This document shows positions 1 through 31,581 of a stretch of DNA of 31,581 nucleotides, piece after piece. Under the pieces are notes generated by a model. It saw only the letters and a list, made by a program, of their open reading frames with translations, searched no databases and had not been told where the DNA came from. The DNA is from a virus (lineage: Duplodnaviria > Caudoviricetes). The stretch covers positions 1 to 31,581 of the IMG/VR virus record IMGVR_UViG_3300049009_000104; one strand, 5' to 3'. The translations under genes and the position numbers were made by a program. Every line of letters begins with the position of its first letter. Positions within the stretch are counted from its first letter, which is position 1.

Positions 1-331
1 GATATGGATTACCTGTCCCATTGATATTTGTAATCAATGTTTTGTCTTTAAATATATACATACGCTGATTGACAAAAATCAACATATAGCTGTCGTCAAC
101 AGAGAATTCAAATGCAACGCTACGAGTTCCATCTGCTGGGCTGGCTGCGCTTGGTATCTCCATCAGATATTTAAGCCCACCACGCCTGCGTACACCGCCT
201 TGTGGCTGAACCAATACATTGGTCAGTGTCTCAGCGCCATTCTTGTATTGTTCAAGCTCAACCCTAGCTCTCAGCAAAGGATCTAATTCCCCGCTTGAGA
301 AGTTGGTTTGAATGCCGACAAGACGAGTCAT
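1..331 (-). CDS. Tail tubular protein B / nozzle (T7 gp12-like), N-terminal part, runs off the window
   Basis: Not in ORF track. Manual translation MTRLVGIQTNFSSGELDPLLRARVELEQYKNGAETLTNVLVQPQGGVRRRGGLKY has the typical nozzle N-terminus (QTNFxxGE..P, PQGG..RR.G). The ATG overlaps the stop of the adaptor gene (TGATG). Confidence 0.85.
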   Translation of the reverse strand, partial: MTRLVGIQTNFSSGELDPLLRARVELEQYKNGAETLTNVLVQPQGGVRRRGGLKYLMEIPSAASPADGTRSVAFEFSVDDSYMLIFVNQRMYIFKDKTLITNINGTGNPY

Positions 332-945
332 CAGTTCCTCACTTCAATGAGGCTGAAATCTTCAAACGCTTGTGTTGTATTTCCTTGACCATCAACAACC
401 ATGGCTGTACGAAAATACCCACCACGGTTGTTTTCGCTTGGCGCACCAACAGCAACCTGTTGCCAGTATTGAGTCTTGCTTACTTGATCTGTAATTGGAT
501 CAGCCAAATGCCATGTCATCATGTATTTGAGCAATTGCACAAAGTATGCTGGCATCTCAGATTCTGTTGGAGCATACTGGTAGTCAATGACTATAGTTGT
601 CTCATTTGTCAAAAGCTTATCGCCTTGAATCACCCAATCAGTGAATGTTCCAGAGCCAATGGCTGTGCTGTTATATGCTCGTCTGATAGCACCAAGTCTG
701 TCAGACGGCAATTGATATTCGTATCGGTATTGGTTGACAGGTGTATTAACTGTCTGCGCCAACTGGACTTTCTTAAAACTGAAAGACCATGGGTATGACT
801 GTAGGGTTGAGTATTTAATGCCAGGGTACAAGCGGTCACAAGTGTTAGATGCAGATGTTCCCTCGTTAAAAGACGAGATTGCCTTAGCGCCTAGCATCAG
901 CAGGGCATCAGAGCAAATACGAATGTCGGTATCACCAGCAGCCAT
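331..945 (-). CDS. Tail tubular protein A / head-tail adaptor (T7 gp11-like)
   Basis: 204 aa; ICSDALLMLGAKAISSF...YPWSF...YEYQLPSD pattern; lies between capsid/decoration genes and nozzle. Confidence 0.85.
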   Translation of the reverse strand: MAAGDTDIRICSDALLMLGAKAISSFNEGTSASNTCDRLYPGIKYSTLQSYPWSFSFKKVQLAQTVNTPVNQYRYEYQLPSDRLGAIRRAYNSTAIGSGTFTDWVIQGDKLLTNETTIVIDYQYAPTESEMPAYFVQLLKYMMTWHLADPITDQVSKTQYWQQVAVGAPSENNRGGYFRTAMVVDGQGNTTQAFEDFSLIEVRN

Positions 946-967
946 TTGTCACCTCAGATGTGAGAAT

Positions 968-997
968 GGCCTGCCACCAGTTGTCCAGTAGCAGGCC
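968..997 (-). terminator. Strong GC-rich hairpin after the capsid/decoration genes (partial terminator or mRNA-stabilising stem)
   Basis: Minus-strand GGCCUGCUACUGG-ACAA-CUGGUGGCAGGCC forms a 13-bp stem including G-U pairs; no clear U-tract follows. Confidence 0.5.
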
Positions 998-1016
998 GAT
1001 CCATTTGATACTAAGA

Positions 1017-1298
1017 TTAATCAGTATCGGTTGCGGTAATGGTCACGCCGTCAGTGATGTCAACTACGCCAGAAGCGTTGCTGACCACATAAGCTGTGGA
1101 CATTACAGGAGTACCGCCAGTGGCGCTGTAGCAGAAAACGATGTCGCCAACTTTCAACACTGAAGAAACAGAGTTGAAGTAGCCAGAGGCACGAATTACT
1201 GATTGAGCGTCAGTGGAAGAGTAGCTATAAATAGCTGGGGCGTTGCCAGATTTGGACTGACCGCCGACAGTGTTAAAACCTGTTGCTGAAAATGCCAT
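1017..1298 (-). CDS. Small virion protein, probable capsid decoration/cement protein
   Basis: 93 aa, Ser/Thr/Gly/Val-rich; strong SD (AAGGAG); directly downstream of major capsid. Confidence 0.6.
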   Translation of the reverse strand: MAFSATGFNTVGGQSKSGNAPAIYSYSSTDAQSVIRASGYFNSVSSVLKVGDIVFCYSATGGTPVMSTAYVVSNASGVVDITDGVTITATDTD

Positions 1299-1310
1299 GA
1301 TGTGTTCTCC

Positions 1311-2153
1311 TTATTCTGTACAAGTGATGTCAACACAACCACCAGCATCGATAGCGACAGCGCCAGCACTAAACATTGAGCTAACTAACCAAGAGGTTTT
1401 CTCTGGGATGTAGTTGATCTCACTGCGAATTGCCATGCTTTCAGCCATACCGACAGCCATTTTGTGGTAAGCATACACCTTGCGGGTAGAACCTGAACCA
1501 CCGCCAGTTAAACCGCCTTCAGAGCGATCACCGATAGTGATGAAGTTAAATCCCATGAATGATGTAATGTCACCTTGCACTAATGCTTTAACGCTGTTGA
1601 AGTCAGAACTTGTGACAGCAGTCTCAGACAAAAGGCTAGACAATTGTGAAGCATGAATCAGCATATAGCGATCTTCTGCTGGTACGTTTGCAGTGTTCAT
1701 CAAACGAGCAGCTTCACGCAACTTAGCCATGTTCATGTTTGTACCAGCGCCACCAATGCTAGTAGCAACTGTCAAGCTGGTGCTTGATGCTGCCAATGCG
1801 TCAATGATCATCTGATCAGAACGGCGACCAATAGCTTTAGCAACAACTTGCACCAATTCTTGGCGCTCGTCAAAGTTAACTTTAGCTTGGTTAAAGATAT
1901 CGCTGTATTCAGCAGCAATGTAGTCAGTCAGTGTGACTGTGGCCTGAGAGTAGGTCACATTCAAAGGAGTTACATCAGTCTGAGGAACTCGGACTTGTGC
2001 AACACCAGCACCAATTTTGGGGAACTTGTGAGTGGACGCAGTGACACCAGTACGCAGACGGACAGTGTTACGCAGGACAGCATCAGCTTGATATGCCTGT
2101 TTAACTTCCGTGTCGAACAAGGTCACAAATGCATTAGAAATGCTAATTGACAT
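1311..2153 (-). CDS. Major capsid protein (HK97 fold, BPP-1-like podovirus type)
   Basis: 280 aa; MSISISNAFVTLFDTEVKQAYQ...FPKIG, DFNSVKALVQGDITSFMGFNF motifs; SD AGGAG; follows scaffold. Confidence 0.9.
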   Translation of the reverse strand: MSISISNAFVTLFDTEVKQAYQADAVLRNTVRLRTGVTASTHKFPKIGAGVAQVRVPQTDVTPLNVTYSQATVTLTDYIAAEYSDIFNQAKVNFDERQELVQVVAKAIGRRSDQMIIDALAASSTSLTVATSIGGAGTNMNMAKLREAARLMNTANVPAEDRYMLIHASQLSSLLSETAVTSSDFNSVKALVQGDITSFMGFNFITIGDRSEGGLTGGGSGSTRKVYAYHKMAVGMAESMAIRSEINYIPEKTSWLVSSMFSAGAVAIDAGGCVDITCTE

Positions 2154-2195
2154 TTGTTTCTCCTAGAAACGGTTGATGAAAAGTTTATCGCCAAC

Positions 2196-2287
2196 GGTTG
2201 TCCAGAAGAATCTGGGCCTAGACTTGTGTGTTACCCCCACACCAGGGAGCAGACTACTGCTGTCATGGGCCTTGCGGTTATCCATGA
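2196..2287 (-). promoter_or_regulatory. Structured 5' leader of the capsid gene with two GG-AYAA-CC/GG-C-CC internal-loop hairpins
   Basis: CAUGG-AUAA-CC-GCAA-GG-C-CCAUG and GG-C-CCAGA-UUCU-UCUGG-ACAA-CC, plus two intervening hairpins. Confidence 0.6.
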
Positions 2288-2291
2288 TTAC

Positions 2292-2322
2292 ATTATAGAA
2301 CACACTTTCTAAGGGTTGTCAA
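2292..2322 (-). promoter_or_regulatory. Sigma70-type capsid promoter, TTGACA-N19-TATAAT
   Basis: Perfect -35 (2317-2322) and -10 (2292-2297) with a 19-bp spacer. Confidence 0.65.
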
Positions 2323-2330
2323 CTAATTTT

Positions 2331-2613
2331 AAGCATAGTTTCCCCAAGGGTGGTAGCCAATGCTATCCAGCCCTACCCAGAGGGTCATGCTTTAAGGGGT
2401 AGTTAATCGAATAACTCCCCCCTAAAACCAACCATCCCAGTAAACCCTTGAGGCAGCGATTCATCCAACACTGACTTGTCCCACCCATGTATCAGTGTTT
2501 ACCCTAGTCCCTCGCTGACAGGCTAGTAGGGTTATCTTGGGGGTGTATCCAAGCCCTGTGTTCTCTTCCAAGCAGTCCATGCAGACCCACTGGTATCGTC
2601 TGGAGTACGGAAG
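2331..2613 (-). ncRNA. Candidate highly structured non-coding RNA (~285 nt)
   Basis: No credible ORF; at least six hairpins and two potential loop-loop/pseudoknot pairings. Confidence 0.5.
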
Positions 2614-2626
2614 TCAATGCACAAGT

Positions 2627-2729
2627 AAAAAAGCCGCTTACTACTGCATATTGGTTGCACCCTTTGAGAATCCCCAAAGGCAATACGCATGAGTAAACGG
2701 CTTTTAAACCTGTTGTGTGCAACGACAAC
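2627..2729 (-). ncRNA. Candidate antisense/attenuator RNA reminiscent of P4 CI / P1 C4-type phage riboregulators
   Basis: 5' hairpin whose loop contains GUUGCAC, then a long stem with 7-nt bulge GUGCAAC ending in a U6 tract; G-U pairs favour the minus strand. Confidence 0.6.
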
Positions 2730-2735
2730 GCAATC

Positions 2736-2764
2736 AGTATAGACGAAAAAAAGCCCCCACGCAA
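2736..2764 (-). promoter_or_regulatory. Sigma70-type promoter TTGCGT-N17-TATACT embedded in the scaffold terminator
   Basis: -35 at 2759-2764, -10 at 2736-2741; predicted +1 near 2729 coincides with the first base of the 5' hairpin. Confidence 0.6.
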
Positions 2765-2773
2765 GTAGGGGCT
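2746..2773 (-). terminator. Rho-independent terminator after the scaffold gene
   Basis: AGCCCCUAC-UUGC-GUGGGGGCU stem-loop followed by a U-run. Confidence 0.8.
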
Positions 2774-2814
2774 AAAAGATCACTCGGAGACGTTAGCAAC
2801 TGCTTGCCAACCTC

Positions 2815-3582
2815 TTAACCATACATCTTTTCAAAGAGCTTTTCAACCTTTACCCTGAAAGCTGGTTCCTTTTTATATCTTGGATCAGCAACCATGGCAT
2901 CCAGTTCTTCTTTGGATACAGATCCTTCAGGGTTAGATTTAAGGGTATCTACTGGTACTCTGCCCTCATATGTCTCTCTCAGCTTAGACAGCGCTTTAAT
3001 GCCCCTAGCAGTGTCTCCCCAGCGTGTAAATTCCTTAAATTCATCTTCACCCCAAATACCCTTGTTGACCATCCCACGACCCCATGTAGCCATGTTGGAA
3101 ATGATTGCCTTGGCATTAGGGCCAAGTTCTTCCATTTCTTGCTCCATGGATCTTCTGGTTAAAGTTTCTTGATCACCAGATACAGTGGTTACTTCTTTTG
3201 CTAGATCCTCAAATGCTTGCTGGGAGATGCCGTACTTCTGCGCCCAACTTGTGTATGCCTGTGCCACTGGATCATTATCCTGTAGACCAGCAGCTTCTAA
3301 GTTGTATTTGCCGTCTTCTGGTGGCTTGTGTGAACCAGAGCGGAACTTCTTCTCTAGCTCTACATAGGACTTGCTAATACCTTCTAGATCAGGTTCAGCC
3401 TTATCTTTGTTCCAAAACTTCTCAGGCCAAAAGTCTGGACGCTCAAGTGGAGAATCTTCCTCAAAAGTAGGATCGCCTTGAATGTGATTGATTGCTTGCT
3501 CTTGGCCCTCGGTTGTCTGCTGTGCTGGCGCTTCTTCGGCAGCGGCTTGTAGCAGGCCAGGGTTGTCATTTGCTTCGCTCAT
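2815..3582 (-). CDS. Capsid scaffolding (head assembly) protein
   Basis: 255 aa, acidic; RPDFWPEKFW...SYVELEKK motif and C-terminal DPRYKKEPAFR; between portal and capsid. Confidence 0.8.
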   Translation of the reverse strand: MSEANDNPGLLQAAAEEAPAQQTTEGQEQAINHIQGDPTFEEDSPLERPDFWPEKFWNKDKAEPDLEGISKSYVELEKKFRSGSHKPPEDGKYNLEAAGLQDNDPVAQAYTSWAQKYGISQQAFEDLAKEVTTVSGDQETLTRRSMEQEMEELGPNAKAIISNMATWGRGMVNKGIWGEDEFKEFTRWGDTARGIKALSKLRETYEGRVPVDTLKSNPEGSVSKEELDAMVADPRYKKEPAFRVKVEKLFEKMYG

Positions 3583-3836
3583 TGGTTCTTTGCCTTTCGT
3601 ATGCGGTTTTCAATATCTCGGATCACACTGTTTTGTCCTTCTCGGAACATCCCCAGCGATTGATCCGCACCAGGTTGCCAGCATGGTTGCTCAAGATAGA
3701 ACTCTCGTAACCATGCCAACACCTTTTGTCCCTCGTCACTGGCAAATGTCTTTGCCATCTGAAGGTTTAAATCAACGCCAGTTTGATTAGGTTCAAATGG
3801 CGGTAATTCATTTTCTAAGTCTTCCCATCCACTCAT
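3579..3836 (-). CDS. Bbp19-like small head protein
   Basis: TFASDEGQKVLAWL...FREGQNSVIRDI motif; likely start MSGWED at 3836; ATGA overlap with scaffold. Confidence 0.7.
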   Translation of the reverse strand: MSGWEDLENELPPFEPNQTGVDLNLQMAKTFASDEGQKVLAWLREFYLEQPCWQPGADQSLGMFREGQNSVIRDIENRIRKAKNQ

Positions 3837-3843
3837 ATATTTT

Positions 3844-4107
3844 TTAACAGTCTGTTGCGTTTTCAAATCCAACCTGATTTTTCAAGTCGGCATAAAGGCT
3901 TTCCATTAAGTTATCTGTTGGAGTTGCACAATAAAAAGCATGACTTGCTACCTCTTGTGCATTGGCTTGCCTAGCATCTGCGCTTGCAGACACAGATACC
4001 TGATATTGGCATTGATCTTTGGTTGCCCAAATATTTGTGATTCGTGCGTAAGCATCCGTAAAAGGTACGCCAACGCTACTTGTAGAAATAGAAATTTTGA
4101 GTGCCAT
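3844..4107 (-). CDS. Small fibre-associated hypothetical protein
   Basis: 87 aa; TAATG coupling to the YadA-repeat gene; DAYARI...LYADLK pattern. Confidence 0.55.
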   Translation of the reverse strand: MALKISISTSSVGVPFTDAYARITNIWATKDQCQYQVSVSASADARQANAQEVASHAFYCATPTDNLMESLYADLKNQVGFENATDC

Positions 4108-5378
4108 TAGAAAGTTACCTCAGTTGTTTCAATTGTGCTAACCCATCGTATTGTGGTTGCCGCTGCCCCTGTCACAGTAACCGCTATGCCGCCATTTGTT
4201 GTGTCTGCGGTAATTGCTAATACCCAAGTAGCCGCCGCAACATCTTGGGCAATCACAATAGGAGTGACTGCGGCAACCAAAGCAGTTGATGCGGCATTTG
4301 CGCCTCGTTTAATTACGCCTTCATACTTCCAACCTGATGTTGTACTGCCACCTGTTACGTTAGCAATGCAAGTTCCTTGGAATACATAGGCTGAGTTATT
4401 TGGCAGGATTACTTGGTTAGTTGTGCTTGCCGCACTTGTGTTACTTCTTAAAACTGTTGCAGTTGCATCCGTGGTTTGTCTTCCAAGAAGTAACAATGCT
4501 GATTGAGTAACGCCAACGGCATTAACAATAGGAATACCATTTGCTGGAAAAACTGTATTTCCTATGATTGATCTTGTTGTTCCATTGTACCCACCAATTA
4601 CTGTAGCAACGTCAGCATTTGCATTGCTTAACGCTCCACCAATTACGGCAGAGTAAGTAGCACTTGCAGTATTACTTCCTCCAGCAACAAAAGACTGATT
4701 ACCACTTGCAGTATTAGTACCTCCACCAGCCACAAAAGCATTAGTACCACTTGCAGTATTAGTACTTCCTCCACCTACAAAAGACCGACTACCACTTGCA
4801 ATATTACCTGATCCACCACCTACAAAAGAATTAAGCTCACTTGCAGAATTAGAACTTCCTCCAGCGACAAACGCAGAATTACCATTTGTGATATGACCAG
4901 TTCCACCACCTATAAAAGAATTAGCACCATATGCAGAATTATTGTTTCCTCCAATTGCAAGAGCATAATTATTTCCCGCTGATGTTGGACTTTGGTTTAA
5001 TGTTATCCAACCAGTTGCACTAGAGCCAGTAGACGATCCAAAACTTATAAATTGTTTAGAATAACAAAAGACTAAAAACTGTCCTGCTGCTAAAGTAGCA
5101 ATAGCATTTAATGTACCACTACCACTTACATCCGAAGAATGAATAGTAATTTTTTGATCGTTACCACCATATCTTGCATTAATAATTTGTATTTGCTTAC
5201 CTTCTATTGGCGCAGAAGGAAGATACACTAGCATAGAAGTTGACGATCCCCCTGTTCTAAAAAATTGAATAGGCGCACAATCATCTGCTAATGCAACTCT
5301 GCTAGTACCTGTGAAGGTATTTAAAAAATCCCAAACTTGTATTGCAGGGGTGTTTTCAGATGCAAAACCCGTAAACAT
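4107..5378 (-). CDS. Virion fibre/adhesin with YadA-head-like (left-handed beta-roll) repeats
   Basis: 423 aa; tandem 14-aa SFVGGGxxNxASGx repeats. Confidence 0.7.
   Translation of the reverse strand: MFTGFASENTPAIQVWDFLNTFTGTSRVALADDCAPIQFFRTGGSSTSMLVYLPSAPIEGKQIQIINARYGGNDQKITIHSSDVSGSGTLNAIATLAAGQFLVFCYSKQFISFGSSTGSSATGWITLNQSPTSAGNNYALAIGGNNNSAYGANSFIGGGTGHITNGNSAFVAGGSSNSASELNSFVGGGSGNIASGSRSFVGGGSTNTASGTNAFVAGGGTNTASGNQSFVAGGSNTASATYSAVIGGALSNANADVATVIGGYNGTTRSIIGNTVFPANGIPIVNAVGVTQSALLLLGRQTTDATATVLRSNTSAASTTNQVILPNNSAYVFQGTCIANVTGGSTTSGWKYEGVIKRGANAASTALVAAVTPIVIAQDVAAATWVLAITADTTNGGIAVTVTGAAATTIRWVSTIETTEVTF
4655..4955. repeat. About 42-nt coding tandem repeats (YadA-like units)
   Basis: Recurrent accacttgca(g/a)tatta..cctccacc..caaaag units; boundaries approximate. 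Confidence 0.75.
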
Positions 5379-5821
5379 TAATACTCTCCACCAACAGCAG
5401 TTAGGTGAAATCCTGCCGCTACTACTGTTCCAAATGTGGCATAAATACGATACCCCGCTGGCAAACTAATGTTTAAAGGCAAAATAATATCTGGCAGTTC
5501 AGCCGTTTCGGATACTGTTGTTGCTGATAATGTTCGCTCAAGATACAAAGCATTATTAGCCGCAGTAGTAGTAACAGAGCCATTGTTTATCCATATACGA
5601 ATAACAGTTGCTACGTTTGTTCCTAATGCTCTTACTTTTATAAAATCAAGCCTAGAACCGTCAACAGCTTTACCAGTAAAAATCGGACCATAAATTGTTC
5701 CGCTACTTAAATCTTTGGTTGTGTTGGCGTCCCGACCAGGAGTCCCTGATGTTGCTGGAGCGCCACTTACCCAACTATTTACTGGCGTTAGTGGAAAGAT
5801 TGGGTTTGTATTTTGTGCCAT
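5378..5821 (-). CDS. Putative virion structural (beta-rich) protein of the fibre module
   Basis: 147 aa; abuts both neighbours in a coupled operon. Confidence 0.55.
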   Translation of the reverse strand: MAQNTNPIFPLTPVNSWVSGAPATSGTPGRDANTTKDLSSGTIYGPIFTGKAVDGSRLDFIKVRALGTNVATVIRIWINNGSVTTTAANNALYLERTLSATTVSETAELPDIILPLNISLPAGYRIYATFGTVVAAGFHLTAVGGEY

Positions 5822-7117
5822 TTAAAAGCCTCCGATTGACCAAGATAAAAGTTTGGGAATGGGTGATGAACTACCGCCACCACTTGAGGCGATAGTGATA
5901 CCACCCGCTGAGTTTGTAATTGTAATGTTGCTACCAGCGGTAAGGTTAGCTTTTTCCCATAAAGACGTAGAAGCGTTATAAATTAAAGTTTGACCACTTG
6001 TAGCATTCTGAGCAGAAACATTGTGTAACTCATCTAACTCATAGCCGTTTTGTACCTTAACAATTAACTTACCTTGAGTTGGGTGGGCATGAGCAACAAC
6101 AGCCATATAAACAAGATGCTGTGGCGCATAAGGCTTAGTTGTTGTCAAAGTTCCTGCTGTGGTTGGACTTAGATAAAGTTGCGCCCCATCTGTATATGCT
6201 GATGTATCCATATTGGTAACTAAGCCAATAATGGTTACATAGCCATTTGAATTGTTTGCCAAGTCACTAGTTATTAATCCCAATGTCTGCGCTGATGTAG
6301 CGTCACCAGTAGCCAAAGCCTTAGAGACAGTTGGAAGTTGACCTGTAGCACCAGAAATATAGACTGCTGTACCTTTGGTAAGGGTTGCACCAGTAGAGTT
6401 TCGTACTTGCTCAACAAGCACTGAAGCTGGAGAAGTTTGCGATACCGAAAGATCAACAGCTGACCCAACTGTAGTAACAATAATACTTGCATCAGCAGAG
6501 GCAATAGTGGCAATGCCACCACCACTTGCTGCCGTCCAAACTAAATTTGTTCCATCTGAGCCAATAACTTTGTTGGCATTACTTTCTTTTAATCTAACAA
6601 TATCACCAACTTCCATTAGTTGAGCTTGTCGATCAAAGAGTTTGTCATCTCTTCCACCGCCACCACCGCCAGTAGGAAGAGTAATCCACTTACCCCACAC
6701 TTCAGGAGATTCTTCAAATCTAAGCATTAAGCCTTTTCGCTCATGCTTTGGCATTGGGCCAATATCTCCACGTGGGCCAGGTGGGCCAATAAATCCACGC
6801 TCACCTATTAACCCACTTTTACCAATAGGGCCAATATCTCCCTTATCGCCTTTTAAACCTTGTGGGCCTTGTGGGCCTTGCTCGCCTTTTACACCCTGTG
6901 GGCCTTGAACACCAACATTTCCAACATCACCTTTAATTCCTTGAATACCTTGCAATCCTTGTATGCCACGCTCACCTTGAGGGCCAGGCACTGGTTGATT
7001 AACAATTTTAATTTCACCAGATTCACCTTTTTCACCACGCTCACCTTTTTGCGCTTGAGCCGACTTAGCTATTTCAAGCGCACGTATAGCAGCGGCTCTT
7101 GCAACTTCATCACGCAT
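5822..7117 (-). CDS. Collagen-repeat fibre protein (putative head fibre)
   Basis: 431 aa; long Gly-X-Y tract followed by a globular domain (VRNSTGATLTKGTAVYISG...LYLSPTTAG); start overlaps the portal stop. Confidence 0.75.
   Translation of the reverse strand: MRDEVARAAAIRALEIAKSAQAQKGERGEKGESGEIKIVNQPVPGPQGERGIQGLQGIQGIKGDVGNVGVQGPQGVKGEQGPQGPQGLKGDKGDIGPIGKSGLIGERGFIGPPGPRGDIGPMPKHERKGLMLRFEESPEVWGKWITLPTGGGGGGRDDKLFDRQAQLMEVGDIVRLKESNANKVIGSDGTNLVWTAASGGGIATIASADASIIVTTVGSAVDLSVSQTSPASVLVEQVRNSTGATLTKGTAVYISGATGQLPTVSKALATGDATSAQTLGLITSDLANNSNGYVTIIGLVTNMDTSAYTDGAQLYLSPTTAGTLTTTKPYAPQHLVYMAVVAHAHPTQGKLIVKVQNGYELDELHNVSAQNATSGQTLIYNASTSLWEKANLTAGSNITITNSAGGITIASSGGGSSSPIPKLLSWSIGGF
6750..7050. 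repeat. Gly-X-Y collagen coding repeat
   Basis: GPQGERGIQGLQGIQGIKGD...GPQGPQGLKGDKGD; boundaries approximate. Confidence 0.85.
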
Positions 7118-8693
7118 TGATTGCTCCTGCTATTTGATCTTGTTGCAACATACCTAAAAGCTCTTGATCACTTTGTGAGTTCTGTTGTTGTTGTGCTACC
7201 TGTTGCATTTGTTCCATCATGGCCTTGCGTTCTTCTGCATTTGCTCTAACCGCTGCTGGTACGCCAAGCTTGTCAGCAATATAGTCAATTGCCGCTCCAG
7301 CCTTAATTGCCATCTGACCTTCTGGGCCAAGACCTTGGGCAATCTGCATAAACTGGATGATGTTATTGATCTCATCCAAGTTCTGTGCCATTGCCAATGG
7401 GCTGACTGGGCTAACCTTGACTTCCAATCCATTGACTTTTAAGGGAAGATCGATGATGCCATCCCTGTCCATGACTTCTAGGATCTTGGTTACCAATGGG
7501 ATCATGGTTTCATTGACCAATCGACCAAAGGCTGAACCCAAGTTCTGAGCAAGCTCCTTCATGCGCTCGACAACCTCTGTGGCTGATCTAGCACTCATGT
7601 TGTCAGGCGGCAAAGACTCGTCCAGCAATGTGCGTTTGATAGATGCAACTAAGTCATTGATCACAATCTGGCTGACATTGAAGTCACCAGCACGAGGCAA
7701 AGGCTTGAGCGCCTCACCCTGTGGCCCACCATTACGAGCAACTGGGATGATTGCGCCAGGCACGATCTTCACATTGGCTGGATTCAACACACCATCGTCT
7801 GCCGCTGTATATACACCAGTGATTGCCAATGAAGCATTCTTGAGCAAAAGCTCTTTGGTTTTGTTTAGCGTCTTGATGTCTGGCAAAGCAGTAAGCACAG
7901 GCCCACGACCATAGATTTCGCCAGCCACCTTCATGTAACGACTGACAACCCATGGGCTTGACTTGAGCTTGCGGTAAACAAGTTCTTGTTTGCTCTTCTT
8001 GTCAATTACATAGTAGCTAAAGTCACCACGGTCAATGTTAAAGATGGTGGCTTCAACAAGGTCAATCTCTTCTGTTGGCTTGTCGCTGATGCGCTGTTGC
8101 AAATCGACTGGTATCTTGGCATCTTTCCATTGCAATTGAATGGATTCACCCTTGATACGCATATTGCGGTAGACATTGTCAACTTGACCATTTGCACCTT
8201 CTTCAAAGCTGACCAAGTACTGTGGAACAGGAATAAAATTGATGGGAGATGTTGCATCGCCAGGCTGAACCAACATGACAGCCGTACCAACAGACAAGTC
8301 CAGCAAGAACTCACCCATGGCAATGTCAAAATTGGACTGCTTTAGGACAGCAAACAGCTTTTCGTTGTACAGATCCAGCACTCGCTGGGCTTCTGATCTG
8401 CGATTAACTGGTATGTCAGTGCCTGGCTCCAAACGACACCATTTGCGCTGAGGCGGGAAGATGCCAGACTGCAAACGGTTGGCAAATCGCTGGGTAGAGT
8501 TAATGGCAGTCGAGTCAAAGACACGAGTCATCTTCTTTTTACCACCTACACGACCTTCATAATCACCACCGTACAAGTTGCGCTGTGGCAAAGCAAACTC
8601 CATTGCGTCTTCATACAAAGACTTGAAATCGTCCTTTTTGTTCTGAGCAATCTTTTGTCTTTCAAGGACTTGCTCTGTGGTCATTTTTGCCAT
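7110..8693 (-). CDS. Portal (head-tail connector, T7 gp8-like)
   Basis: VFDSTAINS...FANRLQSG, GEIYGRGP...ALPDIKTLN, RSATEVVER motifs; likely start MAKMTTEQ at 8693 (track starts at 8729). Confidence 0.92.
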   Translation of the reverse strand: MAKMTTEQVLERQKIAQNKKDDFKSLYEDAMEFALPQRNLYGGDYEGRVGGKKKMTRVFDSTAINSTQRFANRLQSGIFPPQRKWCRLEPGTDIPVNRRSEAQRVLDLYNEKLFAVLKQSNFDIAMGEFLLDLSVGTAVMLVQPGDATSPINFIPVPQYLVSFEEGANGQVDNVYRNMRIKGESIQLQWKDAKIPVDLQQRISDKPTEEIDLVEATIFNIDRGDFSYYVIDKKSKQELVYRKLKSSPWVVSRYMKVAGEIYGRGPVLTALPDIKTLNKTKELLLKNASLAITGVYTAADDGVLNPANVKIVPGAIIPVARNGGPQGEALKPLPRAGDFNVSQIVINDLVASIKRTLLDESLPPDNMSARSATEVVERMKELAQNLGSAFGRLVNETMIPLVTKILEVMDRDGIIDLPLKVNGLEVKVSPVSPLAMAQNLDEINNIIQFMQIAQGLGPEGQMAIKAGAAIDYIADKLGVPAAVRANAEERKAMMEQMQQVAQQQQNSQSDQELLGMLQQDQIAGAINA

Positions 8694-8694
8694 A

Positions 8695-8856
8695 TCAATT
8701 TTTCTTTCTTGCCGCTGCCATGTTGTCAATGAGGTTTGGGTATGGGCGACCAGCTTTCTTGGCGCTTGCTTTTGCTGATGCTTTTTCAGAAGATGAGAGT
8801 GGTTTTGATTCGCCTAAACTTTTTGGTCTAGCTTTGTTCCATATTTTTTTATTCAT
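8695..8856 (-). CDS. Small basic hypothetical protein
   Basis: MNKKIWNKARPK...AKKAGRPYPNLIDNM; Lys/Ala-rich. Confidence 0.6.
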   Translation of the reverse strand: MNKKIWNKARPKSLGESKPLSSSEKASAKASAKKAGRPYPNLIDNMAAARKKN

Positions 8857-8899
8857 ACTCATTACCATACTCCTTCTCTTGCTAAACAATGATTGGCAT

Positions 8900-9049
8900 T
8901 TACTTCTTTTTCATAGTGTTTGTTGCTGTGCGTTGACCACGCATTGGCAAGGGCTTAGAAGCCACGTTTTTTTCTGTGGACTTCTCTTTATAGCCACGCA
9001 TTGTCTTAGCCACTTTGGATTGCATCTTGGCTTTCATGTCTGTATGCAT
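8900..9049 (-). CDS. Small basic hypothetical protein (49 aa)
   Basis: Manual ORF MHTDMKAKMQSKVAKTMRGYKEK...MKKK; TAATG coupling to the upstream gene. Confidence 0.55.
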   Translation of the reverse strand: MHTDMKAKMQSKVAKTMRGYKEKSTEKNVASKPLPMRGQRTATNTMKKK

Positions 9050-9327
9050 TACATTCCCCCGCCAAGTTTAGTTGTTGTTGTATCTTGTCCTGACAAGCCA
9101 AGTTCAGACCCAGACAGCAAAGATCGCAAACCACCACCACGCCTAGCCCTCATAGCTGCTTGCGCTCTTAGAGCCAAATCAGTTTGTTGTTGATTTACTG
9201 CTGTTTCTTGTTTTGCTATTGTTTGTTGTTGAATAGCAATCTGTTGTTCTTGCGCTCTTTTTGCGGATTCTTGTACATCTGATTTTCCTGTAACCACAGA
9301 AACAAGTTTTTTTACTGTATTGCTCAC
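9049..9327 (-). CDS. Pre-portal small virion protein (positional analogue of T7 gp6.7/7.3)
   Basis: 92 aa; coiled coil followed by RRGGGLRSLLSG...TKLGG; SD AAGGAG. Confidence 0.55.
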   Translation of the reverse strand: MSNTVKKLVSVVTGKSDVQESAKRAQEQQIAIQQQTIAKQETAVNQQQTDLALRAQAAMRARRGGGLRSLLSGSELGLSGQDTTTTKLGGGM

Positions 9328-9348
9328 ATCTAACTCCTTTCAATAAAA

Positions 9349-9657
9349 TTATTTTTTTGGAACAGAAAAATATCTATTGCCATATTTTTTAATTTCAAAT
9401 CCACGCTCTTGTTCTGCATCAACTGCTTTTTGCCAAGTTTCATGGCTGCGACCTTTTAATATTTTGTAAGACTCTTTTGGTAAATCAAATTCTTTTTTTT
9501 CTTTTATGCTTGCTGGAGCTACAGAACCCCAATGACCAGCATTTTCACCAATTCCATCTGGCCCCATTCCTACCTTACGAGCGGTAGCATAGTCATAACT
9601 TTTACCTTCTGGATCAAAATCAAGATCTTTGCTAGTTTGAGCAACTACACCACTCAT
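9349..9657 (-). CDS. Hypothetical protein
   Basis: 102 aa, AT-rich; SD AGGAG. Confidence 0.65.
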   Translation of the reverse strand: MSGVVAQTSKDLDFDPEGKSYDYATARKVGMGPDGIGENAGHWGSVAPASIKEKKEFDLPKESYKILKGRSHETWQKAVDAEQERGFEIKKYGNRYFSVPKK

Positions 9658-9659
9658 TT

Positions 9660-10145
9660 TTAACTCCTTGACATCATAAAAAAATCAGATCCGTCAGCGC
9701 CATACTTTTTCATCAGACCCTCAATTTCAAAACCAAGGGCAAGACCCCAGCGCACCGCTCTCAAGTCAGCGCATCTTACTGTGATCTGCAAACGATGCAA
9801 ATTTCTTGATATCACAATGTAATCAGCATAGATCTGGGCGGCACGAGTCATGGTTTTCCCATATTTTCTAAGCCTTTCCTCGCAGTTGAGCCACATCTCT
9901 GCGACTCCTTCCCAAACATCTACAGCGCCAAAAACGGCAACAGGCTTGCTTTGTAATATCGCAGTGATAGCATGACCTTGATTGGCTTGGGCTTCAATAA
10001 GTTGAGCCAATGAACTGCTTTTTGGCAGGGTTTCCCTTATGGAAGGGTCAATTCTCAGGGTTTCTACATGGCCTGCATTGAATGGAACCCAAATTAACGG
10101 AGAATTTTTGGGTAAAAGTTCAAATATATCAAGCGAATACATCAA
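9660..10145 (-). CDS. GNAT-fold acetyltransferase-like protein
   Basis: WEGVAEMW...LHRLQITVR...AVRWGLALGFEIEGLMKKYG GNAT signature; start uncertain. Confidence 0.75.
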   Translation of the reverse strand: MMYSLDIFELLPKNSPLIWVPFNAGHVETLRIDPSIRETLPKSSSLAQLIEAQANQGHAITAILQSKPVAVFGAVDVWEGVAEMWLNCEERLRKYGKTMTRAAQIYADYIVISRNLHRLQITVRCADLRAVRWGLALGFEIEGLMKKYGADGSDFFMMSRS

Positions 10146-11661
10146 AATCTGCGGCTGTAACTGAGGACGCTATGTAGATCTTGCCATTGGATAGCTGAGA
10201 TCCTCTGGTTAACTGGCGATATTCACCGCCACCAGTCATCAAATAGCCAAAAGCGTCACCAACGTGGCTATGCTCATTCTTATTTGGGCTATCTCGGAAC
10301 CTTTCATGCCCAGCACCGACTGCAATACGCTTGAAATGGTATCCACCAGACAGGGATTTCCGCAATAACTTGCAAGATTTGTTGACCAACAGGCCAGGCT
10401 TGCCTGAAACCATGCGATTCATGGGAGCGGCTGCGGCTTCCCTACGAGCTTTGAAGTCGTTAGTTGCTGTTGGCTCTGCTCTGAGTCCAAGTGAGCGCAG
10501 ATATTCAAATGCCGTTGTCTCATAGATGGCATCTCTTTGCATACCAGCAGGGTCACCCCATATTTTTACTTCATATTTAGGGAACTTGGTTTGCAATTCA
10601 GCCATCAAAGTCTGACCAAACCGCTCCAACCCCATGTCAAAGGTAACGATTTCGTGCAAAACACGCCACTGTCCATTGTTCATGCGCTGTCCAAAGACAG
10701 CGGCTGGGGTCAAACCAAAGTCAAGTCCGACCTGAATAGGGTAATTTGGATCAGGCTCTAAGTCAGCAGCCATGATGTTGTCGTCATACTCATGCCAAAC
10801 CGACTTACCATCCTGCACAAAGGTATATTTACCCTCAGCATAACAGCGGATCCAGTCTAGGGTTTTCCCTGCCAACTGTTGTAGGTAGTAGCCAGGCGGT
10901 AAATTCTTAATGTTCTCAGCCTTGGAATTAATCTTCCACCATTTGGCTGATGCAAAGATATGATCGTTGGCTTCTGGGTTTTCGGGTAAATCTTCTGATG
11001 GAACTTCGATTACCCCGCCTGGCTGTTTGAAGAACTTCCATGCGTACTTGCCTGTGATGGGTTCTTTCTCTGCAAGCTTGTGCCACCAATGGTCATCATC
11101 CATTGGGTTAGTGTCCATCCATATTCCATGCCATGTGGCTCCACCATCTCTTTTTGTAGGATAACGTCCAACTCGATGGGTAAGGCCGTCAATGACTGCT
11201 TTTGGTAATTCTTTGGCTTCGTTAACCCAAGCACCTGTGAGTTCAAGCGAAAGCAATTTACGGACATCTTTAGGCTGGTCAAGAGCCAAAAATATAACCT
11301 CACAATCAATCCCCGCTGCATCACCTCTGGGTGGTAACTTAATGTGATGCGTAATTGGTGGCGTGTGCAGGATTGGGCCATATACATTCTCTGGAAAAAG
11401 GTCTGCCCAAGTCTTGAGCGTGGTGGTCTTGAGTTCAGGGTAGCTGTTACGCACAATGACAAAGCGGCTGTACCTGATGCCGTCCACAGGGGATGGCTTT
11501 TGTTGCACTGCACGAATCATTATCTTGGCGGCACAGACATAGGACTTGCCAGATCCGACTGGCCCCATAAGTCCAGTGACAAAGGATTTGTCCTGCAAGA
11601 ACTTAAATGCAGTCGGTGAAGACCGCAAGTCAATATTGATACCAGCGATTTGATCAGACAT
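10129..11661 (-). CDS. terL: Terminase large subunit
   Basis: Walker A GPVGSGKS, Walker B-like GAWVNE, coupling motif DTNP, nuclease GLDFG and HSHVGDA. Confidence 0.95.
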   Translation of the reverse strand: MSDQIAGINIDLRSSPTAFKFLQDKSFVTGLMGPVGSGKSYVCAAKIMIRAVQQKPSPVDGIRYSRFVIVRNSYPELKTTTLKTWADLFPENVYGPILHTPPITHHIKLPPRGDAAGIDCEVIFLALDQPKDVRKLLSLELTGAWVNEAKELPKAVIDGLTHRVGRYPTKRDGGATWHGIWMDTNPMDDDHWWHKLAEKEPITGKYAWKFFKQPGGVIEVPSEDLPENPEANDHIFASAKWWKINSKAENIKNLPPGYYLQQLAGKTLDWIRCYAEGKYTFVQDGKSVWHEYDDNIMAADLEPDPNYPIQVGLDFGLTPAAVFGQRMNNGQWRVLHEIVTFDMGLERFGQTLMAELQTKFPKYEVKIWGDPAGMQRDAIYETTAFEYLRSLGLRAEPTATNDFKARREAAAAPMNRMVSGKPGLLVNKSCKLLRKSLSGGYHFKRIAVGAGHERFRDSPNKNEHSHVGDAFGYLMTGGGEYRQLTRGSQLSNGKIYIASSVTAADFDVFA

Positions 11662-12082
11662 CTTGTACGTCAGGTGATTGAATGGTTACTCCAATAACAG
11701 ACGGCTTTTGTCCATCATCAGGAGTGTCGAGTAAACCAGATGCTTTTGCCAGTATTCGCAGTACTTGAACCTTGTCAAACAGTTCAATATCTATGGTGGC
11801 ATTGCCTTCTTTGTCTACACGCTGGCTGATCTTTTTTATAGATTGCAGTGCGTGTTCAGGAATCTTAGAACTGGCTTTGACCCTCACATTACCAGAGTCA
11901 TCCCACTCCATGATGTCGGTGATCTTGGTGTTTGCCATGGTGAGCAGGCTATAAGCCACTGCTTCACGGTTGGCAACAATGGTCTGCGAGCGTTCAATGC
12001 GCTGGACAACATTACGCACACCTCCCCATCCACGCACGGAGGGGTAAGTGCCGTTATTCTTTTTCTCAACCTTGTCGTTCAT
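11654..12082 (-). CDS. terS: Terminase small subunit
   Basis: Directly upstream of terL; IDIELFDKVQVLRILAK motif; ATG overlaps the upstream stop (TGATG). Confidence 0.8.
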   Translation of the reverse strand: MNDKVEKKNNGTYPSVRGWGGVRNVVQRIERSQTIVANREAVAYSLLTMANTKITDIMEWDDSGNVRVKASSKIPEHALQSIKKISQRVDKEGNATIDIELFDKVQVLRILAKASGLLDTPDDGQKPSVIGVTIQSPDVQDV

Positions 12083-12231
12083 CAATAGCAGTTGGTGTTG
12101 CAGTTATTGCCATAACAGCAAGTTGTGCAAGTGACGTACTTACCATTCTGATAGTAGGTATGAGTCACACAAGATGCCCATACAGTCAAAGAAGAGGCAG
12201 CGATCCATATGCCGATTAAAGCTTTTTTCAT
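12082..12231 (-). CDS. Secreted cysteine-rich mini-protein (49 aa)
   Basis: Manual ORF MKKALIGIWIAASSLTVWA-SCVTHTYYQNGKYVTCTTCCYGNNCNTNCY; SD AGGAG; coupled to terS. Confidence 0.75.
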   Translation of the reverse strand: MKKALIGIWIAASSLTVWASCVTHTYYQNGKYVTCTTCCYGNNCNTNCY

Positions 12232-12246
12232 GTGAGTCTCCTGAGA

Positions 12247-12528
12247 TTAAAAGGGAATGTCATCATCCATGTCAGCAAAGCTCTTAGATACAGGTTTCTG
12301 TACGAGAGCAGGCTTCTTGGATTCATAACTGCCAGATTGTTGTTCAACAGGAGCGCCAAGCTTCAAGCTGAAATAGACGTTGCCAGTCTTATCATCCACA
12401 TTGCGCCATGCTGATAACCAGAACTGTTGACCAGATTGGTCTGTCCACTTACCTGTTAGATCAGGATGTGAGTCTTTTTCTTTGCGGGGATTCTTTCGCA
12501 GGTTCCCACCTGCTTTAGCAGCTTCCAT
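12247..12528 (-). CDS. Small ssDNA-binding-like protein with acidic DDDIPF tail
   Basis: 93 aa; PDLTGK...FWLSAW...YFSLKL core and SSB-type C-terminal tip; SD AAGGAG. Confidence 0.7.
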   Translation of the reverse strand: MEAAKAGGNLRKNPRKEKDSHPDLTGKWTDQSGQQFWLSAWRNVDDKTGNVYFSLKLGAPVEQQSGSYESKKPALVQKPVSKSFADMDDDIPF

Positions 12529-12557
12529 CTGTTATCTCCTTTTTGAAGTGCAATTTA

Positions 12558-12606
12558 ATGCTATCACGATAAAGACATTGCACACAACTATTATTTGTGG
12601 CATAGT
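12558..12606. promoter_or_regulatory. Overlapping divergent promoters (minus: ssb-terS operon; plus: ncRNA candidate)
   Basis: Minus TGa-TAGCAT (12558-12563); plus TTGCAC-N17-CATAGT with extended -10 (12578-12606). Confidence 0.5.
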
Positions 12607-12611
12607 TCAGT

Positions 12612-12797
12612 TGGGGCCATCACTCAGCCCTCCAAAAGGCAGGCAGCTTACCAATTGGGATAAACGTACCGCATCCATCAGGACTTCCAGTAGCACGAGC
12701 GAACAGGGCCATACAGGTGGAGCCAACAACTAACAATCGTTGGTCAGGTTAGATAAACAAGGTGCTGCATCTCTAACGAGATCTAATCACTTTTTTT
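12612..12797 (+). ncRNA. Candidate structured ncRNA (~185 nt)
   Basis: Plus-strand promoter upstream, several hairpins including two GAT-AAAC...GC-ATC stem-loops, ends in a T7 run. Confidence 0.35.
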
Positions 12798-12830
12798 AGT
12801 GAGTGCCATAGTTCGTCCACCATCTAGGTT

Positions 12831-12864
12831 TTGTCCACAGGACAATAAATGCCATTTGTCCACA
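12831..12864 (+). promoter_or_regulatory. Two DnaA-box-like nonamers (TTGTCCACA); possible origin
   Basis: TTGTCCACA at 12831 and 12856, 8/9 match to TTATCCACA, downstream of an HTH initiator-like gene. Confidence 0.4.
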
Positions 12865-13089
12865 AGAAATTAATAGCATCCAGCAACTAGCTACCAAGCT
12901 GATTATTAGAAAAAAATTGTGTGAGATACCCCTACGGTAAGGTGGGGGGTCGGGGGGGCAAAGGGTCGATTCTAAGCTGGAAGTATTACAAGCAGCTGTA
13001 AGCCTATCCCCTGCCATACCGAGCAGAATTGAAGTAATACCTGCTTTATACAATGTCCATTATGTTAACTAATCAGCGAGTAGTAGCAA

Positions 13090-13734
13090 TTAAGTTAACA
13101 TTCTAGCCAGCACCTGCTCGATGTCAGCCACTGTCGCTGCAGGCCCTGCCTGCTGCTGCGCTGCCGCGAATATCTCAGCACCTACTGCTTTGCTTAGTTG
13201 CTCAATTGTCATTTCATCTATAGTCTGTTGACTATCTGCCTGCTTCAGATTACTAACCCGCTGGTCAGTTACTTTATCTGCTTTGCGTTTTCCCATGGTT
13301 TCCCCCTTTGCCCCTGTAGGCTGTTGATTTTCTTGCATATATGGCGCTGTTTCACCTGTAATCCCTATGATGTCAGCAAGGCTTAGATCTGCCTTGTATA
13401 TGACCTGCCTTGTATGCGCTCGTTCACCCTTAAAACCGTAATAAATGACCTTTACATATCCTGCTTTGATCAAAGCCCTGGTATGCACTGCTGCCCTGTT
13501 TAGGCTGATTTTGAAATGATCTGCTATCCTTTGCAGGCCCACCCAGGTCAACCCTGCCCTGTTGCTGTAAGCACAGAGCATAAGCAGTACCCTTAGCTGC
13601 ATTTCAGTTATTGATCTGTCAGTGATAGCCCTAAACGGAACCACAGCGAAATGACGCAGATCTGGCTGCTTTTCTTTTTGCTTGATCCGTGGCTTTTTGG
13701 GCAGGTTTATAGGTACTGGCTGCATGGCCTGCAT
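13090..13734 (-). CDS. Winged-HTH protein, putative replication initiator
   Basis: FAVVPFRAITDRSITEMQLRVLLMLCAYSNRAGLTWVGLQRIADHF...ALIKAGYV, typical of phage HTH initiator N-termini. Confidence 0.6.
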   Translation of the reverse strand: MQAMQPVPINLPKKPRIKQKEKQPDLRHFAVVPFRAITDRSITEMQLRVLLMLCAYSNRAGLTWVGLQRIADHFKISLNRAAVHTRALIKAGYVKVIYYGFKGERAHTRQVIYKADLSLADIIGITGETAPYMQENQQPTGAKGETMGKRKADKVTDQRVSNLKQADSQQTIDEMTIEQLSKAVGAEIFAAAQQQAGPAATVADIEQVLARMLT

Positions 13735-13747
13735 TGTAAGCAGGCAT

Positions 13748-13770
13748 AAAAAAGCCCCATTAAAGGGGCT
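13748..13770 (-). terminator. Rho-independent terminator of the early small-gene operon
   Basis: AGCCCC-UUUAAU-GGGGCU followed by U5. Confidence 0.8.
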
Positions 13771-13789
13771 GTAAAGGGTTTATCTGCTG

Positions 13790-14002
13790 TCAGTGTCTAT
13801 CTGCGCCATGGTTAGCCAGTCGCTGGGCTGCTCTGATCTTACGCACTGCTGCGCTGACTGTTGACTGTCTACAATCTACTAGGGCTGCTGCATTTTGCTG
13901 GGTACGATTAAACACAATGCATAACTTAGCAGATAGCCAGGCCTTACTGCCAGGCCTTAATCTAGCCAGTACTGCTAGGGCTTCAAATTGATCAAACTGC
14001 AT
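13790..14002 (-). CDS. Small HTH transcriptional regulator (TrfB/KorA-like)
   Basis: 70 aa; QFEAL...TQQNAAALVDCRQSTVSAAVRK HTH pattern. Confidence 0.55.
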   Translation of the reverse strand: MQFDQFEALAVLARLRPGSKAWLSAKLCIVFNRTQQNAAALVDCRQSTVSAAVRKIRAAQRLANHGADRH

Positions 14003-14011
14003 AACAGCCCC

Positions 14012-14248
14012 TTAGATTGTGCAACAGCCACAGCAGGGTGAATCTATGCACCTGCCTGTTGCATTACGAGTAAACGTGCGATATCTGCCCTGATCGTTTA
14101 GGGTTATCGTGTTAACCCGACAATCCCCTGGCTCGCTAAACCATGCTTTTCTGCTGGCAGTGTCATAGGTTATCTGATCCCCTGGCCTGATCGCTGCCCC
14201 TGATATGGAGCAGGTTCCCTTGTACTTAGCTATCATGCTTTTTTGCAT
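14012..14248 (-). CDS. Cys-rich small early protein
   Basis: 78 aa; AKYKGTC..G..I..GDQI.Y and C-terminal GRCIDSPCCGCC. Confidence 0.7.
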   Translation of the reverse strand: MQKSMIAKYKGTCSISGAAIRPGDQITYDTASRKAWFSEPGDCRVNTITLNDQGRYRTFTRNATGRCIDSPCCGCCTI

Positions 14249-14249
14249 A

Positions 14250-14336
14250 TCAGTACCCCATTAAAAGAAAAACGATTAAGAAAACAGCAGCCACAATGCA
14301 GGCCAGTAGTACAGGTTTATCGGTTTTATCTATCAT
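14250..14336 (-). CDS. Single-TM mini-protein (28 aa)
   Basis: Manual ORF MIDKTDKPVLLACIVAAVFLIVFLLMGY; ATGA overlap; fills the gap exactly. Confidence 0.55.
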   Translation of the reverse strand: MIDKTDKPVLLACIVAAVFLIVFLLMGY

Positions 14337-15007
14337 GCTGCCACCTGCTTTAATTGGATAACCTTATGCATTTTCTTGCCATGGGCAGGATATGCAATAA
14401 CCTTAATCTTTTTATCCCAGCAGGCCCTGCAGCCACTACACTGGCCTGCATTCTCATAAGCCCTGCATAGTGTTACCCCTTTAGGCAGGCTGTCGCTGTC
14501 AGCCACAATAACCGATCCATGCAGCCCTTTTGTAAACTTCCCTTCTATGCTGTCACTGCTAAACCTAACCGATACATTCGACAATGCAGCCATGGCTGTT
14601 AAAACCTGCCTGAATTTAGGGAATTTATGCATCCTAGTAGGCAGCCAGTGCTTAACCCATGGTGTACGCTGCATAACTTCTAAGATCTTTTCAGCCAGTG
14701 CCAGGTTATAAATATCCCCACTGTCAAACCACCTGAAATAACTATCTTTTGCCAGTGCCTGTACCATGTCATCAGCCCAGTCTATGCGCTGCCAGTCTAT
14801 GCGGTTAAATTCCCTAGGGGCTTTAACATTCGGAAACCTGTAGTTTCCTGTAGTGGCATAGCAGCCCTTACAGGCATCTACTAAAACCCCTGGGCTTTCA
14901 ATACTGCCAGGGCAGGTATCCAATGCCTGCAGCGACCATGAGCGGATACCGTCTAACTTAGACGTTATGCTGATTTTTACTGCTGCTGCTGTTTTAGTGT
15001 GTTTCAT
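14333..15007 (-). CDS. Gp88-like putative Fe-S / radical-SAM-related protein
   Basis: 224 aa; CPGS...CKGCYA, FRWFDSGD, HWLPTR, C-terminal C-x8-CxxCxxC. Confidence 0.7.
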   Translation of the reverse strand: MKHTKTAAAVKISITSKLDGIRSWSLQALDTCPGSIESPGVLVDACKGCYATTGNYRFPNVKAPREFNRIDWQRIDWADDMVQALAKDSYFRWFDSGDIYNLALAEKILEVMQRTPWVKHWLPTRMHKFPKFRQVLTAMAALSNVSVRFSSDSIEGKFTKGLHGSVIVADSDSLPKGVTLCRAYENAGQCSGCRACWDKKIKVIAYPAHGKKMHKVIQLKQVAA

Positions 15008-15188
15008 TTTGAAATTCCAATAATGTTAGGGCTGCTTTTTTGCATAATTCGACCTGCTGCTCTGTTAAGCCCTGCGTTAACTGTATGGCTATCTGCGTGG
15101 CCTGCTGGGCTTTACTGTCGCTGGGCGCAGTGATAGCCAGTGCCAGGGCATTAACTAACATGGCCTGCTGCGTGTGTAAATAATTCAT
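14994..15188 (-). CDS. Hypothetical early protein
   Basis: 64 aa; LALAITAPS...VELCKKAA; ATGA overlap. Confidence 0.65.
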   Translation of the reverse strand: MNYLHTQQAMLVNALALAITAPSDSKAQQATQIAIQLTQGLTEQQVELCKKAALTLLEFQNETH

Positions 15189-15340
15189 GCTGAAACCCCC
15201 ATAATTAAACGTTTAAGATCTTTTATTGACCTGCCTGTCATATCTGACAATTCCCGCAGGGTAAGGTTTAGATGGCTGTCGTAATAATCGACAATTTCAG
15301 CATCAGTGCTGCTGTAATTAGGCTGTTTATCGTCATTCAT
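15185..15340 (-). CDS. Small HTH-like protein (51 aa)
   Basis: Manual ORF MNDDKQPNYSSTDAEIVDYYDSHLNLTLRELSDMTGRSIKDLKRLIMGVSA; ATGA overlaps at both ends. Confidence 0.65.
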   Translation of the reverse strand: MNDDKQPNYSSTDAEIVDYYDSHLNLTLRELSDMTGRSIKDLKRLIMGVSA

Positions 15341-15558
15341 GCTTGCACCTGTGCTGCTTTTTTTGCCAGCTGATCAGTTAACGTCACAATGCCACGTAGC
15401 AGATCGACAGCCCTGCGCTTGTAAATTACTGGTGAACCAGTGTGAACCACTGAAAACCAGCCCTGTGGTTCAATATTCACCACACAGCTGCGATTTTTAA
15501 CTGCGAACCATGCGGACATATATGCATCGATCAGATGTGTTTTTTCAGTATGTGTCAT
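15337..15558 (-). CDS. Hypothetical early protein
   Basis: 73 aa from MTHTEK; ATGA overlaps at both ends. Confidence 0.65.
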   Translation of the reverse strand: MTHTEKTHLIDAYMSAWFAVKNRSCVVNIEPQGWFSVVHTGSPVIYKRRAVDLLRGIVTLTDQLAKKAAQVQA

Positions 15559-15746
15559 GCTGCCACCTGCCATTTGATCTGCTCTGCTGCTACTTCAATT
15601 TCATAGCCCAGTTGCATAATTTGATCTAAGGTTTTTTCTTTCAGGGTTTTAGTGCCTGCAATTGCAGCGAATAGCTGGGCCTGCTCGCATACAGGGTAAA
15701 CAACCCAGCTACCATAATTTTTATCTAATCGGATTGTGATTTTCAT
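15555..15746 (-). CDS. Hypothetical early protein
   Basis: 63 aa MKITIRLDKNYG...YPVC..A.LFA.IAGTKTL...LGY; SD AAGGGG. Confidence 0.7.
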   Translation of the reverse strand: MKITIRLDKNYGSWVVYPVCEQAQLFAAIAGTKTLKEKTLDQIMQLGYEIEVAAEQIKWQVAA

Positions 15747-15747
15747 G

Positions 15748-15909
15748 TTATGCCCCTTCATTTTCGAGATATGCAGCCACTGGCATAAACAGCAGTGAAC
15801 CGACAGCAGCGAATAAAAAAGCAAAATCCTGTGTACCGAATGCATATCCGATAAAACACAGGCAGGATTTAAGCCCCAGGTACATGGTAAAACTATAGTC
15901 TTTTCTCAT
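15748..15909 (-). CDS. Small two-TM membrane protein, first gene of the early operon
   Basis: 53 aa from MRKDYSF; SD TAAGGGG. Confidence 0.6.
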   Translation of the reverse strand: MRKDYSFTMYLGLKSCLCFIGYAFGTQDFAFLFAAVGSLLFMPVAAYLENEGA

Positions 15910-16000
15910 TTCAAGCCCCTTAGTAGGTGGTTTCAGAATGTATCGGCGCTGAATTGCTAACCGATGCACAGAATATAACGCAGCCACCTACTGTATGTAA

Positions 16001-16015
16001 TAGGGACAAACCCTA
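16001..16015. promoter_or_regulatory. Palindromic operator-like site TAGGG-N5-CCCTA
   Basis: tagggacaaacccta; similar site tagggaaagtaccta at 18744. Confidence 0.45.
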
Positions 16016-16184
16016 GTATTTGAATTTATTTATTGACAGTCAACGAAAATGCAACAGCCATGGCCTGACTGGCTGCTGATCTGCCCTGATCTGCTGCCCC
16101 TGCTGGCAGGTTTTCCCATGGATTAACCGTTGATTGATACTTTTGTTTTCAACAGGCTGATTTTAGGTATTACTGGCTGATTTT

Positions 16185-16200
16185 CTGTGGTTTTATACAG
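16185..16200. promoter_or_regulatory. LexA (SOS) box-like site
   Basis: CTGTGGTTTTATACAG(TA) matches the CTGT-N8-ACAG beta/gammaproteobacterial consensus. Confidence 0.55.
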
Positions 16201-16282
16201 TAATCCATGCCACCTACACCCAGCGAAAAATTGAAATTGGGGGTATTCCAAACCCCACTGGTATGGGGCGCATGGAAAATTT

Positions 16283-16501
16283 CTATTCAGGATCGCTGGA
16301 ATTTTTCCCAGCATTTGCCTTCTGCGCCAGCATGAAATTCACCAAGTCATCCTTGATTCCCTTGTAAAAACCATATGGCTCGGCATCAAGCTCCTTTGCT
16401 CTAAGCCATGCATGATCCTTGACTGCTGGCATACTAGCCATCCATATCAGATGGTTCAGCACAAAAGCGTAATGCTCAGGGTCAGTGTCTTTCATCAACA
16501 T
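16283..16501 (-). CDS. Hypothetical protein
   Basis: 72 aa ORF at the end of a coupled operon. Confidence 0.55.
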   Translation of the reverse strand: MLMKDTDPEHYAFVLNHLIWMASMPAVKDHAWLRAKELDAEPYGFYKGIKDDLVNFMLAQKANAGKNSSDPE

Positions 16502-16589
16502 CTTGTAAATACACCAATACTTGTACCACTAAAAATAAAACACCAATGGTAATAACACTACCAATAAACAAAAGAATAACCTCAACCAT
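16482..16589 (-). CDS. Single-TM mini-protein (35 aa)
   Basis: Manual ORF MVEVILLFIGSVITIGVLFLVVQVLVYLQDVDERH; SD AAGGAG. Confidence 0.55.
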   Translation of the reverse strand: MVEVILLFIGSVITIGVLFLVVQVLVYLQDVDERH

Positions 16590-16600
16590 CTTTGTCTCCT

Positions 16601-16777
16601 TTACTTGCTTTGCTTTGCCTTTGAATAAATGTTTACCTGCTTCTTCTCTGTCAGGCTGATGCGCTCCCTTGATGCCACACCCAACGCCTGACCTGCAGCT
16701 ATCTGTTTAAGCTCCTTGTCCCTCATCCATATGCTTGGCTCACCTTGCCAATTGAATGCTGTCTTTGTTTTACTCAT
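16601..16777 (-). CDS. Hypothetical protein (58 aa)
   Basis: Manual ORF MSKTKTAFNWQGEPSIW...; ATGA overlap. Confidence 0.55.
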   Translation of the reverse strand: MSKTKTAFNWQGEPSIWMRDKELKQIAAGQALGVASRERISLTEKKQVNIYSKAKQSK

Positions 16778-16995
16778 GCGTAATCGCCCTTTGGGGTATG
16801 TTCTATCAAACGCTGTTTTAGCCTGGCAATCCTGTCCTCGTTGTATTGCATAGCAGAGTGAGCGTACTCAGCAGCAGTCTCAGCTTCCAGCTTGCGTAGG
16901 TGTGCTTCCTGTAATTCCTTGGCAATCACCTCATGGATAGTTCTTGCCCTCAAGATGTCTCTAACGTACTTGATTGTTGATTCTCTGAAGTTCAA
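16774..16995 (-). CDS. Hypothetical coiled-coil protein
   Basis: 73 aa; TTG start overlapping the upstream stop. Confidence 0.6.
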   Translation of the reverse strand: MNFRESTIKYVRDILRARTIHEVIAKELQEAHLRKLEAETAAEYAHSAMQYNEDRIARLKQRLIEHTPKGDYA

Positions 16996-17141
16996 AGTGT
17001 TCCCCTTAGTTGCCAGCCAAGTACAAAGTAGTTCCAGCGGGTTTGTACGCTTGGATTGATGTATCTACCTTTGGTTTGCTCTAGTTCTGTGTAGCCTTTG
17101 GCAACCATCATTGCCTCAAATACCTGCTGTGCTTTTGTCAT
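16992..17141 (-). CDS. Hypothetical protein (49 aa)
   Basis: Manual ORF MTKAQQVFEAMMVAKGY...VQTRWNYFVLGWQLRGTL. Confidence 0.6.
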   Translation of the reverse strand: MTKAQQVFEAMMVAKGYTELEQTKGRYINPSVQTRWNYFVLGWQLRGTL

Positions 17142-17424
17142 TTTTCATTCCTCTTATGTAAACAGTCAAACTGTCTACGGTGTCAGCACCAAAACCAGTC
17201 ATCTTCTCTATCTCTACTGCCACTTCCTCAATCACTGTGTTGCGTAACATATCGTAGAACTGTTCAGCCGTCATTGGCTTTAACTCCTGCTCAACACGCT
17301 CTTTTAACTCTGCCATTCTTGTCTCCAAGTTAATCAGTACATCTATCTGCCGCTTGCGATTAAAGGAAGACTCAACAGCCAGCCTGCGAGACACACTGCC
17401 AGTTTCCCAGTCGTTAAATTCCAT
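17116..17424 (-). CDS. Hypothetical protein
   Basis: 102 aa; LRNTVIEEVA.EIEKM..FG.DTVDS pattern. Confidence 0.6.
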   Translation of the reverse strand: MEFNDWETGSVSRRLAVESSFNRKRQIDVLINLETRMAELKERVEQELKPMTAEQFYDMLRNTVIEEVAVEIEKMTGFGADTVDSLTVYIRGMKNDKSTAGI

Positions 17425-17614
17425 TTGGCTTCCTCTTGGTTGACTCAGTAAACCTGCCAGCCTTGCGAAAGATTGTCAGCAAAGACTTGTATGGCACACC
17501 AAATCTTTTTGCTATCTCCAGTTTGCTGAATCCCTGCTCATGCAAGCTAAATGCCCTGCGCTCGTCAATATCAATAGGTTTGCGACCTGATCCTTTTCTA
17601 GCCCCACCCTTCAC
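17414..17614 (-). CDS. Small HTH DNA-binding protein
   Basis: GGARKGSGRKP basic arm followed by GFSKLEIAKRFGVPYKSL HTH; GTG start. Confidence 0.65.
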   Translation of the reverse strand: MKGGARKGSGRKPIDIDERRAFSLHEQGFSKLEIAKRFGVPYKSLLTIFRKAGRFTESTKRKPNGI

Positions 17615-17775
17615 TGCAACCCCATCGGATCTTCATCAGTCATCAGATCCTTGATGTGTTTAAGTTCCCTTGCAAACATAATCATTAATTGACTATTGGC
17701 ATTAAAAGCTTCAGCCAATTGCTCAAACTGGTTCTCAAGATAGGTAATACGTTGCTCCAATGTCTCTTCATTCAT
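17611..17775 (-). CDS. Small coiled-coil protein (54 aa)
   Basis: Manual ORF MNEETLEQRITYLENQFEQLAEAF...; overlaps both neighbours by 4 nt. Confidence 0.6.
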   Translation of the reverse strand: MNEETLEQRITYLENQFEQLAEAFNANSQLMIMFARELKHIKDLMTDEDPMGLQ

Positions 17776-18200
17776 GGCAATAACTCCAATACTGTTACCT
17801 CAATCCGAGGCGATCCATACGCTTTACTGCTGTGCAACTCGCACACCTGGCTGTCATCCAACCACAAGATGCCGTTGCCAGCATCCATAATTGCCTTGAT
17901 GTAATTGTCCAAATCAGGTTTGCCCACTGGTCTTTGCTCTCCAGACTCTGCCTGCTGGCGCTTGGCCTTTGACCAACTGACAGGGATAGTCTTGTACACC
18001 CGCACAGACAGGGCTACAGGCGTGTCTAAAGGATCTTGGCTACCCATGGCTCGCTTGGCGGCTTGAGCTATCTCCTGCTCCCAATCCGCTGTCTTCTTGG
18101 GGGTATATGTCTTGACAAATCCCCCTTGACGAGCGAATCTCGGTCTGCCTTTCCCCACAGGCTCTCCACAAACGACAAAATTCACCATCAAAGTCATCAA
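17772..18200 (-). CDS. rusA: RusA-family Holliday junction resolvase
   Basis: GEPVGKGRPRF, KPDLDNYIKAIMDA, DDSQV motifs. Confidence 0.9.
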   Translation of the reverse strand: MMTLMVNFVVCGEPVGKGRPRFARQGGFVKTYTPKKTADWEQEIAQAAKRAMGSQDPLDTPVALSVRVYKTIPVSWSKAKRQQAESGEQRPVGKPDLDNYIKAIMDAGNGILWLDDSQVCELHSSKAYGSPRIEVTVLELLP

Positions 18201-18300
18201 GATCCCCTGTAAGTTGCAACGCTTTGTTTATCAATTTGTCTGGAGTTGGTTTGCTTTCTTTCACGCCATCCAATATCCTGTGGGCATACTCCAAGTTCAT
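18040..18300 (-). CDS. Hypothetical protein; C-terminal part overlaps rusA
   Basis: MNLEYAHRILD...ALQLTGDL start with ATGA overlap; the extension into rusA is doubtful. Confidence 0.4.
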   Translation of the reverse strand: MNLEYAHRILDGVKESKPTPDKLINKALQLTGDLDDFDGEFCRLWRACGERQTEIRSSRGICQDIYPQEDSGLGAGDSSSRQASHG

Positions 18301-18506
18301 TTGACAGCCCTTAATGGTTTGATAAATGGCAGATCCACATCCTTTTCGGGTGGTGGTGCAGGCAAGGTAACTGATGGTGGAGTCCACCCAGCCTTGCGCC
18401 ATGTCGCCTGCACATCAGCGCCACGCTGATATTTAAAGCTACCAGAAGTTACACGGACGCTGGGCATGGTGATCTTGGTTCCTTCAGGTGGTTGCCATTT
18501 ACTCAT
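18297..18506 (-). CDS. Hypothetical protein
   Basis: 69 aa; FKYQRGADVQATWRKAGWTPPS. Confidence 0.6.
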   Translation of the reverse strand: MSKWQPPEGTKITMPSVRVTSGSFKYQRGADVQATWRKAGWTPPSVTLPAPPPEKDVDLPFIKPLRAVK

Positions 18507-18708
18507 TGCCAGTCCTTAAGAATGATTGAAGTCTTGTATCTGCATTTGAATACTGCCGACCCAAGTTATCAATTATCAGATCGTCAACAATAGCAGCCAT
18601 CGATCTGCGTTGCGCTAATGCCGCATTGCGTAAGATCTCCTTGGTAGCTGGACGCACTCGCACCATAAGTGGAGTGACTTCAATTTTTGGATTGATTGTA
18701 TGTTTCAT
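18499..18708 (-). CDS. Ribbon-helix-helix (Arc/CopG-like) regulator
   Basis: TPLMVRVRPATKEILRNAALAQRRSMAAIVDDLI RHH pattern; first gene of a divergent operon. Confidence 0.7.
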   Translation of the reverse strand: MKHTINPKIEVTPLMVRVRPATKEILRNAALAQRRSMAAIVDDLIIDNLGRQYSNADTRLQSFLRTGNE

Positions 18709-18842
18709 GCTTGCAAGTATATTGCAAAATGCAATCACGCATCTAGGGAAAGTACCTAGAAACCTAGCATTTATTGGTGGTGTATACTGCTATCACTTTG
18801 CAATCATGCAAGGCAAACAACCTACCTACTAAGGAGAGTTCA
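18709..18842. promoter_or_regulatory. Divergent promoter/operator region
   Basis: TATACT on minus (18716-18721) and plus (18783-18788); TGCWATCA repeats; TAGGG-N5-ACCTA site. Confidence 0.6.
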
Positions 18843-19148
18843 ATGGAATTCGGCACAATTTGGAAAAAACTTGTACGCCGCAACGACCCCCACACCAGTC
18901 AAGAAGCCGCCAAGTCTGTCAACACGACAAACATGGAGCAGATTGTCTATGAGGTAATTGCAGGTTATCCACAGGGTTGCATACAGGATGAGGTACTAGC
19001 TCACTTAATGAGCTATCCCTACTCTACAGTGACCGCTCGGTTCAGATCCTTGCTTGACAAGGGTTACATCGTTGACACTGGGCTTACCCGCCCTGGTCGA
19101 TCAGGAAGAAAACAGCGGGTTTTGCAAATCAATGAAAAACATGATTGA
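18843..19148 (+). CDS. Winged-HTH DNA-binding protein
   Basis: RRNDPHTSQEAA...YSTVTARFRSLLDKGYIVDTG...SGRKQRV; SD AAGGAG. Confidence 0.7.
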   Translation: MEFGTIWKKLVRRNDPHTSQEAAKSVNTTNMEQIVYEVIAGYPQGCIQDEVLAHLMSYPYSTVTARFRSLLDKGYIVDTGLTRPGRSGRKQRVLQINEKHD

Positions 19149-19260
19149 GTATTTTATTCAGCAAAAAGACTATTTTGCGTTGTTCTTCATTGCAATCAGT
19201 GTCTTCAAAGTTTTGTTTTTAATCTGGATTCTATTAATCAAAAAGGAAAAAAATGCCTAA
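19141..19260 (+). CDS. Single-TM mini-protein (39 aa)
   Basis: MIEYFIQQKDYFALFFIAISVFKVLFLIWILLIKKEKNA; bridges the two flanking genes. Confidence 0.45.
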   Translation: MIEYFIQQKDYFALFFIAISVFKVLFLIWILLIKKEKNA

Positions 19261-20203
19261 GTTAACCTCAGACAAAATGCTGTCTTGCTCACAACTGCCC
19301 AGCCTGTTTGGTGTCAGTCCTTACTCCAGTCCCAATGATGTCCTGATGTTCTGCATTAAGTCAATACTTGGTGAGAATGCACGAACCCAAGCAGGTGAAG
19401 CGGCAGACTGGGGCAATGCTTTGGAGCCAGCCATCATTGCAGAAATGGCAAAGCGCCTTGGGATAGACCGATACTCCATGCCTGAAGAAGCTTTTGAGCA
19501 TCCTGATCTGCATTTGGCGGCAAGCGCAGATGCAATTGCTTTCCTTAAAGATCCCATTGTTGTCCAGCATGATCCAAGCAAAGGTATCTATGTGGTTGAT
19601 GGAGACTCAATTACCCTGACTGGCAACGGAGTGCTGGAATCCAAGCTAACACGAGGTCATGCTGAGGACTCCTTGCCACTTTATCGTGGGCCAATCCAAG
19701 TCCAAGGTGTAATGATGTGTACTGGCTTGGACTGGGCAGCTATCGGCTGTCTGTACTCAGGCGTGGAACTAAGGATCTTCCTATTTAAGCCACATGAAAC
19801 CACCATGGCGCAGATCGCAAACTATGCCACTGACTTTCAAGATCGGCTGACTACCTTTGAAGAAACAGGAGAAGCGCAGTACTACCCAGCCGCTGACAGC
19901 AAAGATGCCAACCGTATTTGGCCTAACGCAAAGGAAGAAGAAGTCCAACTTGACATTGATGCCGAGGATATCGTGGCAGACATTGTCATTGCCAAACAGA
20001 AGATAGCCAGCCTACAGGAAGACATCGACCTGTGGGAAAAGGATCTTAAGGTGCTGATGAAAGACTACTCCAGCGCCAAGGTTGGTGCATGGACGCTCAA
20101 GTGGCCTATGCGTCACTTCAAAGCCACCATTGCAAAGATCACACCAGCCAAAGAAGCCTACTCAATTCGCCAGTCAACGATAACTATTAAGGAATCTAAA
20201 TGA
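19253..20203 (+). CDS. YqaJ / lambda-exonuclease family recombination nuclease
   Basis: GVSPYSSP, WGNALEP, LAASADA, LESK, IQVQ motifs; adjacent to ERF. Confidence 0.85.
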   Translation: MPKLTSDKMLSCSQLPSLFGVSPYSSPNDVLMFCIKSILGENARTQAGEAADWGNALEPAIIAEMAKRLGIDRYSMPEEAFEHPDLHLAASADAIAFLKDPIVVQHDPSKGIYVVDGDSITLTGNGVLESKLTRGHAEDSLPLYRGPIQVQGVMMCTGLDWAAIGCLYSGVELRIFLFKPHETTMAQIANYATDFQDRLTTFEETGEAQYYPAADSKDANRIWPNAKEEEVQLDIDAEDIVADIVIAKQKIASLQEDIDLWEKDLKVLMKDYSSAKVGAWTLKWPMRHFKATIAKITPAKEAYSIRQSTITIKESK

Positions 20204-20916
20204 AACAGATCGCATCAGCCCTTGTAAAAGCCCAACGTGCCTTTGGCCCTGCTTTAAAGACTAGTACAAACCCTCACTTTCGTAGCCGTTATGCAGATTT
20301 GTCTGCTTGCGTGGAAGCAGTGATAGATGCACTAAATGAGAATGGCATCTTTTTACTGCAAAAAAATTACGACTGTAGTGATGGCATCATGTGCGAAACA
20401 GTGTTTGTCCACGAGTCAGGTGAGATGCTGGAGTGCGGAATAGTCCACTTTCCTGCTGTCAAACAAGATCCACAGGGGTATGCCAGTGCTTTGACCTACG
20501 CTCGCAGGTACAGCCTGATGTCTGCCTGTGGCATAGCACCAGAAGATGATGACGGCAATGCTGGATCACGCCGTCAAGCGCCAGCAACCAACCCATTGGA
20601 TGCCATCAAGCCACCAGCGCCAGCCGCTACCCTGCCTTATGTGCTGACAATACCTGGCAAGGAACCACGCCAGTATGAGACATCAGAAACTTACACCAAT
20701 GGTTCCATTGAACTGCGTAAAAAGGTAGAGGAATCATCCTTGGCAACACGCACAAAAATGACTAAGCTTAGGGAACTGCGTGAGGTAAACGAGGATCAGG
20801 TAAACAAGCTCAACCCTGAACATAAAGCTAAATTGGTTGGAGATTATCAACTGCGCTTGAAGAGACTAGGCGCACAACTTGAGGAGAAAGAAGATGCAGA
20901 TGGAGGACTGGAATAA
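20200..20916 (+). CDS. erf: ERF-family ssDNA-annealing protein
   Basis: NPHFRSRYADL...PQGYASALTYARRYSL...EDDDGN. Confidence 0.92.
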   Translation: MKQIASALVKAQRAFGPALKTSTNPHFRSRYADLSACVEAVIDALNENGIFLLQKNYDCSDGIMCETVFVHESGEMLECGIVHFPAVKQDPQGYASALTYARRYSLMSACGIAPEDDDGNAGSRRQAPATNPLDAIKPPAPAATLPYVLTIPGKEPRQYETSETYTNGSIELRKKVEESSLATRTKMTKLRELREVNEDQVNKLNPEHKAKLVGDYQLRLKRLGAQLEEKEDADGGLE

Positions 20917-21010
20917 ACTAGATGAACAATACAGGGAGTATTGTCAACAGTGTCAAACCGCTGGCAAACCCCCTGTAGACTTTCACACTTGGTTGCTTGG
21001 TAATGATTAA
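20894..21010 (+). CDS. Hypothetical mini-protein (38 aa)
   Basis: Manual ORF MQMEDWNKLDEQYREYCQQCQTAGKPPVDFHTWLLGND; SD GAGGAG. Confidence 0.5.
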   Translation: MQMEDWNKLDEQYREYCQQCQTAGKPPVDFHTWLLGND

Positions 21011-21615
21011 GCCAAAGCAGACATAGCGTTATCGGTGCGGGCAATGCGGTCATCAAGACCGTGTGTCCCACCATTTATTTTCTTAGTCAAGCCTGTCCAG
21101 TTCTGGGCATCAGCCAACTCATTCAGATTATTCTTATCCCAAAACCAACCTGCTGTGAGCGCAGCATATTTAGGTGTGCTTACCAAGTCAGGTTCTGCAA
21201 TAAAGTCAACGTCCAAAGAGTCGCCAGCCAACTGGTAGTTTGTCTTGCCAGTCAATTGGATCAAGCCACGACCACGGTACATGAACCCTTCACCAGATGC
21301 CTCGTCACCATTACCCATGCGATCAGCATAGACCTTGTTGGCGATCTTCTCAGGGTTGCGGTGGTATGGTTGTGCGGCATCCAAAGATGTGAACCGCTTA
21401 GGCCAAACCTTGGTCAATCCTTCTGCTGAGTAGTTGAGGTTTTCTTTGAGCGCAGTAAAGTTAGCAGACTCGTGAGCGCACTGACCCAAGAACGCAGCTT
21501 GTCTTTCAGTTGTGCTAATGTCAAAGCGATTACAGGTTTCATTGATTGCATCAATCCATTCCTCTGCCTTTGCAGGCGTGATTTTTAAAGCTTGGGCTAA
21601 TTGTTCAGCGTTCAT
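21007..21615 (-). CDS. Endolysin, glycoside hydrolase family 19
   Basis: AAFLGQCAHES, ENLNYS, YRGRGLIQLTGKTNY, INGGTHGLDDR. Confidence 0.92.
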   Translation of the reverse strand: MNAEQLAQALKITPAKAEEWIDAINETCNRFDISTTERQAAFLGQCAHESANFTALKENLNYSAEGLTKVWPKRFTSLDAAQPYHRNPEKIANKVYADRMGNGDEASGEGFMYRGRGLIQLTGKTNYQLAGDSLDVDFIAEPDLVSTPKYAALTAGWFWDKNNLNELADAQNWTGLTKKINGGTHGLDDRIARTDNAMSALA

Positions 21616-22094
21616 TTGATTCCTTTCATGGTTTGGTAAACAGTGTTATACGCATCGATACACGCATTTAATTGTCTGATGGCTTTGTCTCCGTCATCTG
21701 TGATGGCGACAAGAGCTTGAGCAGTCTTTCCGTCAAGTTCGGCTCCTGCTTGAACGCTATCTCTGGCGGGAGCGGGGGCATCTGAGGTGGCTGGTACGGC
21801 ACACTCGGTGGCTTTGACAGGGATGAACAGCTTGCGTTTGCCAGAATCAAGATCAGACTTAAGATTCGCAATGCGTTTGGATGCTTCATCGTTTTGTTTC
21901 CTTAGTTTGGCGGCAGTCTCTTGTGCGTCTGCCTGTAGCTTCTGTTCAGTTTCCCTAGCCTTGGCATTCAATGCGGCTATCTCAAGTTGCTGTCGATCAA
22001 ACTCATCTGCACTTCCCTTGAAATATCCGCTTGTACCTGCGCCAAGAACAGCAAAGACGATACCCAGCAGTACCCATGGATTGAACAGACTCAT
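21612..22094 (-). CDS. Rz: Inner-membrane spanin (Rz-like)
   Basis: N-terminal TM, coiled coil, C-terminal DGDKAIRQLNAC. Confidence 0.85.
   Translation of the reverse strand: MSLFNPWVLLGIVFAVLGAGTSGYFKGSADEFDRQQLEIAALNAKARETEQKLQADAQETAAKLRKQNDEASKRIANLKSDLDSGKRKLFIPVKATECAVPATSDAPAPARDSVQAGAELDGKTAQALVAITDDGDKAIRQLNACIDAYNTVYQTMKGIK
21668..21889 (-). CDS. Rz1: Outer-membrane spanin lipoprotein (Rz1-like), fully nested in Rz
   Basis: Signal peptide with lipobox-like ANAS-C, Pro-rich mature part, alternative frame within Rz. Confidence 0.8.
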   Translation of the reverse strand: MKHPNALRILSLILILANASCSSLSKPPSVPYQPPQMPPLPPEIAFKQEPNLTERLLKLLSPSQMTETKPSDN

Positions 22095-22429
22095 TCTTTT
22101 GCTTCCAGCTTGGGTTCAGGATCATTGTCAACAGCCTCCGCTCTGGCAGTAGCAACAGCAGATGCGGCAGCAATTACCTTTCGTCCAGCCACACCACCCA
22201 AGACACCAGTACACAACAACATAATGTCATTGATCATCTTTGTATAGACTTTATCTATTGGAGCCATGCCACTCATAGGCTGAGTCACCCATGTCACAGA
22301 ATAGATGAAACTGAAGCACGAGCCAAGCAGGATGATGGAGATCACAAAGATGACCCATGCCCACACACGGACTTCAATCTCGTCAGGACTCAGGCGAGGC
22401 TTTACAGGTTTGTATCCAATGGTTGTCAT
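22091..22429 (-). CDS. Two-TM membrane protein, putative holin
   Basis: 112 aa with two hydrophobic segments, in the lysis cassette. Confidence 0.55.
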   Translation of the reverse strand: MTTIGYKPVKPRLSPDEIEVRVWAWVIFVISIILLGSCFSFIYSVTWVTQPMSGMAPIDKVYTKMINDIMLLCTGVLGGVAGRKVIAAASAVATARAEAVDNDPEPKLEAKE

Positions 22430-22611
22430 TTCTTCTCCTTTTCAATGGTGATCAGTTGTTCAGGGCAAGTTCCAGTAGCAGTACACACTGGCGCTTTGCA
22501 TTCAGCATTCTCCCAATTCTTTGGATCTTGGCATGGGTATCTAAAGCGATCTTCACAGCCAGCAAGAACTACTAGCAGTACAGACAGAAACCAAATTTCA
22601 TACACATTCAT
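22426..22611 (-). CDS. Cys-rich lipoprotein
   Basis: Lipobox LAG-C plus four further Cys (RYPCQDP..W...EC..PVC...GTC). Confidence 0.7.
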   Translation of the reverse strand: MNVYEIWFLSVLLVVLAGCEDRFRYPCQDPKNWENAECKAPVCTATGTCPEQLITIEKEKK

Positions 22612-22895
22612 TTGTCTTTCTCCCTTTGCTTTTGCTCAATTTGTCTTCTTAACTTTTCAACTTTTTCAAGCTGTTGCTTAACCTCATGCTTAACCTCAAG
22701 CACATCAAGGTACAGCATTGCACCCAATGGCAACAGAAGAGCAATCAAGATACAAGCAGCAACCCATCCCACTATGTCTTCCCCCACCGATTCACGACTA
22801 GGAGCCACAGCCAAAGGTACAGGAGGAATATAGTAGTCGCTATCAGATACCCTAGCTTTAGCTGGAAGTTTCTTTCCTCCTCTTTGCGTAGCCAT
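22608..22895 (-). CDS. Single-TM coiled-coil protein
   Basis: TM followed by charged coiled coil; true start may be GTG at 22787. Confidence 0.55.
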   Translation of the reverse strand: MATQRGGKKLPAKARVSDSDYYIPPVPLAVAPSRESVGEDIVGWVAACILIALLLPLGAMLYLDVLEVKHEVKQQLEKVEKLRRQIEQKQREKDK

Positions 22896-23470
22896 AGTTC
22901 CTGCCTCTTCTTTGCCTCTTCCTTTAGCCTTGCTTGCGTTTGCTCCTCTTCAATTTTATCCTTCATGCTGAACACTTCGCTATAAAGCGCCCCCATTTCG
23001 GGAGGTGATTGGTAGACCATGCACTCTCTGATTTGTACCACCAAGTTGTCCATCTCTTGCTGTGCCATCACTCTCTTGAGTGCTGACTCCATCAGGTTTT
23101 GGTCAGGGTCGTAGACGTTCTTGCTTTTCTCTTCCTCTTCCCTGATGTGCGCTGCTAGTTGTTCTTGGAGTCTGAAGAATTCTGTGAGGTTAGAAACAAT
23201 GTCAACTTTGACTTGAGTCTCGTCAACAGCGACATAGTCTGACTTCTTAGATTTACCAGCAGGCTTTGCAACTTGAGTCTTTGGCTTGCTACCAAAGAAC
23301 GCAAGTAGCTGACCCCAGAAGCCACGCACCTCTTTGCCAATGGCAACAACCTCATCAGCAGTTCTTTTGATCTCAACAAAAGATTCCTTAGCCTGCTTGT
23401 AAAGCTCGCACCCAGCTTGGATCTGTTTAACCAAGCCAGCCGCAAGTAGGCAGATGCTGATCGGATCAAT
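22772..23470 (-). CDS. Coiled-coil protein with C-terminal TM (probable ATT start)
   Basis: Frame open from ATT GAT CCG ATC AGC (MDPISICLLAAGLVKQIQAGC); track starts at TTG 23434. Confidence 0.65.
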   Translation of the reverse strand: MDPISICLLAAGLVKQIQAGCELYKQAKESFVEIKRTADEVVAIGKEVRGFWGQLLAFFGSKPKTQVAKPAGKSKKSDYVAVDETQVKVDIVSNLTEFFRLQEQLAAHIREEEEKSKNVYDPDQNLMESALKRVMAQQEMDNLVVQIRECMVYQSPPEMGALYSEVFSMKDKIEEEQTQARLKEEAKKRQELWLRKEEERNFQLKLGYLIATTIFLLYLWLWLLVVNRWGKT

Positions 23471-23665
23471 TTACAGCCCCAATAGCTTTTTGACAAACTC
23501 TGCCGCCACGCCTGGCCCAAACAACACAACCACCATTACCGCATACAAAAGGTATTCAATGCGAGTCATGCGTTTGTCTCCAGCGGTAAAAGACTTTTCA
23601 ATAGACTCATACCTTTGGGCGCAAATAGCTTCATGCACAGCAAAATCTTTTTCTAAATCGCTCAT
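23471..23665 (-). CDS. XhlA-like coiled-coil plus TM protein (holin-like)
   Basis: HEAICAQRY...RMTRIEYLLY followed by a TM segment. Confidence 0.6.
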   Translation of the reverse strand: MSDLEKDFAVHEAICAQRYESIEKSFTAGDKRMTRIEYLLYAVMVVVLFGPGVAAEFVKKLLGL

Positions 23666-23877
23666 GCTTCATCCGCTGGCAATGGTGTGTTGCCCTCTGC
23701 AAGCCATGCTAGGTAGGCTTGGTAGTCGGTGTTTTCAGCATTAAAAGGAATGCTTGTAACAGAGCCATCATTGTTATCTCTGTTGTCGGACGCAAAGGGA
23801 ATGAATGCGCCATCAGATACACGTTGGATGTACTCTTGTGAAAGTTTGCCGTTAATGTTTTTTACTTGTTTATACAT
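23662..23877 (-). CDS. Tail-fibre assembly/chaperone-like small protein
   Basis: DGAFIP...NTDYQAYLAWLAEGNTPLPAD. Confidence 0.65.
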   Translation of the reverse strand: MYKQVKNINGKLSQEYIQRVSDGAFIPFASDNRDNNDGSVTSIPFNAENTDYQAYLAWLAEGNTPLPADEA

Positions 23878-23878
23878 T

Positions 23879-24832
23879 TCATAACTCCGATGATGCTATC
23901 CAGCCATTTGCGCCTGTTGCTTGAACAACTACCCATGCCGCACCGCAATTGCCATACATTCCTGTACCTGATGCATCTGTTTGAATAAAACTAAGTGAAT
24001 ATGAACCACTTGCACCTGATCTAGAATAATTCCATGCGCCAGTTTGACTCATTGTGGGAGATGTACGTTTTTGTACAGAAAATTGAACCCACAACATTGC
24101 ATTGTTAGTTCCATCAGAAACTAATGAACAATACACATTACTATTTTTTTCATAGTATCTTTGGCAAAGTTGAAACTCAGTCCCATAAGGTCTGTAATCA
24201 AAGCTCGTTGCAACAGACGATTCTTCTAATTGCACATTACCAATAACCCAAGTGCCTGAAATTTGTGCGCCAACAGTAAAGACAATTTCAATACCTGTTG
24301 TAGCGGCGGCAGGAATGCTGATTTGGGTGCTGTAGTTTGTCAATGTTGACGTTACAGTAAATGTGCCTGTTGCAATCTGAGTGCGTGTAGGGCTTGCTAA
24401 TGTGCCAAACGTGTCTGCTGTGGTTGCATAGTATGCAGTCCATGTGACTGTGGTCAGCAAGCTGTTTGAAAGATTGACAGACAACGTGGCAGTAGAGCCA
24501 GCCATGTCATAGCTATTCAATTGTTCAATACGTTGACCAACGCCAATCGCCGTGACTGATGCTGCGCCAGTAATCTGCAAGTTATTCTTTATTGCGCCTG
24601 AACCAGCTACCTGTGCCGCAGTTACGTTTGCACCAGTACAGTAGACATAGAAACGGTCTACAGTTGAATAACCAGCGGCAATGGTCGAGCCAGCGGTAAT
24701 TGTTGCAGACGTTGCTCTTTGTGCAATTTGCATCTGACCATTGATGATGCGGTTGCGAAAGCCAAACGTGGAAGCAGAATCAAACTGCCCTGCAAGGGTA
24801 ATACCTGTTGTTCCTGATATTGCGATAGGCAT
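23879..24832 (-). CDS. Tail-fibre / receptor-binding subunit
   Basis: GFRNRIINGQMQIAQR...VQLEE..VATSFDYRPYGTEFQLCQRYY. Confidence 0.7.
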   Translation of the reverse strand: MPIAISGTTGITLAGQFDSASTFGFRNRIINGQMQIAQRATSATITAGSTIAAGYSTVDRFYVYCTGANVTAAQVAGSGAIKNNLQITGAASVTAIGVGQRIEQLNSYDMAGSTATLSVNLSNSLLTTVTWTAYYATTADTFGTLASPTRTQIATGTFTVTSTLTNYSTQISIPAAATTGIEIVFTVGAQISGTWVIGNVQLEESSVATSFDYRPYGTEFQLCQRYYEKNSNVYCSLVSDGTNNAMLWVQFSVQKRTSPTMSQTGAWNYSRSGASGSYSLSFIQTDASGTGMYGNCGAAWVVVQATGANGWIASSEL

Positions 24833-24835
24833 GAT

Positions 24836-25099
24836 TTATTCCTTTGGGTATTTAGCTTTGACTGCCAAGCAATCAGCGATGTACTTGTCAATCTGCGCTT
24901 GGTTGCCCTTGACTACTCCATCAATGTAGTCTGTGATTGGTGGGTACTCAGCGGCACGTTTTTCAGCGTAAGTTGGCGTGTACACAGGTCGTAGTGCTTC
25001 AGCTTCTGCATCCGTAATAGCAACAGAACCAGCGGGAAGCAAATGAGCAAATTCAGGCTCGATGAAGTGCAAAGAATTGTCGGGGGCTTTGTAAAACAT
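24836..25099 (-). CDS. Tail-fibre chaperone-like small protein
   Basis: YAEKRAAEYPPITDYIDG...CLAVKAKYPK. Confidence 0.65.
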   Translation of the reverse strand: MFYKAPDNSLHFIEPEFAHLLPAGSVAITDAEAEALRPVYTPTYAEKRAAEYPPITDYIDGVVKGNQAQIDKYIADCLAVKAKYPKE

Positions 25100-25103
25100 T
25101 TGA

Positions 25104-25961
25104 TTACCTCAGTTCAACTGGGCTACTGTACGAACCCGAATTTGTTGTGTAGTTGTATGACGCTCCCGCAGGGACAATGCCTCCAACGTGCGTTTGAGTT
25201 GTTGCAACGGTGACTGTCTGATTAACAGTTATGCCATTAACAAAAAGAGCAATGTTGCTACTCACCGCTAAAAATACTGCGGTGTATATAGGTTTTCCAG
25301 TAGTGTTGTAGTAAGTCACTCCTGTGGTGCGCGTGACATTTTGCCAAAGTTGATTAAAACCTAGCGATGACAGAGCCGCCAAAGCCTGACCGCCAACGCC
25401 TTGAATAGTTGACGGTGCGGTTGCCCATGTGCCTGCCGTGGCTTGGGTGCTGTCGATGAAACCAATCACTCGGTATGCAACGCTTGTTCGGGCTGTTGTT
25501 GAATAGACAACGCTTGCACTATCAGCCGCACCAGCGCCGCCCTCGGCGGTTGTGGATATAAGGTTTGTCTCATCAAGCTGAGTTCCACCGCTAATATTTA
25601 CCGCCGCTAATTCAATCGTTCCAGCATTGTTGAGGGCAATTACCACAATCCGTGAAGCAACAGCGCTTACCGTTCCAAGTGTTGAACCGCTTGAAATAAC
25701 CAAGTCGGCGGGTGTACCTGAGACAGTAGTAACAGTACCACTACCTAATGTGGTTGAGCGAAAATCCAACGCAAGTGCAGAAGCCGAAATGGTCAAGGCG
25801 CTAGACGCAACGGAAGCGGAAATAGGTTGGATTTCACCCCCCACACTTAATACGCCTGTTGTCTGTGGCAACGTCAGCGTGTAGTTGCTGTTGGTGTTTG
25901 GTGCGGCAATGGTCAGCGTACCTGTGCCGCTGGCGTTACCTTGTACTTGTACTAAGCTCAT
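25104..25961 (-). CDS. Tail-fibre subunit
   Basis: 285 aa, Thr/Ser/Ala-rich; QLWQNVTRTTGVTYYNTTGKPI C-terminal module. Confidence 0.7.
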   Translation of the reverse strand: MSLVQVQGNASGTGTLTIAAPNTNSNYTLTLPQTTGVLSVGGEIQPISASVASSALTISASALALDFRSTTLGSGTVTTVSGTPADLVISSGSTLGTVSAVASRIVVIALNNAGTIELAAVNISGGTQLDETNLISTTAEGGAGAADSASVVYSTTARTSVAYRVIGFIDSTQATAGTWATAPSTIQGVGGQALAALSSLGFNQLWQNVTRTTGVTYYNTTGKPIYTAVFLAVSSNIALFVNGITVNQTVTVATTQTHVGGIVPAGASYNYTTNSGSYSSPVELR

Positions 25962-26128
25962 GCTAATTGCTCCTCTGTAGGTGCTGTTAATGCATCTGCA
26001 AGTGCTTTAGCTTCTGCCTCTGCTTGCTGCGCCGCTACTGCCGCATCATGAATGGCTTGTTCTTCAGCGGTGTACTCAACGATTGAGGTCACGCCTGTCT
26101 CTACATTTACTACGATTCTGTGTGTCAT
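25958..26128 (-). CDS. Small fibre-associated protein (56 aa)
   Basis: MTHRIVVNVETGVTSIVEYTAEE; SD AAGGA. Confidence 0.6.
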   Translation of the reverse strand: MTHRIVVNVETGVTSIVEYTAEEQAIHDAAVAAQQAEAEAKALADALTAPTEEQLA

Positions 26129-26132
26129 GTTG

Positions 26133-26669
26133 TTATCCTTCGTACAAAATGTTAATAGAGCCAGCGTCAAAGGTGTCTGTGCCGTTGACTGTGGTGATAC
26201 GTACTCGGTCAAGAGTTGCGGCAGTAGTTTTATTTCCTCCACCTTGAACTGAATAAGACGAGCCTCCTGAACTCAACCCAAGAACATGCGCTCCAACCCA
26301 CTCATTAGAGCCTAATGAAGTAAAACTTACCTGACCGTAAAATAAATTACCTGCTGCGTTGCTAAAAATAATAAAACCCGCAGTAGATGTTGTTCCTCCA
26401 GCAAGAGTTGCACCTCCAGTAATAGCGCCATAAGAAATATAACCGCTAGTTTCTACACCGCTAGATGTCCCTAGCTGTAACAAAATTGCAGATGTACCAC
26501 TTACAGAAACGCCGCTAAACATCACAGTAATACGCTTCACCCAAGAAGGGATGCTGGTGAAGTCAATGCTTGTGCCTGATGTAGATGGAACAAGAGTACC
26601 CGAAGTAATACCCAGCACAGCGCCTGAGTTGATCGTAACGCTTGATGACCCGTTAATAGTTACTGCCAT
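26133..26669 (-). CDS. Tail-fibre subunit
   Basis: STSGTSIDFTSIPSWVKRITV...LDRVRITTVNGTDTFDAGSINILYE. Confidence 0.7.
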   Translation of the reverse strand: MAVTINGSSSVTINSGAVLGITSGTLVPSTSGTSIDFTSIPSWVKRITVMFSGVSVSGTSAILLQLGTSSGVETSGYISYGAITGGATLAGGTTSTAGFIIFSNAAGNLFYGQVSFTSLGSNEWVGAHVLGLSSGGSSYSVQGGGNKTTAATLDRVRITTVNGTDTFDAGSINILYEG

Positions 26670-26678
26670 GATTTTTCC

Positions 26679-28028
26679 TTAGAGAACAACCCAGTTGCTA
26701 CCGCTGGGGACTGTGACTGTGATGCCTGAGTTGATGGTGATTGGCCCTGTACTCATAGCGTTTTTGCTTGTAGAAATGGTGTAGTTTGTAGTGACTGTTT
26801 GACCGTTCTCAATGAAGATGTCATCACTGCCACCACCAGTTGCACCGCCACCCACTGAAGACCATGCAGTGCCGTTGTACCCTTCAAACTTTGCAAGGGT
26901 GCTGTTAAACCGCAAATAACCAGCACTGGGTGCGCCATCTCGTTGACCAGTTGTACCTGCTGGCATATAGGCAGAACCTGTTGCCGAAGATTGAGATACA
27001 AACCCAGTACCTGAAACATATGCAGCTACCCAAGCAGATCCTGTGTACAACAACATAACTCCGCTAACGGAATTAAAATATAAAGCCCCACCTAACAGAG
27101 CATTACCATCATTATCCAAAGTTGGATTAGATGTTTTTGATCCAAGGTAACGGTCATCAAAATTATCGTATGCAGTTAATGTTGCATCTCTTGCGGATTC
27201 AGCAGATGCTTGTGCGCTTGCGGCACTTGATGCACTTGTAGATGCCGCCTGTGCATGGTACTTAGCAGAGTATTCTCCACCAGCAACAGTACCAGAAGTC
27301 TTAGTTGCCCAGTCATTGGCAAGAACTGCTGAAGCGGCGGCAGCACTTGCAGAAGCGGCGGCAGAGGCAACACTGCTACCATCAATAACTAAGTCCCATT
27401 TTGCAGAATCTGCATTGGTAGAAATAGGTGTAGTACCTGAAGATGTATGTGCAGTATTAACCCTGTAGATACTGCTATTGCTGGAGTCTTTAACCAAGTC
27501 ACGCACTGAGTACGATGTACCTGATGCCCAGTTACCACGCCAGTTACCAATGTCTTCACCAACAACTGGATTTCCTAAACTGTCAAAAGCCAATATCTTT
27601 CCAGCACGACTGGTCTTGCTTGGCAAAATCATGTTAATGTCTGTTGGATCAGTAACAGGAGCTTTCAGTCCACGCTCTGCCTTTTCATCTGTCTGCTGGC
27701 TAAAGATCACCAAGCTGTCAAACTCATCGTTCAACGAGTTGGCAAACAAATCACCACCAGTCACAAAGTCTGTTGCCCTTGCAATTGCTCGGTCACCAAC
27801 CAAAGTAATGTTGTCGGCTCCTGTTGCGGCAACGACAAGTGTTACTGATCCAGTTCCATTGCTGTTGATCGTAACTGTGTAGTTAGTTGTCAGCGTCAAC
27901 AAGGTGCTGTTTTTGTAAACAGCAATGTCGGTGTTTGCTAAGATTTCAAAGCTAAAGCTGTATGGCCCAACTCCAGCAGAGCCAGTGTATACAACACGCC
28001 TTGTTACATCAGAAATAGGGAATGCCAT
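26679..28028 (-). CDS. Tail fibre protein with T7 gp17-like N-terminal adaptor
   Basis: YTGSAGVGPYSFSFEI...DF..G...LNDEFDSL N-terminal domain. Confidence 0.8.
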   Translation of the reverse strand: MAFPISDVTRRVVYTGSAGVGPYSFSFEILANTDIAVYKNSTLLTLTTNYTVTINSNGTGSVTLVVAATGADNITLVGDRAIARATDFVTGGDLFANSLNDEFDSLVIFSQQTDEKAERGLKAPVTDPTDINMILPSKTSRAGKILAFDSLGNPVVGEDIGNWRGNWASGTSYSVRDLVKDSSNSSIYRVNTAHTSSGTTPISTNADSAKWDLVIDGSSVASAAASASAAAASAVLANDWATKTSGTVAGGEYSAKYHAQAASTSASSAASAQASAESARDATLTAYDNFDDRYLGSKTSNPTLDNDGNALLGGALYFNSVSGVMLLYTGSAWVAAYVSGTGFVSQSSATGSAYMPAGTTGQRDGAPSAGYLRFNSTLAKFEGYNGTAWSSVGGGATGGGSDDIFIENGQTVTTNYTISTSKNAMSTGPITINSGITVTVPSGSNWVVL

Positions 28029-30982
28029 TATTTAGCTCCTTTGCCAAATTCTTTGAGTTTTTCAGCTTTATCCGAAATGCGTTTTTTAATGTCATCACCA
28101 TAAATGCTTTCATCAATTAAAAGTTTTTTAGAAACTTCAAACACATCACTGAATGTCTTGCTAATCATATTTTGATATACGATTAAAGGTTGTTTATTGT
28201 CGTCTTCTTTGATCATTTGCACAACGGCTTTTACTTCATCTTCCAATTTAAGTTTTTTATTTGCAATGCGAATAACCTCGTTATATTCTTCAGATGTCAA
28301 CTTGGTATTTCCAGAAAGTCCAGTGTTCGGATCTTGCATAGTAATTTGTCTACTAGGCATAGCAATGTTTGCATTTAACTGAATCAACGCCTGATCAGTC
28401 TCAGACATCTTTCCTTCCTTCATACGCAATGGTGACCATGTGTATTCATGCGGAACTGTCTCACCATAAATGTTAAGCATGGGCGGTAAGTCCTCAGACA
28501 AGCCAGGTGTCTCAGACTTCCATTTGTTGACAGCATCCATCAAACCTTTGAGGCCAGCAGGTAAATTAGGATCTGCTTGGTAGTCTCTGCGAAGCGGATC
28601 AATCTTTTCCTTGGTGCTGGTAACTAAACCAGACAGTGGCTCAACGGATTTGATGGCAACAGTTGTACCAATACGAGCAATACCATTCAGCATTTCAACC
28701 ATATGTTGCCTACTATTTGGCACACTGCCGCCAAGCAAAGATGTAATATTGCTCACACCAGTTAGCATTGGATGTTCCAACATATAGTTGGCAACACCAA
28801 ACACAATACCGCCAGCCAGCGCATTGACACGACTGTCGTCTTCCTCATACCTAGCATAGTCAACATAGTCAGCAGACATACCCATCAAAGCGCCAATTGG
28901 CTCCATGCCTTGATAGCTTAGGTAAACCTTGCCTGCGTAATCACCAGAACCAAATCGCACCATGCCAGGGAACTGCGAAAAGTCTTGACGCATATCTTCT
29001 GATATTCCACTGATATCAAACACAAAGCTGTATGGTTGCCAACCTTGGCGCTCCATTGCTTGGCGTGTTCCTTTGTCGCCAGGGCCTGATCCTGTAATCG
29101 TGCCATTGGTAGCCATCTGGCTAAATCCATATATAGCAGCACCTCCAAGACCAACCTTGGTCATTGCCATATCAGCTTCTTTTCCACCTTGTTTCATTGC
29201 AGTCCAAAATGAATTGGTAAATGGAGCGAATGGTGTACGAGCTACAGCTTCACCCATCACATTAACTGGTGTTGCAATAAATGGTAGTTGAGTACGCAAA
29301 GCAAATCCAGTAGCTGTATTTGGCGTTAAAGCAGATTGAATTTTTCCAGCAGTACCTTCAAGCCTTTGAGTAAATGTCCCAGTTTCTGCCAGACCAGCAA
29401 TGTAATCTGGTGGCTCTAACAAAAATTTATCGATAGCATCAGATTTTGCTTTAAGTGCATCTGTAACAGTTGATCCACTCTTTAATGCATCATCAAATGT
29501 TTTGATGCCAAGGCGTGTGGTTTCAGCCGACAGTTCATAGGTGTAGTTCACACCCTTAAAGAATTCATCAGATGTCATCAATGCACGACCAGGCAATGTG
29601 GTCACATAATTTATTGACCTAATGCCAGCCGACAATAAAGAGCCATCTGCTTTAGCATTAAATAACTCTAAACGAGATTGTTGTCTGGCAATTTTGGTTG
29701 GATCATTCCATCCTTTTGGTACGCCATTTACAAACGCATGAGACATTAATTCCCAGCCATTACGCACAGCAGTTGTTGTGGATGCCAGCATGGTTGGCAC
29801 TTCCAACAATGAGTATGCATCGTCACCACCAAGACCAATGCCTTGTCGCACTGTTCCAATTGTTGCGGCAACAGCACGTTCAGTCATGCGCCATGGCAAG
29901 AATACAGTGTTACTCAAAGCATTCTTCAAATGTGTGCCTGGTCGAGACAAAATACCATTGACATAGACTGTGTATAACTTTTCCCAAGGATTACCTTGTG
30001 CCATACCTTTAATAAGATTTGCCTTACCTTCTGGAGTTTTAATATCCAAATAGGCTTGAGCAAACTTTACAATGTCAGTCTCATTGCCAAAGTTCTCAAT
30101 GATGTTTGAAATATCCACAGCGCCATCACGAGGCATACGCATCACAGCCAAAGACTGAGCGACATTAGTTTGGTAACCCTTGACACTTTGCTGAAGTAAA
30201 TTGTGAAAGTGAATAGTCTGAGCCATCTCTGCCAACTCAGTTGGAGTAGCAGATCCATCAGCAACCTTTGCAGCCAGTCCATCCAAATGCTTGGCACTGG
30301 CAACCATGGCATTCAATGCCTTGTATGTGTTCTCAGGAGTTACCTGTAACTTACCGCTTGTAATGTCATCAATGAATTTAGGGCCAATGCCAGCACCTTC
30401 AGCGGCAAGACGTACATCATCAAATGTAATTGTCTTGGTCTTGAGGCCAGACATCTTGTTCATGGTTTCAATGGTTGACTTGATGTCTTCCGTTGTTTCC
30501 ATCTTTGGCAGATTGAATACAGTTGTTGGTGGGACTTCTGCTGCTAGATCTGCTGTTGAACGAAGATTCTGTATGTCAGCACGTTGGCTTGAAAATGCTT
30601 GAGGCGTAATTGCTGGATCGGCATTGACTTGCACTTTGGCGGCAATAGCGGCTTCTGTCTTGCTGCTAGTAACGCCAGCATTGATTGCGGCTTTTGCTGT
30701 ATCTTCAACGGCGGCGGCAGTAGCGGCCTCTGGTGTTAATGGTGCAACAGGTGGTCTACGAATTTCAACAGGCTTAAGCTTCCTTAAGACTTCACGCATA
30801 ACTTCACCACGACCACCAGCAACCTGAATGCTTTCTTCCTGTGCTTCTGGTTGCATTGAACCCATAGCATCAACAGTTGCTGTTTCTGTCATTGGAACGG
30901 CAGCAAGTTCTTCTCGTTGACTCTGATCAACAAGTCCTTCATTCATCTGATCAAGTTTTAGATCAAGTTGCTTGACTGTCAT
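28028..30982 (-). CDS. Large internal virion (ejectosome) protein
   Basis: 984 aa directly upstream of the fibre gene (T7 gp16 position); PFIATPVNV, GWQPYS motifs. Confidence 0.7.
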   Translation of the reverse strand: MTVKQLDLKLDQMNEGLVDQSQREELAAVPMTETATVDAMGSMQPEAQEESIQVAGGRGEVMREVLRKLKPVEIRRPPVAPLTPEAATAAAVEDTAKAAINAGVTSSKTEAAIAAKVQVNADPAITPQAFSSQRADIQNLRSTADLAAEVPPTTVFNLPKMETTEDIKSTIETMNKMSGLKTKTITFDDVRLAAEGAGIGPKFIDDITSGKLQVTPENTYKALNAMVASAKHLDGLAAKVADGSATPTELAEMAQTIHFHNLLQQSVKGYQTNVAQSLAVMRMPRDGAVDISNIIENFGNETDIVKFAQAYLDIKTPEGKANLIKGMAQGNPWEKLYTVYVNGILSRPGTHLKNALSNTVFLPWRMTERAVAATIGTVRQGIGLGGDDAYSLLEVPTMLASTTTAVRNGWELMSHAFVNGVPKGWNDPTKIARQQSRLELFNAKADGSLLSAGIRSINYVTTLPGRALMTSDEFFKGVNYTYELSAETTRLGIKTFDDALKSGSTVTDALKAKSDAIDKFLLEPPDYIAGLAETGTFTQRLEGTAGKIQSALTPNTATGFALRTQLPFIATPVNVMGEAVARTPFAPFTNSFWTAMKQGGKEADMAMTKVGLGGAAIYGFSQMATNGTITGSGPGDKGTRQAMERQGWQPYSFVFDISGISEDMRQDFSQFPGMVRFGSGDYAGKVYLSYQGMEPIGALMGMSADYVDYARYEEDDSRVNALAGGIVFGVANYMLEHPMLTGVSNITSLLGGSVPNSRQHMVEMLNGIARIGTTVAIKSVEPLSGLVTSTKEKIDPLRRDYQADPNLPAGLKGLMDAVNKWKSETPGLSEDLPPMLNIYGETVPHEYTWSPLRMKEGKMSETDQALIQLNANIAMPSRQITMQDPNTGLSGNTKLTSEEYNEVIRIANKKLKLEDEVKAVVQMIKEDDNKQPLIVYQNMISKTFSDVFEVSKKLLIDESIYGDDIKKRISDKAEKLKEFGKGAK

Positions 30983-31566
30983 TATTTTTCTTCCTTAACC
31001 AATGACTTGACTTTTTTGACAACACCCTTGCCTATAGTCTTTGCCGCCTGTACGCCAGGCAATACATTTAATGCACCAACAGTACCTTCAATTCCAGCAG
31101 ATACAAGATCACCTTCCTTTGCAGATCTAACACCTTCTTCAATTGCCAATACACCTTCTTCAACGTACATAGGAAGCATGGCTGTACCAATTGCTGTACC
31201 AATGCCAGGCAACATTGCCAAAGCATCTACAAGACCCATTTGTGCTGGAAAGTTACTACTTGCACCACCAATAAAAGATTCAGCATTTTGACGAGCTTTG
31301 TAACGATCTACACCAAGGCTTTCTAAAATACCCTGAAGCTTACTAGCAGTTTGCTCACGCATGGTTGGATTAAAAGATTTCATCTCAGCCTGAGCTTCAC
31401 CAGAGTAGGCAGTCTCAGGCAAGTTACGAGATCCAACCTCAGCCACCAAGACATCGCCAGCTTGACTAGTGCCTGCCGCTTGAACAGGCGCAGGCTCAAC
31501 AATAGGATCAGGCGCTGGGTAGAACACGCTATCCCAGTCTTTGCGGAGTTCTCGCTCTAGACTCAT
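30982..31566 (-). CDS. Putative internal virion protein
   Basis: 194 aa with Gly/Ala-rich hydrophobic helices; TAATG-coupled to the 984-aa gene. Confidence 0.55.
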   Translation of the reverse strand: MSLERELRKDWDSVFYPAPDPIVEPAPVQAAGTSQAGDVLVAEVGSRNLPETAYSGEAQAEMKSFNPTMREQTASKLQGILESLGVDRYKARQNAESFIGGASSNFPAQMGLVDALAMLPGIGTAIGTAMLPMYVEEGVLAIEEGVRSAKEGDLVSAGIEGTVGALNVLPGVQAAKTIGKGVVKKVKSLVKEEK

Positions 31567-31581
31567 AGATTGTCCTTATAG

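Follow-up and report, generated by a model that had tools for sequence, protein, structure and literature searches.

A large pseudoknotted RNA family of phages and its probable role as pre-primer of an RNA-primed replication origin

The minus strand of the window, that is the whole stretch of 31,581 nucleotides analysed here (IMG/VR record IMGVR_UViG_3300049009_000104), carries between the capsid scaffold gene and the major capsid gene a conserved structure that is real and absent from Rfam, and that represents a new large RNA family, called family 'A' below and present in numerous freshwater phages. The explanation that we regard as the best one, with a probability of about 60%, is that this element serves as pre-primer for an RNA-primed (R-loop) origin under the control of attenuation, and it is likely that phages exchange such an origin as a module. 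Its fold, the layout of its leader, the absence of a downstream terminator and its gene context were observed directly. Support for the origin comes from the truncation of initiators in the presence of the RNA, from the swap of the RNA with an HTH gene, from the structured DNA linked to the leader and from the missing terminator.

Layout of the cassette and structure of the RNA

The window genome (31.6 kb, 94% complete) has podovirus-like head and tail genes and presumably a betaproteobacterial host; the nearest cultured relative of its capsid gene product is found in the Methylophilales phage MEP301 (64% identity). The gap between the scaffold and capsid genes, both on the minus strand, measures 661 nt (2154-2814), against 184 nt at the corresponding place in MEP301. 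An earlier note on this DNA had pointed to the gap and to a series of motifs within it; the gap is real and all the motifs lie where they had been placed. The region contains a cassette composed of a promoter, a terminator-type leader and the RNA, with no terminator behind (Table 1). Both the cassette promoter and the capsid promoter fell outside a strict promoter scan and were called by reading the sequence. Conserved hairpins also occur in the 5' leader of the capsid gene (2160-2285; fold z -1.5), in filled as well as empty relatives. GC skew of the window genome gave no origin signal, and a single DnaA-box-like sequence was seen at 18965-18973, within a small ORF near a divergent promoter region.

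Table 1. Features of the scaffold-capsid gap, its flanks and a distant initiator-like gene (window coordinates)
Feature	Position	Strand	Basis
Capsid scaffold (head assembly) gene, upstream flank	2815..3582	-	PHROG 1052, weak; gene order as in MEP301
Major capsid gene, downstream flank	1311..2153	-	PHROG 3437; 64% identity to MEP301
Intrinsic terminator ending the scaffold transcript, with the -35 box of the cassette promoter in its loop	2752..2773	-	Terminator scan; also in the empty-slot relatives shown
Cassette promoter, predicted sigma-70: TTGCGT, 17 nt, TATACT (-10 box 2741-2736)	2736..2764	-	Read from sequence
Leader/attenuator: small 5' hairpin, long terminator-type hairpin, U run (2632-2627)	2627..2729	-	Fold z -7.05
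Structured RNA of family 'A'; relatives measure about 240-285 nt	2329..2610	-	Alignment, covariation
5' domain: P1 (2604-2601 with 2570-2567), P2 (2587-2584 with 2577-2574)	2567..2604	-	Covariation (P2), best-helix search (P1)
P3 stem, loop CACC (2545-2542)	2528..2557	-	Covariation (outer stem)
Core: P4 (2526-2504), pseudoknot 1 (2517-2512 with 2459-2454), P5 (2499-2467), loop GGUGG (2485-2481)	2454..2526	-	Covariation
Small hairpin P6 (2453-2445); long, variable hairpin P7 (2443-2373), which includes the optional G6 hairpin (2421-2396)	2373..2453	-	P6 covariation; P7 folding
3' end: CCACC (partner in pseudoknot 2), G run, CUAUG-like motif, A-rich stretch; predicted primer end	2329..2353	-	Covariation, sequence
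Separate capsid promoter: TTGACA, 19 nt, TATAAT	2292..2322	-	Read from sequence; kept in filled and empty relatives
Short HTH_36 initiator-like gene, without iteron-like repeats	13090..13734	-	Profile search

Covariation was assessed on an alignment of 54 representatives sharing less than 92% identity (alignment A1). A model of 36 base pairs was paired in 94.3% of its cells against 76.7% in shuffles, none of 500 shuffles reaching as high, and showed two-sided changes at 25 pairs; shifting the pair partners along the model lowered pairing to 31-47%. Homologues with compensatory changes, which the earlier note had set beforehand as the test of its proposal, were found, and covariation confirmed its description of an undescribed, pseudoknotted, non-coding structure. 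The gap folds better than shuffles on the minus strand (z -2.3; plus strand, z -0.9), and the helix cells comprised 156 G-U against 21 A-C combinations, mostly at a few conserved pairs, an excess that favours the minus strand.

Pseudoknot 1, predicted beforehand between CAGCGA (2512-2517) and UCGCUG (2454-2459), was 100% paired in all 54 representatives, which show eleven loop variants and two-sided changes at five of its six pairs. Its two strands were complementary in 166 of 168 distinct cores among the matches listed, nine loci being unparsable, and the two exceptions were one short insertion and one single mismatch; just one of 34 non-family pattern matches, again among the matches listed, had this complementarity. 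Three stems that had been foreseen, now named P3 (2528-2557), P4 (2504-2526) and P5 (2467-2499), covary among the 54 representatives, the outer stem of P3 being 96.8% paired with covariation at four of four pairs. P2 reached 99.5% pairing with covariation at three of its four pairs. The arms of P1 swap between subtypes, and at least four Watson-Crick pairs were present in 37 of 54 members in a best-helix search run without a null. P6 forms part of the covariation model, and P7 folds in each of 11 sampled members. Two other stems suggested earlier fared less well: the one spanning 2331-2392 was 37% paired in the alignment, and the one at 2582-2602 was 60% paired, no better than shuffles. The long closing stem of the single-sequence fold failed the alignment test. 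As for the hairpin at 2396-2420 with its G6 run, the sequence is there, but it is an optional insertion found in five of 54 members, with any G5 run in that domain in nine of 54. The core and the 3' domain are G-rich in 54 of 54.

Pseudoknot 2 involves the loop of P5. The GGGUG of this loop had been matched to the CACCC loop of P3, and the partner that is better supported by covariation had been missed: the loop (GGUGG or GGUGA) pairs with CCACC or UCACC near the 3' end (2353-2349 in the window), with G-C in 41, A-U in 12 and G-U in one of the 54 representatives. The pairing with the P3 loop consists of four near-invariant pairs and a fifth that is broken in 29 of 54, and gave no signal over shuffles; what speaks for it is one sequence, L562, in which the loops of P3 and P5 have changed together with the 3' site. 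This three-site change in a single sequence suggests a GGUG loop with two alternating partners, and the P3-loop and 3'-site pairings may be used in turn.

Distribution of the family, its leader and its transcription

Both flanking genes were available for 68 of 80 capsid relatives, and the slot between them held 'A' in 25, another element, 'B', in 12 and other contents in two; it was an empty short gap in the remaining 29, which counts against an essential origin in this group. Turnover of the contents along the capsid tree is frequent, with 13 changes counted for 'A', 11 for 'B' and six for the empty state. Two near-complete empty-slot genomes and the cultured MEP301 had no copy of 'A', 'B', 'D' or 'E' (see below) elsewhere. 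Pattern scans in which the kissing loop was kept free gave at least 109 family members among the 120 matches listed in the viral collection, many of them in unrelated contexts, at least 85 among the 119 listed for metagenomes and none among the 120 listed for bacterial genomes, the matches listed reaching about half of each collection. An exact pattern of 15 nt was discarded as a family probe, its matches being mostly chance ones within coding DNA. At five loci (L039, L040, L146, L225 and L203) an additional 100-200 nt lie between the attenuator and the RNA, and the capsid gap of L068 contains an HNH gene followed solely by the 3' tip of the family RNA.

Database comparisons were consistent with a new family. 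BLASTN against 50,697 annotated phages gave no real match (one query produced a chance hit and one a blank); in 72,556 plasmids, four queries (two of 'A' and one each of 'B' and 'E') had no genuine match. Rfam covariance models, used at the gathering threshold and at the E-value level, matched neither the window nor its homologues, in line with the check that had been proposed beforehand; the families without a match include ribozymes, introns, HEARO, ARRPOF, GEBRO and PAGEV. Literature searches gave no account of family 'A', with the reservation that the supplements of two screens (PMC5737381; files 1, 2 and 4 of PMC10690425) may list pieces of it. The second of these is an IMG/VR screen for structures of 29-151 nt, and six other files of its supplement had no match to the family.

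An attenuator had been proposed at 2627-2729, and the leader hairpin with its U run at 2627-2713 is indeed real (z -7). The cassette transcript is predicted from sequence to start near 2729. Within the leader, seven nucleotides of the small 5' hairpin (2723-2717) are complementary to a bulge of equal length (2660-2654) in the long terminator-type hairpin. Of 135 distinct upstream regions among the matches listed, 113 closed with a hairpin and U run directly ahead of the RNA, and in 100 of these 113 a 5' segment was complementary over at least 7 nt to the inside of the hairpin, in more than 60 sequence variants, against 12% in a mismatched-pair control. Matches to a sense promoter cluster 120-180 nt before the RNA (128 loci among the matches listed), and some relatives have TTGACA at the place of the cassette -35 box. 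A scan for antisense promoters of the sigma-70 type revealed no conserved position, with at most nine of the 128 loci per bin; no terminator was present within 150 nt downstream of the RNA in any of 169 distinct regions among the matches listed; and a search of five genomes for a trans-acting RNA complementary to the leader returned matches of chance length alone. The view that the RNA is made only by read-through of the leader fits this layout. Natural variants exist in L027 and L025, whose leaders lack the 3' arm of the terminator and the U run, so that read-through would be constitutive there.

Lack of transcription had been named in advance as an argument against a functional RNA. Four of eight RNA runs, from four studies, yielded contigs from the element, at 2318-2611 (with one difference), 2376-2537, 2436-2622 and 2328-2570, which is a weak hint of expression since the data are unstranded, the runs had been selected because they contain the stretch, and carry-over of DNA is possible. 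In the other four runs (X10, X12, X13 and X17) the element was without a contig, and the leader was uncovered in all eight. Contigs on the capsid side start at 2257-2277 in seven runs, again a weak hint. All RNA contigs were colinear, with no joint inside the element, contigs being apt to drop rare forms.

Initiator genes and other occupants of the slot

Gene context was read at 79 distinct pattern-found loci among the matches listed that had at least 1.2 kb downstream; these loci are related, so that the counts below are not numbers of independent events. A replication operon follows 'A' at 41 of them and a capsid gene at 25. The 41 operons begin with an initiator C-terminal domain (24), a ParB-like gene with or without an SF2 helicase (14) or a primase-helicase (three); the remaining loci showed an HNH gene (three, one shared with an initiator locus), a small terminase (two), a portal (one) or no gene assignment (eight). 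Head or packaging genes adjoin at least 28 of the 79 loci.

The initiator genes behind 'A' all lack the N-terminal DNA-binding half (24 of 24, with at most 36 open codons upstream), and they belong to two unrelated families, PHROG 270, retained from profile position 178, and PHROG 678, retained from position 219. When the C-terminal part of the O-like PHROG 678 type was used as query (21 loci, 18 evaluated), the RNA was found upstream of 15 of 15 truncated genes and of none of three full-length ones; the latter have 263-293 open codons, and the two that were checked encode initiators of 373 aa. A query with the PHROG 270-type domain retrieved 62 loci, with 'A' at 36, a non-coding family 'D' at 13 and, behind a leader of the same kind, the element 'E' at three. 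Twelve genomes that are 92-100% complete carry an RNA in the slot ('A' in ten): the PHROG 270 match was confined to positions 168-277 in ten of them and was absent from two. Neither a relative of the HTH initiator domain nor a Toprim primase turned up in these 12 genomes, an empty result obtained without a positive control in the same search. The RNA takes the position at which related phages have the origin-binding part of the initiator, which makes it likely to be an RNA primer that starts phage DNA replication.

The slot between scaffold and capsid genes itself offers a swap of this kind. Locus L048 (1853-2353), which groups with two carriers on the capsid tree, holds there a stand-alone HTH_36 initiator domain with iteron-like direct repeats. 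A search with only the leader as query gave 49 distinct loci, and ORF-poor structured DNA followed the window-type leader in 49 of 49: 'A' in 32, 'B' in two, 'E' in two and other ORF-poor structured stretches in 13. Three of these 13 end in two or three sequences resembling the DnaA box. Element 'E' corresponds to the Rfam family Betaproteobacteria-1 RNA.

At least five further unnamed non-coding families, none of them matching Rfam, were noticed behind the same leaders (L023 and L055, element 'B'; L489, element 'D'; L682, L708 and L729; L674, L714 and L723; L679, L704 and L720; L673, L690, L695 and L493). One has the 5' motif of 'A', one ends in DnaA-box-like clusters, and several are followed by HNH genes. 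Betaproteobacteria-1 was seen in the same slot at L465 (2350-2470), L501 (2083-2204), L685, L699 and L716, and conserved non-coding sequence at these loci appears to extend past the Rfam model. Short inverted-repeat elements, similar in appearance to c4-type antisense RNAs, are present in the capsid gap of L015 and before the SSB gene in L443 and L444, the one in L015 being without an Rfam hit.

The earlier note had stressed the lack of a primase. A Toprim primase was indeed not found in the window genome, but the note had passed over the HTH_36 initiator-like gene. A gene of this type was present in seven of seven genomes of the group that are at least 90% complete, whatever the content of the slot. 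Long HTH genes with triple repeats occurred in two empty-slot genomes and two genomes with 'A'; short ones without repeats, including that of the window, were found in five examined genomes, all with 'A' or 'B'; MEP301, which has no cassette, possesses a short HTH gene. Since the gene is present in seven of seven and two genomes combine iteron-like repeats with the RNA, 'A' does not replace the initiator in this group.

A second non-coding element was noticed near 12560-12830, between the HTH and SSB genes, and is 77-83% identical in G003, G004 and G006. It was found with short repeat-free HTH genes, was absent from the four genomes with long HTH genes and is replaced by other elements in G005 and G015, one of them beside an HNH gene; MEP301 has a stretch that is similar by eye. 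This element is possibly another origin module and may be the origin of the window genome. As it accompanies short HTH genes and MEP301 has such a gene without a cassette, the window may have another origin than the RNA.

A predicted RNA-primed origin, known systems and rival explanations

If the element is a pre-primer, host RNA polymerase would start near 2729 and most transcripts would end at the leader terminator, the variable 7-nt kissing pair setting the rate of read-through. The read-through RNA would fold during synthesis with its GGUG loop resting first on the CACC loop of P3; once the 3' CCACC had been copied, the GGUGG loop would switch to CCACC, either in the RNA or in the DNA strand that is displaced. 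The CACC loop released in this way, whose sequence equals that of the 3' site, would pair with the template strand and keep the bubble open. A lasting RNA-DNA hybrid would form across the G run and the A-rich end. The primer would be produced and elongated by RNase H and DNA polymerase I of the host, and loading of a helicase would be assisted by the stand-alone C-terminal domain of an initiator that many carriers encode downstream. The steps that we infer are transcription of a discrete RNA, the loop switch, the hybrid and priming. In the phage group of the window the module would be an optional or second origin. A wider proposal, which we put forward tentatively and at a little under even odds, is that interchangeable RNA origin modules of 250 nt ('A', at least five unnamed sisters and Betaproteobacteria-1) have repeatedly taken the place of the HTH-and-iteron half of lambda-O-like initiators in freshwater phages, and that 'A' opens DNA by a two-state loop switch capturing both strands, dosed by a kissing-loop attenuator and not by antisense RNA.

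By analogy, 'A' most likely works like ColE1 RNA II without being a member of the ColE1 family. It shares with RNA II of ColE1/pMB1 a promoter-driven structured RNA, no terminator at the primer end, a proposed persistent hybrid, independence from Rep, and short motifs at the two ends that are alike and identically ordered. Neither an unfiltered nhmmer search nor covariance model R1 detected homology in ColE1 (NC_001371). Weight matrices of the 5' and 3' ends of the family, however, each rank a site of the ColE1 replication region first of 13,292, in the right order and 300 nt apart, the 3' site being presumably the ColE1 origin. This motif-pair score was reached by two of 300 shuffles and by none of 68 bacterial loci, and the pair is kept in two diverged ColE1-like plasmids; the test was built after the resemblance had been noticed, its 5' motif derives from 30 of 54 members and a 12-nt version ranks third. 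Unlike RNA II, 'A' measures about 400 nt from predicted start to end, has an attenuator in front and two covarying pseudoknots, and is phage-borne; an antisense RNA I promoter of the sigma-70 type over the 5' end was not found for it, and the window has no Rfam match. The conserved rG stretch that pairs with template dC in ColE1 has no conserved counterpart in 'A', for which the CACC/GGUG arrangement is proposed instead. ColE1 depends on the pairing of part of its RNA with a corresponding part of the template, timed to a certain point of elongation (PMC4412123), and the three-site change in L562 fits strand capture as in this template pairing.

Other systems offer partial parallels. According to the same source, T4 uses promoter-driven R-loops as origins: its oriF and oriG resemble the proposed module in being phage origins made of a promoter and a lasting downstream RNA-DNA hybrid, with several origins per genome, but, as described there, they rest on a DNA unwinding element, without mention of a large folded RNA (PMC4412123). 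The MRB replicons of Vibrionaceae have ORF-free, iteron-free origins of about 500 bp in which a terminator-like hairpin limits replication, its disruption raising copy number (PMC3035462), and they are described as unrelated in sequence to ColE1 (PMC6380287), so that RNA-primed origins without ColE1 sequence kinship exist. They differ in being plasmids of Vibrionaceae under antisense RNA I control, and the comparison with 'A' is one of published descriptions (PMC3035462, PMC6380287). At five loci Betaproteobacteria-1 (RF02932) is the occupant of the slot, preceded by the same leaders; it has another sequence, a model of 120 positions and no match to 'A', and it matches the alternative slot occupant alone. 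ARRPOF, GEBRO and PAGEV are structured motifs, 223-349 nt long, that are associated with replication regions of plasmids, their mechanism being unknown as presented in the source; they come from other hosts and as Rfam families do not match 'A' (PMC5737381).

The origin has to be weighed against several other explanations. RNAs of the put type cause processive antitermination, with terminator read-through by RNA polymerase, and a cis-acting RNA whose nascent structure modified the polymerase in this manner, or otherwise controlled the following operon, would suit an element that usually lies near a promoter and attenuator heading an operon, has no terminator behind and precedes early as well as head genes. 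We consider this unlikely: in the window a separate capsid promoter follows, with RNA contigs starting behind it, the downstream genes are very diverse, and neither the loss of the DNA-binding half of initiators nor the swap with an HTH-plus-repeat gene would be explained. Slightly more doubtful is a selfish element that HNH homing endonucleases would spread and that might be a ribozyme, its GGUG loop binding two CACC sites successively, like splicing ribozymes with exon ends. HNH genes behind the RNA in three of 79 loci (among the matches listed) and behind sister elements, the frequent slot changes (13 for 'A') and the two CACC partners point that way, but most copies have no HNH gene, the RNA always lay between genes and never inside one in the loci read, no ribozyme or intron of Rfam matches it, and the RNA contigs are colinear, without an internal joint.

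The context that argues for an RNA primer would serve equally for a fold acting in the single-stranded DNA displaced by transcription, as a recognition signal for primase or primosome, and covariation is blind to the difference between RNA and single-stranded DNA, a caution raised for plasmid motifs (PMC5737381). The balance of 156 G-U to 21 A-C cells, the promoter and attenuator upstream and the RNA-library contigs in four of eight runs, one of them across 2318-2611, render such a signal a little less probable again. The phage phi29 pRNA is the model for a packaging or structural RNA, one of the functions suggested earlier, in which loop-loop pairs would join molecules; capsid, portal or terminase genes adjoin 28 of 79 loci among the matches listed, and kissing pairs exist. 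A packaging role is nonetheless very improbable, since 29 of 68 close relatives share the head genes but lack 'A', two near-complete genomes lack it as well, and 'A' is commoner at replication operons, swaps with an initiator gene and has no 3' terminator. Window ORFs of 52 and 86 codons overlap the element, and a conserved peptide had been named as a possible alternative; the alignment refutes it to the point of a negligible probability, with no frame open in more than six of 54 members and core lengths in all three phases. A terminal ATG considered as start codon is present in 32 members and missing in 22, hence not conserved as such. A replication primer stands, by gene context, as the favoured one of the three functions guessed at from the sequence, although the G6 run invoked for it is not conserved.

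Even without an origin role, the element stands for a large RNA family that is new, has two pseudoknots backed by covariation and makes a good target for structure and ribozyme assays. Should it be a primer, the orphan Rfam family Betaproteobacteria-1 would gain a testable function, and compact, swappable origins with built-in specificity codes would become available for vectors in poorly tractable freshwater bacteria. Many small aquatic phages have no recognisable polymerase or primase; MEP301 is described as encoding no DNA or RNA polymerase (PMC8024684). A widespread RNA module in place of the origin-binding domain would explain the start of replication for a large group of phages.

Follow-up and report, generated by a model that had tools for sequence, protein, structure and literature searches.

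The window analysed here is the whole stretch of 31,581 nt, a virus record that represents a podophage genome of 94% completeness. Capsid identity, gene order and PHROG matches relate it to the Methylophilales phage MEP301, a cultured OM43 phage (PMC9004378). On the minus strand, a gap of 661 nt separates a head scaffold (capsid assembly) gene (2815..3582), assigned by a weak phrog_1052 match and by synteny with MEP301 gp32, from the major capsid protein gene (1311..2153), which shows 64% identity to its MEP301 counterpart. The gap folds with a z-score of -8.4 relative to its own shuffles (20 shuffles). Behind the scaffold gene, which forms the upstream border of this slot, a terminator scan found an intrinsic terminator of the scaffold transcript (2745..2773, minus strand) consisting of a 9-bp hairpin (2773-2752) and a U-tract. 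The downstream border is made up of the capsid-gene promoter (TTGACA 2322-2317, TATAAT 2297-2292) and a conserved capsid leader (together 2154..2322, minus strand), both outside the element described below. Capsid-mRNA contigs from RNA data end at 2259-2277. The leader (2154-2290, minus strand) carries a GGACAACC-like motif twice, which is kept in the short and filled gaps inspected in relatives; it has no Rfam match and is possibly autoregulatory. No tyrosine integrase was found in the record, an absence that does not show a plasmid state, and GC skew across the window displayed no switch point.

Between these borders a promoter-like sequence, a 5′ hairpin and a long bulged stem ending in a U-tract follow each other on the minus strand from 2764 down to 2627. 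Coordinates and letters of all these parts, which we call the head, agreed with those given in an earlier note on this DNA. The predicted σ70 promoter (2736..2764) consists of a -35-like TTGCGT (2764-2759), a spacer of 17 nt and TATACT (2741-2736), and is nested in the scaffold terminator as the note had described, with its -35 hexamer inside the terminator loop. A stock consensus promoter scan did not list it (the -35 matches at only 3/6 positions). The hexamers of related phages support the prediction: a TTG-hexamer lies within the scaffold-terminator loop in 33/40 filled slots, the window counted, and in 0/29 short slots (see below), and in 95/98 head copies 6-7 nt separate the end of the best -10-like hexamer from the hairpin. 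Judged from sequence, transcription would start near 2729 with hairpin P1 (2712..2729; 5 bp and an 8-nt loop, GUUGU-C-GUUGCAC-ACAAC), which has 95% of cells paired and two-sided changes at one pair. The following long stem, a predicted attenuator or terminator (2627..2705), comprises the stem proper (2705-2629) with a 2x2 internal loop, an apical hairpin and a 7-nt bulge, and ends in six U (2632-2627). The bulged stem with the bulge open is the minimum free energy structure (-50.4 kcal/mol, z = -6.97), and 0/200 shuffles were as good. The resulting head RNA (2729-2627) has 103 bases and occurs as a single copy in the window. The letters confirm that the bulge GUGCAAC (2654..2660) is the exact reverse complement of the loop GUUGCAC (2717..2723).

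Head copies were collected from viral contigs with a search pattern made of the two basal-stem arms only, which left loop and bulge free. The scan yielded at least 120 stretches (approx. 210 estimated), and the addition of capsid-selected loci gave 135 matches corresponding to 98 distinct copies, a set from which one locus lacking the GTTG start was excluded. The loop register was set by the 5′ hairpin alone. In a MAFFT alignment the bulge of many rows is off by one column, and loop-bulge pairs were counted by script instead. All seven positions formed Watson-Crick pairs in 98/98 distinct copies, which together use 24 different codes. When loops were swapped among copies, on average 12.2 and at most 24 copies remained perfect in 1000 shuffles, compared with the 98 observed. 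Among 43 further copies found with a covariance model, 41 were perfect (7/7), one contained a G-U pair and one matched at 5/7 positions. Co-variation of loop and bulge among homologues, on which the earlier note had made its reading depend, is thus present (98/98 and 41/43). The code turns over fast: of 302 copy pairs that agree to 90% or more in the rest of the sequence, 170 have different codes. The copies are related and the events not independent; 24 codes still need many compensatory changes.

The geometry of the head is narrowly constrained. The end of the bulge lies 21-26 nt from the stem end in 98/98 copies, the linker measures 5-10 nt, and six to seven of the seven bulge nucleotides are unpaired in 97/98 stem folds. 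In full-length folds, the basal stem was shut right before the U-run in 98/98 copies, a count in which the basal-stem letters had belonged to the search pattern; the terminator-like character ascribed to stem and U-tract thereby agrees with the predicted folds. The U-run itself comprises 6-8 U in 91/98 copies. In folds of the growing transcript, loop:bulge pairing had a probability above 0.5 in 96/98 copies at +4 (4 nt synthesized beyond the bulge), in 43/98 at +8, in 8/98 at +14 and in 0/98 at +30. Since the pairing peaks at +4 and vanishes by +30, it would be favoured just before terminator closure becomes possible, as far as a nested model without pseudoknots approximates a kinetic switch. 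A promoter-like site for an antisense RNA was present in 1/96 copies (consensus scan only), and a second, seqC-like target within 450 nt downstream in 4/96 copies, where 2.6 were expected. There is no conserved leader peptide, and frames starting at the stem ATG vary freely in length. A coding role of the element was rejected, as the ORFs over it match no PHROG and the stem-ATG frames are of any length. It is highly probable that the head is an attenuator with a self-specific code.

Database comparisons returned few matches to this RNA. Rfam gave nothing at gathering level in the window or in 15 related loci, and nothing in 14 further loci. A cmscan of the region 2100-2900 against C4, c4-2 and isrK, the check that accompanied the earlier assignment, gave no match up to E 10; only generic hairpin matches appeared there. 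When 50,697 phage and 72,556 plasmid records were compared with the cassette by blastn, a single one gave a useful match, the unannotated spring-water phage MW202484.1, and no plasmid record was matched by head, body A or body B (the two bodies are described below). We found no description of the head RNA in the literature; it could stand as an anonymous candidate in Weinberg 2017 (PMC5737381), Weinberg 2010 or Fremin 2023 (PMC10690425), and six supplement files of the last contained no match to the cassette. Three cellular-genome matches of the head RNA all fall on phage-like contigs within betaproteobacterial MAGs, and the phage host is therefore probably a freshwater betaproteobacterium.

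To place the element in its genomic context, we compared the slot between scaffold and capsid gene among 80 capsid-gene relatives, 68 of which had a measurable gap. The slot was short (212-313 nt) in 29 and filled (571-978 nt) in 39 of them, and the capsid promoter and leader are common to both classes. Filled slots contain the head followed by body A or body B, in some cases with an additional ORF. One slot (L068) holds only an ORF, while in L048 the same slot is occupied by an initiator gene (phrog_270, E 1e-20) and a pair of 34-nt repeats; in L027 the bulge half of the head is lost. The copies selected by the search pattern lie at many unrelated genome places, mostly in the replication region. 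All these data indicate that the head RNA is the front part of a mobile cassette that normally resides in the replication region; its position in the head module, regarded as special in the earlier note, is incidental. The cassette seems dispensable or redundant in this clade, as the slot is short in 29/68 relatives and two relatives with filled slots (G014 and G015) have long initiators, one of them with repeats. A packaging RNA was rejected, given the presence of terminase genes and the absence of the cassette from 29/68 relatives.

Several further inserts were observed in these slots and at related loci. L010, L014 and L015 contain a different structured insert of approx. 75 nt in the scaffold-capsid slot without Rfam match. 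Small ORFs that look HNH-endonuclease-like by eye stand behind body B or alone in L028, L032, L057, L064, L068 and L452, and may mobilise the cassette. In L039, L040, L041, L211 and L212, an extra hairpin-bounded insert of approx. 150-170 nt separates the head from body A.

Downstream of the 98 heads we found body A with both end motifs in 38 cases, an A-like start only in 21, body B in 15 and other sequences in 22, while two regions were too short. In L142, an HTH_36 initiator gene accompanied by two iteron-like repeat pairs begins 20 nt 3′ of the head, the sole direct case among the 98; a scan for relatives of this initiator returned L142 itself only. The claim that the head gates a non-coding element holds insofar as the sequence 3′ of the head is non-coding, and has to be extended insofar as what is gated most likely serves replication, a role that the note had not named.

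Body A of the window (2325..2610, minus strand) is a covarying, pseudoknotted non-coding element of approx. 285 nt, which may serve as an RNA-dependent origin. In an alignment of 13 copies, 20/50 predicted pairs displayed compensatory changes, and 51 non-redundant members share a long-range covarying helix. The pseudoknot (2454..2517, minus strand) pairs the loop CAGCGA (2517-2512) with TCGCTG (2459-2454); its columns 98, 99, 102 and 103 with 162, 161, 158 and 157 were 100% paired in the 51 copies, with all pair types and top mutual-information ranks. Relative to the genome strand, body A shows no marked excess of G (G 3772, C 3178). Its GGAG..CTATG end is also a ribosome site with start codon in some loci. 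The A subfamily of the window occupies the capsid slot in 52/52 copies and stands beside a truncated initiator in 0/52; a head precedes it in all 48 copies whose upstream DNA is long enough, 45 of them recognized by profile and 3 by eye. One contig of 307 nt from a lake RNA library spans 2318-2611 and runs 13 nt further. Partial body A contigs occur in three other RNA studies, and the contigs of two studies end at 2622-2624, just beyond the U-tract. Ends, strand and level cannot be read from such contigs, which are possibly DNA-derived, and they are therefore a weak hint. The head itself was covered by no contig of the RNA libraries, a lack of coverage that proves nothing either way.

The same bodies are also preceded by other heads. 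A second head type of the same design had pairs of 7-9 nt in 7/7 copies checked by script. By eye, at least three other head types consisting of a promoter, a 5′ variable segment and a long U-ended stem were recognized (L023, L028, L032-L034, L038, L015; L219, L235, L245, L249, L255, L259, L271, L277, L389; L252, L262, L264, L384; L453), of which type 2 is script-verified. In types 3 and 4, pairing at two contacts was likewise seen by eye, and the script did not confirm it.

ORFs around the heads were clustered, the largest cluster being spurious frames over the cassette itself. The commonest real neighbour was a stand-alone protein of 117-150 aa, encoded in 20/73 loci with more than 1 kb of flank. 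It matches the C-terminal part of an initiator only (phrog_9474 positions 178-276 of 288, E 5e-15), and full-length proteins with the same C-terminal domain exist. Among 80 loci selected by the truncated initiator alone, 42 contained the head (41 within approx. 450 nt), 43 body A and 19 body B, the bodies amounting to 62/80; neither A, B nor a head was found in 13/80. In contrast, head, A and B were present in 0/80 loci selected by the full-length initiator, an imperfect control because those phages are mostly from other hosts and habitats. The GenBank phage MW202484.1 displays the cassette layout between cro and rusA. A third body family, C, behind the same head contains two or three DnaA-like boxes in 9/9 copies, whereas 56/63 other bodies have none; a box was accepted with at most one mismatch to the consensus. 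The body behind the head of L089 is the Betaproteobacteria-1 RNA (RF02932; 83 bits, cut-off 49.4), which was entered in Rfam as an sRNA without the head context, and this suggests a replication role of the orphan motif. The same body family stands behind the head in L089, L125, L154 and L191 (scored for L089 only). A search for Betaproteobacteria-1 hit 1/151 genomes of the order Burkholderiales, in an uninformative context.

The replication region of the window itself harbors a short HTH_36 replication initiator (13090..13734, minus strand) of 214 aa, without the repeat-bearing middle part of its relatives of 291-307 aa. Initiators of this clade fall into two classes, a short one of approx. 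200-225 aa without clear repeats and a long one of 291-313 aa, in which 5/6 have repeats. Facing the initiator gene, a second, headless C-like body (12578..12767, plus strand; body 12613-12767) lies behind a promoter-like TTGCAC-N17-CATAGT and is followed by DnaA-like boxes at 12831 and 12856 (region 12578-12870). It was detected by nhmmer with E 1e-5, using a profile from nine LB-linked family-C copies only. A headless C-like body with its own promoter adjoins the short initiator in 10/17 close relatives including MEP301 (33432-33565, weak), two of the ten having been in the iterated profile, and 0/6 long initiators; two other types of relatives have different inserts at its place. We regard 12578-12870 as a candidate second, ungated origin. 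On the opposite strand, a weak DUF2815-motif match (12526-12631, minus strand; E 0.71), situated upstream of the gene for the single-strand binding protein, overlaps the start of the C-like body. A C-rich/G-rich stretch between initiator and ssb (12930-12960, minus strand), present in all relatives inspected, is perhaps a packaging or genome-end signal.

Taking these data together, the best joint explanation, to which we give an even chance, is an attenuator head that gates body A, with body A as an origin of phage DNA replication that depends on RNA; that body A is part of an RNA-dependent origin, taken by itself, appears slightly more probable. The link to replication rests on the arrangement of head and initiator in L142, the slot swap in L048, the neighbourhood of truncated initiators, the DnaA-like boxes of family-C bodies and the C-like bodies beside short initiators. 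In the proposed scheme, the bulge would pair with the 5′ loop as soon as it leaves RNA polymerase, ahead of synthesis of the 3′ arm of the basal stem. This pairing would delay terminator closure, and polymerase would read into body A. Terminated transcripts of approx. 100 nt would expose the same bulge and, at rising level, bind in trans to the loops of newly made transcripts, whereupon the terminator closes. The outcome would be negative feedback on origin firing, that is, copy control. The block would be limited to phages sharing the same 7-nt code, amounting to incompatibility or replication-level immunity, and such a code-specific block would account for the rapid change of the code on a constant scaffold. 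Body A would act like a ColE1-type primer or R-loop RNA and open the DNA for helicase loading by host proteins or the truncated initiator, the least supported step. In this phage the cassette may serve as a spare origin or a state-specific one, or may simply be a passenger: 29/68 relatives lack it, two carry it together with long initiators, only half of the head is left in L027, and a second, ungated body accompanies it in the window.

An unlikely alternative keeps the CI-like attenuator but takes body A, instead of a cis origin, for an RNA acting in trans, such as a scaffold to which the truncated initiator or a replication protein of the host binds. The elaborate, pseudoknotted fold of body A and its recovery as a discrete RNA-library contig of approx. 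300 nt, with contig stops at 2622-2624 as a weak hint, would suit such an RNA, as would the fact that body A stays beside the truncated initiator whether this gene lies upstream or downstream. However, the A subfamily of the window resides far from any such gene (capsid slot in all 52 copies), and the DnaA-like boxes of family C together with the replacement by initiator plus repeats in L048 point to a site acting at the DNA level.

It is rather improbable that head and body form a long regulatory leader, acting by antitermination or translation control on the following gene, without any origin. The ribosome site and ATG at the end of A do start the truncated initiator in several loci, and the head of L142 directly gates an initiator gene. 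Yet the cassette is also kept where the initiator fragment lies upstream, or where a strong capsid promoter follows immediately 3′ and the ATG opens only a few codons, and the lengths of stem-ATG frames follow no rule.

We consider it distinctly improbable that the bodies are folded single-stranded DNA signals for single-strand initiation or primosome assembly, exposed by read-through, with the RNA copy of A having no role. Plasmid motifs described by Weinberg 2017 may work as ssDNA (PMC5737381), and 24/125 downstream regions had their best match to ColE1 (NC_001371.1) at 1549-1531 on the minus strand, identical over 18-19 nt (up to 19/19; score 38 compared with a shuffle maximum of 31 in 60 shuffles). 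This site lies approx. 350 nt past the origin, and a leading-strand primosome site is placed 'further downstream' of the ColE1 origin (PMC3167613); from its position only, the matched site may be ssiB. In contrast, the one-sided G-U/G-T changes and the pseudoknots suit RNA, and the match is absent from the window, whose own A start is the other variant. A longer module containing the ColE1 20-mer was rejected, since the likeness stops at approx. 20 nt. Finally, a fixed intramolecular knot or an oligomer contact of a small RNA (pRNA- or nanocage-like) without attenuation is very improbable: perfect pairing alone does not prove trans action, and the tight linker and bulge position also suit a fixed tertiary contact, but the rapid change of the code agrees with selection for self-specificity, a body or initiator gene invariably lies 3′ of the RNA, the phage has ordinary terminase genes, and many relatives do without the cassette.

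Returning to the gated RNA-dependent origin, a broader proposal is tentative and just short of an even chance: freshwater betaproteobacterial phages may use modular RNA-based origins, composed of a promoter, an interchangeable same-strand attenuator head with a 7-9-nt barcode and an ornate RNA body that replaces the iteron-binding half of the initiator. RNA-initiated replication has been described for two plasmid families only (PMC3035462). If true, the cassette would join ColE1 and MRB as a third kind of replicon run by RNA and would be the first in phages using host enzymes, its copy control and incompatibility would be set by a terminated leader rather than an antisense RNA, and the orphan Betaproteobacteria-1 motif would gain a job. 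Should the cassette serve as an origin, a further, modular form of such replication would operate in abundant lake phages, and the short 'broken' initiator genes would be accounted for. With its 7-nt code, the 100-nt attenuator comes in at least 24 natural and orthogonal classes of specificity; it is a possible synthetic-biology part, and the natural codes offer a ready test of phage incompatibility or immunity. As MEP301 is cultured and has a related body beside a short initiator, the idea is directly testable there.

Among known systems, ARRPOF, GEBRO and PAGEV resemble the cassette as structured motifs of 223-349 nt tied to replication (PMC5737381), although head and body A of the window match none of these or Betaproteobacteria-1. 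The MRB plasmids of Vibrionaceae have a Rep-less origin of approx. 500 bp built of structured RNAs, in which small loop differences lead to compatibility (PMC3035462). Compared by description, the cassette would share the RNA-structured origin and the specificity set by small loop differences; in contrast, RNA I of MRB is antisense and fully complementary to RNA II (68 nt with two stems, in a 110-bp core), whereas no antisense unit was seen in the cassette. In ColE1, the host-polymerase transcript is the origin activator and a small RNA is both copy control and incompatibility determinant (PMC5043065, PMC3640518), and the cassette would be organized likewise; in addition, some A starts share approx. 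20 identical nt with ColE1 1549-1531 on the minus strand. Unlike in ColE1, the regulator of the cassette is same-strand and not antisense, the body measures 230-290 nt instead of 550, and the system is located in phages. Homology of body A to ColE1 RNA II was rejected: the two look alike by eye, but the 51-copy A profile finds nothing at RNA II or the origin. Without a profile match to RNA II or the origin and without a plasmid record match, the cassette is not a member of the ColE1 family and probably not of the MRB family, and at most works like one.

The closest parallel in mode of action is P4 CI. N15 CA and P1 C4 are related leader RNAs of the P4 CI kind. In P4, the same-strand leader RNA pairs with seqA of its own transcript and thereby controls premature termination (PMC4825925, PMC3632133). 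Unlike the CI family (C4 RF01695 and isrK homologues), the head has no Rfam match, makes one 7-nt contact only and has no downstream seqC-like target; moreover, its intrinsic terminator is built into the bulged stem and usually gates a non-coding body, not genes. The CI/C4-like label of the earlier note therefore holds for the way the head would work, as P4 CI does on seqA, and not for membership in C4, c4-2 or IsrK. Like P4 CI, the head carries an unpaired segment complementary to, and co-varying with, an upstream target in the same leader, and it would likewise use a 5′ target of its own transcript for termination control upstream of replication functions. By analogy with P4, the head is probably a kinetic attenuator; its terminated product would act in trans and compete for the loop, in the manner of CI and seqA.

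Follow-up and report, generated by a model that had tools for sequence, protein, structure and literature searches.

A sharply bounded island purged of asymmetric DNA words lies upstream of terS in a small freshwater podophage

The genome of a MEP301-like podovirus from freshwater carries, on the terS side of its terminase genes, a block in which asymmetric 3- to 6-mers are lost on both strands and palindromic 6-mers are kept. In the window, the whole stretch of 31,581 nucleotides analysed here, this island extends over 12,989–16,245 (no strand assigned; from word counts), the best segment when scored by the density of 148 five-mers taken from the islands of ten relatives. The density of these avoided five-mers drops from 107–192 per kb outside to 20–25 per kb within, the island being about sixfold poorer in words that these ten islands avoid. 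It is also the most deviant segment of the window (G 1123; runner-up 445), with a GC content of 46 % against 45 % in the rest. The purge is sharply bounded, concerns the duplex and is independent of codons. Furthermore, the pattern is reciprocal: the island avoids asymmetric words and the core avoids palindromes, and this reciprocity is the new point.

A first-pass annotation had described the region as devoid of CCTC/GAGG, with a single GGAG at 14,207 and an abundance of CTGC, CAGG and CCCT, and all of this was confirmed. CCTC/GAGG is absent between 12,633 and 16,579 (12.9 expected in 12,960–16,260; p 5e-6), GGAG/CTCC occurs once instead of 15.4 times, and CTGC, CAGG and CCCT are found 112, 77 and 50 times against 34, 29 and 15 expected. 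The strongest losses had been missed, namely CCAA (6 vs 48 expected), CAAG (11 vs 51), CAAC (14 vs 48) and ACTC (2 vs 19). Codon correction, under which the depletion might have vanished according to the same annotation, left it in place (sum z2 1202; 252–362 in eight control gene sets), and shuffling of the island's own codons gave 13 words at z<-3. In spacers, six avoided five-mers are present in 575 bp inside the island vs 273 in 1,860 bp outside. The different Shine-Dalgarno sequences of the island were seen as well: GGAG or GAGG stands at most 20 nt upstream of 0/9 island genes vs 21/34 others.

Ribosome-binding sites without GGAG/GAGG would also be expected if early mRNA avoided an RNA-cutting enzyme; RegB of phage T4 cuts RNA at GGAG. 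However, coding and template strands are affected to the same degree, each of the 15 depleted words listed being as rare on one as on the other, and this symmetry refutes such an enzyme as the cause. A local mutation bias fares hardly better, because GC is unchanged, the words vary between lineages, and serine codons have shifted from TCT (2 against 15) to AGC (21 against 11), which takes two changes. Mutation bias and RNA cutting together are therefore considered very improbable.

All genes of the locus lie on the minus strand. The roughly ten small proteins proposed at first agree with the nine or ten small genes present, but the island also contains a replication initiator (Rep; 214 aa, O-like, HTH_36; 13,090–13,734), which is recoded to the word usage of the island. 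An intrinsic-terminator-like hairpin (13,753–13,770, minus strand; consensus match only) separates it from the small-gene operon. The first gene of the operon encodes a hydrophobic protein of 53 aa without family (15,748–15,909). It is followed by genes for a 63-aa protein with 79–90 % identity in close relatives, whose Atlas look-alikes are unnamed phage proteins (15,555–15,746), a 73–78-aa protein without family, its start likely at 15,558 (15,337–15,573), an acidic 51-aa protein of pI 4.7 (15,185–15,340) and a 64-aa protein without family (14,994–15,188). The 51-aa protein has no family either; it is the most acidic one of the island (9 D/E, 6 K/R) and has no family match to Ocr. Next come the GP88-family protein (PF17338, 224 aa; 14,333–15,007; assigned by profile match), which is the candidate inhibitor, a 78-aa protein with 7 Cys of the unnamed family phrog_5664/2656 (14,012–14,248; 44 homologues, none of them named) and a basic 70-aa protein (13,790–14,002) found in 10/19 loci screened, whose homologue in locus L062 gave weak HTH/Cro matches. 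No island protein had a PADLOC or NCBIfam match.

Two sigma-70-like promoter matches of 9/12 each are located at 15,972–16,043 (minus strand), in a scan that overall was not above chance; the stretch 15,952–16,055 is kept at 75–82 % in distant relatives. The purge ends 200 bp beyond this putative early promoter, at a conserved element (16,195–16,288, minus strand) that is near-identical in the close clade and whose first 30 bases are weakly conserved in L042, L039, L032 and L038. The left edge of the purge is a conserved C-run/G-run/A-T tract upstream of terS (12,902–12,967, minus strand), a candidate packaging-initiation site. Both terS (11,654–12,085) and terL (10,129–11,661) are situated outside the island. 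Between 12.4 and 17 kb there is no array or long repeat, only short gene-junction repeats.

Gp88 matches PF17338 with 108.8 bits (gathering cut-off 24.4) and belongs to a family of 5,442 homologues, on whose function no paper was found. Among the matches of its structural model, the top 15 VIA rows are radical-SAM enzymes (rmsd 4.2–7.0, 138–170 aligned), at Z values of 4.8–6.1 that are below the trust level of the tool (Z<8). Foldseek against the PDB gave nothing at E<0.001, a sequence search of the PDB gave no match, and the Atlas look-alikes, DUF5131 only and at 0.76, are a lead. C32, C46, C49 and Y50 are conserved, with 13 residues between the first two cysteines, more than in the CxxxCxxC cluster motif, and a second set (C181, C190, C193, C196) is invariant. 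These data weakly suggest an iron-sulfur enzyme whose partial TIM barrel resembles those of radical-SAM proteins and whose cysteines fall into two clusters. The gene is shared by several phage families. Of 80 gp88 loci fetched, the 49 longer ones were used, and in 43 of them the gene falls within the segment that deviates most. A strong island (G 465–1393) is present in each of the 18 gp88-family loci. The same slot holds a distant GP88 in L038, DUF7227 in L042 and, in L032, an ArdC-N domain (PF08401, E 5e-9) annotated as PHROG 'anti-restriction protein'. Strong islands without gp88 or ArdC occur in 8 loci.

Much of the bias is already present at 3 and 4 letters (CTC 0.32, GGA 0.56 and CAA 0.57 of the Markov expectation), and restriction enzymes behind the words are only putative. 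The words could be targets of another duplex-reading system, with CRISPR PAMs or defence linked to phosphorothioates or ADP-ribosylation as examples, or of a factor made by the phage; either would act on the DNA that enters or is expressed first. Still, longer words add bias that points to many longer sites, 11/469 five-mers and 80/1,162 six-mers falling below one third of expectation. Gp88 proteins 75–81 % alike accompany unlike word sets; the choice of words is hence not made by Gp88, and an anti-restriction domain occupies its slot in L032. A system of this kind has accordingly only a small chance of being the cause. A positional scan of 3-mers inside the depleted 6-mers found no single anchored motif. 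The sites of CstMI and SdeAI and one MmeI site (PMC2731913, Table 1) match 6-mers among the 110 most depleted, by eye and as a lead only.

The family membership of the phage follows from TerL, gene order and the terS-upstream element, all of them shared. In MEP301 (MW452941, a Methylophilales phage) TerL is 75 % identical, and a deviant segment ending at the terS-upstream element is second best (G 520); unlike the source of the window, this phage is marine and without gp88 (PMC8024684). In the available text of that paper no termini were determined, and its restriction passages do not concern this pattern. TerL relatives at 64–78 % were found in bins of several unrelated taxa and do not point to one host. 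Among 22 sequences (the window, 20 TerL loci and MEP301), 14 deviate most in a segment immediately upstream of terS, and the avoided words of the relatives' islands at this place are lineage-specific. The TerL proteins of L038 and L039 are identical and their word signatures opposite; L042, with a Rep only 38 % identical, has the signature of the window.

The genome varies in its island, and together with the spread of gp88 across phage families this could indicate a foreign block that was taken up from a phage or host without kinship and still awaits amelioration. Island and Rep are indeed swapped together: L217 and L218 share 97 % identity in their cores, but gp88 and the purge occur in L217 only, and donor history could add to the exemption of palindromes. 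Such an origin is nevertheless judged quite improbable. GC is that of the rest, eleven islands only 79–91 % alike hold the same bias, in several families the edge does not move from the terS element, and palindromes are avoided in the core of every member that has an island. Moreover, Rep belongs to the family, its tree following that of TerL (Spearman 0.86), and yet it bears the signature of its own island. Thirteen family members are island-free. A methyltransferase as the reason for the island-free clade was rejected, one being found beside Rep in L052 only and none among 12 L050 proteins scanned.

We lean towards the view that, of the unique DNA, the island enters the cell first and avoids asymmetric host restriction sites until one of its products, most likely Gp88, disarms part of the restriction enzymes. 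The first-pass annotation had already proposed first-injected DNA avoiding asymmetric sites, and the terS-side position, strand symmetry, lineage-specific words, the ArdC-N domain in the gp88 slot and precedent speak for it. Packaged phage DNA follows a last-in, first-out order. Packaging would start at 12.9 kb and run through terS and terL, the island being packed last and ejected first. Because the operon would be read towards the packaging end, the DNA as far as the 16.0-kb promoter would have to be inside and intact before expression; the need to enter whole before any island protein is made may explain why the purge stops 200 bp past the promoter. The avoided words would form the cores of numerous sites read by SAM-dependent systems, namely type I, IIG/MmeI-like, III or BREX; MmeI-family enzymes are described as requiring AdoMet. 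Gp88 might bind or cleave SAM like the T3 SAMase, by another fold. The inhibitor would spare SAM-independent type IIP enzymes, and since these would stay active, the other 28 kb could keep asymmetric words while avoiding palindromes.

The palindromes themselves do not fit as easily. Palindromic 6-mers reach 1.01 of expectation in island genes vs 0.51 in core genes, and the direction is the same in 19/19 loci. In this phage, 18 palindromes banned from the core DNA of relatives turn up 10 times within the island (3.27 kb) and 5 times in the other 27.8 kb (p 3e-7), with island genes at 1.11 and core genes at 0.42. CCGG, CGCG and several 6-mers are nonetheless missing from the island, and for the window by itself order 3 gives 0.73, barely above its other stretches (0.36–0.72). 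Within the family the exemption tracks genes of the Gp88 family: the Rep gene is at 1.03 where one is present and at 0.41 where none is, a low-GC group being the exception. In DNA that enters first, palindromes would be expected to be avoided no less than in the core, so the exemption counts against the preferred reading of early entry and is left unexplained by it. The strong islands without gp88 or ArdC and the island-free family members also tell against this reading. Two candidate causes were rejected. A trade-off accounts for CTGCAG (13/86 against 4/22, order 3), but the gap persists in 24/26 loci. SAM depletion predicts a tighter core, not a relaxed island, and core values are similar with and without gp88.

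The reciprocal pattern would be accounted for if the island were a 3.3-kb terminal redundancy, either a fixed repeat or a headful overshoot from the 12.9-kb element, which enters first with the promoter leading; a second copy would make single palindrome cuts survivable. The length of about 10 % of the genome, the conserved element at each edge and the parallel with T5/BF23, whose first-step DNA is described as a terminal repeat, are consistent with this. On the other hand it is silent on why the exemption follows gp88, and contig ends cluster, from both sides, at the left element only. We regard terminal redundancy as rather unlikely. The long terminal repeat considered in the first-pass annotation should double the read depth, and no doubling was seen in three runs: the island contig has 15 vs 16.3–21.6 in long flanking contigs in X1, 43.5 vs 43.7–49.4 in X3, and 8.7 and 10.9 vs 12–17 in X11. 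This evidence is weak, since these are per-contig figures from Logan contigs of mixed strains with the sample fraction not known. Of 24 runs, 22 contain <0.2 of the words and are uninformative on habitat.

The left-edge element is present in 53/77 TerL loci, MEP301 included. Among 84 distinct Rep loci, 8 end 42–189 bp past the Rep stop and 5 within Rep, the next one at 849, and 8/39 TerL-side contigs start at most 200 bp from the element. G-runs alone can break assemblies and are an alternative cause of these ends. The contig has no terminal overlap. A model of the left element had no match in the isolates BcepC6B, Ss1, Hodr, AM24 and MW202484, whose records are without terminus annotation; the record start of AM24 coincides with its most deviant segment, and its ends are not stated in the available text of PMC8878043. 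For vB_E332 (TerL 41 % alike) PhageTerm gave no fixed ends. Headful packaging is argued to remove selection on the leading region (available parts of PMC12455610), which would count against early entry of the island as the cause if this phage packages by headful.

Site-free leading DNA is already known from T5, T7-like phages and Murciavirus. As far as described in the accessible text of PMC10644984, the first-step-transfer DNA of T5/BF23 is, like the island, a sub-genomic, end-linked block of small unknown genes, with restriction sites tolerated outside it and an inhibitor presumably made from it. However, the T5 block, a terminal repeat of 9.7 kb, has to be free of type II sites, whereas the island has 3.3 kb, no doubling of per-contig depth and a replication initiator, and keeps palindromes avoided elsewhere, which the simple model does not predict. 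A1/A2/Dmp-type pre-early genes had no PHROG, Pfam or NCBIfam match among nine island proteins. The conserved element at the far edge may be a candidate for the stop signal of a T5-like two-step injection.

The leading region of Autographiviridae (T7 0.3/Ocr; Murciavirus vs Mme2I) is likewise variable, with asymmetric motifs selected against there and kept elsewhere, and in Murciavirus motif loss in it decides type I sensitivity (PMC12455610, as far as available). The island shares the depletion of asymmetric motifs with T7-type early regions: when islands are pooled, 223/1,699 non-palindromic six-mers stand at or below 10 % of expectation, vs 71/2,016 in the rest; its leading position is putative. 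No family match to Ocr was obtained. The island differs in dozens of words instead of one motif, in an operon with transcription probably directed at the end instead of away from it, and in the lack of a phage RNA polymerase, none being found among the 58 proteins scanned from a contig missing about 2 kb of tail genes. With T3 SAMase, which is reported to block type I and BREX (bioRxiv 10.1101/2023.02.27.530186), Gp88 would share the logic that removal of SAM turns SAM-dependent defence off and leaves type IIP active, unlike it by a predicted radical-SAM-like, Cys-rich fold.

What is new is the occurrence in small podophages that lack an RNA polymerase, together with edges sharp to the base and a reciprocity unforeseen by the standard model. 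It is a tentative proposal that many small freshwater podophages of several families divide the genome into two compartments, each tuned against another class of restriction enzymes: a leading 2–4-kb island next to the packaging site, purged of asymmetric sites and free of selection on palindromes, and an opposite core. The exemption would travel with GP88/DUF7227 genes, and this widespread family would form a new radical-SAM-like class of anti-restriction enzymes acting on SAM or first-entered DNA. If true, the missing words of each island read out the asymmetric restriction repertoire of the host population, a sequence-based view of host restriction specificities. The islands would also help to locate the genome ends of uncultured phages, and the order in which their DNA enters, from sequence, and offer a direct functional test for the large uncharacterised GP88 family. 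In other podophage families the island adjoins terS-terL-portal in 7/7 annotated loci, and in L129, L157 and L161 it begins at a similar C-run/A-T element.

The window represents a podophage of 31.6 kb with genes for terS, terL, portal, T7-like tail tube proteins, RecE/ERF, RusA and a GH19 endolysin; its replication initiator (Rep, 13090..13734, minus strand) is O-like. The sequencing sample that matches it best is a freshwater metagenome, which may be its source. Neither a polymerase nor a methyltransferase was found among the 58 window proteins scanned. Its nearest isolate is the Methylophilales phage MEP301 (TerL 75 %), and this kinship makes a betaproteobacterial host plausible. Since the window starts within a tail gene and no terminal overlap was found in it, about 2 kb of the phage genome are likely missing.

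Between 12,989 and 16,245 lies an island from which specific words are purged, and this purge is real and conserved in kind. The lack of CCTC/GAGG claimed by the first-pass annotation was confirmed, with zero copies in 12,633–16,579, as were the single GGAG/CTCC in the stretch scanned there and the abundance of CTGC, CAGG and CCCT, each about threefold enriched. Even stronger losses concern CCAA, CAAG, CAAC, AAGA, ACTC and CATC; the GC content of the island is the same as that of the rest. A set of 148 five-mers, defined on ten other islands only, occurs 20–25 times per kb in the island versus 107–192 times per kb elsewhere in the window. The purge persists after recoding with core codon usage and after own-codon shuffling of the island proteins, affects both strands equally and includes the spacers. 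It also reaches the ribosome-binding sites, as had been proposed: GGAG/GAGG stands upstream of none of nine island genes but of 21 of 34 others. The word bias accumulates over word lengths 3 to 6, as expected from many overlapping sites and not from a single one. A purge by itself is of an already known kind; what is new and open to testing is the pair of reciprocal compartments described below, together with its association with GP88.

Among 22 sequences (the window, 20 TerL loci and MEP301), 14 have their most deviant segment directly upstream of terS, with words that differ by lineage. The exceptions are five loci of one clade without an island, L057 and L075 with a weak one, and MEP301, where this position is second best. 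A model was trained on each island minus Rep and then applied to the Rep and TerL genes; in all 14 island-bearing sequences the Rep gene scored above the TerL gene. Own-island models often score strongly against the Rep of other lineages: per 100 bp, the model of locus L038 gave +9.8 for its own Rep, −14.2 for that of L039 and −28.5 for that of the window, although TerL is identical in L038 and L039. Locus L042 has a distant Rep, yet the same signature as the window. Furthermore, the natural pair L217 and L218 (genome lengths 34,302 and 32,943) shares 97 % identity over 11 kb of core versus 78 % in the Rep region, and gp88 and the purge are both present in L217 and both missing in L218. The island and Rep thus form one exchangeable module whose sequence was recoded where it stands. 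In one clade that shares the terS element (L009, L050, L052, L057 and L058) the island is missing, palindromes are not avoided (observed/expected 0.8–1.0) and Rep is longer, at about 290 aa; in L052 a DNA methyltransferase gene lies directly upstream of Rep.

In other podophage families 49 loci, the longer ones out of 80, were examined, and in 43 of them the gp88 homologue falls within the most deviant segment. In all seven annotated cases the island adjoins terS-terL-portal, which read away from it. In the Acinetobacter phage AM24 (42 kb examined) the most deviant segment begins at the record start and contains gp88. Another gp88 phage carries a glucosyltransferase-like gene (phrog_842; L146:11082-11951) downstream of its island.

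Palindromic 6-mers are avoided in the core (observed/expected 0.47). CCGG is absent from the whole window and CGCG occurs twice, 17 of 47 testable palindromic 6-mers stand at ≤10 % of expectation outside the island, and GATC and GTAC are over-represented in the window (1.7 and 1.5). Eighteen palindromes banned from the cores of relatives have ten copies in the island versus five in the other 27.8 kb. With codon shuffling, island genes score 1.01 versus 0.51 for core genes in the window and 1.11 versus 0.42 in the pooled loci; the island exceeds the core in 19 of 19 island-bearing loci, and two island-free control loci score about 1 in both gene sets. A 4-mer correction narrows this gap, which remains in 24 of 26 loci. 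Among 50 family loci of scorable length, all 18 with a GP88/DUF7227 gene possess a strong island exempt from palindrome avoidance, but because about 13 of them form one clade, the independent cases number about five within the family, plus other families. In eight further strong islands, which lack such a gene, palindromes are avoided as in their own cores. For the Rep gene alone, with groups assigned post hoc after the locus-level association had been seen, observed/expected palindromes are 183/177 with gp88 (18 loci), 38/92 without gp88 (10 loci) and 84/113 without an island (14 loci). A counter-case is formed by seven low-GC MEP301-like loci, which are exempt without gp88 (Rep gene 83/71). 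In the low-GC group lacking gp88 (L016, L020, L269, L271, L272, L280, L281 and MEP301) CG-containing words abound in the segment upstream of the terS element, as do palindromes avoided by the core; in L016 and L020 this segment yielded few plus-strand ORFs.

The candidate for the inhibitor discussed below is the 224-aa Gp88 (14333..15007, minus strand), which belongs to GP88/PF17338 by profile and has a confident predicted model (pLDDT 95.7). Foldseek gave no match to solved structures and, among named viral models, GP88/DUF7227/Gp37-Gp68 proteins only, while the 15 best matches of a wide VIA search were radical-SAM enzymes with low Z. Two sets of cysteines are conserved across 98 sequences. 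A literature search reaching few subscription journals found no paper on the function of GP88 or on the reciprocal palindrome pattern. In L032 the gp88 slot is occupied by a 261-aa protein (L032:6556-7341) with an ArdC N-terminal domain and a weak match to an IrrE-like metallopeptidase. ArdC is known mostly from plasmids, and its family names give it an anti-restriction role. The other small island proteins matched no named family. Behind gp88 there is likely an extra hydrophobic gene of 28 codons (about 14250–14336, minus strand), seen by eye and below the ORF cut-offs used.

Read along the minus strand, the order is a conserved element at the right edge of the purge (16,195–16,288), followed by promoter-like sites (15,972–16,043), eight genes of 51–224 aa, a terminator-like hairpin, Rep and, last, a 65-bp element of C-run, G-run and A-T tract (12,902–12,967). 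A 22-nt repeat (14327–14348 and 15549–15570) joins stop, next start and AGGTGG ribosome site at gene junctions, which in relatives are points of gene gain or loss (sequencing run X3 skips 15,170–15,555). The 65-bp element is present in 53 of 77 TerL loci, MEP301 included, and most of the other 24 begin too near terL. Contig breaks at the element come from both sides: 8 of 39 contigs begin within 200 bp of it, and among 84 distinct Rep loci eight end 42–189 bp past the Rep stop and five within Rep, the next at 849. This cluster is consistent with a packaging start, but homopolymer runs break assemblies too.

The reading that we moderately favour, in which we infer terminus, order, enzymes and inhibitor, takes the island as first-ejected DNA. 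Packaging would run from the 65-bp element through terS, and the island would enter first and stay uncut until the far-end promoter is inside the cell and an inhibitor of SAM-dependent enzymes with asymmetric sites is made; the core would afterwards be safe from these enzymes and still exposed to type IIP enzymes. Directly observed are the sequence pattern and its position; this reading does not account for the palindrome exemption of the island. A duplicated, terminally redundant island, the long terminal repeat that had been offered as an option, would account for this exemption, but three runs display no doubling of island depth, in figures that are weak, being per contig and from samples of mixed strains. 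On the terS side of the 65-bp element, within 12796–12875, two 19-nt direct repeats lie 25 bp apart (12,830 and 12,855), which we take to resemble DnaA boxes; similar arrays of the TTATCCACA type stand before the island of L168.
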